From assembly GCA_965243025.1 (NCBI GenBank), contig CBDETY010000003.1, positions 5,632,001 through 5,696,000 of the forward strand: a stretch of 64,000 bases of DNA, read 5' to 3'. Below are positions 1-64,000 of this stretch, one piece after another. The DNA comes from Candidatus Latescibacterota bacterium. GTDB taxonomy: Bacteria; Latescibacterota; UBA2968; UBA8231. The notes beneath the pieces were generated by a model that saw only the letters and a list, made by a program, of their open reading frames with translations, was not told where the DNA came from and did not search any database. The position numbers and the translations under genes are program-made. Numbering within the stretch: position 1 is the first letter of the stretch; the number at the start of each line of letters is the position of its first letter.

Positions 1-113
1 GATGGTTTAACGAGTGGCTCGACGAGCGATTCCGGCATGGGTCGGGGCTGGGAGGAATAGCGCACTTTTTCAATTTTATTCGCCGAGTCAGGCTCGCAAG
101 GAGAAAGGAACGC

Positions 114-863
114 ATGAGTTGGTCGGAAGAGGAGCTCCGGTCTTACCGGGACCGCGGCTACGCCCTGCGCCGCGGCCTGCTGTCTCCTGCCGAGGTGGAA
201 AATCTGCAGGAAGCCATGCCGCAGCTGCTCGAAGGCGACGGCGACGGCATGCACCGCGAGCGGGAGCGCGGCGGAGCGGTGCGGCAGGTCTACCTCGCCC
301 ACCGGTTCGTCGGCGCCTTCGCCGGGGTCGTCCGCCACCCCGCGATTCTCGAACCCGTGATGCAGATCGTCGGCGGGGACGTGTACGTCTGGCACAGCAA
401 GCTCAACGTCAAGGAAGCCTTCGAGGGCACCGTGTGGCTGTGGCACCAGGACTACGGCTACTGGATGTGGGACGGCGTCGGCCCGCGGCTGGTCTCGGCG
501 ATGGTCATCCTCGACAGGGCTACGGCGAACAACGGCTGCATGATGGTGGTCGCCGGCTCCCACAAGTGGGGCCGCCAGGAGCATTTCGCCGACGAGGAGA
601 CGACGAGCTACAGGCAGTGGTGCATCGACACCGGCACCCTCAGGGAGCGGCTGCGCGAGGAGCAGATCGAGCAGATCACCGGCGAACCGGGTGACGTGCT
701 GTTCTTCGACTGCAACCTCGTGCACGGCTCCGGGCACAACATGTCCCCCCTTCCGCGCAAGGTGTTCATAACCGCCTACAACTCCGTCGACAACAGGCCG
801 CGGCCGGTGGAGAACCCGCGCCCCGACTGGGTGGTGTCGCGCCAGTTCGACCCGGTGAGATAG
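114..863 (+). CDS. Phytanoyl-CoA dioxygenase (PhyH)/ectoine-hydroxylase-like Fe(II)/2OG dioxygenase
   Basis: WHQDYGYW (HxD), GDVLFFDCNLVHGS (distal His) and R in PRKV; GGAGAAAGGA RBS upstream. Confidence 0.9.
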   Translation: MSWSEEELRSYRDRGYALRRGLLSPAEVENLQEAMPQLLEGDGDGMHRERERGGAVRQVYLAHRFVGAFAGVVRHPAILEPVMQIVGGDVYVWHSKLNVKEAFEGTVWLWHQDYGYWMWDGVGPRLVSAMVILDRATANNGCMMVVAGSHKWGRQEHFADEETTSYRQWCIDTGTLRERLREEQIEQITGEPGDVLFFDCNLVHGSGHNMSPLPRKVFITAYNSVDNRPRPVENPRPDWVVSRQFDPVR

Positions 864-984
864 CGCCGGCTCTCGTGAACGGCCGGCGGTCCTTCTTCGA
901 AGCGCGGCAGCCCGGGGCCGGAGGGAGCCCCCGGAACCCCGTCGGCGACAGCGGCGGTTCTGTTGAGAAAAGCGAGAGACTGAA

Positions 985-2067
985 ATGACCGCCTCGGGTG
1001 ACAGGTCCGGGCTCGCTTCGTTCGACGTGGTGCGGCTCAACTCCGAGCTGTTCCCGGTCGGCGGCCTCGAGGCCGATCTCTACGAGCGCTTCGGGCTGCG
1101 GCCCCGGGAAGCCGAGGCCAACACCCCCGGGACGATCATTCCGCACGTGGCCGAATGCGACGCCCTGTTCGCCGTGTCGGTCGCACTGCCCCGCGAGGTG
1201 ATCGACAGCCTGCGCAACTGCCGGCTGATATCGCGCCTCGGCACCGGCACCGACAAGATCGACGTCGCCCGCGCCACGGAGCGCGGCATCGTCGTCTCCA
1301 ACGTCCCGGAGTTCGGGGTCGAGGACATGGCCGACCACACCATGGGGATGATCCTGTCGCTGCAGCGGCGCCTGCCCTGGATGCACCGCCGCATGCTGCG
1401 GGGGGAGTTTTTCGCCGCCCGCAGCGAGACCCTGGAAATCCGTCGGCCCGGGGAGTGCGCGCTCGGCCTGGTCGGGTTCGGGGCCAGCGCCAGGGCGGTG
1501 GCGGCGCGGGCGCTGCCGTTCGGGTTCCGCCTGCTGGCGACGCGCCGGAACATGCGGGCGCCGACGGCCGAGGCCGAGCGGCTGCGGGTGCGCATGGTCG
1601 ATCTGCCGACGCTGCTGCGGGAGTCGGATTACGTGTCGCTCCATCTGCCGCTCGATTCCGGCTCCTATCACCTCCTCGACAAGGAAGCCATCGCCCTGAT
1701 GAAGCCGGGGGCCTTCTTGGTCAACACCTCGCGGGGGGCGATCGTCGACGAGCCGGCGCTCGCTGATGCACTCCGGGAGGGCCGCCTCGCCGGCGCCGGG
1801 ATCGACACCTTCGAAGGGGTGGAGATTTTCACCCAGGACGAGCGCCCCCCCGAACACCCGCTGGTCGGGCTCGAAAACGTCATCCTGAGCCCGCACGTCT
1901 CCGGTCTGTCGCGGGCGGCGACGCGCACCTGCGCCGACGCCGGAGTGCGCAATCTCGTCTGCGCGCTGAGGGGGTGTCTTCCCCCTCCGGGCAACATCGT
2001 CAACCCATCGGTGGTTCCCCGGGTGCCGCTGGCCCCGCACGATCCGGCTCTGTTCGACGATCCGTAA
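985..2067 (+). CDS. D-isomer-specific 2-hydroxyacid dehydrogenase (CtBP/SerA-like)
   Basis: GLVGFGASA, SLHLPL, LVNTSRGAIVDE, ILSPHVSG motifs. Confidence 0.9.
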   Translation: MTASGDRSGLASFDVVRLNSELFPVGGLEADLYERFGLRPREAEANTPGTIIPHVAECDALFAVSVALPREVIDSLRNCRLISRLGTGTDKIDVARATERGIVVSNVPEFGVEDMADHTMGMILSLQRRLPWMHRRMLRGEFFAARSETLEIRRPGECALGLVGFGASARAVAARALPFGFRLLATRRNMRAPTAEAERLRVRMVDLPTLLRESDYVSLHLPLDSGSYHLLDKEAIALMKPGAFLVNTSRGAIVDEPALADALREGRLAGAGIDTFEGVEIFTQDERPPEHPLVGLENVILSPHVSGLSRAATRTCADAGVRNLVCALRGCLPPPGNIVNPSVVPRVPLAPHDPALFDDP

Positions 2068-2315
2068 TGCGTCCGGGGCAGGAGGAAGGCAGGAGGACCC
2101 TGCCTGCTGCCGCGGGCGAATGGGCTGGTGACTCTGATTCACCAACCCCAACGAAAAAGCGGATGCCCTGAGAGATATAAAGGGCACCCGCTACCGATTG
2201 CTGTCTCTGCTATTCCCCTGATTTGTTCAGCCAATGAAAACCCTGTCAACTCGTCCGTTCTGGTTCCACGGCATCCTCCATCTCCTCGAATCGCCAGAGG
2301 AAAGCAAGGATTATT

Positions 2316-2326
2316 AGCAATTTGCT
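2316..2326. promoter_or_regulatory. Palindrome AGCAA-T-TTGCT upstream of the TA operon, possible autoregulatory operator
   Basis: Perfect 5-bp inverted repeat in an AT-rich stretch about 35 nt before the toxin start; a further AAAGCAA at 2301 pairs with TTGCTTT at 2322. Confidence 0.3.
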
Positions 2327-2359
2327 TTATTTTGCGCAGGCCTTTTGTTTCATTTCCGT

Positions 2360-2632
2360 ATGGAACAGGCTGGGTACGAACTGACGATAAAAAAGCAAGC
2401 CATTAAAAGGTTGCAGAAAATGCCCCGTCAGAACGCCCAACGCATCCGCCGGGAATTGGATAAGCTGGCCGAAAATCCTGATCGCCCAGACCTCGATGTG
2501 TCTCCGTTGAGAGGCCGTCCCGGTTTCCGTCTGCGCGTCGGCGACGTGCGGATCATTTTTGAGCGGGACGACGAATCCCGCCTCATCGACGTACTGCGCA
2601 TCGCCCCGCGCGGCCAGATTTACCATAGGTAG
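2360..2632 (+). CDS. Type II toxin, RelE/ParE family
   Basis: YELTIKKQAIKRLQKM...LRGRPGFRLRVGDVRIIF...IAPRGQIY is a typical RelE pattern; about 90 aa. Confidence 0.88.
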   Translation: MEQAGYELTIKKQAIKRLQKMPRQNAQRIRRELDKLAENPDRPDLDVSPLRGRPGFRLRVGDVRIIFERDDESRLIDVLRIAPRGQIYHR

Positions 2633-2643
2633 GAGACCGACCC

Positions 2644-3012
2644 ATGGACGAGCCACAGGTCATTTTTGACCCCTCCGGACGGCCCGCATTCGCCGTGATC
2701 CCCTGGGACCAGTATGCACGTCTGCAAAACGACGAGGAAACACTCTTGAGCGCCGAAGAGCTGTATGACCTCGCCAAGGCAGAGGGGGGCGAGTCCTTCC
2801 CGATCGAGGTGGCGGACCGTCTGATAACGGGGGAAAATCCGGTCAAAGTGTACCGGAACTATCGAGGCATTACCCAAAAGGAGCTGGCCTCTGCGGCCAA
2901 CATCCATTCAGTGTACTTATCCCAGATCGAAACCGGGAAGAGAATCGGGTCGGCCAGGACGCTGGCGGCCCTCGCTCGTGCGCTCCACGTCACCGTGGAC
3001 GATCTGATCTAA
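2644..3012 (+). CDS. XRE-family HTH antitoxin (toxin-first, HigBA-like order)
   Basis: YRNYRGITQKELASAANIHSVYLSQIETGKR HTH_3; N-terminal PAFAVIPWDQY; AGGAG RBS; adjacent to the toxin. Confidence 0.88.
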   Translation: MDEPQVIFDPSGRPAFAVIPWDQYARLQNDEETLLSAEELYDLAKAEGGESFPIEVADRLITGENPVKVYRNYRGITQKELASAANIHSVYLSQIETGKRIGSARTLAALARALHVTVDDLI

Positions 3013-3185
3013 GTCGTTGCCCCCACCCCTGTCAGTACCCCGCTGGAACGTGTGACAGTCGAGCCGGGCCTGATCGCCGAAAACCACCACGTCGTTTATT
3101 TTGGTCCCCATTGTGTAGAATTTGAAGACAAGGGGGCCTGAGACGGGTTGCTCTTATAACTTTTTTGGTCCAGTGTGAGGCTGGG

Positions 3186-4004
3186 ATGAGCGATAAAGCA
3201 GGATTGCTGTTCGATCTCGAGGGAAAGGTGGCCGCCGTTTCAGGCGGAGCCCGGGGGTTGGGACGGGCCATGGCCCTCGCCCTGGCCGGCGCCGGCGCCG
3301 ACGTCGTGATCGCCGACATCGACGCCGGGGCGGCTGACGAAACGGCCGCGGAAATCGAAAGCATGGGCAGGCGCGCCGCCGCGGTCGCATGCGACATCTC
3401 CAGCCCGGACCAGATCGACGCCTGGTTCGAGCGGATCGACGGCTTGGGCCCGATAGACTTTCTCGGCAACGTCGCTGGCGGCGGGGTGCTCAAGGCCCCG
3501 GAGGAGCTTTCGCTCGAAGAGGTCAGGAAGGTGCTCGACGAGCTGGTCGCCTGCCGCTTCTACTGCTGCCAGCAGGCGGGGCGGCGCATGCTGGCGGCCG
3601 GCAGGGGGAGCATCGTAAACATCGGCTCGCTGGCGAGCGTCACGGCGCTGGGACGCGGGCACATCTCCTACAGCATGGCGATGGGAGGAGTGGCGCAGAT
3701 GACGAGGGAGCTGAGCACGGAATGGGCGGCGCGCGGGGTGCGGGTCAACGCCATCCTGCCGGCGCAGGTGCTCAACCCCGGGCTCGAGGAGCGCATGGAG
3801 AAGGTGCCGGAGCTGAAGTCCACCTACCTCGGCGGCATCCCGAGGGCCCGCTTCGGGCACCCCGACGACATCCGCGGGCTGGCGGTGTTCCTCGCCTCCG
3901 ACTCCTCCTCGTGGGTCACCGGGGCGCTGATCCCGATGGACGGGGGCAACCTGGCGATGAACGCCGGCGGCAGCTGGCCCGGCGGTCCGCGGGCGAGCGG
4001 ATAA
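3186..4004 (+). CDS. SDR-family oxidoreductase
   Basis: SGGARGLG, IVNIGS, GVRVNAILP; the catalytic YxxxK reads YSMAM. Confidence 0.88.
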   Translation: MSDKAGLLFDLEGKVAAVSGGARGLGRAMALALAGAGADVVIADIDAGAADETAAEIESMGRRAAAVACDISSPDQIDAWFERIDGLGPIDFLGNVAGGGVLKAPEELSLEEVRKVLDELVACRFYCCQQAGRRMLAAGRGSIVNIGSLASVTALGRGHISYSMAMGGVAQMTRELSTEWAARGVRVNAILPAQVLNPGLEERMEKVPELKSTYLGGIPRARFGHPDDIRGLAVFLASDSSSWVTGALIPMDGGNLAMNAGGSWPGGPRASG

Positions 4005-4032
4005 AACTGCGGCGCAACTGGACAACAGGCCC

Positions 4033-5010
4033 TTGAAACTTTCCAAAGAAACAGCGCTGGGGCTCTACCGGCAGATGCTGGCGATCCGCCGCACCGAGGA
4101 GCAGCACGCGCGCTCCTACGCAGCCGGCCACATCCTCGGCGCCTGCCACACCTACATCGGCGAGGAGGCGGTGGCCTCCGGCGTCTGCGCCCACCTGCGG
4201 GCCGACGACGCCGTCTTCAGCACCCACCGCGGGCACGGACACGCCCTGGCCAAGGGCGTGCCGATCCGCGAGGTGATCGCCGAGCTGTTCGGCAAGGTCA
4301 CCGGCTGTTCCCAGGGCCGCGGCGGCAGCATGCACCTGTTCTCCCCCGAGGTCGGCATGATGGGGACGAGCGGCATCGTCGGCCCCTGCATCCTGCAGGC
4401 CGCCGGCGCCGCCTACTCCTTCAAGCTGCTGGGAACCGACCGCGTCGGCGCCGCCTTCTTCGGGGACGGGGCGGTAAGCAACGGGGCCTTTCACGAGGGG
4501 CTGACGATGGCGGCAAGGTGGGAGTTGCCGGCCCTGTTCGTGTGCGAGAACAACCTTTTCGCCACCGAGATCGCCTTCTCTACGGCGACGAGCAACCCCG
4601 AGGTCGCCAACCGGGCCGCCGCCTACGGGCTGCCCGGGGTCCTCCTCGACGGCAACGACGCCGTAGCGGTGTACGAAGCGGCCGGGGAAGCGGTGGCCCG
4701 GGCCCGCAGCGGCGGCGGACCCACCCTGATCGAGTGCAGGACCTACCGCACCCGGCCCCACTCCGAAGGCATGAGGGATACCGGCTACCGCACCCAGGAA
4801 GAGATCGAGGCCTGGAAGGAGCGCGACCCGATCCCGGCGCTGCGCGCCAGGATCCTGGAGGCCGACCTCGCCTCCGGAGCGGAGCTCGACGCCATCGACG
4901 CCGGCATCCGGGCGGAGGTGAAGGAGGCGGCGAAGTTCGCCGAAGACTCGGCCTGGCCCGACCCGGCCACCATCTACGAACACGTCTACAGCGGACCTCG
5001 CGATGCGTGA
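4033..5010 (+). CDS. TPP-dependent dehydrogenase E1 alpha subunit (AcoA/PdhA-like)
   Basis: STHRGHGH, GRGGSMH, FFGDGA...ENN, TYR..PHS. Confidence 0.93.
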   Translation: MKLSKETALGLYRQMLAIRRTEEQHARSYAAGHILGACHTYIGEEAVASGVCAHLRADDAVFSTHRGHGHALAKGVPIREVIAELFGKVTGCSQGRGGSMHLFSPEVGMMGTSGIVGPCILQAAGAAYSFKLLGTDRVGAAFFGDGAVSNGAFHEGLTMAARWELPALFVCENNLFATEIAFSTATSNPEVANRAAAYGLPGVLLDGNDAVAVYEAAGEAVARARSGGGPTLIECRTYRTRPHSEGMRDTGYRTQEEIEAWKERDPIPALRARILEADLASGAELDAIDAGIRAEVKEAAKFAEDSAWPDPATIYEHVYSGPRDA

Positions 5011-5980
5011 GCTCACCTACACCGAGGCGGGGCGCGAGGGCCTGGGCGAGGAGATGGCCTCCGACCCGACGGTCTTCGTCGTCGGCGAGGGGATCGGTCC
5101 CCGGGGCGGCAACTTCAACACCACCACCGGCCTGCACGAGATCTACGGGGACATGCGGCTGCGCGACACGGGGATAACGGAGCGCGGGTTCACCGGCCTG
5201 TGCACCGGCGCCGCGATGACTGGCACGCGCCCGGTGGTCGACTACATGTTCCACGACTTCGCCCTCGACGCCCTCGGCGAGATCGTCAACCAGATCCCCA
5301 AGATCCAGTACATGAGCAGCGGCCGTCTGAAAATGCCGATCGTGCTGCGCGGCTGCATCGGCGTCGGCGGGGCGGCGGCGACCCATCACTCCGGCAGCTA
5401 CTATCCGCTTTTCGCGCACCTGCCCGGCTTCCGGGTCTGCCTGCCGAGCACACCCTACGATGTCAAGGGGCTGCTGAAGACGTCGATCCGCAGCGACGAC
5501 CCGGTGATCTTCATGGAGCACAAGTCGCTGCTCAACACCCGCGGCCCGGTCCCCGAGGAGGAGTACACCATTCCCTTCGGCGAGGCCTCGGTCCGCCGCC
5601 GCGGAGAGCACGTCACCGTCGTCGCCCTGACCACCATGGTCGGGCGCAGCCTCGAGGTCGCCGCCGGTCTCGAAGCCGAGGGAATCTCCCTCGAGGTCAT
5701 CGACCTCCGCACCATCGCTCCGCTCGACATCGACGCCGTTCTCGAGTCGGTGCACAAGACCGGACGCCTGCTGATCGCCGACGAGACCTGGGCCCCCTGC
5801 GGCATCGGGGCGGAGGTCGCCGCGCAGGTGATCGACCGCGGCTTCGACGATCTCGACGCCCCGGTCCGGCGCCTGAACGGAGCCCACACCAACATCCCCT
5901 ACAGCGCCCCGCTCGAGGCGGCCGTGGTGCCGCAGAAGGGGGACATCCGCGACGCAGTCCGCGAGCTGGTCGCCGAGTAG
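5003..5980 (+). CDS. TPP-dependent dehydrogenase E1 beta subunit (AcoB/PdhB-like)
   Basis: DTGITERGF, DDPVIFMEHK, EVIDLRTIAPLD, SVHKTGRL; overlaps the alpha gene by 8 nt. Confidence 0.93.
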   Translation: MRELTYTEAGREGLGEEMASDPTVFVVGEGIGPRGGNFNTTTGLHEIYGDMRLRDTGITERGFTGLCTGAAMTGTRPVVDYMFHDFALDALGEIVNQIPKIQYMSSGRLKMPIVLRGCIGVGGAAATHHSGSYYPLFAHLPGFRVCLPSTPYDVKGLLKTSIRSDDPVIFMEHKSLLNTRGPVPEEEYTIPFGEASVRRRGEHVTVVALTTMVGRSLEVAAGLEAEGISLEVIDLRTIAPLDIDAVLESVHKTGRLLIADETWAPCGIGAEVAAQVIDRGFDDLDAPVRRLNGAHTNIPYSAPLEAAVVPQKGDIRDAVRELVAE

Positions 5981-5988
5981 GAGCAGCA

Positions 5989-7074
5989 GTGGCGGTCGAC
6001 GTCGTCATGCCCCGCCTCGGGTGGACCATGGAGGAGGGCACCCTGGTGGAGTGGACGAGGCAGGACGGGGACGCGGTCGCCGCCGGCGAGGTGATCATGC
6101 TCGTCGAAAGCGACAAGGCGGTCACCGAGGTCGAGTCGTTCGACGAGGGCATCCTGCGCATCCCGCCCGACTCGCCGCCCCCGGGAACCACGGTGCCGAT
6201 CGGCACCCTCCTCGCCTTCATCCTGCAGCCGGGGGAGGAGATGCCCGAGGGACCGTCCGGGAGCCCACCGGAAGCCGCGTCCTCAGCCCCGGGGCCGTCC
6301 GGGCAAGCGCCGGCGGCTCCGGAAACAGCGCCCGCGGCCGCCCCTGTTCCGGCTCGGGCACCGGTTTCCCCGCGCCGCGGACGCCGCGGGCCGGCGATCT
6401 CTCCCCGGGCCCGGCGCGTCGCCGTCGAGCTCGGCATCGACTGGAAGCGCCTGAGCGGCAGCGGCAGGACCGGCCGCATCGTCGAGCGCGACGTGCGCGC
6501 CGCCGCCGAAACCGCATCCGCGGCACCCGCCCCTGCGGCGGCCTCCCAGGCCGTCGAGGTGGACGTGACCGCCTTCGCCGGCCACTGCGACCGGCTGGCG
6601 GTGCTGATGAAGCGGGCCCCTGTTGTTCCCGGCATGCTCGATCTCGTCCTGCGGTCTGTCGGCAGGGCACTTAAGGAAGCCCCGTCGCTGGCCGGAGCGG
6701 ACGCCGGCGTCCGCGTTCAGCGCGACCACTCCGCGGCGGTTCTGGAGCGGTTCCAGTCACTCTCCGTCCTCGACATCGGCAGGGCCCTGGCGGGGGAAGA
6801 AACCGCTGTGGCCGGGGATGTCCCTGCTGCGACCCCCTTCAGCGTGGTTGCCCTCGAAGACGTCGATGTGCTGGCCCCCGGGCTCACCCCCGGAGCCGTT
6901 GCCGTTCTGGGGCTGGGATCGGTGCGGGAGAGGGAGGGGGCCGGCGGGGAGAGGAAGTCGCTGAACCTGCGGTTGACTTACGACCTCTCGGCGGTGACCG
7001 ACGCGGAGGCGCAGCAGTTCCTGGGGGCGTTGCGCTCATACCTCGAAGACCCCTTCACCTGGCTTTCCTGGTGA
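5989..7074 (+). CDS. E2-like protein: lipoyl domain, E3-binding domain and degenerate acyltransferase domain
   Basis: GTG start after AGGAG; MPRLGWTMEEG...ESDKAVTEV (lipoyl Lys); ISPRARRVA...GSGRTGRIVERDV; C-terminus LTYDLSAVTDAEAQQFL in place of DHRxxDG. Confidence 0.8.
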   Translation: MAVDVVMPRLGWTMEEGTLVEWTRQDGDAVAAGEVIMLVESDKAVTEVESFDEGILRIPPDSPPPGTTVPIGTLLAFILQPGEEMPEGPSGSPPEAASSAPGPSGQAPAAPETAPAAAPVPARAPVSPRRGRRGPAISPRARRVAVELGIDWKRLSGSGRTGRIVERDVRAAAETASAAPAPAAASQAVEVDVTAFAGHCDRLAVLMKRAPVVPGMLDLVLRSVGRALKEAPSLAGADAGVRVQRDHSAAVLERFQSLSVLDIGRALAGEETAVAGDVPAATPFSVVALEDVDVLAPGLTPGAVAVLGLGSVREREGAGGERKSLNLRLTYDLSAVTDAEAQQFLGALRSYLEDPFTWLSW

Positions 7075-7404
7075 CAGGTGCCTGCGGGCGAAAGCTGGCG
7101 TTCGGACGGGGGCGCCGTTGGGGCGGGCCCGCGAGCCCCCCGAACGAAGTCTGCCGCTGGTGTTCCCGCCGAGCGAAGGCAACGCCGCGAGCCGGGCTCG
7201 AGGAGAATCGCACAGATGAAGGGGTTGGATTGAACCGCGGTTTCCTCAAGATGAGGCGGCGGCCTGATTCACGCGGGTTTGCGCCCGCAGGCATTTATTC
7301 AGACGCCGATCCGGTATTGAAATGACGCGATCGGTCCCGGCACGGGATGGCGCGGAAGCAGCGGCGCCCGGCGCCGCGGCGTGTTGTCCAGACGGGAGAA
7401 CGGA

Positions 7405-8145
7405 ATGAGGCTGGAAGGCAAGATCGTCGTTACGACCGGGGGAGCCACCGGCATCGGCGGCGCCACCGCTGAGCTGTGCGCGGCCGAGGGGGCCGTGTCG
7501 ATCATCCTCGACTACAACCGGGAGGAGGGCCCCTCAACCCTCGGGCGCATCGAGAGAGCCGGGGGCAGGGGGGAGTTCCACGAAGTCGACGTGCGCCGCG
7601 AGGAGCAGGTCGCCGCGGTGTTCGCGAAGATCGCCGCCGCCCACGGCCGGGTCGACGTGCTGATCTGCAGCGCCGGCGTGCTAACCGGCGCCCACCAGGA
7701 AATCACCGAGCTTGCCGAGGAGGACTGGGACACCACCATCGACACCAATCTCAAGGGGACGTACCTGACCGGAAAGCACGCGGCGCCCCTGCTGAAAGCC
7801 TCCCCGTCCTCGGTGCTGCTGCTGATCTCCTCGGGAGCCGGGGTGAGCGGCGGCAGCTCGTCCTACGCGTACGCGGCGAGCAAAGGGGGGATGCACGGGA
7901 TGCAGTACAACTTCGCCAGGGAGCTTCCCGGCACCCGGGTCCACGTCGTCTGCCCCGGAAGCATCGCCACCCCGTTGAAGCTGAAGAACATCGGACAGGC
8001 GGCCGAAAAGCGGGGGGAGGATCCCGGAGCCGCCATGGAAGCGGCGAAGAAGACCCTGGGAGACCCGGTGGGGATCGCCCGCGTCCTCGCTTTCCTCGCC
8101 TCGGAGGACGCCGACTACATCAGGGGCGACATCAGGACGCGGTAG
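7405..8145 (+). CDS. SDR-family oxidoreductase
   Basis: TGGATGIG, DVLICSAG, YAASKGG. Confidence 0.9.
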   Translation: MRLEGKIVVTTGGATGIGGATAELCAAEGAVSIILDYNREEGPSTLGRIERAGGRGEFHEVDVRREEQVAAVFAKIAAAHGRVDVLICSAGVLTGAHQEITELAEEDWDTTIDTNLKGTYLTGKHAAPLLKASPSSVLLLISSGAGVSGGSSSYAYAASKGGMHGMQYNFARELPGTRVHVVCPGSIATPLKLKNIGQAAEKRGEDPGAAMEAAKKTLGDPVGIARVLAFLASEDADYIRGDIRTR

Positions 8146-8485
8146 TCCCGGGTGCCTGTGCGTGCGGCGGCCGATGCGTCCGGGGCCGCAAAGGGGTGAG
8201 CGAACCGCCCGGATTGAGGGGTGAGCCGGATCGGCTGCCCGTTCGGTTTTGGCCGATATCCGCTACGAAGGCAAGGCGGCGATGGACCGGGCCCGCAGGG
8301 GCGGCTGAGGGAATCGTTCGCAGTGATGGGGCACGGGGAGTAAAGCCAGGGCGGCGAGCCCCCAGGGCCGTCCGGAACCTGTTTTCTCCGGATTGCGGAG
8401 GCAGGTACAATCACCCCGTTGAAAAAAGTCCATCCGGGCTGCGGCCGGCCCCTCCGGCCGAATTCCACGCGGGACCGCGCAGGTA

Positions 8486-9373
8486 CTACGGCATGATCTC
8501 CTTGCTGAGGACGGCGCGCGTCGTCACCGGGAACTCCCCGGGCTCGCAGCACTGGCAGATCTGCACGTCGGCGGCGGCGCTCATCAGCATGTAGGCATCC
8601 TCAAAGCCCAGGCCCATCCGCTCCTGCATGAGCAGGACCATCTCTTCGGCCGCCATTCTCGCCGCGGCCCCCAGATCCTCGTGGTCGCCTGTCGTTATCC
8701 AGGCGTCCTCGGTCTCGATCAGCGGCCGCCGCAGCGGCACCCCCTTGCGCAGCTCCACCCCGACCGTCACCTCGGCGCAGATCTCCAGCCCGATGAAGGT
8801 GATCTCGCCGTCCCCCATGGCGCCGTGGACGTCCCCGAGCGCAAGCCCGGCTCCAGGGACCGAGACCGGCAGGTGAATGCGGCTGCCGGCCGCGGCGTAC
8901 TTGTTGTCCATGTTGCCGCCGTGTGGTCCGGCGAAGGCGGTGGGTACGCCGTTCCCGGCGGGAGCCGTGCCGATGACGCCGACCATCGGGTGAGCGGGAA
9001 AGCGGACGCCGCCGAAACGGACGACTCCGTCCTTCACCTCGACGATGCGCGTGGCGTACTCCTCCGCGAGATGGGCGAGCAGTCCCTCCCCCTTCTTCAC
9101 CGCGAGGAAGCCGCGGTCGGCCAGGTCGATGGACTCGAGGTGAATGCAGAGGCTGTCCCCGGGCTCGGCGCCGCGCACCGCCACCGGTCCGGTCGCCGGG
9201 TTCGAGCCGTCCGGATGGGGGCGGTCGAGCAGGTCGGCGTCGCTGCGGATCGTTCCGGTGCGGGCGTCGAAGGTCTCGAACAGGACGGTGTCGCCGCTGT
9301 CGATGGCGGCGACCGGGGCCAGCGCCTTGTCGAGGCGGTACTGGATGTGGTCTCGGGTGATGCGGTGTATCAC
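8486..9373 (-). CDS. Acetamidase/formamidase family protein
   Basis: NPATGPVAVRGAEPGD, PHGGNMD, GDVHGAMGDGE; GTG start at 9373 is inferred. Confidence 0.88.
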   Translation of the reverse strand: MIHRITRDHIQYRLDKALAPVAAIDSGDTVLFETFDARTGTIRSDADLLDRPHPDGSNPATGPVAVRGAEPGDSLCIHLESIDLADRGFLAVKKGEGLLAHLAEEYATRIVEVKDGVVRFGGVRFPAHPMVGVIGTAPAGNGVPTAFAGPHGGNMDNKYAAAGSRIHLPVSVPGAGLALGDVHGAMGDGEITFIGLEICAEVTVGVELRKGVPLRRPLIETEDAWITTGDHEDLGAAARMAAEEMVLLMQERMGLGFEDAYMLMSAAADVQICQCCEPGEFPVTTRAVLSKEIMP

Positions 9374-9513
9374 GCCGCTGGGCTCATTCGGGGAAGATGC
9401 GGCTGGGGATTTTCGAGGGGACCGGGCAGGTGCCGGTTTCGCCTCCAACCAGGCGTTGTGAGGGGCAGGTCAGACGGCCGGAATCCGGTCGATCCGGCGG
9501 ATTGCAGGCCCCT

Positions 9514-9846
9514 TCAGATCTCCGCGGCTTCTTCGCCGCCGGTCCCTTCCTCGTCGGCCCTGAGCCGCTCGAACTCATCCTCCCTTTCCGACAGCTCCGC
9601 TTCACAGGCCCGGATCCGGTCGCAGAGCTCCTGCACCGCCGAGTCGTCGAGGCCGGGGATCCGGCCGGATTGCACGCCGCTGTACACCTCGTTCCCCAGT
9701 TCCGCCTTGAGCCGGGAAAGGCGGGTCTTGGCGGCGGCGATGTCGAGCCGGGCGCGGCCGAGCAGGGTCAGCTCCTCGGCCTTGTTGACGGCAAGCTCGG
9801 CTCCGTCGTGGAGCCCTCTCTTGATGGTGTCCCACATTTTTTCCAC
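9514..9846 (-). CDS. Hypothetical coiled-coil protein
   Basis: 110 aa, helical and charged, GGAG upstream, host-like codon usage. Confidence 0.65.
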   Translation of the reverse strand: MEKMWDTIKRGLHDGAELAVNKAEELTLLGRARLDIAAAKTRLSRLKAELGNEVYSGVQSGRIPGLDDSAVQELCDRIRACEAELSEREDEFERLRADEEGTGGEEAAEI

Positions 9847-10040
9847 GTCAGCTCTCCGTGTTCAGTGGCGCCTTTCCGTGCCGCGGCGCCCTCAGCCGAT
9901 GGTTCCGGCAAAGAAAAACCGCCGAAACACCTTCGATGTCGGCTTGCGGCATCGAATCGGCGCCGGCGGCGTTGAGGGCGGAGTCTCGCGAGCCGGCCTC
10001 CGGAAAGCGGCAGGGTCCCGCTTCCGGTTCCGGCGATTGA

Positions 10041-10262
10041 CTACCGGGTGTCGTTGATCGAGTACGGCAGCAGGCCGAGGTAGCGGGCCCTCTTGATGGC
10101 CTGGACGATACGCGCCTGCTGCTTGCGGTTCGCACCGGTTCTCCGCGCAGCTTCGATCTTGCCGTTGGGGCTCAGGAATCTGGAAAGGACGTCGAGCTTC
10201 TTGTAGTCTATGTCCTCCAGCTTGAGCTTGGCGGTGAACTCCTTGCGGCTGGACTTTGCGAT
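10041..10262 (-). CDS. rpsR: 30S ribosomal protein S18 (Cys-free), probable ATC start
   Basis: IDYKKLDVLSRFLSPNGKIEAARRTG...QQARIVQAIKRARYLGLLPY; AAAGGGGA then 8 nt then ATC GCA AAG. Confidence 0.92.
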   Translation of the reverse strand: MAKSSRKEFTAKLKLEDIDYKKLDVLSRFLSPNGKIEAARRTGANRKQQARIVQAIKRARYLGLLPYSINDTR

Positions 10263-10345
10263 TTTTCGAATCCCCTTTGAGAGAAGAGTTGAGCCGCTAA
10301 AACTACCGGGCGAGGGTGCCAGAGTCAATTTCCCGGTCGGGCTCC

Positions 10346-10774
10346 GTGAACGACATCCGCATACATTCCGGCCTCGCGATTCCCGAACGGGAGCTGCGGT
10401 TCGTCTTCACCGCCAGTCCCGGTCCCGGGGGGCAGAACGTCAACCGCGTCAACACCCGCGCAGAGCTCCGCTTCGACGTGCGCAGGAGCCCGTCCCTCGA
10501 GGAGGTGCAGAGAAGCCGCCTTCTGCGCGCCCTCGGCTCCAGGGTTTCCAGGGACGGCATTCTGGCGATCCGGTCATCCCGCTTCCGGTCCCAGGGGCGC
10601 AACCGGGCAGACTGCATCGACCGGTTCGTCCGCGAGATCGCCGAGGCTCTGCGCCCGCCCCCGAAACCGCGCAAGCGCACCCGTCCCAGCCCGGCCTCCC
10701 AGGCCCGCCGAATCCAGCAGAAGCGGAACCAGTCGCTGAAGAAGGCCCTGCGCCGGCGCCCTCCGACAGCGTAA
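10346..10774 (+). CDS. arfB: Alternative ribosome-rescue peptidyl-tRNA hydrolase ArfB (YaeJ)
   Basis: SPGPGGQNVNRV GGQ motif, RSQGRNR, basic tail PKPRKRTRPS. Confidence 0.92.
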   Translation: MNDIRIHSGLAIPERELRFVFTASPGPGGQNVNRVNTRAELRFDVRRSPSLEEVQRSRLLRALGSRVSRDGILAIRSSRFRSQGRNRADCIDRFVREIAEALRPPPKPRKRTRPSPASQARRIQQKRNQSLKKALRRRPPTA

Positions 10775-10826
10775 GGCCGCCGCCCGGCCGGGGCGCAGGA
10801 GGCCGCCGCCCGGCCGGGGCGCAGGA
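10775..10826. repeat. Perfect tandem duplication, 2 x 26 bp (GGCCGCCGCCCGGCCGGGGCGCAGGA)
   Basis: Units at 10775-10800 and 10801-10826; each contains a CGCCC/GGGCG stem. Confidence 0.9.
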
Positions 10827-11016
10827 GGGCACCGGTCCGTTGGCGCGAGCTTCGGTTCGCCTCCGTGGACTGCCCCGCCGATGACTCCCCCCGCCGCGGG
10901 GGCCGCTACCGTCTTCCCGACTCACCGGCGCAAGTGCGCCGCGATTCCTCCTTCTTCGACCTCTTGCCCATCCCCGATTCCGAAATGACTTGCCAAGGTT
11001 GCCCGTCATTGCGAAA

Positions 11017-11034
11017 TTTAACGTTAACGTAAAG
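11017..11034. promoter_or_regulatory. Palindromic operator TTTAACGTTAACGTAAAG (MerR/LiuR-like)
   Basis: Perfect core palindrome ACGTTAACGT in an AT-rich patch just after TTGCGA (11009-11014), upstream of the sigma gene. Confidence 0.45.
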
Positions 11035-11128
11035 GTCATGGATTGAGATCGGCGTCCCGGGAACCAGGTGTCCGGTGGCGCCGTCAAATGAAGACTGTAA
11101 CCGCCCTGGCGGCAGTCAGGAGAGTGTC

Positions 11129-11977
11129 ATGCCTGGAACGAAAGAGCGGGACAAGGTCGAGAACCTCACCGAGATCTACTGGCGCGATATCAGGGACACC
11201 CAGCCCCTGAGCCGGCGGGACGAGGTCGACCTGTTCACCCGCATAAAGCAGGGAGACGAGGAGGCGAGGGAAAAGGTCATTACCGCCAATCTCCGGTTCG
11301 TCGTCAGCGTCGCCCGGGAGTACAAGGATTACGGGCTCTCGCTGCTCGAGCTGGTCTCCGAAGGCAACGTCGGACTGCTCGAGGCGGTCAAGAGGTTCGA
11401 CGAGACGCGGGGGTTCAAGTTCATCACCTACGCCGTCTGGTGGATCCGCCAGGCGATCCTCAAGGCTCTCGCCGAGAACGGAAGGATCGCCCGCCCGCCG
11501 ATGAGCCAGGTGAACGACCTGCAGAAGCTCGAGAAAGAGGCGGGAGTTCTGGCCCAGCGCCTCGGCCGCGAGCCGACCGACATCGAGCTGTGCGAGCACG
11601 TCGACATCAGCTGGGAGCGGACGCGAAACGCCATACGGATTTCGCAGCAGGACCTGTCCTTCGACGCTCCGGTCTTCCCCGACGAGGACACGACCCTGCA
11701 TGCCGTGATCGGGTCGGAGGACGAGGGGGTCGACGAGGCCCTGGACGAGCGCGAGTCGAAACGCAGGATCGCCGACTGCCTCGAGGTCCTCGACGAGCGC
11801 GAGTACCGGATCGTCCGCGACTACTACGGGTTCGGCAACCTGCCGCCGATGACCCTCGAGCAGATCGGCGGAAGCCTGGGGGTCACACGCGAACGGGTCC
11901 GGCAGCTGCGCAACCGCGCCCTGGAAAAGCTGCGCGAAAGCTGCGGGGAAACCCTCGTCCAGCTTTCGGAAAACTAG
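11129..11977 (+). CDS. RNA polymerase sigma-70 factor, RpoD/SigA family (no region 1.1)
   Basis: ANLRFVVSVA, EGNVGLLEAVKRFD, FKFITYAVWWIRQAI, TLEQIG...GVTRERVRQL; AGGAG RBS. Confidence 0.93.
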   Translation: MPGTKERDKVENLTEIYWRDIRDTQPLSRRDEVDLFTRIKQGDEEAREKVITANLRFVVSVAREYKDYGLSLLELVSEGNVGLLEAVKRFDETRGFKFITYAVWWIRQAILKALAENGRIARPPMSQVNDLQKLEKEAGVLAQRLGREPTDIELCEHVDISWERTRNAIRISQQDLSFDAPVFPDEDTTLHAVIGSEDEGVDEALDERESKRRIADCLEVLDEREYRIVRDYYGFGNLPPMTLEQIGGSLGVTRERVRQLRNRALEKLRESCGETLVQLSEN

Positions 11978-13797
11978 GCACTGCCCGCGCTCGCGGGCAG
12001 CAGACCCGGCAGCAGCGCCTCGAGTTGCTCGACCGGCTCGCGCAAGGTCTCGATGGCGCCGCGCCAGAATTCGGGCGACTCCAGGTCGCAGCCGACGGTG
12101 GAGCGCGCCACTTCCTCGGCGGCGGCGCTCCCCGTCATCCGCAGGAACTCCTCGTAGCGCGGCAGGAACCCGGCTCCCTCCTCGCGGAAGCGGGCGAAAA
12201 GCCCCCGGCTCAACAGGAAGCCGTAGGTGTAGGGGAAGTTGTAGAAGGTCACCCCGGTGATGTAGAAGTGCAGCTTCGAGGCCCAGAACAGCGGGTCCTC
12301 GCCTCCCTCGATCAGCAGTCCCTCGAACAGCTCGCGCTGGGTCGAGGCCATCAGCTCCTTCAGGCGGCTGACCGCGACCTCCCCTTCCGAGCGCTCCTCG
12401 TGAAAGCGCTTTTCGAACTCGTAGCGCACCGGGATGTCCGTCAGGTAGACCGCCGCGTGAGCGGTCTCCATGTCGAGGATGCGCGCCTTCTCCCCGTCGC
12501 CGACGCCGGGGTCCGACAGCAGTCCCTCGGTCAGGATCATTTCCGCGAAGGTCGACGCCGACTCGGCGAGCGTCATCGGGTACTGGCGGGCAAGGGGGCG
12601 CACCTCCCTCATGACGTGGCTGTGGAAGGCGTGGCCGGCCTCGTGGGCCAGGGTGCGCACGTCGTTGGCGCTGTCGTTCCAGGTCATGTAGATCCGCGAT
12701 TCCCGCGTCAGCAGCGAGCCGGTGCAGAAGGCTCCCGGCCTCTTGCCCGCCCGCGGCTCCCACTCGATCCAGGCTGAGTCGATCAGGCCGCGGGTGAAGC
12801 GGCCGAGCTCGGGGTAGGCCCCGGCGAAGGCCGAGGTGACCAGCTCTCCCCCCTCGGCCCAGGAGATTTCGGAGGACGTGCCGCTCTCCAGGGGCAGCGG
12901 CGCCTCGAGGTCGTACCAGGCGACCCCGTCCGCGCCCATGGCGTCCGCCTTCAGCCGCAGGACGCGCCGCGGCAGCTCGGCGGCGTCGAAGATCGCCTCG
13001 AACATCGCGTCGAGGCTCTTGCGGGAGGTGGCCGCCTGAAACAGGGCGACGTCGAGGAAGTGATCGATGCCGCGGTGGCGGTTGAGGGTCAGCCGCGTTC
13101 CCGCGATGGCGTTGAGGGCGGCTGCGGCCACGTCCTCGACTTCGGCCCAGGCCCGGTTTCCCCCTTCGAAAGCCGCCTGCCGCACCGCCCGGTCCGGGTG
13201 GCCGGTCAGGGCGCGCCGCCGCGACATCGGCAGGCGCTCGCCGCGGCCGTCCGGCCAGGTCATGTGGAATTCGAGCTTTCCCGACAGGGTGTCGTAGAGG
13301 CGGCCCCAGGCGTGGAGGCCGTCCACCGAGAGGTCGGCGGCGACCCGTTCTTCCCCGGGCGCCATGGTGCGCCGCCCCTGCTCGCGGACGCGGGTCAGGA
13401 AGTGGGCGCAACCGGCGAGCCCGGGCGCCTCGAGGAGGGCGGAAAACTCCGCTTCGCCGGCGGGCGCGAGGCCCCGCTGGAGCTCGACGTCCAGCTTTTC
13501 CGAGCGCGCCTCGATCAGGGCGAAGGCCGCTTCCTCCCTCTTGTACGCCTCGTTGGCGGCATCGGCGGCGGTCAGGCAGCCGAGGTAGGAGCCGAGGTGG
13601 GAGAGCCGCGCCAGCAGCTCTTCGGCGCGGGCGAAGACGGCCGCCCAGGAATCGGTGTTGTCCCGGTCGAGCGGGGCCAGTGCAGCCGCCTCCTGTTCGA
13701 GGGCGTCCAGGTCGCGCTCGAGCTCCTGCTTGAAGCGGCGCATCTCCGGTCCGTCGAAAGCGGGGAAGTAGCTGCCGAGATCCCAGTTCATCGGCAA
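11974..13797 (-). CDS. pepF: Oligoendopeptidase F (peptidase M3B)
   Basis: TLAHEAGHAFH, LAESASTFAE, FYNFPYTYG, GKRPGAFC. Confidence 0.92.
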   Translation of the reverse strand: MPMNWDLGSYFPAFDGPEMRRFKQELERDLDALEQEAAALAPLDRDNTDSWAAVFARAEELLARLSHLGSYLGCLTAADAANEAYKREEAAFALIEARSEKLDVELQRGLAPAGEAEFSALLEAPGLAGCAHFLTRVREQGRRTMAPGEERVAADLSVDGLHAWGRLYDTLSGKLEFHMTWPDGRGERLPMSRRRALTGHPDRAVRQAAFEGGNRAWAEVEDVAAAALNAIAGTRLTLNRHRGIDHFLDVALFQAATSRKSLDAMFEAIFDAAELPRRVLRLKADAMGADGVAWYDLEAPLPLESGTSSEISWAEGGELVTSAFAGAYPELGRFTRGLIDSAWIEWEPRAGKRPGAFCTGSLLTRESRIYMTWNDSANDVRTLAHEAGHAFHSHVMREVRPLARQYPMTLAESASTFAEMILTEGLLSDPGVGDGEKARILDMETAHAAVYLTDIPVRYEFEKRFHEERSEGEVAVSRLKELMASTQRELFEGLLIEGGEDPLFWASKLHFYITGVTFYNFPYTYGFLLSRGLFARFREEGAGFLPRYEEFLRMTGSAAAEEVARSTVGCDLESPEFWRGAIETLREPVEQLEALLPGLLPASAGSA

Positions 13798-14062
13798 TGC
13801 CTGCGGCTGCGCCGGCCGGCGGGGGCGGGCTTGTGGGAGTCAGGTCGGGCGAAGGCTGTCCGGTGCGGGTCCGGCCGGCGGCCGCGTCCAACGCCTGGAA
13901 CAGGTTGATGGCAGCCGGCGTGGTGGCGCTTAAAGTGGCAATAGCCTGGCAAGGCATTCCCTTGCGGCACTGCAGCAGGGTTGACCGGAAAGGGGCGGCG
14001 AAGCTGGAAAAAGCTGCGTCCGACAGTGGGCAGGCGGGCGGAGAAAGCTGCAGCCTGGGGGG

Positions 14063-15949
14063 CTACTGGAACTTGCAGGACTTGATCTCGCGGGAGGAGA
14101 GGCGGACCCCTCCCGCCTTCAGGCCGCGGACCGGGTAGTCGGACACGGCGAAGGACTCGTTCAGCACCCGCAGCCGGGGTTTCGGCTTGTAGTCGACGGA
14201 GACGGTGGCGTCCGGCCGGGTGGTCAGGCGCAGCAGCTTGCACCCCTCCGGCACCAGCTCGTACGAGCGGTTGAGGATGAACTTGTCGATGACGCAGCGC
14301 TTGATGCAGGGGCGGCCCTTGGCGTCGCGGTAGACGAGGTTGAACACCGTGTCCTTGTCGACGAAACCGCAGTGGGCCATCCCCTTGCCGACGAAGAGCT
14401 TGTCGGGTGCGTCGATCACCGAGTACGAGCCGTCGGCGCGGATCACCAGCACGCGGTCGTACCGGGAGACCTCCAACAGCGCCGGGCCGTTCACCTCGTA
14501 GCCGAGATAGCCGCTCCCCTTGTCGTAGGCGAGCTTGAGGTCGCGTTTGGCCGCCTCGCGGACGTCGACCTTCTCGAGGGAGAGAATCTCGGTGCGGCGC
14601 GGAAACCGGGGGCGCTGGTTTTCGATCAGGTTTTCGAGAAAGGCGATCGCGTACGGAACGATGTGGTCGAGGTCGTGGGCGACCTGCTTCAGCCGCTCCT
14701 CGATCTCGCGCGATTCCTTCCTGGCGCGCTCGATGTCGTAGAGGGAGATGCGGCGGATGGGGATCTTGAGCAGGGTGTCGACGTCGTCGCGGGTGACCTC
14801 CCGGCCGATCTCCTCACCGTGCGGCTCGAGGCCGGACAGTACCGCGTTAACGACCCCGTCGGAGCTCTTCTTGTTTTCGATCTCCTTGTAGATCCGGTTT
14901 TCGATGAAGATCCGCTCGATCGTCCTGGCGTGCAGCCTGTCCTCGAGCCGGCCCTGCTCGACCTGAAGCTCGGCCTTGAGGATGTCGACGAGCCGGTCGA
15001 CGTTGTGGCGCAGGATCTCGGCGACCCCCATGACCCGCGGCTTGTCGCCGTCGATCACCACCGGGTTGCATGACAGGGAGAGCTCGCAATCGGTGAAGGC
15101 GTAGAGTGCGTCGACCACCTCTTCTCCGTAGACGCCGCGCGGCAGCTTGATCTCGATCTCGACGTTCTCGGCGGTGTAGTCGTGAATGCTGGAGATCTTC
15201 ACCTTGTTCTTGCGGGCGGCATCCTCGATCGAGGCGATCAGCAGCTCCGTCGTCGTGCCGTAGGGGATCTCGGTGATGACGATCCGCTTGGGGTCGGACG
15301 TGTCCATGCGCGCCCGCACCAGCACCTTGCCGGTGCCGTCTTCGTACTGCGAGACGTCGGCCATTCCCGCCGTCGGGAAATCGGGGAGAAGCTCGAACTC
15401 CCCGTCCTTCATGATGGCGACCTGGGCCTCGAGCAGCTCGATCAGGTTGTGCGGCAGGATGCGCGTCGCCATGCCGACGGCGATCCCTTCGGCTCCCTGT
15501 GCCAGCAGCACCGGCAGCTTCGCCGGCAGGATCACCGGTTCCCGGTTGCGGCCGTCGTAGGAATCGATGTACTCGGTGATCTCCGGATCGAACAGCACCT
15601 CGGAGGCGAGGGGGGACAGGCGGCACTCGATGTAGCGGGCCGCGGAAGCCATGTCGCCGGTGTAGATGTTGCCGAAGTTCCCCTGCCGGTCGATGAACAG
15701 CTCCTTGTTCGCCAGCACCACGAGGGCCGAGTAGATCGAAGCTTCGCCGTGCGGGTGGAATCTCATCGTGTGGCCGACGACGTTGGCGACCTTGTGGAAC
15801 TTGCCGTCGTCGAGCTCGAAGAGGGCGTGAAGGATGCGCCGCTGCACCGGCTTGAGCCCGTCGTCGACGTGCGGGATGGCGCGGTCCTTGATCACGTACG
15901 AGGCGTACTCGACGAAGTTCTTTTCGTACAGGGTGTCTACGTAAGCCAT
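14063..15949 (-). CDS. parC: DNA topoisomerase IV subunit A (short type)
   Basis: DRAIPHVDDGLKPVQRRIL, FHPHGEAS, SAARYIE (catalytic Tyr), GAEGIAVGMAT; no GyrA-box. Confidence 0.88.
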   Translation of the reverse strand: MAYVDTLYEKNFVEYASYVIKDRAIPHVDDGLKPVQRRILHALFELDDGKFHKVANVVGHTMRFHPHGEASIYSALVVLANKELFIDRQGNFGNIYTGDMASAARYIECRLSPLASEVLFDPEITEYIDSYDGRNREPVILPAKLPVLLAQGAEGIAVGMATRILPHNLIELLEAQVAIMKDGEFELLPDFPTAGMADVSQYEDGTGKVLVRARMDTSDPKRIVITEIPYGTTTELLIASIEDAARKNKVKISSIHDYTAENVEIEIKLPRGVYGEEVVDALYAFTDCELSLSCNPVVIDGDKPRVMGVAEILRHNVDRLVDILKAELQVEQGRLEDRLHARTIERIFIENRIYKEIENKKSSDGVVNAVLSGLEPHGEEIGREVTRDDVDTLLKIPIRRISLYDIERARKESREIEERLKQVAHDLDHIVPYAIAFLENLIENQRPRFPRRTEILSLEKVDVREAAKRDLKLAYDKGSGYLGYEVNGPALLEVSRYDRVLVIRADGSYSVIDAPDKLFVGKGMAHCGFVDKDTVFNLVYRDAKGRPCIKRCVIDKFILNRSYELVPEGCKLLRLTTRPDATVSVDYKPKPRLRVLNESFAVSDYPVRGLKAGGVRLSSREIKSCKFQ

Positions 15950-16022
15950 CTCTGTTCAGTCGGGTGGGCGGCGGCCGCTGCCGGCCGGAGAGCCGGCCGC
16001 TGCGGGCCAGCGATGCCGCCTC

Positions 16023-17903
16023 TCAGACGAGGTTCTCCATGATGTACTCGCGGCGCTCCGGGGTGTTCTTGCCCATGTAGAACGAGAGAATGTCAGGCAC
16101 ATTGCCGTTCGCCTGGACCTTCACCAGCCGCATGTCGCCGCCGATGAACTGCCCGAACTCCTTGGGCGAGATCTCGCCGAGTCCCTTGAAGCGCGTCACC
16201 TCGGGCTGCTTCATGCCTGCCAGCGCCCGGTCCCGCTCCTTCTCGCTGTAGCAGTAAACGGTCTTCTTCTTGTCGCGCACCCGGAACAGCGGCGTTTCGA
16301 GGATGTAGAGGTGCCCGGCGGTGACGAGCTCCTCGAAGAAGTTGAGGAAGAACGTCATCAGCAGGTTGCGGATGTGGAACCCGTCGACGTCGGCGTCGGT
16401 GGCGATCACGACCCGGTCGTAGCGCAGGTTGTCGATGCCGTCCTCGATCCCGAGGGCCATCATCAGGTTGAACAGCTCCTCGTTCTTGTAGGTGGCCGCC
16501 TTGCCGCGGCCGAACATGTTCTGCGGTTTCCCCCTGAGGGTGAAGATCGCCTGCGTGTTCGGGTCGCGCGTCGACACGATCGACCCTGCGGCGGACTGCC
16601 CCTCGGTCAGGAAGATCGTCGACTCCCCGCCGTGCCGGTGGCCGAGGTGGTACTTGCAGTCGCGCAGGTTGGGATTCCTGATCTGGATCTTCCGGGCGGC
16701 GTCCTTGGCCTCCTTCTTAACCGCGTTCAGCTCCTTGCGCAGCTTCTCGTTCTGGACGATGCGCGCTTCCACCGTCGAAGCGGCTTCGCGGTTCTTGTGC
16801 AGGAAGTCGACGACCGCCCCCTTGACCTCGTTGACGACCCAGCCGCGCAGGTCGGTGTTGCCGAGCTTGTTCTTGGTCTGCGACTCGAACACCGGGTCGC
16901 GCAGCTTGACGGCGACGGCGCCGGCCAGTCCCTCGCGCACGTCGACGCCGCCGTAGTTCTTGCGGTAGAACTCGTTGACGCCCTTGAGGATTCCCTCGCG
17001 GAAGGCGCTCTGGTGGGTGCCCCCGTCGCCGGTGAACTGGCCGTTGACGAAGGAGCGGTAGGACTCCCCGTACCCGTCTGTGTGGGTGAAGGCGAACTCG
17101 AGCGCCTTCGACCGGTGGTAGGCGGGCGGGTAGGTTTCCCCGTCTCCCACCTCGCGCCTGAGCAGGTCGAGCAACCCCCCCTTGGACTCGAACTTCTCGC
17201 CGTCGAGAAACAGCTGCAGACCCCTGTTGAGGCAGGCGTAGTTCCACAGGCGCCGGGCGAGGAAATCGCGCTCGTACCGGTACTCCCCGAAGATCTCCCC
17301 GTCGGGTGTGAACTCGACCAGGGTGCCGGCCGGCTCCCCAGGGGCCTTCCCGGTTCGCGTGCGGCCGGCCTGGGTGCCGCGCTCGAACACCGCCTCGGCG
17401 TACTTGCCGTCGCGGTAGCTGACGACCCGGAACGATTCCGAGAGGGCGTTGACGGCCTTGGTGCCGACCCCGTTCAGCCCGACGCTGAACTGGAAGACGT
17501 CGTCGTTGTACTTGGCGCCGGTGTTGATGACCGATACGCACTCGACGACCTTGCCGAGAGGGATGCCGCGCCCGTAGTCGCGCACCCGCACCGCTTCGCC
17601 GCCGGCCCCGGACTCGATGGCGATGTCGATCTTCTTCCCGAACCCCATGATGTGCTCGTCGACGCCGTTGTCGATCACCTCCTTGAGCAGCACGTAGATG
17701 CCGTCGTCGGGGTCGGACCCGTTGCCGAGGCGCCCGATGTACATGCCGGTGCGCAGGCGGATGTGCTCGAGAGAGCTGAGGGTCTTGATCTTGCTCTCGT
17801 CGTACGCCGAGCCGGGATTCTTCCTGCCGTTCTTTCCCGAGCCGTTGCCGCCGGATCTGGAGAACGATATCTCGCTCTGAACCGATGTCTTTGTCGATGT
17901 CAT
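16023..17903 (-). CDS. parE: DNA topoisomerase IV subunit B
   Basis: EHIRLRTGMYIG, EVIDNGVDE, DYGRGIP, GLNGVG, TEGQSA, ATDADVDG, RFKGLGE; start approximate. Confidence 0.88.
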   Translation of the reverse strand: MTSTKTSVQSEISFSRSGGNGSGKNGRKNPGSAYDESKIKTLSSLEHIRLRTGMYIGRLGNGSDPDDGIYVLLKEVIDNGVDEHIMGFGKKIDIAIESGAGGEAVRVRDYGRGIPLGKVVECVSVINTGAKYNDDVFQFSVGLNGVGTKAVNALSESFRVVSYRDGKYAEAVFERGTQAGRTRTGKAPGEPAGTLVEFTPDGEIFGEYRYERDFLARRLWNYACLNRGLQLFLDGEKFESKGGLLDLLRREVGDGETYPPAYHRSKALEFAFTHTDGYGESYRSFVNGQFTGDGGTHQSAFREGILKGVNEFYRKNYGGVDVREGLAGAVAVKLRDPVFESQTKNKLGNTDLRGWVVNEVKGAVVDFLHKNREAASTVEARIVQNEKLRKELNAVKKEAKDAARKIQIRNPNLRDCKYHLGHRHGGESTIFLTEGQSAAGSIVSTRDPNTQAIFTLRGKPQNMFGRGKAATYKNEELFNLMMALGIEDGIDNLRYDRVVIATDADVDGFHIRNLLMTFFLNFFEELVTAGHLYILETPLFRVRDKKKTVYCYSEKERDRALAGMKQPEVTRFKGLGEISPKEFGQFIGGDMRLVKVQANGNVPDILSFYMGKNTPERREYIMENLV

Positions 17904-18267
17904 GGTTGCATCTGCATCCAACCCGGTCCGGCCGGGAGAAAGGCGGATCGGGGGGCCGTCGGGCACCTGCGGGGTCCCGCGGATTCTTCGTCGGGCAGGG
18001 GATGGAAAGCGGCGCCACCGGGGAGGTGTCGGGCCGACTCTGCCAAGATAATCACCCTTGCGGATCGGCGCACCGGCAGGGGCGCCGGGCGGATACCGCG
18101 GTTCGCCGGCCTCGCCCCGCGCTTTCCCGGCCGCCGGATTCGCATGCACGGGGGTCCCGAGCATGCGGCCGGGAGGGCAGCTTCCGGGCGGCCTCTCTGC
18201 CGCACAGGGGCTTGTTGATTCGATAACGGCCGCGGGCGCGACCGTGTCAAGCGGAGCTGTTCCGGGT

Positions 18268-19497
18268 CTACCGCCGTTTCCCCCGGTGCTCGCGGTGATG
18301 CGGCGGTCCGTGGTGCTCCACCCGTCCCGCGCTCCTCCCTTTCGGCCTGGGGCGGCCGCGGCGCCGGCGCCCGGCGCCTGCCAGCGACAGGTCCGGCTCC
18401 CGCCCCCGCCAGGTCGGCTCGATGCCGTTGGCGTTGAGCAGGCTCTTCAGGTCCCTGAGATCGCGGTCGGTCACCAGGGTCATGGCGATCCCGGTGCGGC
18501 CCATGCGGCCGGTGCGGCCGGTGCGGTGGGTGTAGGTCTCCGCGCTCCTGGGGAAGTCGTAGTTGATCACGTGGCTCACGTGGGTGAAGTCGAGCCCGCG
18601 GCCGGCGACGTCGGTGGCGATCATGTACTTGATCTTGCGCTCGCGGAAGCGCGTGAAAAGAGACGTGCGGCGATCCTGCGTCAGGCCGCCGTGGATGATT
18701 TCGAGCGATTGCAGGCGCCTGCGCAGGTCGCGGTGCAGGTCGCTGGCCTTGTCGCGGGAGTTGCAGAAGATCAGCGCCTGCCGGATCCCGTCCTCGGTGA
18801 GGACGTTTTCGAGGGCTTTCATGCGATCGCGGCCGGTGTGCAGGAAATGGTGCTGCAGCGACTGCGGGGCCTGCTGCTCGCGGTTGAGCTCGACGCGGAC
18901 CGGATCGCGCTGGAAGCGCTTGGCCAGGGCGTCGATCTCGGGCGGCATGGTCGCCGAGAACATCAGCGTCTGGTGTTCCTGCAACAGACAGGACAGGATG
19001 AAATCGACGTCCTCGATGAACCCCATCTTCAGCATCTCGTCCGCCTCGTCGAGAACGACGGTGCGGACCTGCGTCAGGTCGAGCCGGGTGTTCCAGATGA
19101 AATCGATGAGGCGGCCCGGCGTCGCCACCAGGACCTGGACGCCGTGGTTCAGCTTGGCCTTCTGAATGCCCATGTCGAAACCGCCGAAGACGGCGAAGCA
19201 GACGGCGCCGGTGTGGCGGGCGAGGGAGTCGAGCTCCTGGACGTACTGGAGTGCAAGCTCCCGCGTCGGGACGAGTATGAGATACTGTATCGCCTGGGTC
19301 TCGGGATCGGCGGCGTTGACGATCGGCACGCCGCAGGCTGCGGTCTTGCCGGAGCCGGTCTCGGCCAGTCCCAGGAGGTCGCTCCCCTCGAGAATGTGGG
19401 GGATGGCCTTCTCCTGGATCGGGGTCATGTCGTCGTACTCCATCTCGGCGAGGGCCTTGTGGACTTCCGGCTTCAGGTCTGTTTCGGTGAACTTCAC
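18268..19497 (-). CDS. DEAD-box RNA helicase
   Basis: AETGSGKT, PTRELA, DEAD, FSAT, HRTGRTGR; AAAGGAG RBS before GTG 19497. Confidence 0.95.
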   Translation of the reverse strand: MKFTETDLKPEVHKALAEMEYDDMTPIQEKAIPHILEGSDLLGLAETGSGKTAACGVPIVNAADPETQAIQYLILVPTRELALQYVQELDSLARHTGAVCFAVFGGFDMGIQKAKLNHGVQVLVATPGRLIDFIWNTRLDLTQVRTVVLDEADEMLKMGFIEDVDFILSCLLQEHQTLMFSATMPPEIDALAKRFQRDPVRVELNREQQAPQSLQHHFLHTGRDRMKALENVLTEDGIRQALIFCNSRDKASDLHRDLRRRLQSLEIIHGGLTQDRRTSLFTRFRERKIKYMIATDVAGRGLDFTHVSHVINYDFPRSAETYTHRTGRTGRMGRTGIAMTLVTDRDLRDLKSLLNANGIEPTWRGREPDLSLAGAGRRRRGRPRPKGRSAGRVEHHGPPHHREHRGKRR

Positions 19498-19835
19498 GTG
19501 GTGGTGATACTCCTTTGCAGTGTGGATATGCGAGCCCGCACCGTGGCGAGGGACTGTCTGCTTCTTTGGGTTCGAGGAGGTTGGAAACTGCCGCAAGAGG
19601 CGGCAACCAGCTGACGTCTGCGGTGGGAGGCCTTTAAAATACGAACAGGGACCGGACCGGTAAAATGCGCCGGGGTGAGTTGGCGGCTGGTGCAAGGGGC
19701 AGACCCACAGTCACCGGCGCCGCTCTGAAGAACCGGGTTCGGGCGGTCCGACTGTTCCGGATGCCGGCGCGGAGGCCGGTGCAGGTTCACCGCTTCCCGG
19801 GATTCGGGAGCGGAAGTCCCGGCAGGGTCCGGTCC

Positions 19836-20867
19836 TTACAGGATCGACTCCGTCTGCTTTTCCACCTCGTCCCAGTCGAACTCCGCGCCGAGCCCGGGTC
19901 CCTGCGGCACCGGGAGGTGGCCGTTCTCCAGCAGGAGGGGGTTGAGGATCAGGGGCTCTCCCCCCTGGGATCCGGCGGTCGTGGTTTCGTAGAAGGTGCA
20001 GTTCCTTATGGCGCCGATGACGTGGGCGTGGACGAACCCGTGCATCACCCCGCGCGAGGTGATCTCGCAGTTCATGCCGAAGGCTTCGGCGAGCCGGGCG
20101 ATCATCAGCATGTCGGTGATGCCGCCGCGCCAGGGCACGCTGGCGCGCACGATGTCCACCGCCTGCTGGGCAACCAGCTGCGAGGTGGAGTAGATGCTTC
20201 CCGGCAGGTACTCGGTGGCGGCGATCGGAATGTCGAGGGCTGCGGCGAGCTTCTTGAGCCCCATGATATCGAAGTCCCTGAGCGGCTCCTCGAACCAGAA
20301 GTACTCCTCTTCCTGCAGGACGCGGCCGACGCGCAAAGCGTCGGTGAACACGTACTGCTGCACGGCGTCGTGCATCAGGTGGAAGTCGGGGCCGACGGCG
20401 CGCCGGGACTCCCGCGCCACCTCCATCATCATTTCCGGCGGCTTGTCGCGGAAGTGGTCCTTGTAGCCGTAGAACCCCTCCTCCTTCGCCTGCACCGCCT
20501 CGGCGGCGAAGCGCTCCACCGCGTCGAAGTTCGGGCCCATCTTGTAGGCGGGGATCGAGTCGCGGAACCCGCCGATGAGCCGGAACACCGGCAGGTTGGT
20601 CGCCTTTCCCAGCAGGTCCCAGACGGCGACGTCGACATGCCCGCGCACCGGCTGCGGCAGGTACTGGAAGCGATCGCGGCGGCTGAGGTCCTCCCAGATG
20701 CGCTGGCGGTCGAAGGGGTCCTGGCCGATCAGGAAGTCGCGGTACGCCGACTGGATGTGCCGCGCGGTGATCTCGTCCACCCCGAGGCAGCAGCCCTCGA
20801 TGCCCTCGTCGGTGCCGATGCGCAGGAGTCCGATCGGCTGGTGGATGCGGATGTCGGTGATTTTCAT
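19836..20867 (-). CDS. Mandelate racemase/muconate lactonizing enzyme family (enolase superfamily)
   Basis: VDVAVWDLLGKATNLPVFRLIGG, LMHDA, WFEEP, PQGPGLG. Confidence 0.9.
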   Translation of the reverse strand: MKITDIRIHQPIGLLRIGTDEGIEGCCLGVDEITARHIQSAYRDFLIGQDPFDRQRIWEDLSRRDRFQYLPQPVRGHVDVAVWDLLGKATNLPVFRLIGGFRDSIPAYKMGPNFDAVERFAAEAVQAKEEGFYGYKDHFRDKPPEMMMEVARESRRAVGPDFHLMHDAVQQYVFTDALRVGRVLQEEEYFWFEEPLRDFDIMGLKKLAAALDIPIAATEYLPGSIYSTSQLVAQQAVDIVRASVPWRGGITDMLMIARLAEAFGMNCEITSRGVMHGFVHAHVIGAIRNCTFYETTTAGSQGGEPLILNPLLLENGHLPVPQGPGLGAEFDWDEVEKQTESIL

Positions 20868-21091
20868 GGCTTGCCCTGGTCCGGTTCGTCGGAGCGGTTT
20901 TCGCAGCCGGGAAATACCGGTTGCCGCGGGGCGGAGTCAACACGGGCTCGGGGGGCCCGTCACCTCATGCAAAGCATTTCCGGCGCATGTGGGATCGTGA
21001 AACCGCGTCCGTCCGGGGCATGGAGGACTCCGTAAGGCCGCGATCCTCCGTCGAGCACGGAAAGCTCCGGACGGAGGGGCGGCGCCGGCGG

Positions 21092-22288
21092 TCAGTTGAC
21101 CATCTGCATCAGGCGCTGGGTCATGGAGCCCTCCTGGGTAAGGGCGTAGATGATGACGTTGACGACGAGCTGCCAATTGCGCCCCGCTTCATGGTCCCTG
21201 AGGTCTCCCAGTCCGGTGCCCCAACCGAAGGTTACGGCGACGAGCCGCCCCTTGACGAAATACCCCATGTTGCGGTGCCAGGAATGGATCCCCTGCTTGC
21301 CGCTGCCCAACACGTAGTAGGCGGATGGGGCCCCGCCCCCGATGTCGAAGTAGGCGGAGTACACCGGGTGGTCGTCGGGAAGCCTCTGTCTCCAGAAATC
21401 GCGGCCGGCGACCAGCCCCCCGTATTTCTCCAGGGCTTCGAAGGGAACCGGCTCGGCATCGGGGTTGAGCCCGAACACGAACCCGCCCGCCAGTATGTAA
21501 CGGGCCAGCGCCTCCAGCTCGCTCTCGTTCACCCGGTAGCCGGGCACGATGATCATCGGTATCTCCATCAGCCGGCTGTCGTCGAACGTAATCGAACCCT
21601 CGTACTCGGCCTTGATTCCCGTCAGCTCGTTGAGGGCGTCGCGCACCTGGTCGATGCCGTGGGTAAAAAAGCCTCCTGTGCCGTACTCGATCGACTTGGC
21701 CGATTCCACGTGGGCGAAACGCACGAACCCCTTGATGTTCTGCCGGTCCGTCGGACTCTGGACGACCATTGCCTTGTAGCGGCCGGTGTCCAGGCTGTTG
21801 ACGTCCATCATCTCCAGCGCCATGTCGATCTTGTTCTCGGGGGCCCGGCTGCTGGCCAGCACTTCCCGGGCGAGGGCGCGGGGTTCCAGGTCGACGCTCG
21901 TGAAGCTCGATGTCCGCGACAGCGCCACCCTCGGGTTGGCTACTTGGCGAATCACCGCGCCTGTGTTGAACGCCGCCGTCGCCTGCACCCGGTCCATGCG
22001 GGCGGCCGTCAGCCTGACCTCGCGCCTGACCATCTGCCTTCTGGGCTGAGGGATTTTGCGCAACTCCAACGGCTTGGTCAGCCGGGGCTCTCTCATGACG
22101 AACTTCGTCGTCAGGGGCTTGGGGGCCTTGGCTGCCCGCTCCTTGAACGGATCGATCGCAACCAGGGCCAGATGCAGAAGTGCTGCGAGGCAGAGGCTGG
22201 ACCAGAAGACCTTGCGCAGGGGGCCGAGCAGCTCGTCGGGTCTGAAGCCCGACGTGGGGGAAGCGAAACGAGACGTACCGTCCGCCAT
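21092..22288 (-). CDS. Membrane-anchored DUF4159-domain protein
   Basis: N-terminal TM (SLCLAALLHLALVAI); C-terminal LARYILAGGFVF, LPDDHPVYSAYFD, VNVIIYALTQ; AGGAGG RBS. Confidence 0.75.
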   Translation of the reverse strand: MADGTSRFASPTSGFRPDELLGPLRKVFWSSLCLAALLHLALVAIDPFKERAAKAPKPLTTKFVMREPRLTKPLELRKIPQPRRQMVRREVRLTAARMDRVQATAAFNTGAVIRQVANPRVALSRTSSFTSVDLEPRALAREVLASSRAPENKIDMALEMMDVNSLDTGRYKAMVVQSPTDRQNIKGFVRFAHVESAKSIEYGTGGFFTHGIDQVRDALNELTGIKAEYEGSITFDDSRLMEIPMIIVPGYRVNESELEALARYILAGGFVFGLNPDAEPVPFEALEKYGGLVAGRDFWRQRLPDDHPVYSAYFDIGGGAPSAYYVLGSGKQGIHSWHRNMGYFVKGRLVAVTFGWGTGLGDLRDHEAGRNWQLVVNVIIYALTQEGSMTQRLMQMVN

Positions 22289-22429
22289 GGTTCACCTCCT
22301 GAGGTGAATTCTGTGGAGGGTTCCCGGCACCCATCACACCCGGAGTTCGCTCACAATATACATCACCGGGTGGTGAAGAAATGTAAAGGAAGCAAAGTTT
22401 TTTTTGGGAGGGCCGTCTATTACTCGGTT

Positions 22430-23242
22430 CTATTCCAACAGGCTCGCCTTGATTCGTCCCCATGCCTTGTCTTCCACAACGGATTTGTCATCGCCCGGCA
22501 GCAGAACACCATCCACCCATGTATGAGCATCGCTTCCCAGGTCACTGCGTTTTCCCGTGAAGTTCCCAAGGATGTACGCATCGTGAATGAATTCGTCTTC
22601 ATCGATATCCGTCACCTGAATGCTGAATCCAACAATCTTGTTTGCCCGCAGGTCTGAAACCACACTGCTTTCGGCCTCCGCAATGATGAGCTTGTCGAAA
22701 GGGGTGATATAGAACTCGATGATCCATACGGTTGGATTCATTCCATTGGCAGATCCTCCTGCGCTCGAGAACGGAGCATTGCTCCACCAGTCGCCGAACT
22801 CGCCCATGATTTGCAGGTCGATGTTCGGGGTCTCCGGACTGATTGGGATAGCTTCATAGAATTGAGCTGCTTGGTCCTGAATTCCACAGTCTTCGATACT
22901 TAAACACGATTCCCCGGGATCGAATCCGGGAGAACCGTCGTGGTCTCCATCGATCATGAAATTGACGTGATCCTGAAAAAAGAAATTACCAGGATAGGCG
23001 AAATTCCCGTCCCAGCTTCGAAACAAATCGTCGGCGATAATGGCGGCTGAATAGAAACGGTCGGTTGAATCGCTCCAGCCCAGCCAGATACGGAAATCAA
23101 GGTCGGACGGACCGTATTTGGTGCTCTGAGGATTCGAGGTCACATCGGGAAAGAAGGAGAAATCCAGTGCGGTGAGGGATGGTTCGAAAAACAACCCTTC
23201 CCATTCATCGACTTGGCCGTCGATTACATCAGTTGGAGAGAT
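22430..23242 (-). pseudogene. 5'-truncated secreted acidic protein (CBM9/DOMON-like) with C-terminal AWGRIKA motif
   Basis: IDGQVDEW, FRIWLGWS, IDGDHDG, VEDKAWGRIKASLLE*; visibly lower GC; no signal peptide; upstream part of the ORF reads as antisense of another gene fragment. Confidence 0.55.
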
Positions 23243-23326
23243 CTGGGCTTCGAGCGCGTCGCCGAAGCCCGGGGTCGCGAGGCACGCCTGTCCTTCGCCG
23301 AGGGCGTCACCGAAGACGGCATCTGA
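23243..23326 (+). pseudogene. 3' remnant of a deleted + strand gene (LGFERVAEARGREARLSFAEGVTEDGI*)
   Basis: Abrupt switch to high GC with G/C-ending codons in this frame, ending at TGA 23324-23326. Confidence 0.45.
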
Positions 23327-23394
23327 GTTTTGAAAGAGACCGTTCCAAACAGTGTAGTGAGAAAGCTTGCCTTTTAACTTCATAAAAAAGAAGA

Positions 23395-24672
23395 ATGACC
23401 ATGTCTGATAAACTGCCCCTCGCCATCGTCGGCTGCGGCGGCATGGGCCACCGCCATCTCTACGGCCTCGCCGAGCTGCAGGAAGCCGGCCTGTCTCCCT
23501 TCGAGCTGGTGGGCGCCTGCGACCCCGACCTCGACAACGCCAACTCGCTCGCCGACCAGGCCGAAGAGCTGCTTGGCGAGCGGCCCCGGCCCGTCGGGGA
23601 CCTCGCCGGGCTGGCTTCCGCCGCCCCGGTCAAGGCCGTCGACATCGCCACTTTGCCCGCCCATCACCACACCGTCGCCATCGAGGCGATGGAGCGCGGC
23701 TGGCACGCGCTGTGCGAAAAACCGATGGGGCTCACGGTCCGCGCCTGCAGGCGGATGACCGCCAAGGCGGAGGAGACCGGGTGCATCCTCTCGGTTGCGG
23801 AGAACTACCGGCGCGACCCGGTGAACCGGCTCGCCAGGGCCCTCCTCGACGCCGGCGTCATCGGGCCTCCGCGCCTGATGCAGCAGGTGGCCATGGCCAA
23901 CGGGGACCGCATGGTCATTTCAGACTGGCGGCACCAGAAGAACTCGAGCGGCATCCTCCTCGACGCGGGGGTTCACTATGCCGACATCATGGAGTACTTC
24001 CTCGGGGAGGCCGACACCGTCTACGCGCAGACGCGCCTGCACGAGCCGGTCCGCAGGAACCCGGTAGCGGGGCGCAGCGGCGTCAGCAGCGGCTCGCCGG
24101 GGGGCGTCTACGAACGCTGGCAGAAGGACATGCCCGCCGAGTTCGAGGCCACGGCGGACGACGCGGGGTACGCCACCATCCTCTTCAAAAGCGGCGCCGT
24201 CGCCCAGTACATCGAGGACTACGCCGCCCACGGCCAAAGCCAGAGGCGGCGCTCCATCCACGGCAGCCTCGGCTCGCTGGAGCTTCCCGGCGACCGCTCG
24301 GGCAACCGCCTGACGCTCCACCTCGACGGGGAGGACCCGATTGACGGCGAAGCCCTGCTCGACCTGGTGCCCGACCACCGCCTCGACGAGGCCACGGCCG
24401 CGCTGTTCGGCGGCGACCGGCTGTTCGAGTACCCCTTCCCCTTTCCCGAGACCGACCGCAAGCTGATCGCCGTCGAGTACCACGAGCTGGGAACCTGCAT
24501 CCAACAGGGGCGGCAACCCGAAGTCGACGCCCGCCAGGGCGCCCGCTCCGTGGCCCTGTCCTACAGCCTGATGGAGTCGCAGGCGGCCGGCCGGGCGCTC
24601 TCCGTCGACGCCGTCCGCGACGACCGGATCAACGCCTACCAGGCGGAAATCAACGAGCACCTCGGGCTTTGA
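23395..24672 (+). CDS. Gfo/Idh/MocA-family oxidoreductase
   Basis: IVGCGGMG, HALCEKPM, LLDAGVHYAD. Confidence 0.92.
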   Translation: MTMSDKLPLAIVGCGGMGHRHLYGLAELQEAGLSPFELVGACDPDLDNANSLADQAEELLGERPRPVGDLAGLASAAPVKAVDIATLPAHHHTVAIEAMERGWHALCEKPMGLTVRACRRMTAKAEETGCILSVAENYRRDPVNRLARALLDAGVIGPPRLMQQVAMANGDRMVISDWRHQKNSSGILLDAGVHYADIMEYFLGEADTVYAQTRLHEPVRRNPVAGRSGVSSGSPGGVYERWQKDMPAEFEATADDAGYATILFKSGAVAQYIEDYAAHGQSQRRRSIHGSLGSLELPGDRSGNRLTLHLDGEDPIDGEALLDLVPDHRLDEATAALFGGDRLFEYPFPFPETDRKLIAVEYHELGTCIQQGRQPEVDARQGARSVALSYSLMESQAAGRALSVDAVRDDRINAYQAEINEHLGL

Positions 24673-24755
24673 AAGGGTGGACAGTGCGGGCCGATTGTTG
24701 ACCCGCTGAAGGAGGCCGATTCCTTTTGTCTCCGATCCCCGATCCGGAGCGCGAC

Positions 24756-25115
24756 ATGCACGAAGCTGTGAGAGACTGGCTGGAGCAGTGCCGGAACAAG
24801 CTCCGCACCGAGGCGATTACCGCCGCGGACCTCGACCGTCTCGACGGCCTGCTCGCCGAACCCCGCCAGCAGGTCCTCTACCTCTACGGCAAATCGACCA
24901 ACATGAGGTCCCCCCTGGCCGGCTGGGCCCTGTACGACCCTACCCGGCCGGAAACGCCGACCTTGCCCAGCGACGATCCGCCCTACGAATCTGTTATCGC
25001 CGCCGTGGCCGACGGCTGGCGGGTGGTGCAGTTCCCCATCGCCAAGCTCTACGCGTACGAGGGCCAGGACAACGACTACCTCGGGTACGAGTTCGTGCTC
25101 GAGAGATTCGTTTAG
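24756..25115 (+). CDS. Conserved hypothetical protein
   Basis: RQQVLYLY...PPYESVIAAVADGWRVVQFP...EFVLERF; GGAG RBS; 9 nt upstream of the PhyH gene. Confidence 0.7.
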   Translation: MHEAVRDWLEQCRNKLRTEAITAADLDRLDGLLAEPRQQVLYLYGKSTNMRSPLAGWALYDPTRPETPTLPSDDPPYESVIAAVADGWRVVQFPIAKLYAYEGQDNDYLGYEFVLERFV

Positions 25116-25124
25116 GAGAAACGG

Positions 25125-25919
25125 ATGCTTGCAATTGAACCGACCCTGGACGACGACGGCGTCATGGACTTCGTCGCCTCCGGCCTGGTCGTCCTCGAAG
25201 GTGTCATCGGGGAGAGCTTCAACCGCCGCTGCCGCGATCTCGCCCGGGGCAACTGCGACGCCCTGATCGCCTCGGACGACTTCACCCGCGAGGTGCTCCT
25301 GCACCCCCGGGTCGCCGGGGTCGCGCGCTCGCTTCTGGGGGAGGATTTCCTGGTTCCCCGGGGCGGGCACCACCACTACTTCAAGGACCCGCACCTCGGA
25401 CAGACCTGGCATTCGGACGGGCTTTCGGGCAGCGGCTACGACGTCGTCGAGCTGCAGTGCTACTACTACCCCCACAGCGTGGCGCTGGCCGACGGGCCGA
25501 CCATGGTTCTTCCCGGCTCCCATTGCCGCGCCGTCGACCGCGAGGCCATCGCCCACTACGGCGATATCCGCGGCCAGGTATCGCTGACCGTGCCGGCCGG
25601 AACCGTGGCGATGACCCGCTACGGCATCTGGCACAAGGCGGGCCCCAAGACCAACGACCGCGCCCGCAGCATGATCAAGTTTTCCTACCACCGCACGGCC
25701 GCGCCAAAGCGGGACTGGCTCTGCGATACCGCGGAGATTCCCGCCTGCCGCGACCGCCCGCGCCTGCCGTACGTGACCGAAGTCGAGTCCTACCGCGACC
25801 GGGTGCGGCGCATCCGCACCTGGAACTGGCTGTGCGGCATCGACCAGGAGGTCGAGCTGCGCTGGGAAACGTCGAAGCGGGTCTCCGAACTGACAGGGGA
25901 AGGAACTCCAACTCCATAG
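25125..25919 (+). CDS. Phytanoyl-CoA dioxygenase family protein
   Basis: QTWHSDG, GPTMVLPGSH, IWHKAG; AGGAG RBS. Confidence 0.85.
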   Translation: MLAIEPTLDDDGVMDFVASGLVVLEGVIGESFNRRCRDLARGNCDALIASDDFTREVLLHPRVAGVARSLLGEDFLVPRGGHHHYFKDPHLGQTWHSDGLSGSGYDVVELQCYYYPHSVALADGPTMVLPGSHCRAVDREAIAHYGDIRGQVSLTVPAGTVAMTRYGIWHKAGPKTNDRARSMIKFSYHRTAAPKRDWLCDTAEIPACRDRPRLPYVTEVESYRDRVRRIRTWNWLCGIDQEVELRWETSKRVSELTGEGTPTP

Positions 25920-26159
25920 CTCCCCTCAGGTCGACCGGCGAGCCGCCGATGGTGGGCGGCGCCTCTACGCCGTACCCGGGAAACTCGTCTGACAACATGA
26001 GGGTCGCGCCTTGAAAATCCATTTCCGCGTGACCGATGCGGCCGCCCGCCTCGGACAAACGGGGCTTCTCCGGTGCGCCCAAGGCCCTGGCGTAGAAAAT
26101 CGAGCGCCCCGGCCGCGTTTCAGAACCCGCAGGTAGATGAACATCCCGTGAATCGTCAT
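25920..26159 (-). pseudogene. Frameshifted, 3'-truncated VOC/glyoxalase (PhnB-like) gene
   Basis: MTIHGMFIYLRV / NAAGALD / FYARALGA...GRIGHAEMDFQGATLMLSDEFP spread over three frames; AAGGAG RBS; C-terminal half absent. Confidence 0.75.
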
Positions 26160-26175
26160 GCCGGCTCCTTTCATT

Positions 26176-26952
26176 TCAGGAGTGTTCGAAAACGGTCTGC
26201 CGCATGCTCCAGGTTACCGGTTGCTGCCCGTCGAGTTGAGATCTGGCATGGAGCGCGCCGGCCAAGGCGGCAAGCTCCGGCGGGCTGGCCGAAGCCTTCA
26301 CCGCGGGGTCCTCGCGGAGGGTTGCGAAGGTCATCCCGAACATGGCGGCGGCGTCCTTCGCGGCCACGGTGTGCTGCGCGATGCGGTTTGAGCGGACTCG
26401 CAGGCCGTTCAGCTCCCTGACCGCGGCCAGCCGCCGGCCGACGTGGAGCTCGCCTCCCCTGCCGGCGATAGCTGCTTCCACCAGGCCCAGGTACTTCACG
26501 AACACCGCGTCGCCGGTGTGGATGGACTCCACCTCGTCCACGAGGATTGTCCCGGTGGGCGTCATGCAGCCTTTCCATGACTCGATGGCCTTGGCGGGAT
26601 CCGGGAGGTGGGAGAGCAGCAGGTGGCAGAAAACAAGGTCTGCGGCCTCGATAGGCGGAGGGCCCTCGGTCAGGTCGTGCCGGACGAACCGCAGCGCCGG
26701 GGCGGAGTCAGCGGCCAGACCCAGGAAGTGCTCCGACCGGTCGACGCCAACAGTCAGGGCGGCCCCCGACAGCCTGCTCAGGAGCCGGGTGGTGCAACCG
26801 GGGCCGCAGCCCAGGTCTACGGCAACGCCGGGGTGAGGGGGCGCGGCATCCCGGATGAACCTCGTCATCTCGGGTTCGAAGAGCCGCGCCGCGACCTTCA
26901 GCCGTTCGGCCGCCTGGTCGGAGTCCCCCAATGCGTACGGCTCCTGTCTCAT
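26176..26952 (-). CDS. Class I SAM-dependent methyltransferase
   Basis: VDLGCGPG, GVDRS, DLVFCHLLLSHLPDP. Confidence 0.88.
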   Translation of the reverse strand: MRQEPYALGDSDQAAERLKVAARLFEPEMTRFIRDAAPPHPGVAVDLGCGPGCTTRLLSRLSGAALTVGVDRSEHFLGLAADSAPALRFVRHDLTEGPPPIEAADLVFCHLLLSHLPDPAKAIESWKGCMTPTGTILVDEVESIHTGDAVFVKYLGLVEAAIAGRGGELHVGRRLAAVRELNGLRVRSNRIAQHTVAAKDAAAMFGMTFATLREDPAVKASASPPELAALAGALHARSQLDGQQPVTWSMRQTVFEHS

Positions 26953-26964
26953 GGCGGGGCCGTA

Positions 26965-27288
26965 TTACTTGGGCGGAAGACTCAGCGCGCAGGAAGCGCC
27001 GGTGTCTACCCAATCCTGCAAGGAACCATGGTCTTTGGTGCCCTCGGGTCCGACGACCACCCAGCCGCGCATGGTCCTGCCGGTGAAGTCCATCTCGCGG
27101 ACGTGGGGTCTGTCCAGGGCCGACTCGTACTCGGTCCGGGAGACGCGGACGATCAGGTCGTTCCCGATGACGCCGCACGCCATATTGCCCTGCAGCATGA
27201 ACGCCACGCCCCCGAACATCTTCTTCCGCACGAGGGACGGCTCCTCCCGAAGGATCCCGAGCACACGCTCGGTCAGATGTTCATCATG
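26965..27288 (-). CDS. TfoX/Sxy N-terminal domain protein
   Basis: KKMFGGVAFMLQGNMACGV, MDFTGRTMRGWV, SLPPK; start at 27288 or 27294. Confidence 0.85.
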   Translation of the reverse strand, partial: HDEHLTERVLGILREEPSLVRKKMFGGVAFMLQGNMACGVIGNDLIVRVSRTEYESALDRPHVREMDFTGRTMRGWVVVGPEGTKDHGSLQDWVDTGASCALSLPPK

Positions 27289-27378
27289 GGCCAAGGGCCG
27301 CCCTCCTGATTCCTGTCGTGGGGCAATGGCTTGTCGCCTCTCCGGTCCATGCCTGGACGGAGGGAAAGACTGCTGACG

Positions 27379-28182
27379 CTAGTCCTTCCGTGGTGTGTAC
27401 AACATCAGGGTGCCGATCTGTTCATACCCCACAATCGGGTACAGTCTGGCCCCCGCGTGACTGGCGGTGAGTACTGCCATCCTCGAGCCAGCGGCGCGGT
27501 CGTCTCGCAGCATCCGGGACATCAGGGCACGAGCGATTCCACGGCGGCGGAACTCCGGAACCACGTACATATCCGCGCACCAGGTCCCCTGCTTCACATC
27601 AATGCTGCGAACCCACCCTACCGGTTTGTCGTCGACCAGCGCGACGTACTGACGCAACGGCGAACCTTCCGCAAGATGTTCGGACAGAACCTGGCGGGAC
27701 CTTGCCGCCTTGTTCACCTGTTGTGCCAGATCTTCCGTGGTAACGCGAAGAATCTCTGCGGGTTTCTCGAAGCGCGGAATCCGTTTCAACTCGTGGACCA
27801 TCAAAGGCTCTGTTGCCCCAAGTCTGTAGTTGAGTGCCTTGAAGCCTGCCCGCAGCGGTTGATCGGATTCATCAACACCGTAAACCGCGCATACGGCGAA
27901 TCTGCCCCGGGTGTGTTTGCGGGCAGTCCGGTCAATCATCTCCGGTGCTACACCGTGGGCGAGAAACTGTTCTCTGCGGTAGTTCCCGCGTTTTCGGGGG
28001 GCATCGCCCACGACCCAGATTTTTCCGACTCGCTCTGCCAGATAGGGGTGTGTGAAACTCCGCGTAAAACAGAATCCACGCGCGAACACCTCCATCGCCT
28101 GTTGCAGTATCTCCATTGCCTTTTCTTCCGGAATCAGGGCTTTGGGAAAATCCGCTAATGAAGGTTCATCCAGATGTTGCAA
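27379..28182 (-). CDS. GNAT-family N-acetyltransferase
   Basis: MYVVPEFRRRGIARALM, GARLYPIVGY; the true start may be ATG 28116. Confidence 0.85.
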   Translation of the reverse strand: MQHLDEPSLADFPKALIPEEKAMEILQQAMEVFARGFCFTRSFTHPYLAERVGKIWVVGDAPRKRGNYRREQFLAHGVAPEMIDRTARKHTRGRFAVCAVYGVDESDQPLRAGFKALNYRLGATEPLMVHELKRIPRFEKPAEILRVTTEDLAQQVNKAARSRQVLSEHLAEGSPLRQYVALVDDKPVGWVRSIDVKQGTWCADMYVVPEFRRRGIARALMSRMLRDDRAAGSRMAVLTASHAGARLYPIVGYEQIGTLMLYTPRKD

Positions 28183-29230
28183 GGGGATCCACAGCCTTGC
28201 CGCCGTACCTCATAATGTGGTGCCGGGGAGGGTGGTAGAAGCGGCCCACTTCTTCCAGGATTTCGGGTTTGCGCCGGATGCATTCCCGTGCCGGGAGGGT
28301 GAGAACGATGTCCTCGACATCGTGCGGTCCGATGCGCCAGTGGCCGCACACGGCTCCGGTCAACTCTCCGTCGACGAGCAGGCAGGCGAGCACTTCCAGC
28401 CCTTCGAAGCGCTCCTTGAGCTCGGCCGTATGGGGGAGGACCAGAGGGTCTCCCGGGTGAAGCATGAATACCCTCGGGTCGATTCGCGCAGGATCGAGGT
28501 TGCGGTCTTCAACGCAGGTCCATCCTTCTCCCAGGCTTTCCACCTGCACGGGTGAGAGCCCTTCACTTTCCAACCGGGTCAGAACAGTCGCCAGCCCTCG
28601 TTGAGTGAATCCCGACCAGCATTTCACCTCCTGGAAGGTGGCGAACACGTGGCTCCGGAAGAAGCGCCTGATCACGGCAGTTGCCGCTTCCTCCCAGGAC
28701 AGGCGGTCAAGGTCGACCTCCGGAAGGGCGGAGCTCAGCGGAGACCAGGGCCGGTCCCAGCTGGCGTCGCTCTGGTCTTCGAACACCAGGAAGGCCTCCT
28801 GCAGGCGGTGCAGCACCGGCATCAGCTTCTTGTGCTGTATGTCCATCTCGAGGCGCAGCTGGCGCGGGGACAACCCGTCGTGGTAGCCCAGGACCTGGAG
28901 GACCCGATCCTGAATGTCGCTGAGGACCTTAAGGGGCCGGCGGAACGCCGCGGCGTAGAGCTCGAAATCCGCGGCCAGCACATAGCCGATCCTGCCGCCG
29001 GAGAACCGGCCTTTCAGCAGGTCCTGACGGGCGCGCAGTCCGTCCGCCAGGGACCGGTCGTCCCCGAGGCAGCGGTGCATGAGCCGGGGAGGGGAGCCGG
29101 GCATGTCCCGGGCTACGGGAGTCACCGGCTGCAGTCTCCTGACAAGCTCGAGGTATTCCCTCTCGTCGCGGGCAGGGGATACCAGTCCGTGGCGCCTGAG
29201 GCGGTGGGCGAGGACGGATTCCTTTTTCAT
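28166..29230 (-). CDS. YcaQ/AlkZ-like winged-helix protein (crosslink-repair glycosylase family, divergent)
   Basis: RLRRHGL, LLKGRFSGGRIGYV, RRFFRSHVFATFQEVKCWSG, DPL, LLVDGELTG. Confidence 0.6.
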   Translation of the reverse strand: MKKESVLAHRLRRHGLVSPARDEREYLELVRRLQPVTPVARDMPGSPPRLMHRCLGDDRSLADGLRARQDLLKGRFSGGRIGYVLAADFELYAAAFRRPLKVLSDIQDRVLQVLGYHDGLSPRQLRLEMDIQHKKLMPVLHRLQEAFLVFEDQSDASWDRPWSPLSSALPEVDLDRLSWEEAATAVIRRFFRSHVFATFQEVKCWSGFTQRGLATVLTRLESEGLSPVQVESLGEGWTCVEDRNLDPARIDPRVFMLHPGDPLVLPHTAELKERFEGLEVLACLLVDGELTGAVCGHWRIGPHDVEDIVLTLPARECIRRKPEILEEVGRFYHPPRHHIMRYGGKAVDPLATSG

Positions 29231-29775
29231 TGGTCGACCGGAATTTCCAGCGGTTGCCTGCAGGAGCCGCAATTGACGCGGATCTCGGTGAGGACAGTCG
29301 GTATTCGATTCGGAGATCTACAGTGGGGACATACAAAAAGGCGCGGCTGCAGGGGCTGCGGAAGAAGCCGGGCTCGTGACGTCCTTCCTAACCGTACCGG
29401 AAACGCATTCGCGGCAGCGTCCATGGCCTGAACGATTACGGGCAGGGGGGCCAGAAAGAACTCCTTTCCTTGACTGACGCGGTATTCCCCCAAAGCCGCA
29501 TGTGTCAGACCTTCGGCAGCCTCTCGATTCGACACATGGACGAAGTAAACGAGCCGAAAATCCCGGTACACAGAAGTCGAAGCGCTCAGCTCGGATACCC
29601 GGACAAATGGTTGCCGTGCGGATCGACCGATCTTGTAGACAGGATCGACGAAGGAGCTGTTGCTGCATGCATAGATCCAGCCGACGCGCCGGTACTCCCG
29701 CCGCCGCTTGTCGAAGGAGGAAATCGCCGCAAAGCTCGCCGGGATCTGGTCAATTCCTGGGTGAGGGTTCGGCAT
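29227..29775 (-). CDS. GIY-YIG (T5orf172/MUG113-like) protein with C-terminal zinc ribbon
   Basis: GWIY...YKIGRS...RVSELS.STSV, AEGLTHAAL, KEFF; CPHC...CGSC. Confidence 0.8.
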   Translation of the reverse strand: MPNPHPGIDQIPASFAAISSFDKRRREYRRVGWIYACSNSSFVDPVYKIGRSARQPFVRVSELSASTSVYRDFRLVYFVHVSNREAAEGLTHAALGEYRVSQGKEFFLAPLPVIVQAMDAAANAFPVRLGRTSRARLLPQPLQPRLFVCPHCRSPNRIPTVLTEIRVNCGSCRQPLEIPVDQ

Positions 29776-29825
29776 TTCAGGCGGCGATGAGTTTCTGGGA
29801 CAATCCCCTCCAGCGGGACCCCTGG

Positions 29826-30656
29826 CTACTCCTTCTCCGCGATGATCCCGAGCATCGGCGGGGCCGACAGGAACGCCCGGGGATCCCGTTCGCGCTCGTG
29901 CCAGTCGGCCTCGAAGGCGCGGCGTTCATCTTCAGTCAGCAGCCCGGATTCCACCAGCCGCGGCACGTAACCGAAGAAGAACCCGGTCGGCCACTCCCAG
30001 AGGGCCGTGCCGGGCCGGGCGAAACGCAAGATCGGTACGAGGTCGACCACACGGAACCCGGCTTCTGCCAACAGCCCGGGAAGCCGCTCGCCGACGTTGA
30101 GGTCCCCTCCGGTGCGCCGCCAGCTCTCGTACACGGCCGCGAGCACGCGGTCGAAGTCGGGGCTCGGCGGATACAGCCTGGTCGCGTGGTAGTTCAGGTA
30201 GTCCCAGACAACGAACCGGCCTCCCGGCCGCAGCCCCTTCGCCACCCTCTCGATGACGGCCGCCGGGTCCGGAAGAAAGCAGAACAGCCAGCGCGCGAAG
30301 GCGCCGTCGAGGGAATCCGGTTCGAGCTGCAATGTCTCAACCCCCTCCACGCGCGCCGTCAGGTGCGCGAGCCCGCGCCGCCCGGTTTCCCCGACCAGCG
30401 TTTCGATGAAGCGCGGGGACTCGTCCACCGCGAGAACCTGTCCGCCGGCGCCGACCCGTTGGGCAAGCTCGAGAGCGGCGAATCCCGGACCGCAGCCGAG
30501 ATCGAGCAGGCGGTCGCCCGGGCCGAAGCCGGCGCGGTCCCAGAGGTCGTGCGTCTCCGGCGACCACAGTCGATGCTGGGTCTCGAGGCGCCGCCCTTCC
30601 TCTGGGTCGGTGCCGAGGAGATAGGGCTTTTCAGGGGAGGGTCCGGGGTCTGTCAC
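29826..30656 (-). CDS. Class I SAM-dependent methyltransferase
   Basis: LLDLGCGPG, ARWLFCFLPDP, LRPGGRF. Confidence 0.9.
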   Translation of the reverse strand: MTDPGPSPEKPYLLGTDPEEGRRLETQHRLWSPETHDLWDRAGFGPGDRLLDLGCGPGFAALELAQRVGAGGQVLAVDESPRFIETLVGETGRRGLAHLTARVEGVETLQLEPDSLDGAFARWLFCFLPDPAAVIERVAKGLRPGGRFVVWDYLNYHATRLYPPSPDFDRVLAAVYESWRRTGGDLNVGERLPGLLAEAGFRVVDLVPILRFARPGTALWEWPTGFFFGYVPRLVESGLLTEDERRAFEADWHERERDPRAFLSAPPMLGIIAEKE

Positions 30657-30801
30657 TGGCCGGGGTCGGAGTCGTCGGGATAGTTGAACGGCGCGTCCCC
30701 TTCGATGGAGCGGGGGTCCGCTGCTGCGCTGACCCTCACGGCGATCGCCTCACTTCTTCGTCCCGCAGCTCCTGCCCGGCCAACATCGGGCGGGCGGAGG
30801 A

Positions 30802-31377
30802 TCACCTGTCGCGGAAGCCTTTGCCGTCCAGGATTTTCCGGACGTACTTCCCGACTCGTGCGGCGCGGGTCTTGGCCTGTCTGGCGCCTGAGAAGTACAG
30901 GTTGTACTCCCGCCTCCGGCCGGGGGTCAGGGCCTCGAACGCAGCCTTCAACGCCGGGTCCTGGTCCAGGCGGCTCCGGAGCTCGGCGGCCAGGAGGAGC
31001 TCGGGTGGCGGGCCCACCTTCAGGCCCGCTTCCTCGACATCGATGGCCTCGTCGACGTAAGCCTTGACCGTGCCGGCCAGCCGGGCAACGTCATCGACCG
31101 AGGTGAACCGGATACGGCGGGCGGACCGCGAGTTCGGCCCCTGCTCCTCGAGAACCCCTTCGGGATCCTTCAGCAGGGCGCCCTTGAAGAACATGAGGGC
31201 GAGGAACTCCTTCATCTCCTGGAGGATGACGACGTTCCCGCCCTTGTGGCTGTAGCAGGGCTTGCGCCACTTGATCTCCTCGGTCAGTCCGCAGCCGAGC
31301 AGGATCGGCCGCAGGCAGGCCATCTCCTCCGGCCACTGTCCGGACCGTCCGATATAAGCATCAACTTCGGGGTTCAT
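30802..31377 (-). CDS. YdeI/OmpD-associated family protein (DUF1801)
   Basis: MNPEVDAYI, EEIKWRKPCY, FFKGALLKDP, FEALTPGRRREY. Confidence 0.9.
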   Translation of the reverse strand: MNPEVDAYIGRSGQWPEEMACLRPILLGCGLTEEIKWRKPCYSHKGGNVVILQEMKEFLALMFFKGALLKDPEGVLEEQGPNSRSARRIRFTSVDDVARLAGTVKAYVDEAIDVEEAGLKVGPPPELLLAAELRSRLDQDPALKAAFEALTPGRRREYNLYFSGARQAKTRAARVGKYVRKILDGKGFRDR

Positions 31378-31684
31378 GACCACTTTACATCTTCCGTCGG
31401 CATCGGTGAATGCGCCGCCTGTTGCGGTCGCCTGACGGGATTGCGGATTCGGCACTCTTGAATGTACCCGTGCCGTCCTCTACAGTTCAACCGGCCCCTG
31501 TCGGTACGGGGGGCTCTTTCCGGCAACCGTGAATTGGAGCATCAGGGCGGTGGAAAACCTCATCGTCCGGGACTGCACTCATACCATTGCTAAGGAATCC
31601 CGGTAAAGAATCCCGGCAGGGGGCTTCCGCCAGGCGCGGCCGCTCAGGGTGAGCGTAGAGCTTGATCCAGCGGGGACTTCTGAA

Positions 31685-32548
31685 ATGTCGATTCGCCTCA
31701 GGAAGCTGCACCCATTGATCGGGGCCGAAGTCACCGGGGTCGATCTGGCCCGCCCCCTCGACCGGGCTGCCGTGGAAGCCATCCGGAGCGCCTGGAGCCG
31801 GTACGGCGTGCTCCTCTTCCCCGAACAACCGATTACCGATGAGCAGCAGGTGGCCTTCAGCCGCCATTTCGGGACGCTGGAGATCTTTCCCCAGGCGGCG
31901 AACCGGTCCCGGACCGTCCCGGAGATCTTTCGCGTCACCAACGTGGGGGACGACGACCGCATCCTGCCGGTCGATTCCCCGGGCGGCCGCTACAGCACGC
32001 TGATCTGCGTCTGGCACACCGACAGCAGTTACCGTCGAGTGCCCGGCAAGGGGGCGGTGCTTCACGCCATCGAGGTGGTCACAAAAGGGGGCGACACCCT
32101 GTTTGCCAACATGTGCCATGCCTACGAGCAGATGCCGGTGGAACTGCAAGAGAGGATCGCGGGGCTGAAGGCGCGCCACAGTTTCGAGTACTCACGCCAG
32201 CTGCGGCAGCTGCCCCCCATGGATCCGGCCGAGGCGGCCGAGGTGCCGCCGGTGGACCACCCCCTGGTCCGGCGGCACGGGGACGGGCGTCGCTCGCTCT
32301 ACGTCAGCGCCACCTACATGGAGCGCATCCCGGGGCTGAGCGAGGCGGACAGCAGGGGGCTCATCGACGAGCTGATGGCCTGGGCCACCCAGGACCGGTT
32401 CGTCTACCGGCATCGCTGGCGCCCCCACGACGTCCTTATGTGGGACAACCGCTGGTGCATCCACGTGGTGACCCCCTTCGACCACGGCGCCGAGCGCCGG
32501 GTGATGCACCGCACCACCATCGCCGGCACCGAACCGGTGGAAGGGTGA
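31685..32548 (+). CDS. TauD/TfdA-family dioxygenase
   Basis: IGAEVTGVDL, WHTDSSY, GGDTLFANM, MWDNRWCIH, MHRTT. Confidence 0.93.
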   Translation: MSIRLRKLHPLIGAEVTGVDLARPLDRAAVEAIRSAWSRYGVLLFPEQPITDEQQVAFSRHFGTLEIFPQAANRSRTVPEIFRVTNVGDDDRILPVDSPGGRYSTLICVWHTDSSYRRVPGKGAVLHAIEVVTKGGDTLFANMCHAYEQMPVELQERIAGLKARHSFEYSRQLRQLPPMDPAEAAEVPPVDHPLVRRHGDGRRSLYVSATYMERIPGLSEADSRGLIDELMAWATQDRFVYRHRWRPHDVLMWDNRWCIHVVTPFDHGAERRVMHRTTIAGTEPVEG

Positions 32549-32599
32549 GGCGGATTCAGCCGCGGCGGCACGGCGAGACCTGATGGTCTCTCTGCCTCC

Positions 32600-32959
32600 T
32601 CAGGTCACCGCTTTTCGCACAATCTCGGACAGTCCGGCCTCGGTTGCGTCGTCCAGCCCGGTGAAGAACCAGGCGCAGCCCATCAGCAGGTTCGGGGCGC
32701 CCTCCTCGACGGAGAGCTTCACCTTCTCGGTAAGGCCGAAGGTCATGTACTCGTCATCCGCCCGGAAGAAGCAGAGCACCGGTCCGTCCAGGGCGTATCC
32801 CGGCATACCGTACCACACCCTGGGATTGAGCTCGGGGGCGCTCCGTCGGATGAGCGCGTGGACTCGCTCACCCATGCCCCGGAAGGGCTCGGGCATCGCG
32901 GCAATCTTCTCGAGCACCGCGGCCTCGTCGTCGGCCTTCTTCTTCGCCTTGCTTGCCAT
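32600..32959 (-). CDS. DUF1801 domain protein
   Basis: VHALIRRSAPELNPRVWYGMPGYA, LCFF, YMTFG; GGAGG RBS. Confidence 0.8.
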   Translation of the reverse strand: MASKAKKKADDEAAVLEKIAAMPEPFRGMGERVHALIRRSAPELNPRVWYGMPGYALDGPVLCFFRADDEYMTFGLTEKVKLSVEEGAPNLLMGCAWFFTGLDDATEAGLSEIVRKAVT

Positions 32960-33124
32960 GGGAATTCCTCCCTGCTCGGTCACGCGCCCCCGACAGCGCG
33001 GATTTCGGCTCATTTAAGGGTGCGGCAACGACCGCTCGCGAGGTGCGGTTCTCCAGGGCTGGTCGAGGGTTGCGAGGGCGACGTTTTTCTTGACTGACCG
33101 GGTGGAGATCCGTACGGTCTGAGT

Positions 33125-34189
33125 ATGACAGAACACAGACAAACAGTCGAGACCGCACCCGCCATCGACGACGGATCGACGACGCGCGACGCCAAAGGGG
33201 AGTGGACCCCCCGGTTTCTGGGGAAAGCACAGCCTTTCGTCTGGCCGTTCCAGCCAAAAAAGCTCCTCCAGTTTCTGCTCGGTTTCCCCGGTTTCCTGTG
33301 GCCGTTCGGCGCCGTCGCCTTCTACGGGCTCGCCGCCGTGACGTGGCACTACCTCCAGCCGGGGGCCGACCAGTTGAGCAACTTCAGCGAGCTGCGCGCC
33401 TCCTGGATCCTGCCGATGTTCGCCCGCAACATCGTCATGCTTGTGATCGTCGCCGGCTCTCTGCACCTGATCCTCTACTGGCGCCGCGTCCAGGGGACCC
33501 GCTTCAAGTACAACTCGCGGTGGCCGAGCAGCAACAGCAAGGCGTTTCTGTTCAACGACCAGGTCAAGGACAACGTCTTCTGGAGCGTCGTCAGCGGCGG
33601 CGGGATCTGGACCCTGTACGAAGTGCTCATGTTGTGGGCGTACGGCAACGGCTGGGCTCCTTACATGTCGTGGCGGGACAACCCCCTCTGGTTCATCGCC
33701 CTGGCCGCGGTTCTCCCGTTCTGGCAGGACTTCCACTTCTACGTCATACACCGCATTTCGCACTGGAAACCGCTCTACAAGTGCTCCCACTACCTGCACC
33801 ACCGCAACACGAACGTCGGGCCCTGGTCCGGTCTGTCGATGCACCCGATCGAACACCTGCTGTATTTCACCCGCTGGATCATCCTGTTCCTGGTGCCCTC
33901 GCACCCGATCCACATGTTCTACCTGATGCAGCGTCCGGCGCTCAACCCGGCCCTGGGTCACACCGGCTTCGACAGGCTCGTCCTGAAAGAAGAGAGCGAG
34001 GGCATGTCCATCGACTCCTATTTCCACTACCTGCACCACCGCTACTTCGAGTGCAACTACGGCACCGTCACGGTGCCGTTCGACCGCTGGTTCGGATCGC
34101 TGCACGACGGCTCTCCAGAGGCGTACGCCCGCATGCGGCGCAAGCAGCGGATCCCGGCCAAGACGGACGCAGAGGCGGTCAGCGCCTGA
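33125..34189 (+). CDS. Sterol desaturase/fatty acid hydroxylase superfamily membrane protein
   Basis: His boxes HRISH, HYLHH, HYLHH; SMHPIEH; CNYG; several TM segments. Confidence 0.9.
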   Translation: MTEHRQTVETAPAIDDGSTTRDAKGEWTPRFLGKAQPFVWPFQPKKLLQFLLGFPGFLWPFGAVAFYGLAAVTWHYLQPGADQLSNFSELRASWILPMFARNIVMLVIVAGSLHLILYWRRVQGTRFKYNSRWPSSNSKAFLFNDQVKDNVFWSVVSGGGIWTLYEVLMLWAYGNGWAPYMSWRDNPLWFIALAAVLPFWQDFHFYVIHRISHWKPLYKCSHYLHHRNTNVGPWSGLSMHPIEHLLYFTRWIILFLVPSHPIHMFYLMQRPALNPALGHTGFDRLVLKEESEGMSIDSYFHYLHHRYFECNYGTVTVPFDRWFGSLHDGSPEAYARMRRKQRIPAKTDAEAVSA

Positions 34190-34253
34190 GGGAACTCCCC
34201 GATCCGGGAAATTGAGGCGATCCCCCTGAAAGGGTGCGTCAGCGGAACTGCCG

Positions 34254-35249
34254 CTAAAGGTCTGCATCCGGCTCGGTCGGCAGCACCTCCGGGTTGACGC
34301 AGTACTCCGGAGCCTCCCCGTTCAGCACCTTCACCATGCTCGTGGCCATGGAGTGGTAGATCCGCGCCATGGCCACCTCGCTCGTACCGGCCGTGTGGGG
34401 CGAGAACAGGCAGCGCCGGTCGCGGAACAGCCGGTGGCTCGTGTCGGGCGGCTCTTCCTCGAACACGTCGAGGCCCACCGCACCCAGCTGCCCCGACTCC
34501 AGTCCGTCGGCGAGGACGTCGAAGCTCTCGACCACTCCACCGCGCGCGGTGTTGATGAAGACGGCGCCCGGTTTCATGCGGGCCACCGCCGCGGCATCGA
34601 TCAGTCCTCGCGTGTCGTCGTTCAGCGGAACGTGCACCGATATGTAGTCGCTGCGCGCCAGCAGCTCGTCGAGCGCCACGACGGTGACGCCGATTTCGCT
34701 CACGCTTTCCTGCCCTACGACGGGGTCGTACCCCAGTACCTCCATCTCGAATGGCTGCACGAGCCGGGCGAGCCGGGCCCCGATGCGGCCGAGCCCGATG
34801 ATGCCGAGGGTGCGGGTGGTCATGTCGCCGGTGAGAAAGTGGAAGCGCTCGTTCCAGCGGCCTTCGCGGACAATCGCGTCCGCCTGGGGCAGGCGCTTGA
34901 CGATGGACAGCAGGATGGCCAGCGCCCCCTCGGCCACGGCAAACCCGCCTACCGGCGCATACACGAGGGGAATCCCGCGGGCTGTCGCAGCTTCGACGTC
35001 GACGGTGTCGTACCCGGCGCCTGGCCGCCCGATCACGCGCAGCCCGGGAGCGGCCTGTATGATCTCCGCCGAGATCCGGATCTCCATTCCCCTGCTGACG
35101 ATGCCGATAACGTCGCCCAGCGAGGAGACCAGGGTCCCCTCGTCGGTGGCGCTTTCTACGGGAGCGACGGTCTGCAGGACGTCGATCGCCTCGGGGCCGA
35201 TGGCGCCGGTGGTCAGGATCCGTTTCCCTGAATAGTCTGTTCTGTTCAT
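34254..35249 (-). CDS. D-2-hydroxyacid/phosphoglycerate dehydrogenase family
   Basis: GIIGLGRIG, SVHVPL, INTARG, LDVFEEEP, SPHTAG. Confidence 0.92.
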   Translation of the reverse strand: MNRTDYSGKRILTTGAIGPEAIDVLQTVAPVESATDEGTLVSSLGDVIGIVSRGMEIRISAEIIQAAPGLRVIGRPGAGYDTVDVEAATARGIPLVYAPVGGFAVAEGALAILLSIVKRLPQADAIVREGRWNERFHFLTGDMTTRTLGIIGLGRIGARLARLVQPFEMEVLGYDPVVGQESVSEIGVTVVALDELLARSDYISVHVPLNDDTRGLIDAAAVARMKPGAVFINTARGGVVESFDVLADGLESGQLGAVGLDVFEEEPPDTSHRLFRDRRCLFSPHTAGTSEVAMARIYHSMATSMVKVLNGEAPEYCVNPEVLPTEPDADL

Positions 35250-35425
35250 TTCAGCGCTGAGCCTCCTTTGCGGCAAACCTGGGGGGCCGGAGGTGTTAAG
35301 CTAACCTACTCCCGATCAAACCTACCAGAGCCAACAAAGTTCACGGCATCCCGCCAAGTCGGGCGACATCACATCTGCGAATCCCCCCTCGACACCTCCC
35401 GACTTTCCGACCATACTCCCCGGCC

Positions 35426-36850
35426 ATGACGGACATCCTTCACAGTACCCGATTCACCGAAGCCAGCGCCGCCTGGGACCTCTCTCCAGGGGGAGAGGGG
35501 GGTATCGAGGTCGGGCCCGATGGCGCGGTGCTGTCACCGTCCGGGGGGGAAACCGCCTCGCTGTGCGGCAGCGGCGTGCACACCCGGAACGGCGACAGCA
35601 TCGAGGTGCGTTTCCGCGTGCTGGAGGGAAGCGGCCGGCTGCGTTTCGGGTTCGACGCGGAACGGCACGAGCACGCCTGTGTCGAAGTCTGCATGAAAAC
35701 GGGGACGGTTTCGCTGTTCACGACCGACTGGCGGCTCGAGCAGCCGCTTGGGGCGGTTCCAGCCGAGGTGGGAGCGGAACGATCGCACAGTCTCCTACTC
35801 GAGAAGACGGAGGGCGCGGGGGCGCTGGTCAAGAACTCCGACGTGACCGTCTACCTGGACGGGGCGCCGATCATGCACCTCGAGAACCTGGACCTGCTGC
35901 CGGAAATGGGTGTGCTCGTGGAAGCGAGCGGAGCCCGGGTGCTCGTCGAGGAGTTCGCGCACCGGGGCCGGCCATCGGAGATACCGGAGTACCTGCATCT
36001 GGGCGGCTGCCAGGTGCTCAACGTCGACGGTATCGAAGAGAACCTCGGGTCGATCTGCCGCGGGCTTGAAAGGGCTGCCGAGGCCGGCGTCGAGCTGCTG
36101 GTTACGCCGGAGATGTCCCTTACCGGACTGTATCCCACGAGGCCCCGCACGCGGGAACCGGGACCGGTGGCCGCCGCCGAAGCGCGGCTGCGGCAGTTCA
36201 TCCGCGACCTGCCGGACGCCCCGCACGTCATTGCCGGTCTGCCGGTCTGGGAAGCGGTGGCAGAGCACGACCTGCCGGAGACGAGGTTCATCGCCTCACG
36301 GGTGTACGATCCGGACGGCGAGATCCTGTACACGGCGCGCAAGGTCCATTCCGCTGAACAGGAGATGTGGCACGGGTACCGGCTCAACGAGTTCGACATC
36401 GAGGGTGTACCCGTTTCGCTCTACATCTGCCACGATAACCGCTATCCGGAGCTGCAGACCCTGCCGGTGATGTTCGGGGCCCGCCTCCTCCTGCATCCCT
36501 CGAACGGCGGTGTCGTAAGCGGCGCCGTCAGCGCCTTCGAGGCGGTCGCCATCGCAGCGAGCAGACAGACACACGCCTTTCACATGCACGTGAACGCCGG
36601 CGGCGGCAGCTACATCGTAAGTCCGGAACGGCATGCGGAGCTGCTGGCTGCGAGTGAAGAATCGCGGAGCGACAACCCGAACAGCCCGGCAGTCGGAAAG
36701 CCGACGGAGTGCTTCTTCCACGCCCGCGTGCGCATCCACGACGCCTTCGGGTACTGGCCTGCACGCGCCTTCCGCGCCTCGGAGTCCATCGCCCGGGCGT
36801 ACGCGGACCTGTACCGGGAGATCGGCGGCGGGAGCGAGATCCCCTCCTGA
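35426..36850 (+). CDS. Carbon-nitrogen hydrolase with about 180-aa N-terminal beta-rich domain
   Basis: Catalytic triad VTPEMSLTG (E), RKVH (K), ICHDNRYPE (C). Confidence 0.8.
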   Translation: MTDILHSTRFTEASAAWDLSPGGEGGIEVGPDGAVLSPSGGETASLCGSGVHTRNGDSIEVRFRVLEGSGRLRFGFDAERHEHACVEVCMKTGTVSLFTTDWRLEQPLGAVPAEVGAERSHSLLLEKTEGAGALVKNSDVTVYLDGAPIMHLENLDLLPEMGVLVEASGARVLVEEFAHRGRPSEIPEYLHLGGCQVLNVDGIEENLGSICRGLERAAEAGVELLVTPEMSLTGLYPTRPRTREPGPVAAAEARLRQFIRDLPDAPHVIAGLPVWEAVAEHDLPETRFIASRVYDPDGEILYTARKVHSAEQEMWHGYRLNEFDIEGVPVSLYICHDNRYPELQTLPVMFGARLLLHPSNGGVVSGAVSAFEAVAIAASRQTHAFHMHVNAGGGSYIVSPERHAELLAASEESRSDNPNSPAVGKPTECFFHARVRIHDAFGYWPARAFRASESIARAYADLYREIGGGSEIPS

Positions 36851-36873
36851 CAACCATCGACAAGGCGAAACCA

Positions 36874-38394
36874 ATGCCGATGCTCAATATCGGATCGACC
36901 AGGCAGCTCTTCTTCGACGATTACCTGATCGAAAGTCTGGTCAACGCAAAGCAGGGGCTGAACCCCGCGGTAAAGGTTGAGGGCAACCCCGTCCTCCGGC
37001 CGGAGCGCCCGTGGGAAGGAAACTTCATGCGGCCCGCCAAGGTGATCTTCGACCCGGCAGACCAGGTCTTCAGGATGTGGTATTCCTCGGCGACCATCAC
37101 CGTGCGCCTGGAAAACGGGAAACCGGTCCCCGGCGGTGCCGCGGGTCTTGTCCTGGACCAACGGGGCGACGTGATGTGCCTGGCGACCTCCGAGGATGGA
37201 GTTAACTGGGAGCGGCCGTCACTGGGACTGGTCGAATTCGACGGCTCGACGGACAACAACATCATCCCCCGGAAGGAGGGGCTGCCGTCGGTGCCGGCTT
37301 TCCAGGATCTGCACGAGAAGGATCCCGCCAAACGGTTCAAGGCAATGCAGCTGACCGGGGGCACGCAGACCCGGGGGATGCAATACGATCTCTTCCATTC
37401 CCCGGATGCAATCGACTGGACTCCCTACGAAGGCAATCCCGTCATCGATACCGGGAAGGAACTGGGACGTTGGTCGGGCCGTTTCCAGGGATGGGACCCG
37501 ATACGCGAGACGTACTACGTCACCATGGAAGCCAGCCACCACTGGCGGGGACCTTACGGCAAACGGCTGATCGGCAGGGCGGAAAGCCCGGACATGATTC
37601 ACTGGAGCGAGCCGGAGATCATCCTCGTGCCGGACGGGGACGACTATCCCGACACCGAGTTCTACAGCATGCCGGTCATCCCCTACGAAGGTGTTTATGT
37701 CGGGTTGCTGTGGATCTTTCGCACCACCAACGTGACCCACCATCCGGAGGTCGTCTTCAGCCGGGACGGGTTTCACTTTCAGCGGAACTACCGGGAGCCG
37801 TTCATACCCCGCGGCGGCGCGCGGGGGGACTTCGACTACAGCAGCGTCTACGCCCAGGACACCATCGTTCACGGGGACCGCATCTTCACCTACTACATCG
37901 GCACCAACAGCCGGTCTCCTGAAACCGCCCTGGAACTGGGAGACAAGTCCGCGGAGGGGATAGGACTGGCGGTATCACGTCTCGACGGGTTCGTCTCTCT
38001 CGACAGCGGGAAGGGCTGGGTGGTCAAGGACAGGTCCGAGGAGGAACTGCAACAGATCTACGGCGAGCGGGAAATCTTTCCGGAGCCGGAGTCCTTCGGT
38101 CAGATGACGACCCGCCCGTTCGGGTTTTCCGGATCGCGCCTGTACCTGAACGCAAGCATGGCCCCGATTGCCGCGGGGCCGGGTCCCGGCGAGGTCAGGG
38201 TCGAGATTTTAAGGGCGAATTTCAAGAAGCTGCCCGGATTCAGCTTCAGCGATGCCGATCCGGTCAGACAGACGAGCACCGCCCACCTTGTCTCGTGGAA
38301 CGGGAACTCCGATTTGAGTGCGCTGGCGGGCAAGCCGGTGAAGCTGCGGTTCTACTTCAAGAACGCCAAGCTGTACTCTTTCCAGTTCAAGTAA
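36874..38394 (+). CDS. Five-bladed beta-propeller glycosidase-like protein (GH32/GH43/GH130-like)
   Basis: RQLFFDDYLI, Asp-box repeats SEDGVNW, SPDAIDW, SPDMIHW, SRDGFHF; RLDGFVSL; KLYSFQF. Confidence 0.75.
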   Translation: MPMLNIGSTRQLFFDDYLIESLVNAKQGLNPAVKVEGNPVLRPERPWEGNFMRPAKVIFDPADQVFRMWYSSATITVRLENGKPVPGGAAGLVLDQRGDVMCLATSEDGVNWERPSLGLVEFDGSTDNNIIPRKEGLPSVPAFQDLHEKDPAKRFKAMQLTGGTQTRGMQYDLFHSPDAIDWTPYEGNPVIDTGKELGRWSGRFQGWDPIRETYYVTMEASHHWRGPYGKRLIGRAESPDMIHWSEPEIILVPDGDDYPDTEFYSMPVIPYEGVYVGLLWIFRTTNVTHHPEVVFSRDGFHFQRNYREPFIPRGGARGDFDYSSVYAQDTIVHGDRIFTYYIGTNSRSPETALELGDKSAEGIGLAVSRLDGFVSLDSGKGWVVKDRSEEELQQIYGEREIFPEPESFGQMTTRPFGFSGSRLYLNASMAPIAAGPGPGEVRVEILRANFKKLPGFSFSDADPVRQTSTAHLVSWNGNSDLSALAGKPVKLRFYFKNAKLYSFQFK

Positions 38395-38453
38395 CTCGGT
38401 CCGCGGGAAGGTACGCCGACGCTTCGGCGGGAGCGTGACGAGCCGGCTCCGGG

Positions 38454-38930
38454 CTACTCGCCGCGGAAGGCTTTCTCCAGGGCGGGGACATCCAGTTTCT
38501 TCATCTGCAGAAAAGCCTCGGTGACGCGCTCGACCGCGGCTGCATCGCCGCTGTTCAACATCTCACCCAGTGCGACCGGCGTGATCTGCCAGGAGACGCC
38601 GAAGCGATCGGTCAGCCAGCCGCACTGACCCTCCTCACCGCCCTCCGCAGTCAACCGCTCCCAGAGGCGGTCCACCTCGGCCTGGTCGGCGCAGTTGACC
38701 AGGAGTGACACCGCCGGGCTGAGCTTGTAGTGGGGTCCCCCGTTGATGATGCAGAACTCCTGCCCAGCCAGCTCGAACTCGGCCGTCATGATGTCGCCGG
38801 GGTTTCCCATGCCCCCTTCGGCGTAACGCAGGATCCGCGTGACCCGCGAATCCGCGAAAAGGGACGTGTACAGCTCGAGCGCTTCCTCCACCTGCCCGTC
38901 AAACCACAGATTGGTGACGATTTTCTGCAT
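38454..38930 (-). CDS. VOC-family PhnB-like (3-dmu-9_3-mt) protein
   Basis: MQKIVTNLWF, INGGP, QCGWLTDRFGVSWQI, MKKLD. Confidence 0.9.
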   Translation of the reverse strand: MQKIVTNLWFDGQVEEALELYTSLFADSRVTRILRYAEGGMGNPGDIMTAEFELAGQEFCIINGGPHYKLSPAVSLLVNCADQAEVDRLWERLTAEGGEEGQCGWLTDRFGVSWQITPVALGEMLNSGDAAAVERVTEAFLQMKKLDVPALEKAFRGE

Positions 38931-38968
38931 GGGTTCAATCCTCTCCTGTCAGTTGGATCGTGTACGAC

Positions 38969-39970
38969 TCAAGGCGCCCCGCGCTCTTTCAGGAGCGCTG
39001 CCGCCCGGGTCGCGCCGCCGAACTCCGCCCAACCCAGCGGGGTGCCGCCGTGCGCTCCGTCGACCACGGCGGCGTCGGCGCCGCGGTCCAGCAGCAGCTC
39101 GACGCAGCCCACCGCGTCGTGCTGGGCGGCCAGGTGCATGGCGACCGCGCTGACGCCATGACCCTCGCCGCCCCAGTCGTGCCGCAGATCGGAATCGGCG
39201 CCGTGATCGAGCAGCCAGGCCGCGGCTTCCACCTTGTCGCTGTAGCAGGCCCACAGCAGCGGCGTGCCCCGGAACGGGTTGGCGTTGACGTTGGCGCCGC
39301 GGGCTACGAGTTCGTCCATCGCCTGGCACTGGTTGTTCCGCGCCGCCCACGACAGGGCCTCGTCGACGACCTCCCGGCGCTCGAGTGTCCTGTTCCAGGC
39401 GGGGAAGAACACCGGGGCGTAGAATCCGAGGCCCTCCCGGGCGGCAGGGGTCAGCTCGCTCCCCTTGAAGAACCTGCCGACATCGGCGCCGAGGGCCGCG
39501 GCGGCTCGCAGGTTGTCCGGGTACACGGGCGTCAGCACGCCGCCCATGAAGGCCTTGGCATAGAACAGGGCGTACGACAGGGGCGAACCCCCGTCTCTCC
39601 CGTAAGCCTCGGCACGGACGGAGGCCCCGGCCCGCACCAGGCGCGCGCCGAGGCCGGCGTGTCCCGCCATGGCGGCGGTGTGCAGAGGCGTCCAACCGTC
39701 GTCGTCGGCCGCGGAAGGGTCGGCGCCTGCGGCCAGGATCATGTCCACGGCCGCGTGCTGCTGACGGGTGCCGGGATCGATTGGAATGGCGATGTCGCCG
39801 GTGGCGGCGCGGCAGGCCAGATCGAGCAGTGTGCGCCCGTCGGCATCGGCGGCGGCGGTTGCGGAAGGAGAATCGGCGAGGATGGCCGCGAGGGACTCGA
39901 GGTCGCCGGCGCGGGCGGCCGTTGCCGCCTGCGTCAGTGCGTCTTCAGCCACGCCGGTCTGCCTGGTCAT
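38969..39970 (-). CDS. Ankyrin repeat protein
   Basis: GRTLLDLA, GWTPLHTAA, GGSPLSYA, GTPLLWAC, AMHLAA, GGTPLGWA. Confidence 0.88.
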   Translation of the reverse strand: MTRQTGVAEDALTQAATAARAGDLESLAAILADSPSATAAADADGRTLLDLACRAATGDIAIPIDPGTRQQHAAVDMILAAGADPSAADDDGWTPLHTAAMAGHAGLGARLVRAGASVRAEAYGRDGGSPLSYALFYAKAFMGGVLTPVYPDNLRAAAALGADVGRFFKGSELTPAAREGLGFYAPVFFPAWNRTLERREVVDEALSWAARNNQCQAMDELVARGANVNANPFRGTPLLWACYSDKVEAAAWLLDHGADSDLRHDWGGEGHGVSAVAMHLAAQHDAVGCVELLLDRGADAAVVDGAHGGTPLGWAEFGGATRAAALLKERGAP

Positions 39971-40034
39971 GGGGCAGCCGCATCACCTCGGGAACTCCAG
40001 CAAGGTCACTCCCGAACATCCTTGTGGATACGTT

Positions 40035-40140
40035 TCACTCAGCCAAAGAGGCCTTGATCCGGCCCCAGGCCCCCCAGGCACTGCCGAAGGACCAGCAAAG
40101 GGTGTATGACGATGAGCGGCTGGATGAGACTCTTGACCAT
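40035..40140 (-). pseudogene. Internally deleted relic: signal peptide joined directly to the C-terminal AWGRIKASLAE motif
   Basis: ATG..MVKSLIQPLIVI (+1 nt) TLCWSFGSAWG-AWGRIKASLAE*; C-terminus nearly identical to that of the 22430 gene. Confidence 0.65.
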
Positions 40141-40275
40141 GGTCCCGCCGACCGACTGGCGTTATCCGTTTATGGAAGAAGAGTAGGAGCGGGGAGCCTC
40201 CCGCTGCTGGAAGCCCGTCACCCCGAGGCTTGTGCGCAACCGGGTCGGCCCTTCCTTGTCCCCGCCCTTCGCCGC

Positions 40276-41319
40276 TCAATACGAGAACGGCATCCGCAGT
40301 GGCGCCGTCCTTTCCGCCCGGTCGTACCACCCCTGGGGTGCGTGGTCGCTCATGTGGAGGTAGCACCTGATGTCGACGTCCGCCGCGCCTTCGGAAAACG
40401 TCAGCAGCCGGCTCATCGAAACGTTCCTGTAGCCGTGGTATTTCGAGATGGCGGCCACGTTGACGAAGGTCACCCCCCACTTCCGCTCCACGTGGGACCG
40501 CCCGCCGCAGGTATCGTCCGGATCCGTGTGGGTATGGCCCCCCAGCCAGAGGTCGACCGCTCCCGGGTTCGCCTCCAGCCAGAACTCGAACGCACCCGCA
40601 TCCGGTTTTCCGCCGACGAAATAGAGGTACGACGCCCCGACGGGCGCCCCGTCCTCGAAGCGGCCGTGGTAGCCTCCGTCAACCCCCTCCCACGGGCCTG
40701 AGGCCACTGTCGTCTCCCTCAACATGTGGTGGTGGGCGGTTACGATGATCCTGTCCTGGTTTTCCTCGACCTTCTGTTTCCACCACTCGAAGGTCTCCCG
40801 CGTCACCGCGCCGGCCGGGTATCCCCCCCTCTGGCCGCGTCCGACCGGAGGGCCGCCGTCGTTGCGGTCCCCCATGGCCAGAAACAGGACGTTCCCCACC
40901 TGGAACGAGTACCGCTCCCAGGTCCCCTCGACCGGGTAGGGCCGCCGGTCGGCGTGAACGCCTGAGTACCCGGGGTTCTCCCCGAGGGGATCGACCCACT
41001 TCCGGAACCACCACTGGCACGGCTCGTCGGGGCCGCTGGCGTCGTGGTTGCCCACGATGTTGTAGAAATCTTCCCGGGGGTGCCGGGTCGACACGCTGTA
41101 CTGCCGCACCACCTCCTCCCCTTCCTCGTCACCGGGCGGTGTCTGCGACCCGGACAAGTCGCCGATGTCCAGCATGATATCCCACTCGAACGGCGGACCG
41201 CCATCGGCGCCGCCCCGTTCGGCCTGCAGGATCGCATCGGCAAGGCTGCGGCGGTCGGCATGCGCCAGGTCCGTGCCCAGGTGCGCATCCCCGCCCGCCC
41301 ACAGCTTGAAGGTCCTCAC
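40276..41319 (-). CDS. Metallophosphoesterase family protein
   Basis: DAH, IGDL, VGNHD, AHH, GHTH motifs. Confidence 0.85.
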   Translation of the reverse strand: MRTFKLWAGGDAHLGTDLAHADRRSLADAILQAERGGADGGPPFEWDIMLDIGDLSGSQTPPGDEEGEEVVRQYSVSTRHPREDFYNIVGNHDASGPDEPCQWWFRKWVDPLGENPGYSGVHADRRPYPVEGTWERYSFQVGNVLFLAMGDRNDGGPPVGRGQRGGYPAGAVTRETFEWWKQKVEENQDRIIVTAHHHMLRETTVASGPWEGVDGGYHGRFEDGAPVGASYLYFVGGKPDAGAFEFWLEANPGAVDLWLGGHTHTDPDDTCGGRSHVERKWGVTFVNVAAISKYHGYRNVSMSRLLTFSEGAADVDIRCYLHMSDHAPQGWYDRAERTAPLRMPFSY

Positions 41320-41482
41320 TCCGGCGGCACCGTCAGCTGCTTGAAGTGAGGGAGCCCCGGCGCTTCCCGCGAGCCGGTGACAAATGGTCCCGTCGAGGAC
41401 GCGGAGTGAACCGTCGGCCCTCTGGCCATGGACGGGGTTGCCGCCGGCGACATGGCAAGGATCAGCGGGGGGTCACCGGCCC

Positions 41483-42724
41483 TCATCGGGCGGCCTCCGC
41501 CAGGTCGAGGCAGACGATTTCCCGTTCGTCGCGGAGGAAGAGACGGCCCCCCGCGAGTGTGGGCAGCGTCCAGCAGCGGCCCTCGAGAACGGGGTAGCCG
41601 GCCTTTTCGACGAAACCCGCGGGGGTGGCCTCGGCGAGGCCGAGGTTGCCGCGTTCACCGAGGATGACGAGGTGGCCGTCGGCGAAGATCAGCGTGCCCT
41701 TGCCGTAGCCCCGGGACTTCCACTTCTCGGCGCCGGTCTTCGCGTCGATGCACTTGAGGATCGAGCCGTCGAAACCGTAGAGGTGGCCCTCGTGGTAGAT
41801 GGAGGTGGCGAAGTGGTTCTTCATTTCCGTATTGCGCCAGACCTCGCTGACACTGTAGCCGCTGTCCGTGGCGGAGACCTCCACCACGGTGCCGCCGGTG
41901 CCGTAGCCGGAGGAGATGAAGAAGCGGTCGGGTGGAATGAAAACCGGGGTGGCGGCGTTGACGTCGTGCCTGGTCGTCCAGGGGTGTGTCCACAGCACCT
42001 TGCCGTTTTGCGGCGCCACGGAGACCAGCCCGTAGCCGGTGAAAAACACCGCCTGGGGCGTTTTTCCGATGGTGACGGCGATGGGAGAGGAGTAGCCCAG
42101 CTTGTCGCTGCCGGTGGTCCAGGCGACCTCGCCGCTGGATTTGTCAAAGGCCATCAGCGAACGGCCGCCAGAACCGCCGGCCTCGATCAGGACCAGGTTG
42201 CCTGCGACCAGCGGCGACGGGCAAAAGCCCCAGCGGGGCTTCCTGCTGCCGAATTCGCGCACCAGGTCGCGGCTCCATTTTTGAGAGCCGGTTTTGCTGT
42301 CGAGTGCGTAGAGTTTGCCGTAGGCGCTGGAAACATAGACCGTTCCGCCGTCCACGGTGGGGGTTCCACGCGGACCGTCGCCCCCCTGCCGTTCCATCAA
42401 CAGATCGTCGGTGCGGGTGCGCCACAGCACTTCGCCGTTGCCGGCGTCGAGACAGACCGCGTATTCCTCGCCGCCGTGGATGTACATCGTATAGAGGCGG
42501 CCGCCGGCTACGGACATCCCGGAAAACCCCTTCCCGCCCTGAGTCCGCCAGGACTCGTTGATCGACAGCTTGTCGCCGAACAGGCCGGTCTCAGGCGAGA
42601 TGCCGTTGCGTTCGGGGCCGAGCCATTGCGGCCAGCCCGCCGTTTGCCAGCGCGACCAGTCCTGGGCCGAGGCGGGAAAGGCAAGCAGGAGGAGGGTCAG
42701 GGGAACCAGCAGTTCAGTCTTCAT
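41483..42724 (-). CDS. Secreted PQQ-like beta-propeller repeat protein (BamB-like)
   Basis: Signal peptide, WPQWLGPERNG, repeated LDAxTG..W blades. Confidence 0.88.
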   Translation of the reverse strand: MKTELLVPLTLLLLAFPASAQDWSRWQTAGWPQWLGPERNGISPETGLFGDKLSINESWRTQGGKGFSGMSVAGGRLYTMYIHGGEEYAVCLDAGNGEVLWRTRTDDLLMERQGGDGPRGTPTVDGGTVYVSSAYGKLYALDSKTGSQKWSRDLVREFGSRKPRWGFCPSPLVAGNLVLIEAGGSGGRSLMAFDKSSGEVAWTTGSDKLGYSSPIAVTIGKTPQAVFFTGYGLVSVAPQNGKVLWTHPWTTRHDVNAATPVFIPPDRFFISSGYGTGGTVVEVSATDSGYSVSEVWRNTEMKNHFATSIYHEGHLYGFDGSILKCIDAKTGAEKWKSRGYGKGTLIFADGHLVILGERGNLGLAEATPAGFVEKAGYPVLEGRCWTLPTLAGGRLFLRDEREIVCLDLAEAAR

Positions 42725-42934
42725 CGGGCTGCTCCGTTGCCGTTGCGGGTGGAGGTTGAAATCCGGGCGGGCGCGAGAACATGAAGCCGCCGCACCCGTG
42801 CCCATGTAATGGTAAAATATGGCACCTTTCCGGCTTTTCTGAGGTCTGCTCTTCGCGCATGGCCTTGAGAGGACACAAAAAACGCGGAGCAGACGGGCTG
42901 CTCCGCGTCGCGGAAAAAAACAGGAAACCGGTGT

Positions 42935-43546
42935 TTACCACCGGCCGCGCCAGCGTTTGCCGCCTCCGTAGAACGCCTCGTCCTTCATCACTTCGAGCTG
43001 TTCCCGCTGCTCATCGGTCAGGACGTCTTCCAGGGCGGTGCGGTGCTTCTGGCGCGTATCGCGAATCTCCTCGCGGTGCCCGGTGCGCAACTCCTCGAGC
43101 TGTTCCTTCTGCTCGTCGGTCAGGTCCAGCTTTGAAAACGCGCCCATGCCGCCGCGCCCGGGGTGGTCCCGACCCTTGCCCCCGCGCCACATGTCGTACC
43201 GGTCCTTCCCCTTGCCGCCGCGGCCGTCGAAAAACCTGCCGCGCCTGCCGCGCATTTCTTTCAGGGTCTCCTGCTGCTCCCCGGTCAGAATGTTCATTAC
43301 CGCCTCCCGCTGCTCCTCAGCCATGGCGGCCATGGCCTCCCGCTGCTCGCGCCTGGCTTCGCGGTGCTCCCTGCGCAACTCCTGCAACTGCTCCTTCTGC
43401 TCGCCGGTCAGGTCGAGACGCTCCAGCATCCACGGCCCGGGCTGCCCGTGCCCCCGCATCTTTCCTCCGTGCCCGGCTACGGCCACGGTGACCAGCGCGC
43501 CGAGCGCCAGCGCGGCGCCGGCTGCAATGATCCATTTCTTTTTCAT
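42935..43546 (-). CDS. Spy/CpxP-like periplasmic protein (LTxEQ repeats)
   Basis: Signal peptide; LTGEQ, LTGEQ, LTDEQ, LTDEQ; GGAG RBS. Confidence 0.8.
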   Translation of the reverse strand: MKKKWIIAAGAALALGALVTVAVAGHGGKMRGHGQPGPWMLERLDLTGEQKEQLQELRREHREARREQREAMAAMAEEQREAVMNILTGEQQETLKEMRGRRGRFFDGRGGKGKDRYDMWRGGKGRDHPGRGGMGAFSKLDLTDEQKEQLEELRTGHREEIRDTRQKHRTALEDVLTDEQREQLEVMKDEAFYGGGKRWRGRW

Positions 43547-43748
43547 CGTTCTTTCTCCCGCGTCAAGCGTCAGTTGGGTTCAACCGCCTGGCCGGCGGCT
43601 CTTGAGATATGGCCATTTCTTCTCTCCACGCCCCATTAGACCACCTGACGATGCAATTCATTTCATTGAGGGTTCATTTTTTTCCTGATTGCGGCAGCGG
43701 GACCGCAACGACACCGCCCCTGCCGCGAGGTTCGGCGCGACCGGGAAA

Positions 43749-46364
43749 TCAGTAGGCTACGTGCACCAGTCGGTGAACCGAGGTTCGAACGACTTCCGAA
43801 TCCGGGTGGATTTTGATCCTCAGCAGGTAGATGCCCGGAGGTACGATTCCACCCGAGGTGCTTTTTCCGTTCCAGGTGAGAGAGTGGCGGCCGGCGGTTC
43901 TGGCTTCGACGCTCAGCCGGTTGACCAGCCTGCCGCCCAGATCGTACACCTCCACCTGGACGGGAATGGGAGATCCGAGCCGCAGCAGCGAGAAACCGAC
44001 CTCCATCATGTCGTTGATTCCGTCGCCGTTCGGGGTAAAGCTGTCATCCGTTTCGAGGTCCCCGAGCAAGGTCCCCTGCTCCAGGGCAAGAACAACGGTG
44101 GTTTCGCTGTCCTCGACTCCGTTGGCATCGCCGTCGTCCACCCTCTGCCATGAACCGTCGAAGCCGGAATGACCCAGCGACCCGTTAAAGAAAGTGTTGT
44201 ACCCGAAAACCGTGGTCTCGTACCGCACTTCGACCAAAGCGGATCCCCGCGTCGTTCTGACCGGGGCAGGGAGACGCAGCCAGAGTGAATCGGCGTCGTT
44301 CCTGACTACTTCGAAGCCCGCACTCCCTGTCACGTAGCGGACGGCCGACTCGCCGGTCACGTTCACCTCGGCCCGCTCGAAGGTCATGGCGATTCCCTCG
44401 GGGGCCTCGATGAGGATCTCGTCAAACCCCAGGCTTTCCCCATCGAAGGCGGAGCGGACGAAATAGGACAGTTCCTGTCTGGCGCCGAGTGTCTTCAAAC
44501 GGGAAGGCAAGACCTCCCCGACGATACTCTTCGCCACCGGAGTTGCGAAGTTCAGCTGCACGGAACGCAGGGAGGCAGCCGCCATCGGGACCTCGGTCAG
44601 GAAGGTCGCGCGAATGGCGGCGTATTTTCTCGGACTTGGGGAGCTGATCCTGTCGCCCGAGCTGAAATAGGGCTGGCTCCAGCCGCTCCATTCGCTGCCC
44701 GGTACCTTTTCGACCACCGCCCGCCCCACCGCATTCTCGCCGAAGTATTTCTTGTCGGAAGCGTACGCTTCGGCGGCTTCTTCGTCCGTGCCGGGGTACT
44801 TTTCCCCGTTCTTCTGGTAGTAGTGGGTCTTTGTCTGGAAGGTATCGCCGGTTCGGGTCTGCAGAATCAGTTCGGTGCCCGGGGGTACGTCGGCGTCCCA
44901 CTGGATCGTCGTCAGGTTCCGGGGGGTGCCGGCGATCTCGATGAACGAAGACTCGCCTTCGAACGCGGACGAAATCCGCGACTCCGGCATGTACCCTTCC
45001 CCGAAGAACTGCATCTCCGACAACCCGGACCTGTCGCTTACGAACCAGTCGCCGAGTCCGAAGGTAAAGGCGACGTGTTCCACTTTCGTGAGCGGGAACT
45101 TCAGGTCGTTGTACCGGTTGCCGGAGGCGAGATTCTCGAAGGAACCCACTGTTTTCCAGGCGAGTTCCCCGTCTGCATGAGTGCTGCCGTCCGAGACCTG
45201 GATCCGGTAGGTGGGAAACGGAGCAGTGAACGTCCCGGCGGCATGCAGCACCCGGATGTTGTCGAGGAAGTAGGAGCCGCCGAGATCTATGAACAGGGAG
45301 CGCTCCAGGTCCGGAGGGTCCCAGGGCAACAGCTTGTCGGGGTCGAAGTAGGCATTGGTGGACCAGTGGGGCACCTTGCCGAAATAGTCTCCGTCGACCA
45401 CCGCCATCTCCGAGCCGCTGTTGTCGGAACTGGTCACTTTCCCGCCCCGGTCGAGAACGCCCGTGCCGATGTTGTCCCCGATCGCCCAGACCTCGATCTC
45501 GGCCAGCCTGGGGCGCTCGCGGCGGTAGTGGATTACCGGCCCCTGCATGCCGCTGCCGGCCAGCCGGTCCCAGTCCTCCCTGCCATCGAGCGGGTCACGG
45601 TTCCCCCGGGCATCCTCCCGGAAATAGAGGACATCCCCTTTCTGTTCGGGCGGCAGGTCCTCGTACGTGCCAGGGGAAACCTCTCTGCTTTTTCCGAAGT
45701 CGCTGTCAGTTATCCCGATTCCCACGTAGCGGATCACGTCGCCGCTGAAGTCGCCGGCGACATCCGGCCACTTGGTCGCCAGCTGCCTGGTCAGATCGAT
45801 CTCGAACCGGCGCTCGTTCTTGACCGGTCTGTTCGTGGTGAACCGGGTGCGGAACAGCATCGGTTCGACCGGTCTCTCACCCTGGGAGGTGGTCACCTTG
45901 AAGTGCAGGAAAGGGTCCCCGACCTCTTCTTCGACAAACTCGAGGACGATCCGGGTGGCCGATACCGTCCGTCCCAGGTCGATTTGCACCCACCAGTCCT
46001 CCAGCAGGTCGGACCGGTCCGGTTCCCACCAGGTGTCCAGCCTGCCATCCATCAGGTTGGCGGCGTCCAGGGCGTTGGATCCGGCATCCCTTATTCCTCC
46101 GCCGAAATCCGCGGCGTTGAGGACGGCGTTGATGCCGGGAACGACGGTTTCCCCGCCGTCTGTTTCCAACCGGGTGCTTTTCCGAACGAAGGTGGGCATC
46201 ACCCCTTCGTCGGAGATGTGGATAGTCCCTGCGGCGGAACGCCAGCGTTCCCAGTGTTCCCGGGAATCGATTACGACTTTCCCGGGCAACAACGAGTAAC
46301 CCCCCTGTGCCCAGCATGCGGCCGGAAGGGCCAGCGGGGACAGCAGGAAGACGAACTCCCTCAA
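43749..46364 (-). CDS. Large secreted protein with discoidin-like domains and C-terminal FlgD-Ig/CHU_C-like domain (paralog A)
   Basis: Probable TTG start giving the signal peptide MREFVFLLSPLALPAACWA; MDGRLDTWW, IDLGR; FTPNGDGIND...YDLGGRLV...VPPGIYLLRI...VAY. Confidence 0.8.
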   Translation of the reverse strand: MREFVFLLSPLALPAACWAQGGYSLLPGKVVIDSREHWERWRSAAGTIHISDEGVMPTFVRKSTRLETDGGETVVPGINAVLNAADFGGGIRDAGSNALDAANLMDGRLDTWWEPDRSDLLEDWWVQIDLGRTVSATRIVLEFVEEEVGDPFLHFKVTTSQGERPVEPMLFRTRFTTNRPVKNERRFEIDLTRQLATKWPDVAGDFSGDVIRYVGIGITDSDFGKSREVSPGTYEDLPPEQKGDVLYFREDARGNRDPLDGREDWDRLAGSGMQGPVIHYRRERPRLAEIEVWAIGDNIGTGVLDRGGKVTSSDNSGSEMAVVDGDYFGKVPHWSTNAYFDPDKLLPWDPPDLERSLFIDLGGSYFLDNIRVLHAAGTFTAPFPTYRIQVSDGSTHADGELAWKTVGSFENLASGNRYNDLKFPLTKVEHVAFTFGLGDWFVSDRSGLSEMQFFGEGYMPESRISSAFEGESSFIEIAGTPRNLTTIQWDADVPPGTELILQTRTGDTFQTKTHYYQKNGEKYPGTDEEAAEAYASDKKYFGENAVGRAVVEKVPGSEWSGWSQPYFSSGDRISSPSPRKYAAIRATFLTEVPMAAASLRSVQLNFATPVAKSIVGEVLPSRLKTLGARQELSYFVRSAFDGESLGFDEILIEAPEGIAMTFERAEVNVTGESAVRYVTGSAGFEVVRNDADSLWLRLPAPVRTTRGSALVEVRYETTVFGYNTFFNGSLGHSGFDGSWQRVDDGDANGVEDSETTVVLALEQGTLLGDLETDDSFTPNGDGINDMMEVGFSLLRLGSPIPVQVEVYDLGGRLVNRLSVEARTAGRHSLTWNGKSTSGGIVPPGIYLLRIKIHPDSEVVRTSVHRLVHVAY

Positions 46365-46679
46365 GGTTCGCGGAATCGCAGTCAGTAGTTTTCTATCGGT
46401 CTTGACCGACCCGGGTTGATGAAACCAGGCGGGTCGGCGCCTTCCCGCGTGCGGATGGCTACCCGGGCGTGGGCTTTCCGTCCCGACCAGCTGATATCCC
46501 CCAAGTTGGGGATGTTGGTGTATAGGGAAAAAAGGCACCTTTTATGATTCTCGGCCAAGGCGCTGATGAGTATGGGCAACTCTCTTCCCGTGGACTCCCG
46601 ACCTCCCATTCCGTCCCACATGGTGCTGAATCCGGGACAGGATGCAGCCTCAATACCGCGGAAGCATTTCCCGAAAGCA

Positions 46680-48596
46680 ATGGCGATTCTTCTGCTTGTA
46701 ACTGCCGCTCTTGCCGTCGACGTCCACAGGGGTTGGGGGGTGGTCGTCTACCGCATCGGAACCCCGTTCACCGCGGTGGAAAGGGACAGCCTCCGCGGCC
46801 TCGGCATCGATGTCGAGGAAATCCCCTGGTGGCCCTCGCTGGGGCACGACGCTGTCGAGCAGGACTCGCTGCAAGCCGGTTCGCTGCAACCCGACTTCTT
46901 CGACCAAGACGAAGATATCGCCGCGACTCTGTTGATCAGGGGCGGGCGGGTCGCTGCCAATATCAGCTACTTGACCAGAGATCCGAAGCTCCAGGTGATG
47001 GTCGATGGCGACCCGGCCACGGCCTGGACATGGGCCGAGGTGACCCCGGAAAGTTTCGCAACCTTTCATCGGAACACCTGGGGTGTGATGCTCGGTCTGG
47101 GTGGTGAGTTTCTCGTCAGGGAAGTGGTTTTCAGACCGCTTGCGCACCGGCCCGATCACTACCTCGAGAATGTCCAGATCCTGGTCCGTGACCAAGGCGA
47201 AGGCGACTATGGGCCGTACGCGCATTTTCAGATGGTTGCGGAGGTGAAAGAAAACACGGAACCGGATGTCAGGGTGACCCTCGATCCGCCGGTGACTGCC
47301 GGAGAAGTCTGGTTGAGGATCATTCGGCATACCCCGAAAGAGGTCGGCATCGCCGATATCGAAATCTATGGCGGAGGGTTCGTGAGACATGCCTACTACG
47401 AATCGGAGGTCATCGAAATGGAGGATCTCGCCAGCTGGGGAGAGATTCACTGGGAAGGGCGCCGGGATCCCGAAGCCCGCGTCGAGATTCGCACCCGGAC
47501 CGGAGATGATCCACAGCCGGAAATTTTCTGGGAACAGAGGACCGAACATCAGGACCGGATCAGATTCCTCCAGGGCGGGGGCGACCTGGACTTCGCCGAA
47601 TACAATCGCCAGTACGATCTGCTCGACGAGTTCCGAAAGCCCGGGGAACCGGATCGGAGAAGGACGGTCGACGTTGAAAACTGGAGCTACTGGTCCAGTC
47701 CCTATCCGTTCGAAACTCCAGGGGTCGCCATCGCCTCTCCAAGCCCGCGGAAGTTCATCCAGCTGAAAACGGAATTCCTGTCTACCGTCATGCACGGCGG
47801 GAAGATCGACTACATACAGCTCAGGGCCTCCGTTCCGCCGGCGGTCGGTGGGCTCGTCGGTGAGATCCACCCCACCGAGACTCGACTGGGTGAGGTCTCG
47901 CGTTTCACCTACTTCGTCAAGCCGACCATTCGCGCCGGAGACAGGGGATTCGACGGCATCGAGATTTCCACCCCTTCCGGAGTGGTATCGGTGGACTCGC
48001 TGCGCATAAACCGGATCGATCAGGAGTTCTCCTGGTCGGTCAACGCGGACGGCCTGGGGTTCGAGGTCATGCTTCCGCGCAGATTGGAACCCGCAGACAG
48101 CGGGGTGCTGGTGGAGGTGGTGTTCAGCGCCACGGTGTTGAGAGAGGTGGGAAACCTGTTTGCAGGCAGGGCGATCGATACTTCGAGGCCGCAGGAAGTG
48201 CGCCAGAGGATTCTTCCAGGCAATGCAGCTCATGAGATAGACAGCGATCGTCTGTCAGTGACCACCGCGTTGAGCAACTCGCTGCTGTTGGGCTGGAAGA
48301 TTTCGCCGAATCCGTTTACGCCCAACGGGGACGGCATTAACGATGCTGCGAAAATCTCCTACAAGCTCGTACGGGTCACCTCTCCGGTGCGGGTGTCCAT
48401 CGGGATATACTCCCTGTCGGGCCGGCTGGTGAAGCAGGTCTACGAAGGGGAGAGTCCGATCGGTGAGTATGCTCGTTTCTGGGATGGAACGGACAGTTCG
48501 GACAGGCCGGTGGCTCCCGGGCTGTACCTGTATCGAATCGCGGCCGACGTGCGCCATCGGGAAACCGGCATCGGCATCCTGTCAGTGGCTTACTGA
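46680..48596 (+). CDS. Secreted protein with C-terminal FlgD-Ig/CHU_C-like domain (paralog B)
   Basis: MAILLLVTAALA signal peptide; DGDPATAW; SPSPRKF; PNPFTPNGDGIND...APGLYLYRI...VAY. Confidence 0.8.
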   Translation: MAILLLVTAALAVDVHRGWGVVVYRIGTPFTAVERDSLRGLGIDVEEIPWWPSLGHDAVEQDSLQAGSLQPDFFDQDEDIAATLLIRGGRVAANISYLTRDPKLQVMVDGDPATAWTWAEVTPESFATFHRNTWGVMLGLGGEFLVREVVFRPLAHRPDHYLENVQILVRDQGEGDYGPYAHFQMVAEVKENTEPDVRVTLDPPVTAGEVWLRIIRHTPKEVGIADIEIYGGGFVRHAYYESEVIEMEDLASWGEIHWEGRRDPEARVEIRTRTGDDPQPEIFWEQRTEHQDRIRFLQGGGDLDFAEYNRQYDLLDEFRKPGEPDRRRTVDVENWSYWSSPYPFETPGVAIASPSPRKFIQLKTEFLSTVMHGGKIDYIQLRASVPPAVGGLVGEIHPTETRLGEVSRFTYFVKPTIRAGDRGFDGIEISTPSGVVSVDSLRINRIDQEFSWSVNADGLGFEVMLPRRLEPADSGVLVEVVFSATVLREVGNLFAGRAIDTSRPQEVRQRILPGNAAHEIDSDRLSVTTALSNSLLLGWKISPNPFTPNGDGINDAAKISYKLVRVTSPVRVSIGIYSLSGRLVKQVYEGESPIGEYARFWDGTDSSDRPVAPGLYLYRIAADVRHRETGIGILSVAY

Positions 48597-48928
48597 TCCC
48601 CGTACTTCACCGCGGCCTGGTCCCCCTCCGGCCTCGGGGCCGCGCTCCGGAGGGTCGTCCCGGCCGCCGCCGGCCTGGCGGTGGCAGATCACTCGCGGTC
48701 GAACATGGGGGTGGATATCACCGCCGGCAGGGGTTGGCTCGGAGCAGTCGGGCCGGTGCGCCGGTGCGAATCTGTTCTGATCGCTCCCATATTACCGTAT
48801 ACTTACGGCCAATACCTGTTCGGCGGCATCCGTTCGGTGGAACAGGCGTCCGACAGGCCCCCGCTTTCTGTCCTGCTTCGCGCTCCGTTTCGGAGGCAGG
48901 ACCGGCACATCCTCTGTGAGGCTGCCCC

Positions 48929-51586
48929 ATGGGAACTGCGCTCACCTGCTTTCTCGCCTGCCTTCTCCTCGCAGCTCCCGGCCGCGGCCAGGAGGGCTTC
49001 TCCCTCGAGTTGGGCCGAGCCGTGGTCGACTCGAAGGAGCAGTGGGAGCGCTGGCACGCCCCCTTCAAGACCATCCGGATCACCGACGAGGGCGTGAAGC
49101 CCGCCTTTATCCGCAAGAGCACCCTTCTCGACATCGACGGCCGGGAAACCGTCGTTCCCGGGATCAACGCCGTCCTCAACGCCTGGGAGTTCGGCGGAGG
49201 CGCAACCGTGGCCGGTTCCAACCTCGGTGCCGCTCCCGCCCTGATGGACGGCCGCCTGGACACCTGGTGGGAGCCGGACCGGTCTGACCGGCTCGAGGAC
49301 TGGTGGGTGGAGGTCGATCTGGGACGCACCGTTTCGGCCAACCGCATCGTGCTCAGGTTCGTCGGCGAGGAGTTCGGAGATCCATTCCTGCATTTCAAGG
49401 TGACCACCTCCCAGGGAGAGACGGTCGTCGGTCCGCGCATCTTCAGGACCCGGTTCGTCACCGGAAACCCGGTCAAGAACGAACGGGTGTTCGAGATCGA
49501 CCTGACCAAGCAGCTTCCCACCAAGTGGCCGAGGGTGACCGGCGACTTCACGGGGGACGTGATCCGCTATGTCGGAGTCGGCATCACCGGCAGCGACTAC
49601 GGCAAGGCGAGGCGGGTCACGCAGGAGGAGTACGAAGCCCTTCCCCCCGAGCACCAGGGAGACATCGAGTACTTCCGGCAGCGTCCCTCCGGCAGCCTGA
49701 CCCTGCTCGAGGAGGGGAAGGAGGGCTGGGACGCCCTGGCCGGCACCGCCAGCCAGGGGCCGGCGGTCCATTACCGCCGCGAGCTTCCCAGGCTGGCCGA
49801 GATCGAGGTGTGGGCGATCGGGGACAACATCGGCACCGGGGTGCTGGAGCGCGGCGGCGCGGTGACCAGCGACGAGAACAGCGGCGAAGAAGGGGCCGTG
49901 GTCGACGGGGACTTCTTCGGCGAGGTGATCTACTGGACCGCCCGGGGGGCCTACAACCCGAACCTGCTGCCCACCTCGGCGCCGGCCGACATCGAACGCC
50001 AGCTGGTCGTCGACCTGGGGGGCGCGTTTTTCCTCGACAACATCCGGGTGCTGCAGATCGCCGCCCCGGCGCACACGGGACCCTTCCCCGACTACCACAT
50101 CCGCCTCTCGGACGGGTCGACCAACGCCGGCGGAACCCTGGCCTGGAAGACGGTGGGCTCGGTGTCCGGCCTCGAAACCACGGGGAGGAGCCCGACCAGC
50201 CAGCGCTACAACGACTTCAAGTTCCCGCTCACGGTCGCCAAGTATTTCTCCTTCACCTACCGGGTCTTCCCCAACACCCGATGGGTGGGAATCGCCCAGG
50301 ACTTCGGTCTCTCCGAAATCCAGTTTTTCGGCGAAGGGTTCATGCCGGAGTCCTGGATCGAATCGGTTTTCGGAGGGGAGTCGCCGTACATCGAGCTGGG
50401 CGACCAGCCCCAGAACCTGGCGACGATCGAGTGGGACGCCGATACCCCTCCCGGCACCGACCTGGTCCTGCAGACGCGGACCGGCAACACGGTCGAGACG
50501 GTGACCCATTACTACAAGAACAACGGGGATGTATACCCCGGCACCGAAGAGGAAGCGGCCAAAGCCTACAACAGCGACAAGGATCTTTTCGGCGAGAACT
50601 CGGTCGGTCCGGCCATCACCGAGACCATACCGGGTCCGGACTGGAGCGGCTGGAGCCAGCCGTATTTCGAGCCGGGAGAGAAGATCACCTCGCCGAGTCC
50701 GCGCCGCTACGTGTCGATCCGGGCGACGTTCCTGACGGAAGATCCGATGGCGGCCGCGACGCTGCGTTCGCTGGCGCTGAACTTCGTGACGCCGGTGGCC
50801 GGGGCGATCGTGGGGGAGGTGCTGCCGTCCCGTCTGGAGGAGATCGGCCTGAAGCAGGAGCTGTCCTACTTCGTGCGCTCGACTTTCGAGGAGGGCAGCC
50901 AGGGGTTCGACGAGGTGCTCATCGAGGCGCCGGACGGGGTGGAGATGTCGCTGAGGCAGGCGCAGGTGAACGTCACCGGCCGGGAAGCGGTGACCTACAC
51001 CCCCGGCAGCGAGGGCTTCGAGGTGGTTCGGAACGAGTCGGACTCGCTGTGGGTGCGCTTTCCCGAGGCGCTCAAGACGACGAGCGGCTCGGTGCTTGTC
51101 GAGGTCGCGTTCGAAGCGACGATTTTCGGATACAACACCTACTTCATCGGCTCGACGGGTCACTCGGAGTTCGCGAACTCGTGGCAGCGGGTGGATGACG
51201 GGGATGCCAACGGGGTCAACGACAGCGAGACGACGGTGGTGCTGGCCCTGGAGCCCGGAGAGCTGCTGGGGAACCTGGAGATCGACGGCAGCTTCACACC
51301 GAACGGGGACGGCGTCAACGAGGAGCTGGAGGTGGGGTATTCGCTGATGCGGGTGGGAAGAGCCGCCCCGGTGCGGGTGGAGGTGTATGACCTGGGCGGC
51401 CGCCTGGTGAGCCGCTTGAGCGACGACTCGCAGGAGGCGGGCCGCCACAAGGTGACCTGGACCGGCAGGGACGGCTCGGGGGGACTGGCTCCCCCGGGCA
51501 TCTACCTGTTGCGCATCGACCTGGACGTCGACGACAAGTCGGGCAAGAACAGCTCCGTCCACCGGCTGGTGCATCTCGCGTACTGA
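48929..51586 (+). CDS. Large secreted protein with C-terminal FlgD-Ig/CHU_C-like domain (paralog A')
   Basis: Signal peptide; collinear along its whole length with 43749-46364 (e.g. ETVVPGINAVLNA, GDPFLHFKVTTSQGE, SWQRVDDGDANG). Confidence 0.85.
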   Translation: MGTALTCFLACLLLAAPGRGQEGFSLELGRAVVDSKEQWERWHAPFKTIRITDEGVKPAFIRKSTLLDIDGRETVVPGINAVLNAWEFGGGATVAGSNLGAAPALMDGRLDTWWEPDRSDRLEDWWVEVDLGRTVSANRIVLRFVGEEFGDPFLHFKVTTSQGETVVGPRIFRTRFVTGNPVKNERVFEIDLTKQLPTKWPRVTGDFTGDVIRYVGVGITGSDYGKARRVTQEEYEALPPEHQGDIEYFRQRPSGSLTLLEEGKEGWDALAGTASQGPAVHYRRELPRLAEIEVWAIGDNIGTGVLERGGAVTSDENSGEEGAVVDGDFFGEVIYWTARGAYNPNLLPTSAPADIERQLVVDLGGAFFLDNIRVLQIAAPAHTGPFPDYHIRLSDGSTNAGGTLAWKTVGSVSGLETTGRSPTSQRYNDFKFPLTVAKYFSFTYRVFPNTRWVGIAQDFGLSEIQFFGEGFMPESWIESVFGGESPYIELGDQPQNLATIEWDADTPPGTDLVLQTRTGNTVETVTHYYKNNGDVYPGTEEEAAKAYNSDKDLFGENSVGPAITETIPGPDWSGWSQPYFEPGEKITSPSPRRYVSIRATFLTEDPMAAATLRSLALNFVTPVAGAIVGEVLPSRLEEIGLKQELSYFVRSTFEEGSQGFDEVLIEAPDGVEMSLRQAQVNVTGREAVTYTPGSEGFEVVRNESDSLWVRFPEALKTTSGSVLVEVAFEATIFGYNTYFIGSTGHSEFANSWQRVDDGDANGVNDSETTVVLALEPGELLGNLEIDGSFTPNGDGVNEELEVGYSLMRVGRAAPVRVEVYDLGGRLVSRLSDDSQEAGRHKVTWTGRDGSGGLAPPGIYLLRIDLDVDDKSGKNSSVHRLVHLAY

Positions 51587-51891
51587 TTCCGACGCGGGGA
51601 AACCCCCCTGAGAAACAAGGCCTGAATCAGGCCGAGCGGCGTCATGGCCCGCCCAATCCATCGCCGCCGACTTCCGCAACTTCCGCTGCGCTCCTTCCTC
51701 TCTCTCAGAAAAGCCTTGAAACGCGAAGGTCGCGGTACCTGGCGCGGGTGCGCTGCACCTCGAGCCAGATGAAAACCGGGACTCCGGTTTGAAGGACAAC
51801 CATCCCGGCGCCCGCGGGGGCCGCCCCCGGGCGACTTCCTCATCAGTACCCGGTGGGTAAGTTCCAGGCCAGCCGAGTCGTGGGGGTGGTG

Positions 51892-52791
51892 TTACCTCGT
51901 CAGCGTTCCGGCGAAATGGTCGAGGAAGCGCGGCGCATCCACCGCCACGCACACGTCGGTGTTTGGCTCGGCATCCCTTGCCGGGGCCGGAACCGTCGCC
52001 CCGTTGAGGTGCCCGGACCTCGTCTCCACCTCGATCCGCATGGGCCGCGTCTCGCAGAAGGTGGGATCGAACACCATGGCGACGGCCAGCGGATCGTGCA
52101 GTAACGGCCGGCGCTGCGGGTTGTCACCCCGCCAGAGCTGGATCAGCTCGAAGCAGAGCCGGTTGATCGGGCGGTCCACGGCCCCGACCGCCCGCACCTG
52201 GTCCAAGCTCATGCGGCACTGCTCGGTCACGTCCAGGCCGACCATGGTGATCGGAACCCCGGTCCCGAACACGATGCGCGTTGCCTCCGGATCGCACAGG
52301 GCGTTCCACTCCGGGCGGGGGCGGTTGGTGCACCCGCCCATCAGGCAGATCCTGGCTCTGTCGGCCATGCGGGGTTCTATAGTGAAGGCGGCCGCGATGT
52401 TCGTCAGCGGGCCGATCGGCACCAGGGTGACGTCGCCGGCGCCGCTCATGACGGTGTCGACGATGAAGTCGACCGCGCCCCGGGACGCGGGCCTGGTCGA
52501 TGCCGGGTATCGCTCGAGCGCCTGCATCTGGTGCGGCTCATGTGCCGCGATCGCCGCCCGGCCCTCGGTCACCGAATCGAGCAGGGGCTTCCCCAGGCCG
52601 GCGTAAACCCCGACGTCGCTCCGCCCCAGCGCCTCCAGCACGCAGCAGGCGAGCTCGGCCCGGCGGACGGTGTCGCGGAACACGGTGGTGACCCCGAGCA
52701 ACTCGATCTCCCCGCACATGAGTGCGTACGCGAGCGCCAGCGCGTCGTCGATGTCGTCCCCGATGTCGGTGTCCAGGATGATCTTGTGCAC
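51892..52791 (-). CDS. Nucleoside hydrolase (IU-NH family)
   Basis: DTDIGDDIDD, IGPLTNIA, EWNALCDPEA, LHDPLA. Confidence 0.92.
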   Translation of the reverse strand: MHKIILDTDIGDDIDDALALAYALMCGEIELLGVTTVFRDTVRRAELACCVLEALGRSDVGVYAGLGKPLLDSVTEGRAAIAAHEPHQMQALERYPASTRPASRGAVDFIVDTVMSGAGDVTLVPIGPLTNIAAAFTIEPRMADRARICLMGGCTNRPRPEWNALCDPEATRIVFGTGVPITMVGLDVTEQCRMSLDQVRAVGAVDRPINRLCFELIQLWRGDNPQRRPLLHDPLAVAMVFDPTFCETRPMRIEVETRSGHLNGATVPAPARDAEPNTDVCVAVDAPRFLDHFAGTLTR

Positions 52792-52920
52792 TGCGCGCTC
52801 CTCTCCGGCGGGCAGACCGCCAAGGGTGGATCCATGTGCAGGTAAAAATAGAGCCGGCCGGGGAACAGACCCTGCCTGGACAGCCTCGAACGGGGCCGGA
52901 TCGGTCAGGGTCGATGATTC

Positions 52921-53703
52921 TCAGGGGACCGCCACCGGCCGGGCCTTCCCCGATGTCGGGTCAGGCCGGACATCGGCCGCCTCCAGGGCGACGCGGAAAC
53001 CGTAGTCGGTCAGCTGCCGGTCGGGCAGGATCGCCGAGCGGTGGGCGCAGCGGGTGACCTTGACGGCGTGCCGCCAGGAGCCGCCCCGGGAGGCGCGCCG
53101 CTGGCCGGCGGCCGGGCCGGGAGGGTTGCGGTCCGGGGAGACGGCGTAGTATCCCGGGTCGTACCAGTCCGAGCACCACTCGTGGACGAGGTCGCCCATG
53201 TTGTGCAGGCCGTAGCCGTTTGGGGGGTCCCGGCCGACGCGGTCGGGGCGCTCAACGTCGTCGCCCCGGTAGCGGGGGTCCATCCAGTCGGGAGGGCCGT
53301 CGCCCCAGGGGTATTCCCGCTCCTCCATCCCGCCCCGGGAGGCCTTCTCGCGTTCGGCCTCGGTGGGGAGGCGGAAGGCGGCGTCCAGCTCGGCGGAGAG
53401 CCAGGCGCAGTAGGCGACGGCGTCGAACCAGCTCACCGCCACGGCCGGCTGCTCCGGGTCGGCGAAGCGCTCGTCCCCCCAGGAGCGCGGCGGCGGGCGG
53501 CCGGCCGCGTCGAGGAAGGACTGGTACTCGAGGCGGGTCACGGGCCGCAGGGCCAGGGCGAAGGCGTCGACCCAGACGCCGTGGGCGGGCGCCTCGTTGG
53601 CGCGGCCCCGGTCGCTGCCCATGCGGAACCGGCCCTCCGGGATCAGGGCCACCTCCGGCACCGCCGGGGGAACTGCGGCGGCGGAGTCCACCGCCCGGCT
53701 CAT
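52921..53703 (-). CDS. Formylglycine-generating enzyme (SUMF1/EgtB/PvdO) family protein
   Basis: FRMGS, FRLPTEAERE, PNGYGLHNM, EWCSDWY, RGGSW, GFRVA; lacks the FGE CxxxxC pair. Confidence 0.88.
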   Translation of the reverse strand: MSRAVDSAAAVPPAVPEVALIPEGRFRMGSDRGRANEAPAHGVWVDAFALALRPVTRLEYQSFLDAAGRPPPRSWGDERFADPEQPAVAVSWFDAVAYCAWLSAELDAAFRLPTEAEREKASRGGMEEREYPWGDGPPDWMDPRYRGDDVERPDRVGRDPPNGYGLHNMGDLVHEWCSDWYDPGYYAVSPDRNPPGPAAGQRRASRGGSWRHAVKVTRCAHRSAILPDRQLTDYGFRVALEAADVRPDPTSGKARPVAVP

Positions 53704-53875
53704 GAGCGGGCCGGAACTTCCCGGGACTCGACGATGCGCAGCCATGGAAACAATAAGGCACCATTCCGGACTCCCGGCCAAGGCGCAGAGCGCGGCGCCG
53801 AGGCCGACCTGCTCGTCATGCCCGGGGGGAAGCTCTACGGCTGGCGACGGGTGCCTGCGGATTCCCAAAACAGAT

Positions 53876-53903
53876 TTGACATACAACCATTTCGTCGTAC
53901 GTT
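53876..53903 (+). promoter_or_regulatory. Sigma-70 promoter TTGACA-N16-TACGTT
   Basis: Consensus -35 and TAnnnT -10 in an AT-rich tract about 45 nt before the ATPase start. Confidence 0.55.
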
Positions 53904-53947
53904 TGGTTTATAAAACAATTCTGCTTTACAACCGAAATGGTGTGAAA

Positions 53948-55177
53948 ATGGAAAACGTCCCCGAGTTCTACACGGGCGCTCCCGTCGACCCGGTTGACCT
54001 GCGTTTCCGCGAGACGTTTCTGGCGGAGCTGTGGCAGACGCTGCGCACCGGGCATGTGGTCCTCACGGCTCCTCGGCGAACCGGCAAGACCAGCGTCATG
54101 GATTACCTGCGCGACCATCCCGAGAACGGATTCTCTGTGGTGTCCATCAGCGTTCAGGACCTGACCCATCCCGCCGACTTCTTCCAGGTGCTGCTCGATG
54201 GATTCCACGATGCGCATCCGGATTTCGTGCGCGGCCGGCTTGCCGCGGGTTGGGAACTCGTCAGCGGTGTGGTCGGAAAGGTCGACGAAATCGGTGTCGG
54301 CGGCTTCAAGCTCGGGCTGCGCGAGAGCGCCCCCGACTGGCGCACGAACTGGCGCCAGTACGGCGACACGTTTCTCGCCCATGCCCGCAAAACCGATACC
54401 CGGATTCTTTTCATCATCGACGAGTTTCCCGACATGCTGCTCAGCCTGTCCCGGGAAGATGAAGGGTTGCCGCGCGAGTTCCTCGCCTGGTTTCGCACCC
54501 AGCGACAGAATCCGGCGCCGGCAAGGGATTCGGTTCGCTGGCTGATCGGCGGCTCGGTCAATCTGGGCGGCACCCTCGACGCCCTCGGGCTGGTCCACCT
54601 CATCAACGACCTCGAAGACGTTTCCCTGCCGCCCCTCACCGATGGCGACATCGAAGCCTTCGTGAAGGAGATGCTGGGCGGCCGGGGCGTCCCCTTCGAC
54701 GACGACGTTACGCAACGGCTCATCGCTCGCCTGGGCAGTCCCATCCCCTTCTTCATGCAGATGACGACCCAGAATCTCTACCGGTTGTGGAAACGGGAGC
54801 AACGCAGGATCACCGGGGCGGATGTCGATGCCGTGTTCGACGCGATGGTCGTCGGTTCCGCGGCACGCACCCGACTGCAGCACTTCCATTCGAGGATCAA
54901 CCAGTACTATGCGGATCCGAAACGCTCGATTGCCCATGCCTTGCTGGGACAGATCAGCGTGAGTGAATCAGGGCTTAGGCGCGCAACCCTGTTGCATGAG
55001 ACGGAACGCCTGCTGGAAGGTCTCGGCGTCACGCTCCCGGTGCATGAACGCAGGCAGATGTTCAACCAGCTGCTGCTCGACCTGGAGAACGATTTCTACA
55101 TCGTCGAGGTCGAGGAGCCGTTCTACGACTTTGCCAGCGGCGTCCTGAAATCGTGGTGGAGGAAATACCATGCCTGA
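53948..55177 (+). CDS. P-loop ATPase (STAND/AAA-like) with C-terminal winged helix
   Basis: Walker A APRRTGKTS, Walker B LFIIDEFP, LIGGS, IPFFMQ. Confidence 0.85.
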   Translation: MENVPEFYTGAPVDPVDLRFRETFLAELWQTLRTGHVVLTAPRRTGKTSVMDYLRDHPENGFSVVSISVQDLTHPADFFQVLLDGFHDAHPDFVRGRLAAGWELVSGVVGKVDEIGVGGFKLGLRESAPDWRTNWRQYGDTFLAHARKTDTRILFIIDEFPDMLLSLSREDEGLPREFLAWFRTQRQNPAPARDSVRWLIGGSVNLGGTLDALGLVHLINDLEDVSLPPLTDGDIEAFVKEMLGGRGVPFDDDVTQRLIARLGSPIPFFMQMTTQNLYRLWKREQRRITGADVDAVFDAMVVGSAARTRLQHFHSRINQYYADPKRSIAHALLGQISVSESGLRRATLLHETERLLEGLGVTLPVHERRQMFNQLLLDLENDFYIVEVEEPFYDFASGVLKSWWRKYHA

Positions 55178-57773
55178 GCCGACCCTAAATTCGAAAATCG
55201 GTCTGTACCGATCCGGCGTAACCAGCCCGGAGCGCCTGCACCGCACCAGCGTCGCGCGCCAACACCTGCTCGACAACGCCATCGAATCCCTGCGCGGTTC
55301 GGTGGGCAGGAAGTCGAAGAACCACCTGCTGTTTATCGGCCCGCGCGGGATCGGCAAGACCCACCTGCTCTCGTGCATCGAAGACGCCGTTCAGTCCGAT
55401 GAAACCCTGAGCCCATGTGTCGTAATCGTCCGGTTCCCGGAGGAATCGAACCGGACGCTGTCCTTCGCCGATTTCCTTATCGGCATGTGCGAAATATTGA
55501 AGGAGGTCCTCGAAGAGGAACCGCTGTGGGCGAAGCTGTTTGCCGCAGTGCAGACCGAAGAAGACGACGCCAGGGTTGCCGACAGGCTGGTGCCGGCGAT
55601 CCGCGAAGAGAACCGCAGGCGCGGCCGAACCATGCTGGTCATGCTCGAAAACCTGGGCGAGATCCTGGACCAGCAAATTCGACGCAAGAACCACGTCGCC
55701 GCCCTGCGCCAGTTCTTCATGGGCGACAACGGCTGCCTGCTGCTGGCCACCGCGCCGAGGCATTTCGACGGGATCACCGACGTGAGCCAGCCGTTCTACG
55801 ACTTCTTCGACACTCAGATCCTGGATAACCTGAGCTTCGGGGAAACGGTCGAGGTCATCCGCCTGAACCTCGAATGGGAAGAACGCACCGACATTCTCGA
55901 AACGCTGGACGAAATGCGCCCGCGGCTGCAAGCGCTTTATCGCATGACGGGGGGAAATCCACGTTTGACGATGATGCTCTACGAGCTGATCGCCCACGAG
56001 TCGGTCATCAGCGTGCAGGATCAGTTCCTCCAGCTGCTCGACCGGATCTCGCCGTTCTACCAGGGACGATTGAACGATCTGCCGCCGGGCCAGCGCGCCC
56101 TGCTGGAATGTCTGGCGAGCATGCGCGACCAGGAGAAGACTCCGGCCGCCATTGCCGCGCGAATGCGCATGAGCCAGCAGGAGACGTCGTCGCTTCTCAA
56201 GCGTCTCACCAGTGCCCACTACCTGCGCGCAGACCGGCACCCGCGGGACAAGCGTTCGCGCCTCTACACGATACGCGAGGGTTTCTTCGACATCTGGCTC
56301 GCGATGAGCCTCTCCCGCGGGGCACGCAGGCGCATGCCGTTCCTGCTCGACTTCTTCAGTCTCTTCTACCCGAGCATCGCGGCCCGCGAGGAAAAGCGCC
56401 GTCAGTTGCGCGCGAAGCTTCTCGAAGAGGGCAGCGATGACGCGGAAAGGTCCCTCGACTACCTGAGTGAAGTCGGCGGCGAAGGGGAGCGGGCGACCGC
56501 GAAGTTCGACATGGCCAGAACTTATGCCCGCCGTGGAGATTTCGATCAGACGGTGAGCTACGTGCGGGAAGCCGCGCCCCTGGCCGGAGACGGAGTGAGC
56601 CGGTCGATTGTCCGCATTGCCGACAGCACTCCGTCCGCTCCCGACTATCTCTCGGAAATCGAGGAGATGATCGAGTGCTGGGAGCTGCACCGCAGTGGCG
56701 AGCTCGAGGAGTTTGCCTACCGGCTGGCGGAGATGGGGGAAGGACTGACCCTCCGCACGTTCTCCGAGACCAGACTGGCGTTTCTGCGAGATACCCTGGA
56801 AAGCGTGGGGGATGCCGAGGATCGGATCGCGCAGCGCCTGGGAATTGCGGCGGTTCTGATGGATCTCGCACGCTGGGAGGAGTGCGAGGAGCAGCAGCGC
56901 CAAGCGCTTGCCGAGGCGACGGCACTCGCCGATTCCGACCTTGTCGCAAGGGCGTCGAACGAGCTGGGGCAGCTGCTGCAGCGCACAAACCGACTCGGAG
57001 AGGCGGAACCGCTGATGCGTCGTGCACTGGAGATCTTCCTGGCCGCCTACGGCGAGCAGCACCCGGAGGTGGCAACTTGCTCGAGTAACCTGGCTTCTCT
57101 GCTGCATGACACCAACCGGACCGAGGAAGCCGAACCGCTGATGCGGCGTGCCCTGGAGACCGCGGAGGCCTCCCTCGGCGAGCAGCACTCGACCGTGGCG
57201 ATCTACCTGAACAACCTGGCGATTCTGCTGAAGGACACCAACCGGATCGGGGAAGCCGAACCGCTGATGCGGCGTGCGCTGGAGATCGACGTGGAGGCCC
57301 TCGGTGAGCAGCACCCAACCGTGGGGAACCGCTTGAACAACCTGGCGAATCTGCTGCTGAACACCAACCGAATCGAGGAAGCCGAACCCTTGATGCGGCG
57401 TGCGCTTGAGATCGACGAGGCCGCCTTCGGGGAACAGCACCCGAGGGTGGCGACTTGCTTGAACAACCTGGCGACTCTGCTGCATGGTAGCGGCCGGATC
57501 GAGGAAGCCGAGCCGCTGATGCGTCGTGCGTTGGAGATCCGCGAGAGGGCTTTCGGTCAGCGGCATCCAGACGTAGCGACACACATGAACAACCTGGCGA
57601 CCCTGCTGCTGGACACTCACCGGATCGAGGAAGCCGAGCCCTTGATGCGGCGATCCCTGGAAATCCTGGACACCTTCCGTCGCCAAACCGGGCACGAGCA
57701 CCCGCACTTCCAAGACGCGAACGAGAGCTACCAGACCCTTAAGCGAGCCATGGGATCCAACGAGCCGGACTGA
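55170..57773 (+). CDS. STAND-like ATPase + wHTH + TPR-repeat protein
   Basis: GPRGIGKT, Walker B LVMLEN, TGGNPR, TPAAIAARMRM..ETSSLLKRL, six 42-aa TPRs; 8-nt overlap with the upstream gene. Confidence 0.85.
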   Translation: MPEPTLNSKIGLYRSGVTSPERLHRTSVARQHLLDNAIESLRGSVGRKSKNHLLFIGPRGIGKTHLLSCIEDAVQSDETLSPCVVIVRFPEESNRTLSFADFLIGMCEILKEVLEEEPLWAKLFAAVQTEEDDARVADRLVPAIREENRRRGRTMLVMLENLGEILDQQIRRKNHVAALRQFFMGDNGCLLLATAPRHFDGITDVSQPFYDFFDTQILDNLSFGETVEVIRLNLEWEERTDILETLDEMRPRLQALYRMTGGNPRLTMMLYELIAHESVISVQDQFLQLLDRISPFYQGRLNDLPPGQRALLECLASMRDQEKTPAAIAARMRMSQQETSSLLKRLTSAHYLRADRHPRDKRSRLYTIREGFFDIWLAMSLSRGARRRMPFLLDFFSLFYPSIAAREEKRRQLRAKLLEEGSDDAERSLDYLSEVGGEGERATAKFDMARTYARRGDFDQTVSYVREAAPLAGDGVSRSIVRIADSTPSAPDYLSEIEEMIECWELHRSGELEEFAYRLAEMGEGLTLRTFSETRLAFLRDTLESVGDAEDRIAQRLGIAAVLMDLARWEECEEQQRQALAEATALADSDLVARASNELGQLLQRTNRLGEAEPLMRRALEIFLAAYGEQHPEVATCSSNLASLLHDTNRTEEAEPLMRRALETAEASLGEQHSTVAIYLNNLAILLKDTNRIGEAEPLMRRALEIDVEALGEQHPTVGNRLNNLANLLLNTNRIEEAEPLMRRALEIDEAAFGEQHPRVATCLNNLATLLHGSGRIEEAEPLMRRALEIRERAFGQRHPDVATHMNNLATLLLDTHRIEEAEPLMRRSLEILDTFRRQTGHEHPHFQDANESYQTLKRAMGSNEPD
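56940..57700 (+). repeat. Six 126-bp coding repeats (kinesin-light-chain-type TPR)
   Basis: EAEPLMRR anchors at 57000, 57126, 57252, 57378, 57504 and 57630. Confidence 0.92.
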
Positions 57774-57789
57774 TCGGCATGCGATTGGC

Positions 57790-57815
57790 CGTCACAATCT
57801 GTCGATTGTGGTGTC
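57790..57815 (+). promoter_or_regulatory. Candidate ECF promoter (CGTCACA-N15-TGTC) overlapping the inverted repeat CACAATC-tgtc-GATTGTG
   Basis: Perfect 7-bp inverted repeat at 57793-57810; GTCACA/TGTC elements directly before the ECF gene. Confidence 0.45.
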
Positions 57816-57833
57816 CTGTAAGTGGGTACTCCA

Positions 57834-59066
57834 ATGGTCTGCAACTACGAGGAACTGGCTGCTCTGACCAGGGCGGCTCGAGCAGGGGATCTGCGCGCCT
57901 ACGGCCGAATCGTCGAGTTGACCCGCAACTCGGTGGAGGCGGCGGCGCGGGTAATCATTCACAACCCCGAAGATGCGGAGGATATCGCGCAGGAGACCTA
58001 TGTGCGCGCCTTCGGTCAGCTCGCAAACCTGCAGGACGCCGCCTCGCTGCCGGCGTGGCTCCAGCGCATCGCCCGGAACCTGGCGCTGAACCGCAGGCGG
58101 GCCAGCCGCTGGTCATTTGTCAGCGACTTCGATGTGTCGCAGATCGCCCAGCCGGATGCCGATGCCGATGAACTCGGTCCGGCGCTCGCCCGGGCCCTTG
58201 TCGGACTGGGCGGCGAGGATCGCCAGCTGTGCGAGAGATACTACCACGGCGGTTGGACCACGGCGCGTCTGGCCGGCGAGATGAAGATCAGCGAGGTCGC
58301 TGTCCGCAAACGTCTGCAACGCGTCCGCGAACGCCTGCGAAAGGGAATCGCCATGACCGGAATGGATCTGCCCGAGCGCATCGTCGAACTCCTGTCAAAG
58401 CCGAATCTGACCGCCCTGCCGGAAAACCCGGTGGGAGCTGTCTGGGAGGCATTCAAGCGTCAGTACGACGGTTTTTCAGAGGTCGAGCTCGAGGAGAGAA
58501 TCGACCCTGAAAAGGTCAGGGAGATCCTCGCAAATGCCGGCAATGGGCCGCTCGAAGAGTACCTGACAGCGGCGAGCCGCCAACAGTGGCTGCGGCGTGC
58601 GCTCACGGTGCCGATGGTGATGGAAGCAGCGGGCAGGGAGGCCCCGGTGCAGCTGATCGCCACGGGGAAGACCTACCGGATAGACAACGGGGAGGAGAGC
58701 AGTACCAAACTGCACGCCTTTCATCAGGCCGAGGTGCTGTGGGTCGGGGAAGGTTTGAGCGAGTGGCAGTTGATGGCGCCGTTCAGCGAGTTCATCCGGG
58801 AACTGAACCCGGAAATGGAGCTGCGCATCCATCATTTCGACTACTCGCTCCACTCGGAGCGGGGATGGAAGATTGCGGTTCAACTGCGGGGAATGGAATG
58901 GAGTTCGATCGCGGGGTTGGGTCGGATGAAAGCCAGTCTCCTCGAGGCCCTGGGGTACGACTCGGACCGGTTGACGGCCGTCGCGCTCGGAGTGGGTCTG
59001 GAACGCCTGGCCATGATGCAGTACGGCATCGATGACATCCGCCGGATGGAGGCCGAGCGCGTATAG
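57834..59066 (+). CDS. ECF sigma-70 factor fused to a PheRS alpha-subunit-like (class IIc aaRS) domain
   Basis: Sigma2 DAEDIAQETYV..WLQRIARN; sigma4 AVRKRLQRVRERLR; then NPV..GFSEV, GKTYR..FHQAE, GVGLERLAMMQYGIDDIR; alternative start GTG 57822. Confidence 0.88.
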   Translation: MVCNYEELAALTRAARAGDLRAYGRIVELTRNSVEAAARVIIHNPEDAEDIAQETYVRAFGQLANLQDAASLPAWLQRIARNLALNRRRASRWSFVSDFDVSQIAQPDADADELGPALARALVGLGGEDRQLCERYYHGGWTTARLAGEMKISEVAVRKRLQRVRERLRKGIAMTGMDLPERIVELLSKPNLTALPENPVGAVWEAFKRQYDGFSEVELEERIDPEKVREILANAGNGPLEEYLTAASRQQWLRRALTVPMVMEAAGREAPVQLIATGKTYRIDNGEESSTKLHAFHQAEVLWVGEGLSEWQLMAPFSEFIRELNPEMELRIHHFDYSLHSERGWKIAVQLRGMEWSSIAGLGRMKASLLEALGYDSDRLTAVALGVGLERLAMMQYGIDDIRRMEAERV

Positions 59067-59172
59067 GAGCTTCGCTCCCTGGCATCCATGGCTCGCGGCG
59101 CACCAACCGACTCGGAGAGGCGGAACTGCTTATGCGCGGTCCGGGTTTATCGAGGCTCCTGAAGGCAAGGCG

Positions 59173-59733
59173 TCACTCGGCGACGCACCGTCCATCCCTG
59201 TACGCCAGAACCGGTTCGTTGGGCACTGAGCAGTCCGAAAAATACTCGTAGCGCTCGTTCATATCGGCTTCAAAGGCGTTATACGCTGTCAGCCGCTCGG
59301 CCAGCGCCGTCGAGTCGGTGGACGAGGCGGAGTAAACAACGTACTCCCAGGGACCGCCGCAGGGCTTGGAGCCCAGGCCCACGTACCGACAGTCCTCAAT
59401 CGACGCGCCCGCAGCGTCCCCGACGAGGGCGTCGATCTCCCCTCGCATCTCCGCCAGCTGTGCACGGTCGCCTTCCTCGGTCCGCTGGTCGCCGTTGTTG
59501 TCTCCGACGACAGGATCCGAGTCCGTCGTGTCGGCGACCCCGGTGTTCGTCCCCGGTATCCGGGACTCCGCCAAACCGGCGACAGGGGCGCTGAAGGTCA
59601 GGCTGCTGGATATGCGTTTCCCGGCAGCCCCGGAATTCCCTGCCGGCTGGCCGGGTGAAACAGGATCGTCTTCACCGCATGCGCCCAGCGCCAGGACGCA
59701 AGCCAGGAAGTACAAAGCGGATTCTGATTTCAT
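59173..59733 (-). CDS. Lipoprotein with Cys-rich C-terminal domain
   Basis: Lipobox LGAC; CRYVGLGSKPCGGPWEYVVYS...SDC...GRC. Confidence 0.75.
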   Translation of the reverse strand: MKSESALYFLACVLALGACGEDDPVSPGQPAGNSGAAGKRISSSLTFSAPVAGLAESRIPGTNTGVADTTDSDPVVGDNNGDQRTEEGDRAQLAEMRGEIDALVGDAAGASIEDCRYVGLGSKPCGGPWEYVVYSASSTDSTALAERLTAYNAFEADMNERYEYFSDCSVPNEPVLAYRDGRCVAE

Positions 59734-59966
59734 GCCGGCCTCTCGTCACAAGCGAGGAGACAACCGGCGATCCATGCCGCCGCAGTCAAGTTTTGCATGG
59801 TCTTCCTTTCGTCAAGAGAGAGCCGCAGCCAGCACTGTGAGACCACTTGACCTGATGACAGGTTCCTCCACCTAGCGGCGCTAACTGCAGCCGCGTCAAC
59901 CTGCCCACAATGTAACCCTCGCCATCAACACCAGGCCCAGGGAATATGCGCCCGTACGACTGGATT

Positions 59967-60743
59967 CTACTGCTGTCCCGATTGGTGCCGAATCGATAGA
60001 TGTTCGGGGATGCCCTGTCCCATCACCATGGCGGCGACGTCGTCCTGCGTGACGTCGGAGATCTGGAAGTCGCCGACCTTTTCGCCGTGGCTGAGAATGG
60101 TGGCGCGGTCGGCGACCTCGAAGACATGGGGGATATTGTGGGTGATGAAAATCACCCCCAGTCCTTTTTCTTTCGCCGCGGCGATATAGCCGAGCACCTT
60201 GCGGGTTTCGCCGACGGAAAGAGCGGATGTCGGTTCGTCGAGAATGAGCACGCGGGTCCCGAAGTGAAGGGCGCGGGCTATGGAGATCGATTGCCGCTCG
60301 CCGCCGGAGAGAAGGGCGACGGACTCCTTCGCGTTGCGGATGTGTATGCCTATCTCACCCAGCGCCGTGGCTGCCCCGGTGTCCATCCTTGCCTGGTCGA
60401 AAAGCGTGAAGGGACCGACCCGCCTGACGAGCTCCCTGCCCAAGAAGAAGTTGCGCGCGATGCTCATGCTCGGGACGAGGGCGAGATCCTGGTACACGGT
60501 CTCGATCCCGAGGTCGCGGGCATCCTGCGGCGAGTCGAAGCGGACAGCCCTGCCCTCGAACTTCATGATACCCGAGCTCGGCGGATAAACCCCCGTGATC
60601 ACCTTGATCAGGGTGGACTTGCCCGCCCCGTTGTCCCCCAGGAGCGCGAGGACCTCACCCTCCATGAGGGTAAAGTCGATACCATCCAGCGCGACGATAT
60701 GCCCGAAACGCCGGCCGATATTGTTTAGCTCCAACAAGGCCAA
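59967..60743 (-). CDS. Sugar ABC transporter ATP-binding protein
   Basis: GDNGAGKST, LSGGERQ, LILDEPT. Confidence 0.95.
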   Translation of the reverse strand: MALLELNNIGRRFGHIVALDGIDFTLMEGEVLALLGDNGAGKSTLIKVITGVYPPSSGIMKFEGRAVRFDSPQDARDLGIETVYQDLALVPSMSIARNFFLGRELVRRVGPFTLFDQARMDTGAATALGEIGIHIRNAKESVALLSGGERQSISIARALHFGTRVLILDEPTSALSVGETRKVLGYIAAAKEKGLGVIFITHNIPHVFEVADRATILSHGEKVGDFQISDVTQDDVAAMVMGQGIPEHLSIRHQSGQQ

Positions 60744-60753
60744 AAACGGAGCC

Positions 60754-61932
60754 TCAGCGTTCCTTGCGCACGTAGTTGTTGATCACGACGGCCGCGATCA
60801 GGATGACCCCGATGGCGCCCCGGAAGGCATTGGAGGGCACCTGCAGGAGAACGAGCCCGGTGCGCAGCATGCCGGTCAGCGCGGTGCCGATCGCGGAACC
60901 GATCAGACTCCCATACCCCCCTTTGAGCAGCGTCCCTCCGATAACCACCGCGGCGATGACTTCCAGCTCCAGCCCCGTGCCCCGCAACGGGTCGACGCTT
61001 TTGAGGCGTGCGACCTGAACGATCCCGGCGAACGCGGCGAGGAATCCCGATATGACGAATGCGATCACCCGCACGCGGTCGATACGGATACCCTGAAGAC
61101 GGGCGGCCTGGGCGTTGCCCCCCGTGGCAAAGACCGCATTTCCAAACCGGGTCTGACTTAAAACGATCGCGAAAAGGGCGGTCAGTCCCAGCCACCAGAG
61201 AATGCAGGTGCGGTAGTACCCCGGTTCGATGCGTCCGTTGAGCGCGGAGAAGAAATCGATTTTTACCGGAGTCAGAGGATTGGGTAGAACTGCCTGAAGG
61301 ATGAGATAGCCGGCGAAAAGGACCGAGGCGGCAAGCAGGACTTTCGACTTGAGCGACCGGTTTCCCGCCCGCCAGATATCCCGCGCCGTCCACAGGACAA
61401 CCAGAAAAAAAACAAGCGCGAGTATAAGAACCACGGGACCGGGAATTTCGAGAATCGGAGGCTCGCGCGAGTAGTCGGCATAGCGGACGATGCGCCCGCC
61501 TGAAATAGCGGAAAGCGGAATGGCGCGATAGGCGAGCATCGTCCCCAAGGTGATGATGAAGGAGGGGATGCCGGTCGACACGAGGAGCAGTCCATTGATC
61601 AGACCGAGCAGGGAACCGGCGGTCAAACCAATACATGCCGCCAGCAGGATCGGCACGCCGTTTACGGTCGCAAAGAGAAAGGCGAGAGAGGACACCCCCA
61701 GGATGGAACCGACCGAAAGGTCGAACTCCCCGGAAATCATCAGGAGCGTAATGCCGATGGCGAGGATTCCCGGAACGGCCTGGCTGTTGAGGATGGATGA
61801 AATCGCGCTGTGGGAGAGAAAGGTGTCCGGAGCGGCCAGCGCGAAGACCAGAAAGATGACGGTGAAACCTGCCGCGGCCCCGGCTTCCGGAGAGCGCGCG
61901 AAACGTCCGCGAACAGCCTCGTAAAACTTCAA
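60754..61932 (-). CDS. Sugar ABC transporter permease (RbsC-like)
   Basis: GEFDLSVGS, IPSFIITLG, ATGGNAQAARLQG, IAAVVIGGT; TTG start after AGGA. Confidence 0.92.
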   Translation of the reverse strand: MKFYEAVRGRFARSPEAGAAAGFTVIFLVFALAAPDTFLSHSAISSILNSQAVPGILAIGITLLMISGEFDLSVGSILGVSSLAFLFATVNGVPILLAACIGLTAGSLLGLINGLLLVSTGIPSFIITLGTMLAYRAIPLSAISGGRIVRYADYSREPPILEIPGPVVLILALVFFLVVLWTARDIWRAGNRSLKSKVLLAASVLFAGYLILQAVLPNPLTPVKIDFFSALNGRIEPGYYRTCILWWLGLTALFAIVLSQTRFGNAVFATGGNAQAARLQGIRIDRVRVIAFVISGFLAAFAGIVQVARLKSVDPLRGTGLELEVIAAVVIGGTLLKGGYGSLIGSAIGTALTGMLRTGLVLLQVPSNAFRGAIGVILIAAVVINNYVRKER

Positions 61933-61939
61933 TTGATTC

Positions 61940-62908
61940 CTACCTGTAGCCGTCAGCAACCAACCCGGAAATGCGGTCGACATTCGCTGCGTCGATGGCG
62001 AACGGACCGGTGAGCACATCCTGCGCGAGGGTAAGGCCGTAGGCGTTGTTCAGGTAAAGAAAGGAAACGGTCAGGTAGCCCTGCAGATAGGGCTGTTGAT
62101 CGACAGCCTGGACCGTGTATCCGCCGCGGATGTGGTCGAATATGGCGGTGCTCGTGTCGTGGGTGACGTGCAGGATTTCGCCGGCTTCCTTTCCCTCTTC
62201 CTCCAGAAAGAGATAGAAGGCATCGGCCGGCAGCGGTCCGAGGGTGGCGATGGCGTTGGTTTCGGGGTGGCCGAGGAAGTAGTCGCGCAACAGGCCCGAG
62301 GACTGCTCGACATCGTTGGATATGGTCAGGCCGTCGACGGTGATTCCCCTTTCCTCGAGAATGCTCGAGAATCCGGCGAACCGCGCTTCGAGCCCGCTGT
62401 GTCCGAGCTCCTGTATGGGACATACGGCGCGCCGCACCGCGACCCCGCGTTTCTCCGCCTCGGCGAGAACGGCTCTCGCATTGGATTGGCCGCCGAGGTA
62501 CTCGCTGGCGCCGACGTAGAACTGCGTGGGCAGCGCGTTTTCGGTTCCGGCATTGGGGTCCGCCGTGTTGAGCACGATAACGGGGATGCCCGCCGCGTGC
62601 GCGCGCTCGACGCTCTCGCGGATCGCCTCCGGGTCCGGGCAGGTAATCCCGATGCCCTTGACCTTGTTGGCGATGGCGTCGTCGAGAAAATCGGTCATGT
62701 CCTCGATCGAAAAGGTGGGATTGCTCAGCCATTGCACGTCGACGCCATACCGTTCGGCCGCGTCTTCCATGCCCTTGATCACCACGTTCCAGAACGGATT
62801 CCCGGGCCCGCCATGGGTGACGAAAGCGAACTTGTAGCGCTCCTGGGCAACTGCGGAGTGCAGGCAAGCGAATACCAGGAATAGGGCGGGAATACAGCGG
62901 AAAATCAT
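61940..62908 (-). CDS. Sugar ABC transporter substrate-binding protein
   Basis: Signal peptide; NPFWNVVIKG, GIPVIVLN, VDQQPYLQGY. Confidence 0.92.
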   Translation of the reverse strand: MIFRCIPALFLVFACLHSAVAQERYKFAFVTHGGPGNPFWNVVIKGMEDAAERYGVDVQWLSNPTFSIEDMTDFLDDAIANKVKGIGITCPDPEAIRESVERAHAAGIPVIVLNTADPNAGTENALPTQFYVGASEYLGGQSNARAVLAEAEKRGVAVRRAVCPIQELGHSGLEARFAGFSSILEERGITVDGLTISNDVEQSSGLLRDYFLGHPETNAIATLGPLPADAFYLFLEEEGKEAGEILHVTHDTSTAIFDHIRGGYTVQAVDQQPYLQGYLTVSFLYLNNAYGLTLAQDVLTGPFAIDAANVDRISGLVADGYR

Positions 62909-63092
62909 TGGGAACTCCTGTTTTCGAGATGATGGCTCGCAAGCTAAGCAGCCCAAAAAGACCAAGTCAATCTTGCACGCCTGGAGGGTCGATCCGGGAT
63001 GATGGGGGCAAATAGGTGCTTGTCAGCGGTCCCCATCCTTCAGTTTTTCCCGAGCGGGAAAGAAGACCGGACATAACAAGGAGCAAAGACAA

Positions 63093-64000
63093 TTGAAAGC
63101 CCGACCTGACCTCGTCCCCGAGACCGAGCGGGACAATCTGGAAGTCATTCAGCTCACCGACGAGCCGATCCCCTCGTCGCATGTGTACATGGAGGCGCAG
63201 ATCTTCACGCCCGATTCGCGGCGGCTGATCCTCCACCGCTCGGCGCACCCGCACGGCTCCGATCCGCGGGACCCGGAGCACCAGTTTCTGATCTGCGACC
63301 TGGAAGACGACTGCAGCCTGACGCCGATCACCACCGAGCCTGGAACGACGGGGCCGTCCGTCTCACCGGACGGCGGCTGCCTGTACTACTTCGTCGATGA
63401 AACAGAGCCCGGAAAGGACGGACGACTGACGCTGAAGCGGGTCGGGCTGGACGGGTCTGACCGCGAGACCGTCTACGTCCTGGATCACGCGATTCCGGGG
63501 ACCGGTTTCAGGCTGAGCCGGCCGTATCCGCTTTCGACGATTTCATCCGATGGCCGGCGCATCGCCATCTCCGGATTCCTCGGGGACGGCAACAGCGCCG
63601 GGGCGCCCTGGGGCCTGATCGTCTTCGAGATCGAAGAGCCCTCCGTGCGGCTGGTCTTTCACGGTCCCAGCTGGTGCAACATTCACCCGCAGTACACGCG
63701 CGAGACGGACCCGGCGGCTGCCCACGACATCATGATCCAGGAAAACCACGGGAACACCGTTTCAGCCGACGGCAGGCTGGAACAGCTCGTCAGCGGGCGG
63801 GGCGCGGACATCCACCTGATCCGGGACGACGGCACGGACCTGCGCGACTTCCCCTGGGGCAGGGACGGGAACGAGTCCTGTCAGGGGCATCAGTGCTGGC
63901 AGGGGAGGAGCGACATTGCCATCACCAGCACCATTACGCGCGAACCGGACGAAAGACAGCTCATCTCGGGCAGGGAGGCAGCGCACGCCGGCGACGAAGG
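63093..64000 (+). CDS. Oligogalacturonate lyase/TolB-like beta-propeller protein (partial, runs off the window; absent from the ORF track)
   Basis: AAGGAG + TTG; MKARPDL...EVIQLT..SSHVYMEAQIFTPDSRRLI...SVSPDG...HPQY...GHQCW. Confidence 0.75.
   Translation, partial: MKARPDLVPETERDNLEVIQLTDEPIPSSHVYMEAQIFTPDSRRLILHRSAHPHGSDPRDPEHQFLICDLEDDCSLTPITTEPGTTGPSVSPDGGCLYYFVDETEPGKDGRLTLKRVGLDGSDRETVYVLDHAIPGTGFRLSRPYPLSTISSDGRRIAISGFLGDGNSAGAPWGLIVFEIEEPSVRLVFHGPSWCNIHPQYTRETDPAAAHDIMIQENHGNTVSADGRLEQLVSGRGADIHLIRDDGTDLRDFPWGRDGNESCQGHQCWQGRSDIAITSTITREPDERQLISGREAAHAGDE

Follow-up and report, generated by a model that had tools for sequence, protein, structure and literature searches.

The window analyzed here, a stretch of 64,000 nucleotides from a Latescibacterota genome, contains two overlapping ATPase genes, designated A1 and A2, and raises the question of what such a pair does. 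STAND/NLR-type switches play a central part in the immunity of bacteria, plants and animals alike, and plants are well known to use paired sensor and helper NLRs. Paired STAND operons of bacteria have so far been only a computational prediction for another family (PMC8195603). The reading that we favor, and to which we give about an even chance, is that the locus is a self-contained, horizontally mobile two-gene cassette for a heteromeric STAND-type switch of the prokaryotic immunity or conflict kind. The cassette is sharply defined, very abundant in metagenomes and compact enough for direct testing.

Organization of the A1/A2 gene pair

A1 (positions 53948–55177) codes for 409 amino acids and A2 (55170–57773) for 867; these genes and all features described below lie on the plus strand. 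They overlap by ATGCCTGA (55170–55177), within which the ATG of A2 (55170–55172) precedes the TGA of A1 (55175–55177), and they are translationally coupled. With its own promoter and operator the cassette measures approximately 3.9 kb. Its GC content is 0.628, and values of 0.71–0.76 were found across the FGE gene. A preliminary description of this DNA was therefore correct in calling the block less GC-rich than that gene, although the block differs little from the genome (0.656 in the remaining window). The gene overlap and the motifs that it had named were borne out by the sequence and the open reading frame list. Also in agreement with it, the P-loop domain comes almost at the very start of both proteins, and searches with Pfam, NCBIfam and PADLOC found no N-terminal effector domain in either of them.

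A1 is a NOD-only ATPase consisting of a P-loop domain, a helical lid and a winged helix; AAA_22 is its sole Pfam match, and no C-terminal repeat sensor was detected in it with Pfam. Its Walker A motif APRRTGKT (54068–54091) and canonical Walker B motif IIDE (54413–54424) are conserved across the A1 family, in which R43, G46, K47, W135 and S203 are invariant, D158 and E159 nearly invariant, and the GxP region reads G-x-PIP(Y/F)F. The AlphaFold model (pLDDT 90.9, pTM 0.89) has a C-terminal helical domain and a winged helix. Judging from these motifs, we regard A1 as a sensor-less NOD module whose ATPase site is canonical and probably hydrolysing.

In A2, the Walker A motif GPRGIGKT (residues 57–64; 55338–55361) conforms to a pattern, GPRGxGKT, that is invariant in the family, as is the GxP motif TGGNPR (residues 260–265; 55947–55964); invariance was assessed over 26 orthologues and distant paralogues. 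The Walker B position is occupied by LVMLEN (residues 156–161; 55635–55652). This segment had been called atypical; however, the family as a whole reads (E/D)N here and not D(D/E), so the motif is conserved family-wide and is neither degenerate nor eroded. A winged helix-turn-helix (wHTH) domain follows (residues 303–367; 56076–56270; Pfam MarR_2/HTH_27). The wHTH had been listed for A2 only. It is the usual third domain of a NOD module, and A1 has one too, as seen by hhalign and in the A1 model. Further downstream are a helical linker and the TPR sensor array (56820–57719; Pfam TPR_12 4.6e-75, TPR_10 3.3e-57), with six TPR_12/TPR_10 stretches by Pfam and, according to TRF, 5.1 copies of a 126-bp tandem repeat (57006–57652) corresponding to 42-aa units of TPR_12/TPR_10 type. 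Among orthologues the length of A2 ranges from 756 to 951 aa in steps of roughly 42 aa, its TPR part evolves faster than its NOD part, and variability within the TPR unit is highest at positions 12, 25, 32, 35 and 40. The NTPase-helical-winged-helix modules of the two proteins are homologous (hhalign probability 97.6%, E 4e-12, 319 columns). As judged by these alignments, A2 is a NOD module paralogous to A1, followed by a TPR array that evolves fast and differs in length among orthologues. Using the definition of STAND NTPases by Leipe et al. 2004, we found P-loop Walker A and B motifs (with (E/D)N in A2), the GxP helical domain with a winged helix, and the TPR sensor of A2.

Promoter, operator and a possible regulatory role

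A block comprising promoter, operator and leader (53860–53947) has been conserved at 21 distinct loci that span several phyla. Conservation covers about 90 nt upstream of A1, and the DNA beyond it is unrelated between loci. Within this block are the −35 element TTGACA (53876–53881), a predicted palindromic operator, TACAAC-N6-GTCGTA (53882–53899), which overlaps the promoter, and a −10-like element, TACGTT (53898–53903), with further TACRAC-type half-sites upstream of A1 at approximately 53911–53917 (degenerate) and at 53927–53932. A scan with the sigma-70 consensus did not call the cassette promoter in the window because the −10 element is only TACGTT, with 3 of 6 consensus matches and a 16-nt spacer; in most of the 21 loci, TATAnT stands at this position. 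What had been described as a strong sigma-70-like promoter is thus probably real, given a block conserved across phyla, but “strong” overstates it for this copy. The basis for expression is contigs of a single metatranscriptome library, in which DNA carry-over is possible.

The strict form of the operator, CAAC-N6-GTYG (53884–53897 in the window), occurs in 35 of 79 upstream regions, with a density of 5.8 per kb versus 0.089 per kb elsewhere in the same loci. A conserved palindrome in the cassette's own promoter lends indirect support to the idea that a winged helix may bind DNA. It also raises the possibility that the pair is a non-immune signal-transduction module, a MalT-like transcription regulator in which a ligand of the TPR array would alter winged-helix binding to CAAC-N6-GTYG and so control the cassette and perhaps a few other promoters. 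This reading is consistent with the overlap of operator and promoter, the MarR_2 and HTH_27 matches of the A2 wHTH, a TPR_MalT match above the cut-off (49.8 bits; cut-off 45), and the form of the cassette in the window, without an effector domain. Besides, one more perfect palindrome of operator type is present between genes at a different place in the genome. However, only three operator-type sites were found in the whole genome, when about 1–2 would be expected by chance (an estimate), and the neighboring genes are different at every locus, leaving no conserved operon to be regulated. The TIR or PIN domains of the relatives described below are effectors and not regulators, movement across phyla and the several paralogous pairs found per genome are more typical of conflict systems, and no separate DNA-binding output domain comparable to the LuxR HTH of MalT is present. 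We therefore consider a purely regulatory pair possible but unlikely.

Conservation, spread and genomic neighborhood

The preliminary description had presented the genes as a coupled pair and proposed conservation of the pair as a check. We found an A2-like gene directly downstream of A1 at 24 of 25 loci in a smaller set and at 79 of 80 in a larger one, the single locus lacking it having just 86 nt of room, and the coupling therefore holds well beyond the window. The arrangement is the same in all 16 loci of distant paralogues (23–32% identical), and also occurs on Moraxella and Clostridium plasmids. Among 10 paralogous A2-like proteins tested, all had TPRs, nine had AAA_16 and eight had the wHTH. 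The A1 family comprises 1726 clusters at 50% identity (E up to 0.001). For A2, over 120 clusters at 90% identity contain an N-terminal part that matches that of the window with 85% identity or more.

The cassette is 72–94% identical across Latescibacterota, Gemmatimonadota, Acidobacteriota, and Alpha- and Gammaproteobacteria. The A1 and A2 trees are congruent, with strongly supported clades in common, and 18 tree rows from five phyla or classes fall within approximately 0.3 substitutions per site. These trees clearly point to a horizontally mobile cassette whose two genes moved between phyla together. The cassette is also present in sponge metagenomes, and sequence pieces at least 99% identical to the window were found.

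The surroundings of the cassette are variable. Conservation breaks off precisely on either side, at the promoter and at the stop codon of A2, and no terminal repeats were found at the cassette ends. There was no conserved third gene or neighbor among 84 flanking open reading frames, the most-shared family, Cupin_2, accounting for 3 of them. PADLOC models, several of them generic, were matched by up to 8 of the 84, a raw count without baseline from which no enrichment in defence islands can be read. No phage-borne homologue was found by tblastn.

This mobility could also fit a module that serves a mobile element in its replication, maintenance or movement, in which ORC/Cdc6-like ATPases would act on iteron-like repeats beside their own genes. 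Orc1/Cdc6 proteins rank directly behind the archaeal structures 2qen and 2fna in the fold search, half-sites are repeated upstream of the genes, the cassette has spread across phyla, and homologues reside on plasmids. Nevertheless, the cassette is present as a single chromosomal copy, on megabase contigs; conserved genes for an integrase, a transposase or replication are absent from its flanks (the Tn3 transposase DDE family is represented by 1 of the 84 flanking reading frames); its boundaries are sharp and free of terminal repeats; and neither a TPR sensor nor TIR and PIN variants would be expected of initiators. Such a module appears quite improbable.

We give similarly little credence to A2 as a symbiosis factor, that is, a “eukaryote-like” TPR protein exchanged by sponge symbionts for interaction with their host. 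It is true that the high-identity clade is found in sponge metagenome runs (X5, share 0.49; X12, share 0.22), in line with the pieces of at least 99% identity mentioned above, and the cited portion of PMC8163846 reports lateral transfer of TPR families between phyla of sponge symbionts. However, the TPR array makes up the C-terminal portion of a STAND NTPase of cytoplasmic type that is paired with a second ATPase (79 of the 80 loci), and orthologues 46–63% identical occur in metagenome-assembled genomes titled Competibacter/Contendobacter, Planctomycetota, Verrucomicrobiota and others, as well as in the isolate Rhodopirellula sp. SWK7. Surveys of sponge symbionts should therefore be careful about classing STAND-linked TPR proteins with the “eukaryote-like” proteins of host interaction.

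The gene downstream of A2 encodes a fusion of an ECF sigma factor with PheRS, and had been put forward as a possible output of the pair, to be checked by co-occurrence. It is co-directional, starts 48 nt (GTG at 57822) or 60 nt (ATG at 57834) past the A2 stop codon, and is separated from A2 by no terminator-like site. Signaling from the cassette to this gene is nevertheless highly improbable: the fusion adjoins the cassette in none of the 25 and none of the 80 related loci, and it is missing from both genomes of the same genus. Among five cassette-bearing relatives, only one (G118) has a full-length orthologue (86% identity), which is on a contig other than that of the cassette.

Effector domains, proposed mechanism and known systems

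Most of the 80 loci, like the window, have the effector-less form. In contrast, TIR or PIN-like domains follow the NOD in some planctomycete orthologues of A2. For example, TIR_2 was found in the A2 proteins of loci L106 and L129 and, with a score under the Pfam cut-off, in L100; TIR-like segments were seen in L118 and also in the broken L097. PIN-TPR-GreABC matched L102 at 33 bits and, weakly, L098. By domain content, these orthologues point to an immune or conflict role, and the conflict or signaling function suggested earlier is plausible and strengthened by them. The effector-bearing minority versus the effector-less majority is a natural experiment on the output of the STAND core. The pair matches no named system of PADLOC v2, a check proposed in the preliminary description, as neither A1 nor A2 gave a hit (E up to 0.01). 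Distant relatives were not assigned to a named system either; among 10 of them, the sole Avs hit was a match to Avs5 confined to the P-loop (E 0.001).

A heteromeric switch might work as follows. One of the two winged helices would bind the operator and autoregulate the operon. The TPR array of A2 would bind a protein ligand, most likely one that comes from a phage or another invader, and with the ligand bound A2 would be free to assemble with A1, in an ATP-dependent manner, into a mixed oligomer. In the relatives bearing TIR or PIN domains the mixed oligomer would activate the effector. In the effector-less form the output could come from the A1/A2 core itself, by ATP turnover or by ORC-like engagement of DNA by the winged helices, or from an unlinked partner. 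This output step is the weakest inference of the mechanism, and the operator and the ORC-like folds are no less compatible with a role that is purely regulatory or lies in DNA transactions.

A bolder version, which we put forward tentatively and think rather unlikely, is that A1 and A2 by themselves make up a whole immune system, one that has no classical effector. A TPR ligand would induce a mixed ORC-like ring whose winged helices clamp the DNA of the invader or of the cell itself and arrest replication or transcription, and the same DNA-binding surface would repress the cassette at its operator in the resting state. The planctomycete TIR and PIN domains would then be later add-ons, and the recent spread among sponge symbionts would reflect selection by phages shared in a dense community.

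Among the closest known systems is the nSTAND2 two-gene operon (Kaur, Burroughs, Iyer and Aravind, eLife 2021; PMC8195603), described in the cited part of that study as a mobile counter-invader system in which both products are STAND NTPases predicted to form a hetero-toroid, one partner having eroded NTP-binding motifs and carrying a GT4 or HEPN effector. Both systems have two STAND NTPase genes in an operon, are mobile, and vary in effector domains between members. However, A1 and A2 belong to another NTPase family, with no Pfam match to nSTAND2, GT4 or HEPN (E up to 0.01). Moreover, both Walker A motifs are invariant here, the (E/D)N of A2 is conserved, a TPR sensor is present, and most members are effector-less.

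The cassette shares with Avs proteins the NBD-helical-WHD core and a C-terminal TPR-like sensor, and it has TIR-bearing relatives. The A1 model aligned with Avs3 (PDB 8dgc) at a TMq of 0.45 and with the plant NRC4 resistosome at 0.53–0.56. Avs proteins are normally encoded by one gene, with the effector at the N-terminus. In contrast, the cassette consists of two genes without one, TIR or PIN, where present, come after the NOD, and no PADLOC Avs model matches A1 or A2.

The best profile and fold matches of A1 were the archaeal PF01637 (ATPase_2) proteins 2qen (PABY2304) and 2fna (SSO1545), which are of similar size and have the same three-domain layout. They ranked first in Foldseek, followed by Orc1/Cdc6, the NRC4 resistosome and Avs3, with TMt values of 0.65 and 0.64, respectively, and the A1 family profile matched them at 1.7e-8 and 7.4e-8. 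However, sequence identity to A1 is only 13–16%. PF01637 itself did not match the A1 of the window at E 0.01; two distant members of the A1 family exceeded its cut-off of 33.2 bits (P0153, 40.4; P0194, 35.2). We know of no established function for these archaeal proteins.

Similarly, the AAA+ domain, the lid and the C-terminal winged helix recur in Orc1/Cdc6 proteins (2v1u, 2qby, eukaryotic ORC1/Cdc6 chains), and repeated binding-site-like elements lie beside A1, although the fit is loose (TMq 0.36–0.45, rmsd at least 10 Å) and the Pfam ORC-CDC6-like score of 19.1 bits is under the cut-off of 27. The cassette differs from them in its variable neighborhood, which offers no origin context, in its TPR sensor and TIR/PIN variants, and in being chromosomal and single-copy. 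Finally, MalT-type activators, whose activity is controlled by ligand and ATP, resemble the cassette in combining a STAND NTPase with a TPR-like sensor, in keeping with the TPR_MalT match of A2. The cassette departs from them in having neither a C-terminal LuxR-type domain (Pfam, NCBIfam) nor a conserved target operon, and in its second ATPase gene, which is obligatory here.

Two paralogous NOD modules in one operon

A1 (53948-55177, + strand; 409 aa) and A2 (55170-57773, + strand; 867 aa) are co-directional and share the overlap ATGCCTGA, as seen in both the ORF list and the sequence. For A1, which consists of a NOD only (P-loop NTPase domain, helical lid and winged helix), AAA_22 was the sole Pfam match. 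The layout of A2 was defined on the basis of Pfam, motifs and an hhalign match to A1: its N-terminal NOD part (A2-N) had weak Pfam matches to AAA_22, AAA_16 and ORC-CDC6-like families and was followed by a winged helix (residues 303-367, MarR_2/HTH_27) and six TPR_12/TPR_10 stretches, with a 126-bp tandem repeat (57006-57652, 5.1 copies) within the TPR array. All motifs quoted in the preliminary description of the window were found in the two proteins, and the window's genome contained a single copy of the cassette.

When the profile of the A1 family (90 sequences) was compared by hhalign with that of the A2-N family (26 sequences), the probability was 97.6% and the E value 4e-12 over 319 columns, and residues 19-402 of A1 aligned with 36-388 of A2, from P-loop through winged helix. 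Judged from these profiles, A1 and A2 are paralogous NOD modules. The predicted structure of A1 (pLDDT 90.9, pTM 0.89) best matched the archaeal Walker-type ATPases 2qen (TMt 0.65) and 2fna (TMt 0.64), both of which were also found by sequence with the A1 profile; Orc1/Cdc6 proteins, the NRC4 resistosome (TMq 0.53-0.56), Avs3, RFC and RuvBL came next. Distant A1 relatives scored above the PF01637 threshold and also matched nSTAND1 and nSTAND6. A1 retained the canonical DE of Walker B, and the aligned position in A2 was (E/D)N. The Walker B motif of A2 had been called atypical, and it is indeed noncanonical; since orthologues and distant paralogues all had N161 and almost all had E160, it is a conserved trait of the family. 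GPRGxGKT, EE at residues 91-92, R180 and TGGNPR were likewise invariant in these proteins. We infer that A2 would be a slow-hydrolysing ATP binder that serves as a switch and that A1 would be the active ATPase.

Conservation, regulation and limits of the cassette

A search with A1, using one genome per species, yielded 25 loci. A1 identity was 72-94% in MAGs titled Latescibacterota, Gemmatimonadetes, Acidobacteria, Alpha- and Gammaproteobacteria, and 34-53% in Verrucomicrobiales, Campylobacterota and one unclassified MAG. By tblastn, the A2 gene was directly 3' of A1 in 24 of the 25, and L021 had an A1 fragment only. A second set of 80 loci was obtained with a 10-sequence A1 profile, the 90-sequence alignment being too diverse for a locus scan; it added MAGs titled Competibacter/Contendobacter (A1 identity 60-63%), others titled Binatota, Kuenenia, Planctomycetota, Verrucomicrobiota and Kiritimatiellales (46-59%) and the isolate Rhodopirellula sp. 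SWK7. An A2-type gene followed A1 in 79 of these 80 loci, in most cases with an identical 4-nt overlap of stop and start, and the sole exception had just 86 nt of sequence downstream. The coupling of the two genes proposed at first reading was thus confirmed. Within the window's phylum, 41 of 168 genomes had an A1 match (E up to 1e-10); high-identity orthologues accounted for about eight of them, and the other matches were paralogues of equal length with 23-32% identity, up to five per genome. All 16 paralogous loci that were fetched had an A2-N-like gene directly downstream; among ten of their A2-like proteins, TPRs were detected in 10, AAA_16 in 9 and a winged helix in 8. The paired layout also appears, minus the TPRs, in the annotation of plasmids from Moraxella osloensis and Clostridium tagluense. 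The M. osloensis plasmid pNP7-2 (L052, record positions 68997-84121) carries a distant A1-like and STAND pair, and neighbors of this pair are annotated as QatD, protein kinase, transposases, dUTPase and N-6 DNA methylase, which looks like a defence-island context. No longer, fused form of A1 was found in the search (weak evidence by the tool's own statement), and rare distant A1 relatives were fused to AbiEi_4 or Schlafen AlbA_2 modules.

Similarity between phyla reached about 90-100 nt upstream of the A1 start codon and no further, and on the other side it stopped at the A2 stop codon. The conserved upstream block comprised TTGAC(A) and, in most loci, a TATAnT lying 16 nt downstream of it, together with repeated half-sites of the TACRAC/GTYGTA type. 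The window was thought to have a strong sigma-70-like promoter; its -35 element is a perfect TTGACA (53876-53881), but the -10 element is only TACGTT and the promoter was absent from the consensus scan. A pair of half-sites between the two elements forms the operator palindrome TACAACCATTTCGTCGTA (53882-53899). In more distant orthologues the same architecture appeared as CAAC-N6-GTTG, often in tandem, and some loci had variant half-sites, such as CACC...GGTG. The strict operator pattern was present in 35 of 79 upstream regions, a density of 5.8 per kb, compared with 0.089 per kb over the other 730,803 nt of these loci. This enrichment argues that a winged helix encoded by the cassette, predicted to be that of A1 or A2, binds there and autoregulates the operon. 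No clear pattern of co-variation was observed between half-site type (CAAC vs CACC) and residues of the A2 winged helix or the A1 C-terminus. Two other operator-type sites occurred in the window's genome, one of them within a coding sequence. The other was an intergenic, perfect 20-bp palindrome of the operator half-site type, ATACAACTGTGGAGTTGTAT (G000:C3:3995441-3995458, corresponding to L134:2442-2459); the ORF that follows it after about 180 nt encodes 431 aa and had neither a Pfam family nor similarity to A1. This palindrome is possibly a second operator target or a chance match.

The genes that flank the cassette in the window were not part of the conserved unit. Downstream, an ECF sigma factor (regions 2 and 4) is fused to a PheS-like class II aaRS core (57822-59066, + strand; tRNA-synt_2d, 2.7e-27); this sigma-PheS protein also scored 60 bits, under the cut-off, against the NCBIfam model for ‘PheS-related mystery ligase SrmL’. 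Its gene had been offered as a possible output of the pair, a link that we reject: it adjoined the cassette at none of the 25 or 80 loci, and only G118 among five cassette-bearing relatives had a full-length orthologue (86% identical), on a contig other than that of the cassette. The two genomes of the same genus had none. Upstream, an FGE-sulfatase family gene (52921-53886, - strand) lies between the cassette and a nucleoside hydrolase gene, both genes being on the strand opposite to the cassette; an FGE gene was beside the cassette at none of the 25 loci and at 1 of the 80. The GC content of this gene (0.71-0.76 in 500-nt windows) is unusually high, and in the closest relative, L001, the corresponding place has no FGE gene and the hydrolase gene directly adjoins the cassette. 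Among 84 ORFs sampled as the two nearest per side at 22 loci, the most common Pfam family, Cupin_2, occurred three times and a Tn3 transposase DDE family once, and therefore neither a third gene nor a vehicle is conserved. PADLOC families (AbiEi, AbiEii, PDC-M45A, mad3, DrmC, PbeA, Cas3-like and ATPase-Toprim) were assigned to at most 8 of the 84 flanking ORFs, a raw count without baseline that includes several generic families.

Transfer and habitat

Trees of A1 and A2-N contained strongly supported clades common to both. In each tree, 18 sequences from Latescibacterota, Gemmatimonadota, Acidobacteriota, Alpha- and Gammaproteobacteria fell within about 0.3 substitutions per site, which is incompatible with vertical descent and shows that A1 and A2 move together. 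Base composition was weak evidence of transfer (cassette GC 0.58-0.66 vs 0.58-0.70 in host flanks). Run searches revealed ‘sponge metagenome’ runs among the cassette holders (share 0.49 for run X5 and 0.22 for X12), and their contigs contained pieces at least 99% identical to the window. In run X1, summed depth was about 400-1000 over much of the cassette compared with 32-39 on the upstream flank, indicating many variant copies within one community. One X1 contig joined position 53932 to 57591, skipping 3658 nt, or nearly all of the cassette, and placing 13 other letters between the two positions; as the shorter side has just 26 letters, this joint may be an assembly chimera or artefact, or else a cassette-less or rearranged variant. 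In one metatranscriptome library, 63 contigs covered 25 of 30 bins and both genes, where DNA carry-over is possible and uncovered bins are uninformative. The 80-locus scan indicated that the family is not confined to sponges. It has been reported (PMC8163846) that TPR ‘eukaryote-like’ families are laterally transferred among sponge-symbiont phyla, and the cassette may have been included in the count of these families.

Effector-bearing relatives and known systems

Most loci, including the window, had a TPR-only A2 of roughly 870 aa (median 866 aa for 59 complete ORFs). At six loci from planctomycetes, A2 was longer than 1668 aa and continued past the retrieved sequence. Two of these giant Planctomycetota orthologues had TIR_2 after the NOD and winged helix (L106:6205-11226, Pfam E 3e-9; L129:2579-7603, E 1.6e-10). 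The TIR_2 score of the likewise giant A2 from L100 was under the Pfam cut-off, and TIR-like segments were found by tblastn in L118 and in the broken L097. Instead of TIR, the giant A2 of L102 matched the PIN domain of the TPR-GreAB-C-PIN system, as did that of L098 weakly. According to PMC8195603 and PMC7159879, TIR and PIN domains are swapped on a constant STAND core in prokaryotic conflict systems. Of all the observations, such swapping on the A2 core points most strongly to a role in immunity or conflict.

Decay affected either gene. A1 was decayed in L013 (8001-9227, in-frame stop near codon 66) and reduced to remnants with A2 intact behind in L024 (8001-8294) and L025 (8001-8320); on a Methylomonas plasmid, A2 was cut after about 62 residues with A1 intact (L054:9229-9396), and 5 of 59 A2 ORFs were shorter than 650 aa. 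With remnants in both directions, neither gene behaves as the antidote of a classical toxin-antitoxin pair.

With regard to named systems, PADLOC v2 had no model for A1, A2 or distant relatives; PADLOC analysis of A1, A2, the sigma-PheS protein and 10 distant relatives returned winged-helix or P-loop similarities only. Searches of phage records by tblastn gave no phage-borne homologue, and no description of the pair was found in literature searches, including one within PMC7159879, although it might appear in the neighbourhood data behind PMC8195603 and PMC7159879 or in the transfer tables of PMC8163846. Avs, a MalT-type regulator and an Orc1/Cdc6 initiator were each rejected as the identity of the pair. 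Its likeness to a sensor/helper NLR couple, proposed at the outset, is partly supported. The cassette, well defined in its anatomy, is a predicted STAND conflict or signalling switch. Among known systems, the nearest is the two-gene nSTAND2 operon predicted by Kaur et al. (2021, PMC8195603). Although the cassette has another NTPase family, neither partner eroded and no GT4/HEPN domain, and so falls outside nSTAND2, both systems combine two STAND partners in a predicted mixed ring.
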